From an uncultured Porphyromonadaceae bacterium (lineage in GTDB: Bacteria > Bacteroidota > Bacteroidia > Bacteroidales > Muribaculaceae): DNA of 17,507 bases. The notes under the pieces were generated by a model, which saw nothing but the letters and a program-made list of their open reading frames with translations, searched no databases and was not told the origin of the DNA. The DNA lies in the NCBI GenBank assembly GCA_947176925.1, contig CAMWSN010000038.1:1-17507 (forward strand). The letters are read 5' to 3'. The position numbers and the translations under genes were made by a program. Positions 1 to 17,507 of the stretch are shown in pieces. Numbering within the stretch: position 1 is the stretch's first letter; each line of letters begins with the position of its first letter.

Positions 1-447
1 GGGGAGGGTGGAGAGGTGGAAGCCGGCAGCGGTTAGCTGGCGGGCAAGTGCCGGTTTTCCGCGGAATCCATGGATAATCCAGGGGACAGTGGGGCGCAAT
101 TCCTTATGGAGTGCGAGGATTTCAGCCCATGCGCGGACAATGTGGAGAATCAGGGGCTTTTGCAAGCGCTCGGCTAATAGGGCATGTCGACGGGTAAGGT
201 TGATCTGCGCCTGAATGTCGCCTCCGCGCAGGCGGTCAATGCCACATTCCCCGACCATCACAACCTGAGGGGAGGCGGCCGTGCGTTCAACCCACTCGAA
301 GTCTACCCCCTCTGAGCCCCACCAAGGGTGCCAACCGACGGAATACATCGCCTCGGGGCGCACGGGCGTCTCGAGGCGGTCAAGGTTTATTATAGCGTTA
401 TCGGCTAATGGGTTATGAGTGTGAATATCTGCAACCTTAGGAATCAT
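1..447 (-). CDS. TatD-family metal-dependent hydrolase, partial. The N-terminus lies in the window and the 3' end runs off the window start.
   Basis: The minus-strand frame is open from the ATG at 447-445 down to position 1 (149 codons; my own translation). The protein begins MIPKVADIHTHNPL...VGWHPWW...VMVGECGIDRLRG, which matches the TatD DNase/hydrolase pattern (His-x-His metal site, ECG(L/I)D motif). The start overlaps the GH3 stop as ATGA. It is absent from the ORF track only because there is no stop inside the window. Confidence 0.6.
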   Translation of the reverse strand, partial: MIPKVADIHTHNPLADNAIINLDRLETPVRPEAMYSVGWHPWWGSEGVDFEWVERTAASPQVVMVGECGIDRLRGGDIQAQINLTRRHALLAERLQKPLILHIVRAWAEILALHKELRPTVPWIIHGFRGKPALARQLTAAGFHLSTLP

Positions 448-1943
448 ACGGTCTGGAGAATAGCGTCGGCAATGCGACGGTCCGGGCAGAGGCGGGGCAC
501 TTTGCGCTGACCTCCGAGCTTGCCGGTAGAGGCGAGCCAGGTGTCAAACGTGCCTTTGGGCAGGGGGATAACTTCCACGGGGTCAAGGAAGATAGAGCCT
601 TGGCGCTTGGCTGCATAATCCGAGTTTTCCAGACAGAGGTTGCTGTCCAGTTCAGTAGCAAAAGTCTTTATATCAGGGCGATAGCCGTTGAATTCCACAA
701 GCCACTGATGGCGTCCGCGGCTATGGTCGGTCGTATAGACCGGGGCGGCGGTATAGTCGCTGACCTGGCAATGGAGTTTATTGCAGGTTGAGGCGAGGGC
801 CGCGTCGGAATTGTGGACCATAAGTTCCTCGCCGAAAGCATTGATAAATAGCTTGGTACGTCCGGCAATCGAGATTCTCAGCGGGGCCGTAGACTCGATT
901 TTGACGGTGTCGCCAGTGGAGTATCGCCAGAGTCCGTTGGGAGCTGAGAGGATGAGGGCGTAGACCTTGCCTTGCTGCACCTCCCAAGCGGGCACGGGTT
1001 TTCCGCCGCCGAGGGGTTCGAATTCATAGAAGATGCCGACGTCAGGTAGGAGCAACATAGCTCCGGGCTCGCGGAGATCTTGAACGGCAAAGAATCCTTC
1101 GGAGGCGTTATACGTCTCGAGATAGCGCATTTTGGGGTCAGTGATGGCCTGATATTGAGCGCGATAGGGATCAAAGGAGATACCGCCGTGGAAGAAGACC
1201 TCAAGATTGGGCCACACGTCATGAATCGAATCGGCTCCGGCCTTTGCCATCACTTCGCGGATTACGGTGAGGAACCATGAGGGCACGCCCGAGATGGAGC
1301 GCACATCGGCCTTGAGACTTGCCTCGACAAGGGCGGGAAGTTTCTGCTTCCAGTCGGCCATTAGAGCGACATCCTTGGAGCGGGGTACGCGGAAGGCACC
1401 GGCCAGCGAGGGCATTGCGTCAATCATGTTTGCGGAAAGGTCACCGACGTGGACCCCGGCGGGAACATCGGTAAGAGCAGTGGCAAAAGAGCCACCTAAA
1501 ATAAAGGAGTTGCCTCCGAAAATTTTGCTGTCAGGATAGAGCTTCAGATATTGAGCTACGACGGACGACGAGCCGGCATAATGATTCCACTGAAGCGACT
1601 CCTTGGTTACGGGGATAAACTTCGAGCGCCCGTCAGAAGTGCCGGAACTTTGAGCGAAACGGCGCGTAACTCCGGGCCAGAGAACATCTTTCTCGCCGGC
1701 TAACATACGCATAACCTGAGGACGAATCTCTTCATAAGGGTGCATCGGAACGCGCTCGGCAAATTCCGCCGGAGTCTTGATGGTCCGGAAATCATATCGA
1801 CGGCCTATCTCAGTATTGCGTGCCGCGTGAATAAGTTGAGCAAGCGTCTCTTTCTGCACTTTCTCAATATCATCAGCATGGCGACTTAAAGAATTGGCTC
1901 TCGCAATGAAGAATGGTTTGGCTATGGGTGTGAAGTTAAGCAT
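444..1943 (-). CDS. GH3 auxin-responsive-promoter family protein (acyl-adenylate-forming enzyme superfamily)
   Basis: A 499-aa ORF. Its length and overall sequence recall the GH3-family proteins that are widely annotated in Bacteroidetes. It has an AT-rich upstream region with a -7 box. Confidence 0.7.
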   Translation of the reverse strand: MLNFTPIAKPFFIARANSLSRHADDIEKVQKETLAQLIHAARNTEIGRRYDFRTIKTPAEFAERVPMHPYEEIRPQVMRMLAGEKDVLWPGVTRRFAQSSGTSDGRSKFIPVTKESLQWNHYAGSSSVVAQYLKLYPDSKIFGGNSFILGGSFATALTDVPAGVHVGDLSANMIDAMPSLAGAFRVPRSKDVALMADWKQKLPALVEASLKADVRSISGVPSWFLTVIREVMAKAGADSIHDVWPNLEVFFHGGISFDPYRAQYQAITDPKMRYLETYNASEGFFAVQDLREPGAMLLLPDVGIFYEFEPLGGGKPVPAWEVQQGKVYALILSAPNGLWRYSTGDTVKIESTAPLRISIAGRTKLFINAFGEELMVHNSDAALASTCNKLHCQVSDYTAAPVYTTDHSRGRHQWLVEFNGYRPDIKTFATELDSNLCLENSDYAAKRQGSIFLDPVEVIPLPKGTFDTWLASTGKLGGQRKVPRLCPDRRIADAILQTV

Positions 1944-1960
1944 AATAGTTTCTGATTTTG

Positions 1961-1968
1961 CAAAGTTA
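1961..1968 (-). promoter_or_regulatory. Bacteroidetes-type -7 box (TAACTTTG on the minus strand) for the GH3 gene
   Basis: Read on the minus strand, the sequence is CGTAACTTTGCA. It matches the TAnnTTTG consensus and lies about 18 nt upstream of the GH3 ATG. Confidence 0.3.
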
Positions 1969-2004
1969 CGACAAATTTTGCGGTTTTGCAGTAAGTTTAG
2001 TTAT

Positions 2005-2012
2005 TAATTTTG
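2005..2012 (+). promoter_or_regulatory. Bacteroidetes-type -7 box (TAATTTTG) for module 1
   Basis: It matches TAnnTTTG. It is 38 nt upstream of the ATG at 2050, inside an AT-rich divergent intergenic region. Confidence 0.3.
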
Positions 2013-2049
2013 TGTTTTTCTTTTCATAATTATAACAAATAAAACCCTT

Positions 2050-3972
2050 ATGAAGTTGGATTTTAATTTACCAAAAATCGCAGACGTCAGTAAATCAAGC
2101 AATTGCACAGTAAATTTACGTGAACGCTATGGCGTATTGACTCCGTGTGGTACTCCCCCGACCGTTCAATCCGAGGCGGGAGTGCGTAATTTCCGTCTCC
2201 CTTCGGGCCGCATACTGAGTGTGGGCGCTGACCGCCATGACCTGATGATTGACGGCGAACTCATCGGCTCGCTCTCCTCGCCCTTCGGAGCGCTGCTGCC
2301 GGAAGGTCCCGGCGACGACTGCATCATCCTGACCACCAATTCGGCGCCCGAATGGCTGATTGACAGCGAACTGCGCGGCAAGTTCACTCCTCTGAAATCT
2401 GAGATCAACCTCTCGGCTGTCGGCGAGATGACGATGGAGCAATCCGTTGAAGCCCTGAAACTTAGCGGGAGTTATCCGCGAGCATCCGGAGAGCTGACAG
2501 CGCCGGATTTGTCTCAGGCACATAAGGTACTGAAAAACGCCCTGACGGCCGTCGAATCCCGCGCCGCCGGGGCCGGAATGAGGGTGCAACCCGTCTGGAT
2601 GGCTTGGCAGATTCTCGACGCCGGCGGAAAAGTCATATCCCGCTCGGAACCTATGTTGGTTCAGTCATCGGCCGGATTTCAGGCCACCGGAAGCGTCAAG
2701 ATGACCCTCACCCGCAAAGATGGAAAATTCACCTCATGTTCTGCCGGAAGCCTCACGGTGAAGACCTACGAAGTGAAACTCAAGATAGCCCGCAGCGAAG
2801 ATTCATGGCGCCGACAGCGTGCGGCGCAGATTGAGATTTTGGCTTCTCCGGCTCTTGAGTTTATCACCGGAGCTATGGGCGCATTCAATCAGGTTGATTC
2901 GACGTCATCAACCCTTTTTATCAGTCCCTTGGGGGCAGATTCTTCGAGCCTTAACGCACTGAAAGAGCGCACCCGTGCGTCATTCGCTCAGACGGCGCGG
3001 GTCATTGCGCGCATTGATCACCCCCTTGAAGGAGTGGAGCAGACCATCGGGGTCAGCCCGCTTGACGATTCTTCATCATGGACCTCAAGCATCGGCGAAC
3101 CGAATGCCGTGTGTGCGTATCGGGGCGGATCGGCGGTGGTCTACGCCGATTCGCGCCAACCGGGAATTCTCCTTGCGGCGCCTTCGCTGTCGCCCCTGTC
3201 GCCCATAGGCTCGGCCAAGGTTTCCACCGGACGCATAGAGGCTATAATGGCTCCCGTGGGCAACGGCGGCGGATGGAACTACGGGCGATACCATCTTCTT
3301 GTTTTTGCGACCGACGGGGTTTATGCCGTCAGCATTGACCGCACCCTCAGGGTCATTTCCTCCCAGCAGATTCACGGGTGCGGCGTAAGCGGTCCGGAGT
3401 CCGTAGCCCGGGCTTTTGACGCGATCTATTTTGCCGATTCCCGGGGTGAACTTCTGCGTTTAAAGGGTTCGAAAATAGAGTATATGCAAGCACCGTTTGC
3501 AGTGGCTTCGGTGGGCTTTTCATCGGCCTTTTCGGAGCTTTGGATTTCCTCTACTGCAGGTCAGCAGACCGCCTCGATAGCGTTACCGTCAATGAAATGC
3601 ACTTTGCGCTCTGATCTTCATGCGGTGCGGTTTGAGGCTGACGGCTTGGCCGTGGATACTTCCGGAGCGCTGCGGGACCTTCACCGGGAGACGGCGCGAA
3701 ATTGTCTCGTAGAATGGACCAGACGCATCGAAACGGATTTTCAAACGTGTGAGGCTACTTGGCAAATTGACTCGGCGATGGTCCAGGGTTTGGAGCTTAC
3801 ATTGGCGACCGATGGCGGAGGGGCGCCCCAGAGAGTTAATCAGCTGCGAATCAACGGGCGAATCAACGCGCCGCTGAGATTAAAAATTTATTCTCCCGCA
3901 AGACCTTACGTGACAGTTAGTTTTCGCGGAATAGTCTCACCGGATAGTCGATTCCGGAAAATAAAATTTTGA
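2050..3972 (+). CDS. hypothetical protein (640 aa), first gene of module 1
   Basis: A long ORF with no competing frame. GC is high (about 60%). I see no Walker A motif, no TM segments and no recognisable motifs. The overlapping antisense ORFs at 2116-2589 and 3085-3375 are probably spurious. Confidence 0.7.
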   Translation: MKLDFNLPKIADVSKSSNCTVNLRERYGVLTPCGTPPTVQSEAGVRNFRLPSGRILSVGADRHDLMIDGELIGSLSSPFGALLPEGPGDDCIILTTNSAPEWLIDSELRGKFTPLKSEINLSAVGEMTMEQSVEALKLSGSYPRASGELTAPDLSQAHKVLKNALTAVESRAAGAGMRVQPVWMAWQILDAGGKVISRSEPMLVQSSAGFQATGSVKMTLTRKDGKFTSCSAGSLTVKTYEVKLKIARSEDSWRRQRAAQIEILASPALEFITGAMGAFNQVDSTSSTLFISPLGADSSSLNALKERTRASFAQTARVIARIDHPLEGVEQTIGVSPLDDSSSWTSSIGEPNAVCAYRGGSAVVYADSRQPGILLAAPSLSPLSPIGSAKVSTGRIEAIMAPVGNGGGWNYGRYHLLVFATDGVYAVSIDRTLRVISSQQIHGCGVSGPESVARAFDAIYFADSRGELLRLKGSKIEYMQAPFAVASVGFSSAFSELWISSTAGQQTASIALPSMKCTLRSDLHAVRFEADGLAVDTSGALRDLHRETARNCLVEWTRRIETDFQTCEATWQIDSAMVQGLELTLATDGGGAPQRVNQLRINGRINAPLRLKIYSPARPYVTVSFRGIVSPDSRFRKIKF

Positions 3973-4013
3973 AAAAAGTTGTCAAAATATTTGCATTTTG
4001 CCAATTTATGTTG

Positions 4014-4021
4014 TAATTTTG
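4014..4021 (+). promoter_or_regulatory. -7 box (TAATTTTG) upstream of the small acidic protein
   Basis: It matches TAnnTTTG and is 34 nt upstream of the ATG at 4055. It argues against the ORF-track start at 3998. Confidence 0.3.
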
Positions 4022-4054
4022 CAATCATCAAACAAAACATTCATTACAAACATC

Positions 4055-4243
4055 ATGGAAGAAGAAAAGCTCAAAGAGCTGCTTGCCGACGCCGAGGAGC
4101 GCGGCTATCAGCGCGGACTCAATGCCCGCATCGAAGAAGAAATGAAACGTCCCGGAATATGGGAACAACCTCCGCAGGAAGAGTTACCTGAAGAAGACTA
4201 TCAAATCCTTGCCAATCCCCGACGCACCCCTTGGGACAATTAG
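4055..4243 (+). CDS. small acidic helical protein (62 aa); scaffold-like or cargo-like candidate
   Basis: An internal ATG sits at 4055, downstream of the promoter box. The protein is MEEEKLKELLADAEERGYQRGLNARIEEEMKRPGIWEQPPQEELPEEDYQ..., strongly charged and predicted helical. It lies immediately upstream of the capsid-like gene. Confidence 0.45.
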   Translation: MEEEKLKELLADAEERGYQRGLNARIEEEMKRPGIWEQPPQEELPEEDYQILANPRRTPWDN

Positions 4244-4310
4244 TAATTAGGAATTAGCAATTAGTAATTTTGTATTTTGTATTTTTCATTTTGTATTTTT
4301 CATTTAAGCT
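4244..4310. repeat. intergenic short tandem repeats, (TAGnAATT)x4 followed by (TTTTGTATTTTTCA)x2, containing a -7 box at 4265-4272
   Basis: The sequence reads tagtaattaggaattagcaattagtaatt then ttgtattttgtatttttcattttgtatttttcattt. A TAATTTTG box sits at 4265-4272, 38 nt before the ATG at 4311. Confidence 0.5.
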
Positions 4311-5531
4311 ATGATTCAGACTATCGAAACAACCGCACAACAAGCTCCCGAACTGCTCAAAAACGACATTGACCAGCGCCTGACCAAACTGCGCCCCATG
4401 TCGACCCCCGTTGACCAGATTTCACGCTTCACCGAGGCGCGACCCGTCAACAGCATGAAAGTGGGCTACTATGCCCTGGCCATGCGTGACTTTGAGACCA
4501 AAATCAGTGCCAACGTCTCCAAGACCGGTATCACCACCGAAGGTCAGGAAGTAAACTTCAAAGTAATCAATCCGGGAATTTTTGACGTCAGCGAGACGGT
4601 CATGATCGACGGCGTAAAGGACGACAACGGCGAACCGATGATTTTCTACGTCACGGGAATTGACCGTGCGAAAATGACCGTCAACCTCCGTCCGATAAAT
4701 CCGCAGACTGACTCGGACAACAACACCCCCTGTGTTCCCCGCATTGACAAGGGCACGACTATCATGCGCCTGGGACGCGCCGCCGGCGAACTTGACGTCC
4801 AGACCGGACAATACGAAACCCTTCCGGAAAAGAAGGAAAATTACTGTCAGATTTTCAAGTCACAGATAGAGCAGTCAACCTTGCTGACGCGCTCAAATAA
4901 GGAAGTAGGCTGGACCATGTCAGACCAGGAAGAAGTGGCCATCTATGACATGCGTTTGGGCATGGAGCGCTCATTCCTCTTCGGACATAAGGCCGTATTC
5001 TCTGACCCGGTGAAGAAATGTGACGTCTTTTTGACCGGCGGCATCTGGCATCAGGCCGGCAAGGAGGCCAACTACTCCGGCGAAACCATCTCGGCCAAGG
5101 ACTGGACCGAGATTATGGCCAAAGCCTTCACCGGCCATAACAGCGGCAAGCGCAAGGTCCTCATCGGAGGCACCAAACTCATTGAGCGCCTGAGCGTGAT
5201 GACCACCGAGAGCACTCAGCGCGTGATGATGTCAGAGCAGAAAGTCACCCGCTGGGGCATGGACTTCAGTGAGATGGTCACCAAGTTCGGCACCCTCTAC
5301 GTGATTCACTCAGAGGTACTCGACTCCTGCGTCCACACGGACGACGGCATCATCATCGATCCGGAATACCTGACCAAGTATGTCCACACGCCCTTCAAGG
5401 CTGAAACCCTGGACTTGCGCACGTCAGGCCAGCGCAACACGGAGGCCGTGGTCCTGACTGAAATCTCCTGCCTGGTTCTGCGCCACCCTCAGGCCCACTG
5501 CCGAATCATCAAAACCACTCCCCAGGCCTGA
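4311..5531 (+). CDS. HK97-fold major-capsid-protein-like protein (406 aa)
   Basis: The N-terminus (IDQRLTKLRPMSTPVDQI) resembles the start of HK97-family MCPs. The C-terminus (EISCLVLRHPQAHCRIIKTT) closely parallels the HK97 gp5 C-terminus (...LALAHYRPTAIIKGTF). The size fits HK97-fold MCPs. Its stop overlaps the next start (TGATG). Confidence 0.5.
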   Translation: MIQTIETTAQQAPELLKNDIDQRLTKLRPMSTPVDQISRFTEARPVNSMKVGYYALAMRDFETKISANVSKTGITTEGQEVNFKVINPGIFDVSETVMIDGVKDDNGEPMIFYVTGIDRAKMTVNLRPINPQTDSDNNTPCVPRIDKGTTIMRLGRAAGELDVQTGQYETLPEKKENYCQIFKSQIEQSTLLTRSNKEVGWTMSDQEEVAIYDMRLGMERSFLFGHKAVFSDPVKKCDVFLTGGIWHQAGKEANYSGETISAKDWTEIMAKAFTGHNSGKRKVLIGGTKLIERLSVMTTESTQRVMMSEQKVTRWGMDFSEMVTKFGTLYVIHSEVLDSCVHTDDGIIIDPEYLTKYVHTPFKAETLDLRTSGQRNTEAVVLTEISCLVLRHPQAHCRIIKTTPQA

Positions 5532-6016
5532 TGAAGCAGACTCTCACCCAAGCTCAGATGCTTGAGCGATGGAAAAGGAAACGTATGGTCGAGCCCCTGA
5601 GGCTCGACTGTACGGTCACCCGGACCGACGGACCGGACATAGACGCCATCCTCATTGACGAGATGCGTTCCTGGTACTTGAATCTGCTTGACAGCGGGCC
5701 CATGTCGTCCTTGGCGCCGGTTGACGTCACCATGACCTGCAAAACTGACCCCATCAGCGACGGACGTACGCTTATCACAGGGCCCGAAGGCTGCCGCCGG
5801 ATTCTATCCGTGAGATTTTCGGAATGGGACTTCCCTATCGAAGTCAAAAACGAACCGCCAAACATCAACTATAACCCCTATCAGCTGCGCCCGGAGGTCA
5901 TCAGGCTTGCACCGGACCGGGTGGCAGTCATCGGCGCCAAAGGGTCACTGCGCGAAGTCCTTGCTGCAGTCGACATATCTCCCGCAGTTTATATCCTTGA
6001 CGATTCCGTAATCTAA
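5531..6016 (+). CDS. hypothetical protein (161 aa), translationally coupled to the capsid-like gene
   Basis: A one-nucleotide stop/start overlap. No motifs recognised. A head-completion or adaptor role is possible only by position. Confidence 0.6.
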   Translation: MKQTLTQAQMLERWKRKRMVEPLRLDCTVTRTDGPDIDAILIDEMRSWYLNLLDSGPMSSLAPVDVTMTCKTDPISDGRTLITGPEGCRRILSVRFSEWDFPIEVKNEPPNINYNPYQLRPEVIRLAPDRVAVIGAKGSLREVLAAVDISPAVYILDDSVI

Positions 6017-6021
6017 ATCCC

Positions 6022-7269
6022 ATGCTAAACCAGATCCATAAGGCGGAAGCGGCCATGGCCTCATTCCGCAAAAACCGAGAATTGCTCAAGGAGTTTACCT
6101 TCGGAAGGCAATTACAGGACGTCCCGGACAAGAGCGGACGTCAACACCTGACCAATAACCTTATCCATCAGTTGGTCAAAACCCTCATAGGCCATTTTCG
6201 CGAACAAAGCGCCAAACAGCAGGATGACCATAACAGACTGTCAGAGTTGGATGCCCGGATGTTTGAAGAATTTCTGATTTCCGGAGCGGCTATCCAACAT
6301 ATCATCCGGGAGCGACGTCCGGGATTTCAGGAGGAACTGACGTGGGTCGACAACGTCAGCCCGGCAAACTTCTTTGCCTACCCCCTGCGCGATCCCCGCG
6401 CCCTCGACATCGAAATCATCGGCATGCGCCATGACTGGAGTATTTCCGAAGCCTTAGGTCGCCTGGCCTTCGGGTCACGTCAAGCCGCCCAACAGTTGAG
6501 GCAAAGGCTGCTGATGGAGGCCCGGGACCGCACTCCGGGATTTGAGCGATGTGAGATTATCGAGGTCTGGACGCGCGAAATCTCGGAAGTCTACCGATGT
6601 CATGACCGCAGTCGCGCCAAGATGATGATTGTCAGCGAGCGGGACCTCCCGGAAATCGCAAGGTTAAACCGCACATATAAACGCACGGGAAAACCGAAAA
6701 TCACCATTAAAATGGAGATGCAGACCCGATGGGTCGGCCGATACCTGACCGCTACCGGCTTCGAATTAGCTCGCCGCGAAGCCGAAAGACATCCGTTTGC
6801 CGTCAAATTCTATCCACTGCTCGACGGGGAGATTCACTCATTCGTGGCCGGCCTCGTAGACCAGCAGAAGTTTGTCAACCGGCTTGTCAATCAAGTGGAC
6901 AACATGATGACCACTTCGGCCAAGGGAGTCCTGCTCTTTCCGGAAGATGAACTTGCGGAACATTGCACCCTTGACCAAGTGGCGGAACTATGGTCCAGCT
7001 TCGACGGTGTCATACCCTACCTGCCCCGCTTGGGCTCCCAGGGACCGAAACAGGTAGTCACCAACCCGAGCGATTGCGGAGCCTACGAATTACTCAATAT
7101 TCAGATGCAATTCTTTGACCGCATCAGCGGTATCAGCAACGCGCTAAGAGGCAAAAACGACGGCGGCAACTCGGCCCAACTCTTTGACGCCCAAACGCGA
7201 AATTCCTTAGCCGCCATTGCCGACACCTTCGCCGCCTTCCGCGACTTCCAATCCTCCCGCCCCCTCTAA
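6022..7269 (+). CDS. hypothetical protein (415 aa), last gene of module 1
   Basis: A long ORF 5 nt after the previous stop. No Walker motif and no rolling-circle Rep motifs were recognised. It ends 36 nt before the palindrome/terminator. Confidence 0.65.
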   Translation: MLNQIHKAEAAMASFRKNRELLKEFTFGRQLQDVPDKSGRQHLTNNLIHQLVKTLIGHFREQSAKQQDDHNRLSELDARMFEEFLISGAAIQHIIRERRPGFQEELTWVDNVSPANFFAYPLRDPRALDIEIIGMRHDWSISEALGRLAFGSRQAAQQLRQRLLMEARDRTPGFERCEIIEVWTREISEVYRCHDRSRAKMMIVSERDLPEIARLNRTYKRTGKPKITIKMEMQTRWVGRYLTATGFELARREAERHPFAVKFYPLLDGEIHSFVAGLVDQQKFVNRLVNQVDNMMTTSAKGVLLFPEDELAEHCTLDQVAELWSSFDGVIPYLPRLGSQGPKQVVTNPSDCGAYELLNIQMQFFDRISGISNALRGKNDGGNSAQLFDAQTRNSLAAIADTFAAFRDFQSSRPL

Positions 7270-7305
7270 AAAAAATGTTTAATAACATATTTAAGTTTTT
7301 TTAAT

Positions 7306-7335
7306 AATTATCTTCCCTCGCGAGGGAAGATAATT
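7306..7335 (+). terminator. 30-bp perfect palindrome (AATTATCTTCCCTCG/CGAGGGAAGATAATT) followed by a T-rich run. It is a probable intrinsic terminator of module 1, or alternatively an operator.
   Basis: The arms are exactly complementary (read directly). An A-run lies upstream and TATTATTTTT downstream. It sits between two co-oriented gene clusters. Confidence 0.55.
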
Positions 7336-7338
7336 TAT

Positions 7339-7346
7339 TATTTTTG
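7339..7346 (+). promoter_or_regulatory. possible -7 box (TATTTTTG) for module 2
   Basis: It matches TAnnTTTG, but it lies 56 nt upstream of the ATG at 7402, which is longer than for the other boxes. Confidence 0.2.
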
Positions 7347-7401
7347 GCAGATAAAACACCAAATTATAAACCAATTCACACATAAACCTTTTTTTAGATA
7401 T

Positions 7402-8694
7402 ATGGCTATAATTGATTGCGTCTCCTGGAGCCCGCAAGGCAGCGAGGTTATTTATGCTTATAAGTTTCCTCAGGATAATTTATCCACCTATACTCAACTG
7501 ATTGTTAACGAGTCACAAGTGGCCCTGTTATTCTCCAAGGGAGAACTCATGGGCAAATTCGGACCCGGAAAACATACGCTGAACACTGAAAACCTGCCTA
7601 TTCTGCGCAAACTTTACGGGCTTCCTTTCGGAGGTAAAAATCCGTTTACGGCTCAGGTATGGTTTGTAAACCTCATTGACACTTATAATATTCCCTGGGT
7701 CATAAGGAAGCTCGCCGTTCATGATGCGGACTACCAGACCAATCTGCCGTTGATGATTGACGGACAATATGGCGTCAGAATCACCGACCCGGAAAAATTC
7801 ATCATCAACATGGTCGGTACGCGCAACATTTACACTCAAAATGACCTCACCTCACAATTCGAGGGAGAATTCACGACCAAGGCCAAGTCAGCTATCGTCA
7901 GCTTCATGAATCAGAACCATATAGGCTACAAAAGCATCTCGGCCCATCTTGATGACCTTTCAAACATGCTCCGCTTCCAGCTCAGTGAGTTCTGGAAAAA
8001 CGTAGGCATCGAGCTGACTAAATTCTATGTTTCTGATATAGACATCGATACGTCAACTCCCGAAGGCAAAAAGGTCAAAGAAGCTATTGCCACTCAAAGC
8101 TCCATGTCAATCACCGGCCATACATGGCAACAGGAGCAGATGTTTGGCACCGCCAATAACGCCCTCAACAATATGACCGGCGGAGGAGGCAACGGTATGG
8201 GCGGAGGAGGTCTGCTCGGCGGACTGATGGCCATCAACATGATGAACAACATGAGCGGCGGCATGGGCGGCGCGGCCATGAATCCCCAGTTCCAGCAGCC
8301 TACGTTTGGAGGCGGACAGCAGGCCGGAGGCTATGGTGCCGCTCCCGGCGCTCAAGGCGGCGGAGGGGTCAAGATGGTCTATTGCTCCGCATGCGCTAAA
8401 AAGTTCCCCGCATCAATGGAATTCTGCCCTAACTGCGGCAATAAGTATCGCCCCTGTCCCAACTGCGGTTCTGACAATCCCGAATCGGCTAACCGTTGCG
8501 TCAACTGCGGAACCCCCCTGGCGGGAGCAGCGCCGAAATGTCCTCACTGCCATACGGTGATTCCCCAAGGATGTTCCTTCTGTCCCGGATGCGGAAGTCC
8601 CGTCATCACTGATAACAATACCTGCAGCCGATGCGGCTCAATGATTCCTCCGACGGCTAAATTCTGTCCGCGATGTGGCAACAAACGTTCTTAA
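7402..8694 (+). CDS. SPFH/Band-7-like domain protein (YdjI-like, PF13421-type) fused to a Gly/Met-rich linker and a four-zinc-ribbon C-terminus
   Basis: Residues 1-245 follow the YdjI/'virion core protein'-type SPFH pattern (FP...QLIVNESQVALLFSKGELMGKFGPGKHTLNTENLPIL...VWFVN...VRITDPEKF...IELTKFYVSDIDID). Nucleotides 8161-8367 encode a low-complexity G/M/N/Q-rich stretch. Nucleotides 8383-8691 encode eight CxxC pairs (CSAC, CPNC, CPNC, CVNC, CPHC, CPGC, CSRC, CPRC), which is four zinc ribbons. Confidence 0.75.
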   Translation: MAIIDCVSWSPQGSEVIYAYKFPQDNLSTYTQLIVNESQVALLFSKGELMGKFGPGKHTLNTENLPILRKLYGLPFGGKNPFTAQVWFVNLIDTYNIPWVIRKLAVHDADYQTNLPLMIDGQYGVRITDPEKFIINMVGTRNIYTQNDLTSQFEGEFTTKAKSAIVSFMNQNHIGYKSISAHLDDLSNMLRFQLSEFWKNVGIELTKFYVSDIDIDTSTPEGKKVKEAIATQSSMSITGHTWQQEQMFGTANNALNNMTGGGGNGMGGGGLLGGLMAINMMNNMSGGMGGAAMNPQFQQPTFGGGQQAGGYGAAPGAQGGGGVKMVYCSACAKKFPASMEFCPNCGNKYRPCPNCGSDNPESANRCVNCGTPLAGAAPKCPHCHTVIPQGCSFCPGCGSPVITDNNTCSRCGSMIPPTAKFCPRCGNKRS

Positions 8695-8704
8695 ATTATA
8701 TGCC

Positions 8705-9427
8705 ATGAATATCAAAGCTCTTTCATTGCTGCTTGGAATCTTCGGCCAAGGGCTCATTGCCGCCATATTCTTCTGGATTATCCCCGAATCACTGCCTACT
8801 GACGTCCGATGGCTTGACTTCATCGTGATTTCCCTTGTCTTCTGGCTCTGGATGTGGAACTTCGTCACTCCTCCGATTGACCTCCAGGACAAGAGCCAAA
8901 AACAGGTCGGCGGCTTGGGTCAACGCTGGAGCTCCATAGGGCTATATAGCCTTTTGGCAGTTCTCTTTGTTTGCTATAATCTCTATGCCGAACTCAGCGG
9001 CGATGCAACTCCACTGAAGTTCTCCCTGCAACTGATCATTCAGGCCATTTTCCTTTTCCTGCTCTTGGGTGGATTGCTGATTTCTCAGGGCATAACGCAG
9101 AAAACCGGCTCAGTCTATGCCTATGAGCAAACCCTCAAGGCAGGTAAAGCTGACTTGAAAGCGTCAATTCAGCAACTTCTCTATAAGGCTGAGGACTTTA
9201 AGGGAGTCCCCGCTGAAGTCAAGGACCGGCTGAAAAGAATTGCCGCTGAAACGCGCTACATCACTCCTTCCACCTCAGGCGCCTGTATGGCTTTGGATTC
9301 CGACATTGTCAAAAGCTGCGATATGCTCCGGTCATACATGGCTGACTATGAAGTCAATCAAAAGCAAATCAGCTCACTGATTGACCAACTTGAACGCGAC
9401 CTTAACCGACGCAGAAAAGCGATTTAA
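8705..9427 (+). CDS. integral membrane protein (about 4 TM helices) with a C-terminal cytoplasmic coiled-coil region
   Basis: The ORF track starts at 8675, overlapping the upstream gene. The in-frame ATG at 8705, just after the upstream stop, is the more likely start. I read four hydrophobic segments (LLLGIFGQGLIAAIFFWII, FIVISLVFWLWMWNFV, IGLYSLLAVLFVCYNLYA, LIIQAIFLFLLLGGLLI) and then a charged helical tail. Confidence 0.65.
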   Translation: MNIKALSLLLGIFGQGLIAAIFFWIIPESLPTDVRWLDFIVISLVFWLWMWNFVTPPIDLQDKSQKQVGGLGQRWSSIGLYSLLAVLFVCYNLYAELSGDATPLKFSLQLIIQAIFLFLLLGGLLISQGITQKTGSVYAYEQTLKAGKADLKASIQQLLYKAEDFKGVPAEVKDRLKRIAAETRYITPSTSGACMALDSDIVKSCDMLRSYMADYEVNQKQISSLIDQLERDLNRRRKAI

Positions 9428-9468
9428 TCATTTAATCACATAAACCAATTAACTAACAATCTAATCTA

Positions 9469-11550
9469 ATGGACGGAAAAATTTTCGCCGATTCCGCCAA
9501 TGTTTGGCAGGACCAGGCAAAAATCCTGTTCACCTATTACCGTCAGGCAGCTGAACGGATAGTAAGTGAAGAGGAACGAATCGAAGGACAAATAGCCCAA
9601 TTGGAAAAAGAAAAAGCCGCTTTAGAGGAAAAACTTTCCAAGGCTTGGGTTTATCTTTTCCTTCTGATTTTCCCCTATTTTATCGTTAAAAGTAATCTTG
9701 AGAAACAGATTGCCGGCATTGACGAGCGTATCAACGAATTCCGGAAGGTTCACGGCGAAATTTTCCGTGACTATAAGGTGAACAAATTGGGTGTGGCCTA
9801 CGTACCCGTAGCCGAGCAAGTGAAGTATCAGAACAAGAGCTTCATCGTGGACTTCACTCACTCAGTTCCGGAATCAGACATTTCGCTCTCTCTTTCTCGC
9901 CAAAATCAGCTCCTCATCGAAACCATTCACGCCCTTGACCATCTTGCCAAGGAAGCTCCCTTAGTTGAAACCTCCGAAGAAAGCGAAACCGTTGCTACAG
10001 ACGAATATTCCCTCTCGATTCAGGAAATCAAGGAGAATGACTATCTCGGTGCCCTTGAACGCTCGCTGCGCACCGTAGCTTTCTGTATGGACGATCTGGA
10101 GACGGCATCAGTCTCTCTTCCCTTGGTGCTTGATGATTCGCCCTATCTTCCGAAACTGGACCAATTTGCGACCGCCTCGCTCCCTGAAAACGCGCCGGTA
10201 GTTGAAATATTTGACAATACGGTGTATGCTCCCGGAGTGGAACGTTTCCGCGAAATCAACGAGCTTAAAAGCTCTCTCTCAAATGAAACGAGCCAGTTTG
10301 AGGAGATTCTCAAAGGACTGATGACCGCAATCGGCACCTCCGTTCAGACGATTGCCCGAATGAAGGTTGCGTCAGTTGATAAAGTGGTGTTGGAATCAAA
10401 CCGTCTTCTCTATCAAATCCTTAAAGCTCCTTATAATCACTACTCTCCCGCTCTTGAAGCCGAAGAAATCGAACGCATCCGTCACGAAGAATTTGACTAT
10501 GCTGAAAACATTCAGGAGTATGAACCCTTCCAGCTTCGCCAGTCATCCAGAGTGAAGTTTAACCCGATGTCCGGCACATGGGTGGCTGAAGACGGCTCGC
10601 AGACTATCCAGCCCTTCGGTATTCATCAGATGTATGAAGAAATCGTCGCTCCGATGGTTCAGAATCTCATGCAGGAAAACCGCATTGAGCGCCTGAAAAT
10701 CTATAACCACATCAAGGACCAAAAGATCAGCTACCTCAACAAATGGCATCAGGACACGGATGCCTTCTATCGCTCCAACCGCGCCGAAAGTGCTGACCTT
10801 ATCAACCTCATGCAGGCCACACTGACCGAATACGTCAGCGCCTTCAATAACCTCCTGGCCCTTCAGCGGACCGAACAGCAGATGGAAAATTCGGAAGGAA
10901 ACTTGGATTCAACGGTTGTAGACACCGTTGACAACACGGACGATTCAATCGCTGCATTCGAACTTCAAAGCCAGGAATTCCAGAAGTGTCAGAATGACTT
11001 TGAGGATTACATCGAACGCCTCAAAGAAGACATTGACCTTAAGGCCGCCAAGTTTGGACATGTTGAATACTTTGACGCCAAGCTGCGTGACGGTTATTCC
11101 AATTCCGTAGCCGTAGCCGCTGCAGAAATCCATGAAATGGATGACCGACGCAAAACCCTCGCTACCGTTAACCCCAAACTCGCCAAGGATTCCGAACTGC
11201 CCCCGCAGCCTCATGTCAGTGACCTCACTAACGAGCACTTCTCACTGAATCTGCCCGCAATGGTCCGCGAAGCTCTTGAAAGCCTCAACGGACCGATTGA
11301 AACCTACGTCCCTGACGCCGAACTTCAAGGAGAATCCAAAACGGAAATTCAGCCCGAACCTGATTTCCAGCCGGTAAATGATTTCCAACCGGAATTCCAG
11401 GGCGAACCGGAATTTATTCCGATGCCTCAGGATGAAGCAGGAATCCGGCCTGAAGAAACACCCCAGGAAGGACCTAAGCCTGAAACTCCCACTGAGGACA
11501 CTCCCATTGAGAAAAAAGACGATGAAGTTCCTCCCGTAGCTGAAAATTGA
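9469..11550 (+). CDS. large hypothetical protein (693 aa) with an N-terminal coiled coil, a single TM helix and an acidic proline-rich repeat tail
   Basis: A TM-like segment WVYLFLLIFPYFIV at residues about 59-73 follows an EKEKAALEEKL coiled coil. The C-terminal 70 residues are rich in E, P, Q and D, with PEPDFQP/NDFQP/EFQGEPEF repeats. Confidence 0.7.
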   Translation: MDGKIFADSANVWQDQAKILFTYYRQAAERIVSEEERIEGQIAQLEKEKAALEEKLSKAWVYLFLLIFPYFIVKSNLEKQIAGIDERINEFRKVHGEIFRDYKVNKLGVAYVPVAEQVKYQNKSFIVDFTHSVPESDISLSLSRQNQLLIETIHALDHLAKEAPLVETSEESETVATDEYSLSIQEIKENDYLGALERSLRTVAFCMDDLETASVSLPLVLDDSPYLPKLDQFATASLPENAPVVEIFDNTVYAPGVERFREINELKSSLSNETSQFEEILKGLMTAIGTSVQTIARMKVASVDKVVLESNRLLYQILKAPYNHYSPALEAEEIERIRHEEFDYAENIQEYEPFQLRQSSRVKFNPMSGTWVAEDGSQTIQPFGIHQMYEEIVAPMVQNLMQENRIERLKIYNHIKDQKISYLNKWHQDTDAFYRSNRAESADLINLMQATLTEYVSAFNNLLALQRTEQQMENSEGNLDSTVVDTVDNTDDSIAAFELQSQEFQKCQNDFEDYIERLKEDIDLKAAKFGHVEYFDAKLRDGYSNSVAVAAAEIHEMDDRRKTLATVNPKLAKDSELPPQPHVSDLTNEHFSLNLPAMVREALESLNGPIETYVPDAELQGESKTEIQPEPDFQPVNDFQPEFQGEPEFIPMPQDEAGIRPEETPQEGPKPETPTEDTPIEKKDDEVPPVAEN
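11353..11415 (+). repeat. imperfect short tandem coding repeats (gatttccagccg / gatttccaaccg / gaattccag...gaattt) encoding the (D/E)FQP motifs
   Basis: Read directly. They encode PEPDFQPVNDFQPEFQGEPEF. Confidence 0.5.
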
Positions 11551-11577
11551 TATTTACCTTAATCACTCAATAATTAT

Positions 11578-12498
11578 ATGTCCCATCATTTTGACTGTGT
11601 TATAGACACCTCCGAATTGGCTCACGAAGTCAGCTCGGTGAAGCATCATGTCGATGCTACGACGACGGCCGTTGTCGGAATGCAGGCTGCCGTGATTAAG
11701 GCCCAAAAAGAGGGTGCCGACAGAGTCTGCCGCAATGTCAATCAAGGCTTCTACGCCATGATTCATTCACAGATTTCTCAAAAAATGGCTACTCTGCAGA
11801 GCAAAGTTGACGCTCAGCTGATGCGCCTGAATCAACAGCGCAAACAGCTCCAAGCCATCCGCCAGCGCATGCAGCATGACTACATGATGATTTCCGCCCG
11901 CTACACCAAGCTCTTCAATGGACTCAACAGAAACCTCCGCCAACGGGTAACCGAACTTGACCGCCCGGTTCTGAATTTTGCAACCACCGAAACGGACAAA
12001 ATCATCAATCGCGGAAATCAGTTGGTTTCAGTAGTGCCCATCGGCCAGGGAGAAACAATCAAGACGAGCCAGAAAGTATCGGCATCAAACCTTAAGCGGC
12101 GCGCTGCCCAGGCTATTGAATCAATTGAACGATTCACCGTCAGCTCCCACACCCTTCAGCAAATCACTGATAAGATTCTGCTACACCGCTCCATGGAAAC
12201 TCCGACCGAAAAACTCTCAATCCCGGTCTGCATCATGGAAAGCAACATTGACGCTAACGGCAATGTCCAATCTCAGATTTTTGTCTCCAAGATAGGGCTC
12301 AACCAAGAAGTTGAAAACATGATTGAAACCCGCGTTTCAACTTCAATGAGAGAAAATAGTTTTGAATGGACTCAAAGCCCCGTGAATCCGGAAGTGGTCA
12401 ACTACTTCCGCCAGATGGTAATGGAGAGCGGACTTGACCCCCGACGTCAACAGCAAATCCTGCGGATGTTTGAATCAAATAAGTTTGAAACGTTATAA
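11578..12498 (+). CDS. hypothetical protein (306 aa), paralog A of a tandem pair
   Basis: It shares a clearly alignable core with the next gene (DYMMISARYTKLFNGLNRNLRQRVTELDRPVLNF versus DYQRLAERYTKIFTDLNNELENRIYAIDEPVFTS). It is predicted mostly helical/coiled-coil. Confidence 0.65.
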   Translation: MSHHFDCVIDTSELAHEVSSVKHHVDATTTAVVGMQAAVIKAQKEGADRVCRNVNQGFYAMIHSQISQKMATLQSKVDAQLMRLNQQRKQLQAIRQRMQHDYMMISARYTKLFNGLNRNLRQRVTELDRPVLNFATTETDKIINRGNQLVSVVPIGQGETIKTSQKVSASNLKRRAAQAIESIERFTVSSHTLQQITDKILLHRSMETPTEKLSIPVCIMESNIDANGNVQSQIFVSKIGLNQEVENMIETRVSTSMRENSFEWTQSPVNPEVVNYFRQMVMESGLDPRRQQQILRMFESNKFETL

Positions 12499-12510
12499 TA
12501 ATTTCTACTT

Positions 12511-13542
12511 ATGAGTTATACAAGACGTTTCAGTAGAAACATCACCGTCCATTACTCTGGCAATGTCAGCTATCCGCCCTCACAACATGGTGGCACGAAA
12601 TACTATAGCGGAAGCACCACTGAGACCATAAACTTTGAAGTGACTGTTGATACAGACCCTTTTGATGAGGAAGTTCATGAGATGAAGGGTCATGTCGACC
12701 TGCTGACCGGCTCTGTGGCCGCCACGGAGGCAGCCCACGTCAAGGTCATTGATGAAACATCACGCCAAATCGGCGATACAATCATCAGCGGATTCTTCAA
12801 GACGGTCAAATCCGACATTTCCCAGCAGGTTGCCGAACTGAAAAACAAGTCGGAAGCCCTATTGCTGCAACTTAACAAACTCGCCAAGCGATGCAATGAA
12901 AAGAAGCAGCAAATGGGAGTGGATTATCAGCGGTTGGCCGAGCGTTATACAAAGATCTTCACCGACCTCAATAACGAACTCGAAAACCGAATCTATGCGA
13001 TTGATGAACCCGTATTTACGTCAATCCGCGGAATTGAACGAACCGGCTCAATTACCGGACCCGGCGATCAGATTGCCACAGTCTCGGTAACTGCCGGAGA
13101 GCAATCCCGACTCCACTCCAAGATTGCCACCAACCTCACTAAAAAGCAAGCTATCAACGCTATTGAAAAGGGTCAGAAGTTCCTGACCGTTCAATACACC
13201 ACGGACCATATCCTTGGAAAATGTCTGCTTCCCCAGCGTAGCGGCGAAATGCTTGTCAGCCCCTACTGCTTAATTGAAACCACCGACGATAACGGTATCC
13301 GCCATCGCAACGTCTTTTCTTCACCGCTCTTAGAGGGTATAAACCCCGAATCCTTAGCTGAAAAAATTGACCCGATGATGAACACCTCAATCAGCGATTC
13401 CGACTTGAAAATTATCAGTGACTATTTCAACGCCAAGGTTGCTGATGAGATGGCCGGAGCATCTGATATTCATTCGCGCCGAGTGGCCGAGATGACATCC
13501 AAACTTTTTGATCTTTCACAAACCGCCACCCCCGGCGAATAA
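12511..13542 (+). CDS. hypothetical protein (343 aa), paralog B of a tandem pair
   Basis: It shares the same conserved core as 11578-12498 and starts 12 nt after the previous stop. Confidence 0.65.
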   Translation: MSYTRRFSRNITVHYSGNVSYPPSQHGGTKYYSGSTTETINFEVTVDTDPFDEEVHEMKGHVDLLTGSVAATEAAHVKVIDETSRQIGDTIISGFFKTVKSDISQQVAELKNKSEALLLQLNKLAKRCNEKKQQMGVDYQRLAERYTKIFTDLNNELENRIYAIDEPVFTSIRGIERTGSITGPGDQIATVSVTAGEQSRLHSKIATNLTKKQAINAIEKGQKFLTVQYTTDHILGKCLLPQRSGEMLVSPYCLIETTDDNGIRHRNVFSSPLLEGINPESLAEKIDPMMNTSISDSDLKIISDYFNAKVADEMAGASDIHSRRVAEMTSKLFDLSQTATPGE

Positions 13543-13563
13543 AATTTTACAAAATTTTTTACG

Positions 13564-14535
13564 ATGAATAAAGTTGAACTTAAAGAGATACGCTTTGACA
13601 GCACAGACGTTATCCTGAAAGATAACTTGGTGCGCGGAGCCATTCTCCCCCAAAAAATAGCGGAACTCAACCGCAACATCATCTTTGACGGAAACACTGA
13701 AGTTGAAGGAGCAATTTTCGGCCGCAACGTTAATGTGCGCGGAGGTGAAGTAGAAGTTCATGGAGCAGTATTTGCTCAAAAGGAATTCTATATTTCCAAC
13801 GATGTCAAAGGCGAAGTGAAATTCTTGAAAACAGTTGGCTCTGCCGGCTCGGTAACGGCCCGCACAACTAATTGCAAACCGATGTTCTGCTCCGACATTA
13901 ACGCCAAAAGCGTGACACTCTATAACTGCTACGTTGCGGGAAGCATCTATGCCGATGAAATCACCTTGGAAAACTGTGTGGTCATTGGCGGGGTGTTTGC
14001 CACTCAGGAAGCAAGCATCTGTAACAGCATCATCGGCACTTTCAACACTCCGCGAGTGACCCTCGACGGTACGGTGCAACTGCTTCTTCCCTCAGCATTC
14101 ACCATTGAGCAGCCACTGACCGGACCTAACACCCGCTTGTTTAACCTTTCGCTTGCTGATTTAGGCGCTCTTTTCCGCGGAATGCCCGAAGATTCTAATT
14201 CAGGCAGAATCCCGATGAATCTTGAAGCCGATGAAGTGAAGTCTACGTTGGTTGAAGGCGAAAAGCAATGCCATTTGCGCACGTTTACCGTAATTGGTAA
14301 GGTGCTTGCCGCTGACCTGATTGATACGGACAAGTTCCAAAACCACTTCCTGCTGACGGCCGCTTCGTTAGGCCCGCAACTGCTTAAAACCTATGATTTG
14401 GGAAATAATGCAGACGGATCGCCTGCGAAACTTGAATCAACGAGTATCTGCAACTTCATGTTTGACGTATTGTCAGGCAAAAAGGAACCTCGCGAAATTG
14501 ACGCGACATTCTCACTTGCCGACATAGCAAGATAA
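13564..14535 (+). CDS. bactofilin-like (polymer-forming, beta-helix repeat) protein with a roughly 150-aa C-terminal extension
   Basis: The N-terminal 180 aa consist of short degenerate beta-strand repeats rich in G, V, N and small residues (IFDGNTEVEGAIFGRNVNVRGGEVEVHGAVFA...VTLYNCYVAGSIYADEITLENCVVIGGVFA). This is the pattern of the bactofilin/DUF583 right-handed beta-helix. The antisense ORF at 13516-14079 is probably an artefact of the repeats. Confidence 0.45.
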   Translation: MNKVELKEIRFDSTDVILKDNLVRGAILPQKIAELNRNIIFDGNTEVEGAIFGRNVNVRGGEVEVHGAVFAQKEFYISNDVKGEVKFLKTVGSAGSVTARTTNCKPMFCSDINAKSVTLYNCYVAGSIYADEITLENCVVIGGVFATQEASICNSIIGTFNTPRVTLDGTVQLLLPSAFTIEQPLTGPNTRLFNLSLADLGALFRGMPEDSNSGRIPMNLEADEVKSTLVEGEKQCHLRTFTVIGKVLAADLIDTDKFQNHFLLTAASLGPQLLKTYDLGNNADGSPAKLESTSICNFMFDVLSGKKEPREIDATFSLADIAR

Positions 14536-14550
14536 TTTTCCTAACAGCAT

Positions 14551-14581
14551 AAAAAAAACCGGGTTTAACCCGGTTTTTTTT
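14551..14581. terminator. bidirectional rho-independent terminator (A8-CCGGGTTTAACCCGG-T9)
   Basis: A GC stem CCGGG/CCCGG with a 5-nt loop, flanked by an A-run upstream and a T-run downstream. It lies between convergent genes, so it can terminate both module 2 and the minus-strand FKBP gene. Confidence 0.6.
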
Positions 14582-15476
14582 ATAGGATTTCAACGGTCAT
14601 GTAGACGCTTTCGCAGGGGCCGACGCCGGCATCCGGATTGCCCTGGACGCCGTAGGCATATTCATAGGGGATAAAGAATTTGGCTTTTTGGCCGTGGCGC
14701 ATATATTTGAGCACTTCGGTCAACATCGGGTTAAATCCGCGGGCAGGGAACATGGATCTTTCAACTTGATGATCAATCGGCTCACCGTCAAGGCGCAAAA
14801 CCGTAAAGTTGACTTTCACTCGTTCGTCAGGAGCAAGCAGGTCACCGGTGCCTTCTTCTTCAATATTGCAATAAATACCTGAGTTTTCAATCTGCGTAAA
14901 GTCAGAGTTTGATTGGAAAGCGGAGGCGATGCTTTGGGCCATCGTGCGATTTTGTTCGGCTTCGGGAGTATTGTAAATCTCTTTTTCGAGCTCCTGCTGC
15001 TTGCGGGTGAATATTTCATTAGCGATCTGTTCATATTGCATACTCATCTCCTGCACCTGACTGGCATCAATGCTGTCAAGTCTGAGTGAACTCATAACGG
15101 TTTCCATAAATTTTCCTTTGTCCAGGGGCATCTGTGAGGAGGTCTGAGTGTAAGCTTGAAGGATACCCATTCCGATATTAAGACCATAGACATAGCTCAT
15201 TTCCGTCGAATCGGCAATCATAACCTGGCGGATACCGCGCTCAAAATCGCTCATATTGAATTTTTCGGAAAATTGAGGGTCCTGATGAATCGCAAAATTA
15301 AAGTAGGCACCCACAAAAGTACCCTGAATTGCAATCACGGAATCTTCAAAGGTCTTGGCGTTCTCCAAACGCTCCGCAAGCAGAGCCTCGATAGATTGAT
15401 TTTCAGCAGTTTTTTTCTCACCGCTACAGGAGCAAATCAGCGCAGCCGCCACAGCTCCAAAAATTATTTTTTTCAT
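14580..15476 (-). CDS. FKBP-type peptidyl-prolyl cis-trans isomerase (FkpA-like) with an N-terminal signal/lipoprotein-like peptide
   Basis: The N-terminus is MKKIIFGAVAAALICSCSG, a signal peptide with Cys residues that may include a lipobox. The C-terminal approximately 110 aa form an FKBP domain (VKVNFTVLRLDGEPIDHQ...GFNPMLTEVLKYMRHGQKAKFFIPYEYAYG). Confidence 0.75.
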   Translation of the reverse strand: MKKIIFGAVAAALICSCSGEKKTAENQSIEALLAERLENAKTFEDSVIAIQGTFVGAYFNFAIHQDPQFSEKFNMSDFERGIRQVMIADSTEMSYVYGLNIGMGILQAYTQTSSQMPLDKGKFMETVMSSLRLDSIDASQVQEMSMQYEQIANEIFTRKQQELEKEIYNTPEAEQNRTMAQSIASAFQSNSDFTQIENSGIYCNIEEEGTGDLLAPDERVKVNFTVLRLDGEPIDHQVERSMFPARGFNPMLTEVLKYMRHGQKAKFFIPYEYAYGVQGNPDAGVGPCESVYMTVEIL

Positions 15477-15507
15477 ATCAATAGGTAAAATTACAGAATT
15501 TCGCGTG

Positions 15508-15515
15508 CAAAGTTA
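15508..15515 (-). promoter_or_regulatory. -7 box (TAACTTTG on the minus strand) for the FkpA-like gene
   Basis: The minus-strand sequence is CGTAACTTTGCA, the same 12-mer as in the GH3 promoter. It lies about 32 nt upstream of the ATG. Confidence 0.3.
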
Positions 15516-15688
15516 CGAAAAAAATTAAAAGTGAAAAATTAAAAATGCAAAATAAGATAAAAGTCTTCAAAAATTAGTTTAAACTAAGTAAGAATCCGGG
15601 CTGGGTCACACTATACTTTGCTCTAAGGATAATGCGACCTGCTCCGGAGTCGACAATGGAGCGAAGGAGTTACATCAGTCCATTTTCG

Positions 15689-15757
15689 GCCAAATCATAA
15701 AGTAAATTCCAGCCAAATCATAAAGTAAATCTCGGCCAAATCATAAAGTAGACTTGT
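15689..15757 (+). repeat. three tandem 23-bp direct repeats with a 16-bp exact core (GCCAAATCATAAAGTA), plus an inverted partial copy (CCATATGATTT) and a T12 tract
   Basis: Read directly. The units are 15689-15711, 15712-15734 and 15735-15757. The partial inverted copy is at 15758-15768 and the T-run at 15766-15777. Confidence 0.8.
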
Positions 15758-15776
15758 CCATATGATTTTTTTTTTT

Positions 15777-15784
15777 TATCTTTG
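15777..15784 (+). promoter_or_regulatory. -7 box (TATCTTTG) for the ATPase gene
   Basis: It matches TAnnTTTG and is 31 nt upstream of the ATG at 15815. Confidence 0.3.
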
Positions 15785-15814
15785 TGGATATAAATAACGT
15801 CATATACTCAACTT

Positions 15815-17086
15815 ATGAATAATGAATTAATATATTTACCTCGCCTAAGTGATAAGCTTCTTGATAGAAAACTCCATACTTCCGGAGCCGTTTTGATAAC
15901 AGGATGTAAATGGTGTGGTAAAACCATGAGTGCTGAGCAATTTGCTAAAAGTGTGGTTTACATGCAGGACCCTGATAAATCATCATCCTATTTAGCTATG
16001 GCTGATACTAAGCCCTCATTGCTTTTGGCGGGTGAAAATCCTCGATTGATTGATGAATGGCAAATGGCCCCCGTTATTTGGGATGCTGTCAGGTATGAAG
16101 TGGATCGTCGTCGTTCACAAGGCCAATTTATTCTGACCGGCTCTGCAGTTCCCTTAGATAATGCAACTTTTCATACCGGAACCGGACGAATTTCAAGAAT
16201 GATGATGAGAACCATGAGTCTCTTTGAATCAAATGAATCCAATGGATCCATATCTTTAAGTGCCCTTTTTAATAATAAACAAGAAGATGGATCTGTTTCA
16301 AAGCTATCTATAGAGGATATTTCATACCTTATATGTCGCGGAGGATGGCCCATTTCATTATCCATGTCGAGCGAATATGCACTTGACGTTGCACGAAATT
16401 ATGTGGATGCAATCATTGAAGAAGATATTTCAAGAGTAGATGGAATTGAGCGGAATCCTCAAAGAGTTATGACATTATTAAGATCTCTCTCTCGAAATAT
16501 ATCAACTATGGCAACAAATTCCACTATATTATCGGATTTCGGAGACTCAGGTACTTCAATGTCAATACCAACTCTTGATTCATATATAAATGCATTGCGA
16601 AGGATTTTCGTTATTGAAGATGTTCCGGCATGGTCTCCATCAATGAGATCTAAAACAGCCTTACGAACTTCGCCAAAAAGAAATTTTGTTGATCCCTCAA
16701 TAGCGGCTGCTTCACTTCGTATAGGTCCTGAAAAGCTTCTTCAAGACTTTAATACATTCGGTTTTTTATTTGAATCACTCTGTGTAAGAGACATGAGAGT
16801 CTATGCACAGACCAATGATGGCGACGTCTACCATTACAGGGATAAAAATGAACTTGAGGCTGATATGATTATCTCTTTACGTGACGGGCGTTGGGCTCCG
16901 GTTGAAGTAAAATTGGGTCAAAAACAAATAGAAGAGGCTGCCGCTCACTTGATTAAACTTTCATCAAAAGTCAATGCAGAAAAGATGGGCAACCCTTCAT
17001 TTATGATGATCCTGACGGCAGGAGAATACGCTTACAAAAGAGCAGATGGAGTTTGGGTGGTGCCTTTAGGGTGTTTGAGAGATTAA
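15815..17086 (+). CDS. AAA-family ATPase (ATP-binding protein of the DUF4143 type)
   Basis: Walker A motif GCKWCGKT near the N-terminus. A 423-aa architecture typical of the widespread 'ATPase (AAA+ superfamily)/DUF4143' proteins. It is strongly AT-rich (about 35-40% GC against 50-60% in its neighbours). Confidence 0.75.
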   Translation: MNNELIYLPRLSDKLLDRKLHTSGAVLITGCKWCGKTMSAEQFAKSVVYMQDPDKSSSYLAMADTKPSLLLAGENPRLIDEWQMAPVIWDAVRYEVDRRRSQGQFILTGSAVPLDNATFHTGTGRISRMMMRTMSLFESNESNGSISLSALFNNKQEDGSVSKLSIEDISYLICRGGWPISLSMSSEYALDVARNYVDAIIEEDISRVDGIERNPQRVMTLLRSLSRNISTMATNSTILSDFGDSGTSMSIPTLDSYINALRRIFVIEDVPAWSPSMRSKTALRTSPKRNFVDPSIAAASLRIGPEKLLQDFNTFGFLFESLCVRDMRVYAQTNDGDVYHYRDKNELEADMIISLRDGRWAPVEVKLGQKQIEEAAAHLIKLSSKVNAEKMGNPSFMMILTAGEYAYKRADGVWVVPLGCLRD

Positions 17087-17419
17087 TTCGAGGGTGAAGT
17101 CAAGGGCTGAGTTGGCAGGGATCACGTCCATTACGGCCTCAGAGCCGTAGGCCATCTTCGGAGGGATGAATACGCGGTAAACTCCACCGAAATGCATCTT
17201 TTCAATGGCCTTGGCCAATCCGGGAATCAAACGGTTTAGGGGAAGGTCAATCGGTTGGTCAGTCTCGTCAAAAACCGTCCCGTTGCTGAGTTTTCCGGCA
17301 TAGATTACCTTTACCGTAGAGCCGGGAGCGGGACATTCACCCGAGCCTTCAACGAGGCGCTGGAGGATAATTCCGTCAGGAAGTCTTTCGGCGCGCGGAA
17401 GAGTGGCATTGGATTCCAC
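17066..17419 (-). CDS. FKBP-type peptidyl-prolyl cis-trans isomerase (cytoplasmic, single-domain)
   Basis: It aligns with the canonical FKBP domain (GIILQRLVEGSG...TVKVIYAGKLSNGTVFD...GVYRVFIPPKMAYG...VIPANSALDFTLELI). The apparent start is a GTG at 17419-17417, with an in-frame TAA 36 nt upstream. Its 3' end overlaps the convergent ATPase gene by 21 bp. Confidence 0.7.
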   Translation of the reverse strand: MESNATLPRAERLPDGIILQRLVEGSGECPAPGSTVKVIYAGKLSNGTVFDETDQPIDLPLNRLIPGLAKAIEKMHFGGVYRVFIPPKMAYGSEAVMDVIPANSALDFTLELISQTP

Positions 17420-17452
17420 CCAAGCAATTTCAGCGGCTTCGTCGGCAGTGGC

Positions 17453-17507
17453 TTATGGTTTGGGGGCAGGATTGACAATCATGCGTACGGCGGTTTCAGC
17501 CGAGATA
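17453..17507 (-). CDS. 3' end of an upstream minus-strand gene (...ISAETAVRMIVNPAPKP*), identity unknown
   Basis: The open frame runs off the window end and stops at TAA 17455-17453. Given the tandem FKBP context it could be a third PPIase, but only 18 codons are visible. Confidence 0.25.
   Translation of the reverse strand, partial: ISAETAVRMIVNPAPKP

Follow-up and report, generated by a model that had tools for sequence, protein, structure and literature searches.

The window, by which we mean the whole 17,507-nt stretch of DNA analyzed here, carries on its forward strand a set of five phage-related genes, which encode in this order a 640-aa protein (p640), a 62-aa protein, a 406-aa major capsid protein (MCP), a 161-aa adaptor-like protein and a 415-aa portal protein. 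The region from 2,050 to 7,269 is best explained as a single operon for the head and neck of a phage-like particle. In our view, the operon probably represents the head-neck locus of a multi-locus system resembling gene transfer agents (GTAs), which was domesticated from a podophage, is old and is fixed in its hosts. The parts were identified by sequence and structure matches, they are under purifying selection, and the gene set is carried as a chromosomally fixed module by hundreds of species of gut Bacteroidales, belonging to the Muribaculaceae and their relatives.

The capsid gene is located at 4,311–5,531, as stated in the initial annotation of this DNA. It lies on the forward strand and begins with ATG, and the two segments quoted for its 406-aa product, LTKLRPMSTPVDQI at the N-terminus and LVLRHPQAHCRIIKTT at the C-terminus, are both found there. 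Judged by homology, the product is a major capsid protein of tailed phages, of the HK97 class and of SU10/VP1 type. Its sole Pfam match is SU10_MCP (PF17236, DUF5309), with an E-value of 2.1e-50 and 172 bits against a cut-off of 24.1, and the alignment extends over capsid residues 5–401 and profile positions 5–290 out of 292. It is also matched by phrog_1328 of the PHROG collection, a 'major head protein' (E-value = 5e-10), while its family profile matches the solved capsid protein of phage VP1 (PDB 9in6, E-value = 5e-10). These three matches bear out the HK97-class identity that had been proposed from the ends of the protein. Because of the homology to the SU10 family and to the VP1 capsid protein, the 406-aa protein probably adopts the HK97 fold. 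Concerning the proposed likeness of its termini to those of HK97 gp5, the C-terminal string quoted for gp5 is accurate, but the comparison of gp5 with the capsid family profile is not significant (hhalign probability of 0.13); the resemblance is suggestive and by itself no evidence. In total, 2707 homologous clusters were found for the capsid protein.

The sizes given at first for the four co-operonic proteins (640, 62, 161, and 415 aa) are correct. The accompanying statement that none of them shows phage head or tail features does not hold, since one of them, of 415 aa, is a portal and another, of 161 aa, is adaptor-like. The 415-aa product (6,022–7,269, forward strand) is a phage portal with both a portal fold and a family profile match, and it is the shortest of its family. 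It lacks the C-terminal region of the nearest phage portals, which measure 612–684 aa in related phages, and the alignment of the portal family profile with the 781-aa GP4 portal (8jov) stops at residue ~490. According to known portal architecture, the missing part would be the crown. The 161-aa product (5,531–6,016, forward strand), whose start codon overlaps the stop codon of the capsid gene (TGATG), is a putative head-to-tail adaptor of the podophage type, like T7 gp11; a sequence-profile search gave no PDB match for it. The 62-aa acidic protein, encoded at 4,055–4,243 on the forward strand, appears to be scaffold-like, a putative remnant of a phage protein encoded at the scaffold position. 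Its profile aligns to residues ~150–230 of that 255–262-aa protein (E-values of 1e-5 to 2e-3, 12 loci), which corresponds to the C-terminal third only.

The first gene of the operon, p640 (2,050–3,972, forward strand), encodes a phage-derived protein, possibly a tail or nozzle-like structural protein. It had no match in Pfam, its sequence-profile search against the PDB was empty, and NCBIfam gave no match for p640 or any other module protein. Its family comprises 557 cluster representatives, most of them 750–870 aa long, and shows homology to gp34 (882 aa) of Bacteroides phage BKO1-TP3 (hhalign probability of 98.3%, E-value = 3e-14), a protein conserved in all three of the related phages described below. 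Clustering at BLAST level had placed p640 in few loci, as if it were specific to the lineage of the window; this was ruled out by an exhaustive search, according to which the family is large and usually encoded away from the capsid cassette.

An encapsulin-like nanocompartment, one of the readings offered in the initial annotation, is unlikely with such partners. Like the module, encapsulins have a shell protein of the HK97 class whose gene lies in a bacterial chromosome and not in a prophage. Their operons, however, contain no portal, adaptor or terminase and provide cargo with targeting peptides, whereas the shell protein of the window belongs to SU10_MCP by its only Pfam match and is accompanied by a portal and an adaptor-like gene in the same operon, and orthologous modules carry a large terminase (TerL). 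Furthermore, no candidate cargo enzyme was found in the operon, p640 and the 62-aa protein both having phage homologues.

Two promoter-like motifs of the Bacteroidetes type lie in front of module genes. The first one, TTTG-N16-TAATTTTG at 1,985–2,012 (forward strand), lies 38 nt upstream of the p640 gene, and the second one, TTTG-N20-TAATTTTG at 3,990–4,021 (forward strand), lies 34 nt upstream of the 62-aa gene. The Bacteroides promoter consensus used has TTTG at -33 and TAnnTTTG at -7. In the whole window, the pattern TTTG-N15-22-TAATTTTG occurs only these 2 times, against 0.03 occurrences expected by chance, and both copies are putative promoters. A promoter in front of the 62-aa gene fits the core cassette of most other species, which starts with the small gene. 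The operon ends with an intrinsic-terminator-like structure at 7,306–7,345 (forward strand), namely a strong hairpin with a 13-bp stem (7,306–7,335) followed by a T-run; a promoter-like pattern before the module and a terminator-like one after it agree with the bounds given in the initial annotation.

The same five genes, all of them intact and syntenic, are located between a GH3 gene and an FKBP gene in relatives with 85% and 67% capsid identity. When dN/dS and dS were computed against these relatives, with GH3 as the control, the five genes had dS values of 0.7–3.6, their synonymous sites being nearly saturated. The dN/dS was 0.05–0.08 for the portal, 0.11–0.16 for the capsid protein, 0.12–0.17 for the 161-aa gene, 0.11–0.16 for p640 and 0.16–0.27 for the 62-aa gene, and 0.02–0.04 for the GH3 control. 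All five module genes are under purifying selection (dN/dS of 0.05–0.27). Their GC content (53–56%) is like that of GH3 (55%) and is equilibrated with the host. The housekeeping surroundings that had been reported for the module hold for the upstream side, where the GH3 gene is of housekeeping type, but not for the downstream side, which has no conserved context. There, the 7.1-kb block at 7,402–14,535 has a GC content of 48.5% and is absent from all relatives compared, and is therefore a later, lineage-specific insertion outside the module. Neither a tRNA gene nor an att-like feature was found in the window, and no integrase, lysis, tail or replication genes adjoin the head genes there. We regard an ordinary prophage remnant drifting toward loss as extremely improbable. 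It is true that homologues of all parts occur in temperate Bacteroides phages and that the gene set is incomplete. The decay foreseen in the initial annotation is nevertheless contradicted by the intact ORFs and by the selection acting on them at near-saturated dS, as well as by the equilibrated GC and by the presence of the same cassette in dozens of species with differing cellular contexts.

The distribution of the module was studied by scanning one genome per species, which gave at least 347 genome stretches encoding a relative of the capsid protein. The best 80 loci were analyzed and all ORFs within -6/+8 kb of the capsid gene were clustered; almost all of these loci come from Muribaculaceae or unclassified Bacteroidales MAGs. 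The core of small gene, MCP, adaptor and portal is present in 56 of the 80 sampled species, in each case among different cellular genes and nowhere adjoining an integrase or tail gene. Taken singly, the small ORF upstream of the capsid gene is kept in 58 loci, the adaptor-like gene in 57 and the short portal in 56, with a median length of 460 aa. Together with two ~145-aa genes that follow the portal in a subset of the loci, they are the only recurrent neighbors of the capsid gene on the same strand; neither an integrase nor a tail gene recurs within -6/+8 kb, and just three of the 80 loci have a terminase within 10 kb. The window lacks both ~145-aa genes, for which a sequence-profile search gave no PDB match. 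In phage-like loci, the first of them (d145) sits upstream of TerL; we do not claim it as a small terminase, for which position is the one argument.

The flanks of the 80 loci are cellular genes and differ by lineage: HisRS and LptFG/RibBA, poly(A) polymerase and LptD/PNPase, or alanine dehydrogenase and Mur genes. Approximately 14 loci with ample flanks contain the small gene and the capsid gene alone. That such loci are cut-off contigs or possible prophages was rejected, as they have flanks of at least 9 kb with neither portal nor TerL. At one locus (L041), the two halves of the gene set stand 4 kb apart. Capsid-only loci and this split locus indicate that the set is modular and has been split repeatedly. 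The suggestion in the initial annotation of a domesticated capsid module among housekeeping genes is in agreement with the conserved synteny, the purifying selection and the occurrence in many species with no integrase or tail genes nearby.

Dependence on a helper phage, from which the heads would obtain tails and perhaps packaging in the style of capsid-forming satellites, was also considered and has in our view a slim chance. The module encodes head, portal and adaptor, the adaptor being the part that would dock a tail, no tail fibers or lysis genes are recognizable, and related phages occur in the same hosts. Capsid-forming phage-inducible islands (cf-PICIs) reportedly encode their own capsid, portal and connector proteins and no tails, and the module of the window is like them in this respect. 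However, cf-PICIs are mobile islands with integrase, regulator, replication and packaging genes, and no such complement lies near the module; integrase, excision, replication and regulator genes are absent within 10 kb in all 80 loci. Moreover, there is no tRNA gene in the window, the position is syntenic across relatives at a dS of ~1 or more, and a gene set scattered over several loci cannot be packaged as a unit. The satellite-like module of the initial annotation is not supported either, given its lack of integrase, replication and regulator genes, its stable position at near-saturated dS and its cellular flanks.

The initial annotation found no terminase in the window, which we confirmed, and in its four closest relatives TerL is likewise absent within 10 kb of the module. 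The contiguous modules of other genomes do contain it. Loci L031 and L044 have the order p829, 631–648-aa gene, small gene, MCP, adaptor, portal and two ~145-aa genes, and are flanked by a sulfate permease gene and by genes for T9SS-secreted proteins. The 631-aa protein of L031 has a 41% identity with the product of the portal-adjoining gene of phage BF1-TP2 and matches phrog_2 'terminase large subunit' (E-value = 3e-21) and T4 gp17 (E-value = 1e-14); Pfam gave no match for this terminase, which was identified by PHROGs and a PDB profile search. The contiguous eight-gene module is repeated in L093 and L095, and L173–175 complete the contiguous modules that contain a terminase. A metagenome scan with the TerL of L031 yielded 296 relatives, of which the best 80 loci were analyzed. 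Among these, a p800-TerL pair occurs in 20 chromosomal loci, one locus (L107) has p776-TerL plus the two ~145-aa genes, and the remaining ones include TerL alone. The neighbors of TerL, mostly immediately adjacent, include a GH5 cellulase, a CHAT/TPR protein, an M16 peptidase, a GH31 glycosidase, MetRS and FtsZ; the lone TerL genes adjoin one of the last four, and NusA is located two genes further off in one TerL locus.

Across 44 distinct chromosomal TerLs, the Walker A (LKARQWGGST), the Walker B, ESTANG and three nuclease motifs are kept at ≥95%. An NJ tree joins the paired TerLs to the TerLs of the contiguous modules. A group of lone 678-aa TerLs (L111–L130) clusters with phage-like TerLs and was therefore not counted in the domesticated clade. 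The loci are linked by the p640 family, which adjoins the capsid cassette in the clade of the window and TerL elsewhere. Catalytically conserved terminase genes, both linked and unlinked, exist in the relatives, and the genome of the window presumably encodes one at another place.

On the other hand, the lineage of the window may have lost packaging, given that no TerL is nearby and that the site of TerL in the contiguous modules is taken up here by a gap of just 83 nt between p640 and the small gene. TerL and two small genes would then have been deleted from an ancestral p800-TerL-small-MCP-adaptor-portal module, and the surviving genes would build a portal-bearing, non-packaging capsid that acts as a compartment, a released particle or an anti-phage decoy. 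We hold this to be unlikely; if true, it would be a new kind of bacterial compartment, particle or decoy, unlike encapsulins and GTAs. Its DNA-free form, in which the shell of capsid protein, portal and adaptor together with p640 is a protein compartment or a released particle, is distinctly unlikely. It would account for the lack of TerL in the window and within 10 kb in relatives, for the 83-nt gap and for the loss of the two ~145-aa genes, while the five remaining genes are still under purifying selection and the portal, at 415 aa, is the shortest known in the family. However, TerL is located at another locus in most genomes, so its absence from 17.5 kb says little, and it is difficult to see why portal and adaptor would be retained if no DNA is translocated. 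Searches of Pfam and NCBIfam detected neither a cargo-like gene nor a match to an encapsulin family.

Matches in phage collections were confined to BF1-TP2, BKO1-TP3, and BS-TP4 (GenBank PQ571263, PQ571269, and PQ571277), which are temperate Bacteroides phages and whose homologues are 36–37% identical to the capsid protein of the window; no publication describing the BF1-TP2 phages was found in the literature searched. Phages of this type share with the chromosomal set the portal (~30% identity), TerL (41%, against that of L031), the adaptor-like protein, the scaffold-position protein, d145 and the p640 family. They differ in being complete, with genomes of 64–68 kb, a 644-aa portal and a 260–283-aa scaffold-position protein, and in carrying giant virion proteins, an endolysin, and replication and regulation genes. 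Their gene order is also different: portal and TerL, both on the minus strand, then two small genes, the 260–283-aa scaffold-position protein, a 478-aa capsid protein, a 121-aa protein and a 222-aa adaptor-like protein. Contigs of IMG/VR at 45–49% capsid identity have the same cassettes as the chromosomes or are a few short contigs of more phage-like order (L177–L180, L200), while the IMG/VR contigs of 34–66 kb with a 644-aa portal are all found at 37% capsid identity. In a midpoint-rooted NJ tree of 128 capsid proteins, the long-portal phages stand apart from all cassette and capsid-only loci. It had been foreseen that homologous loci inside complete prophages would speak for an ordinary prophage fragment; such homologues exist as distant, BF1-TP2-like relatives (~37% capsid identity), but not in the clade of the window.

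Compared with these phages, the portal of the chromosomal set is shorter by ~200 residues and its scaffold-position protein is shortened as well. Truncated parts of this kind could suit an anti-phage decoy, in which a scaffold fragment and a portal would poison the assembly of BF1-TP2-like phages that enter the cell: of the phage scaffold-position protein, the small protein matches the C-terminal third alone, ~200 C-terminal residues of the phage portals are gone, and the related temperate phages infect Bacteroides. We nonetheless find a decoy very unlikely, as the conserved parts, which comprise the capsid protein in full length, the adaptor and, in relatives, a TerL with intact catalytic motifs, suggest that particles are built and not blocked, and an identity of 30–41% to the known phage proteins is low for direct co-assembly. 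In addition, PADLOC gave no match for p640, the one module protein scanned with it, nor for the downstream insert.

For the reading that we favor, a head-neck locus of a GTA-like system, particle formation and DNA packaging by the module can be pictured as follows. The portal and the scaffold remnant would nucleate a protease-free procapsid in the style of P22. This mode of assembly fits the lack of a prohead protease, which was neither found in the chromosomal module (Pfam, PHROG) nor annotated in the examined stretches of the phage records. A terminase encoded at another locus would fill the procapsid with DNA, the adaptor would close the portal and p640 could form a tail stub, the result being a gene-transfer-agent-like element. 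Against this reading, lysis, receptor-binding and clear tail genes were not identified anywhere in the system. Some genomes carry the whole set as one eight-gene module (p800, TerL, small gene, MCP, adaptor, portal and two ~145-aa genes), but most have it split into cassettes of two to six genes between unrelated cellular genes, with TerL usually paired with a member of the p640/p800 family at a separate locus.

Bacteroidales dominate the communities of the mammalian gut and exchange genes at high rates. If the proposed system is real, it would represent a new and independent case of virus domestication and a candidate route of gene flow in the gut. Its capsid genes are annotated only as 'DUF5309' or 'hypothetical', and some of the cassettes are already filed as viral contigs by virus-detection pipelines (L173–L176, IMG/VR). 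Virus-like-particle proteomes and transductomics data already available for the mouse gut allow a direct test of the hypothesis. In recent gut studies, GTA activity was reported for Oscillospiraceae and Ruminococcaceae, and for Bacteroides nothing but lateral transduction (PMC12946183).

As in GTAs, phage structural genes are located here in the chromosome and inherited with the host, without genes for integration or replication. The RcGTA of Rhodobacter capsulatus (Hynes et al., 2016; PMC5026251) is similar to the Bacteroidales system in having chromosome-fixed phage head and packaging genes with no integrase or replication genes, in being spread over several loci, in its inheritance with the host and in the purifying selection acting on it. 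RcGTA is derived from a siphophage, whereas the Bacteroidales system comes from a podophage, with a portal of the SU10/GP4/P22 type and a putative T7 gp11-like adaptor. Moreover, the Bacteroidales set has at most eight recognized genes, without identified tail, fiber or lysis genes, has no terminase in this window, belongs to another host order and is known from its genes alone. The FpGTA of Faecalibacterium (Nat Commun 2026, PMC12946183) is likewise found in gut commensals, has proteins of the short-tailed-phage type and has a second locus elsewhere; its compact operon of ~10 kb with terminase, portal, scaffold and capsid genes can be likened to the Bacteroidales set. FpGTA particles look tailless, and both the particles and their packaged DNA were demonstrated experimentally (PMC12946183). 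This likeness is one of description. FpGTA belongs to a different phylum, and the Bacteroidales set is usually more fragmented. The literature searched contains no description of a GTA, viriform or domesticated capsid in Bacteroidales, Bacteroidota or Muribaculaceae, nor of a DUF5309 system. Compared with the known systems, the one presented here would be new as a GTA-like and podophage-derived set, unusually minimal and fragmented and with a shortened portal, in an order where none was known.

The spacer between the 62-aa small gene and the capsid gene of the phage-derived head operon (window 4243-4310) harbors a third TAATTTTG box at 4265-4272, and it also contains what appears by eye to be a tandem copy of approximately 14 bases (ATTTTGTATTTTTC). 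Together, the box and the apparent copy may constitute a separate promoter or operator of the capsid gene. The capsid gene itself (4311-5531) has a GC3 of 0.73, clearly above the values of the other genes in the operon (0.59-0.67) and of the neighbouring GH3 gene (0.61), and this elevation may reflect a codon bias due to high expression.

Downstream of the portal gene, a block of six genes is located at 7402-14535 on the forward strand, established between the portal terminator and an FKBP gene. The product of the first gene is an SPFH/Band-7 protein that carries three zinc ribbons, while the remaining five products (250, 693, 306, 343, and 323 aa, in that order) could not be assigned to any family with confidence. 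PADLOC gave no match in the block except for a marginal LeoBC one for the 306-aa protein. The block has a GC content of 48.5%, lower compared to 54-56%, and was not found in any of the syntenic relatives, which carry the same five head genes between the GH3 and FKBP genes; it looks like a recent insertion. Further along, flanked by FKBP genes, lies an AAA_14/DUF4143 ATPase gene (15815-17086) with a very low GC content (39.5%; GC3 0.30), the product of which strongly matches the PADLOC candidate defence family PDC-S01 (E-value = 5e-66). It is found in relative L088 and missing from L090 and L005, and therefore it is mobile or recently acquired.

Concerning cassettes of this type in other genomes, one Muribaculaceae MAG from sheep rectum bears two differing ones, L020 (JAFXHY010000043.1) and L063 (JAFXHY010000201.1), whose capsid proteins present 49% and 47% identity, respectively, with that of the window. 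Either the genome holds two copies, or the bin is mixed. A Bacteroidales-type cassette was also detected in L024, L046, and L064, records entitled Pseudoflavonifractor sp., Roseburia faecis, and Senegalimassilia sp.; wrong binning or labelling of these contigs is the most likely explanation, rather than transfer to other phyla. Finally, four chromosomal cassettes with the short portal (L173-L176, 6-10 kb) are listed in IMG/VR as viral contigs, and thus virus-detection pipelines count such cassettes as viruses; L173-L175 bear a large terminase (TerL) of the type found in the contiguous eight-gene module.

A lone TerL of 678 aa was identified in many samples, with an Eco57I-type methylase gene on one side and the gene for a SusC-like receptor on the other (L111-L130 and L167, human gut contigs of up to 984 kb). 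In the TerL tree it clusters with phage-like TerLs, apart from the chromosomal p800-TerL pairs, and it may represent a second remnant or domestication event, separate from the first.

In the phage records, the labels 'rhomboid protease' and 'glycoside hydrolase', given to small genes upstream of TerL, look doubtful. 'Tail spike protein' is the label of 10921-12948 (reverse strand) in the temperate Bacteroides phage BF1-TP2 (L004, PQ571263) and of a similarly sized gene at 29873-31987 (forward strand) in BKO1-TP3 (L092, PQ571269). Despite its label, the BF1-TP2 gene is a large terminase, as judged from its PHROG matches, its position adjoining the portal and its profile match to T4 gp17.
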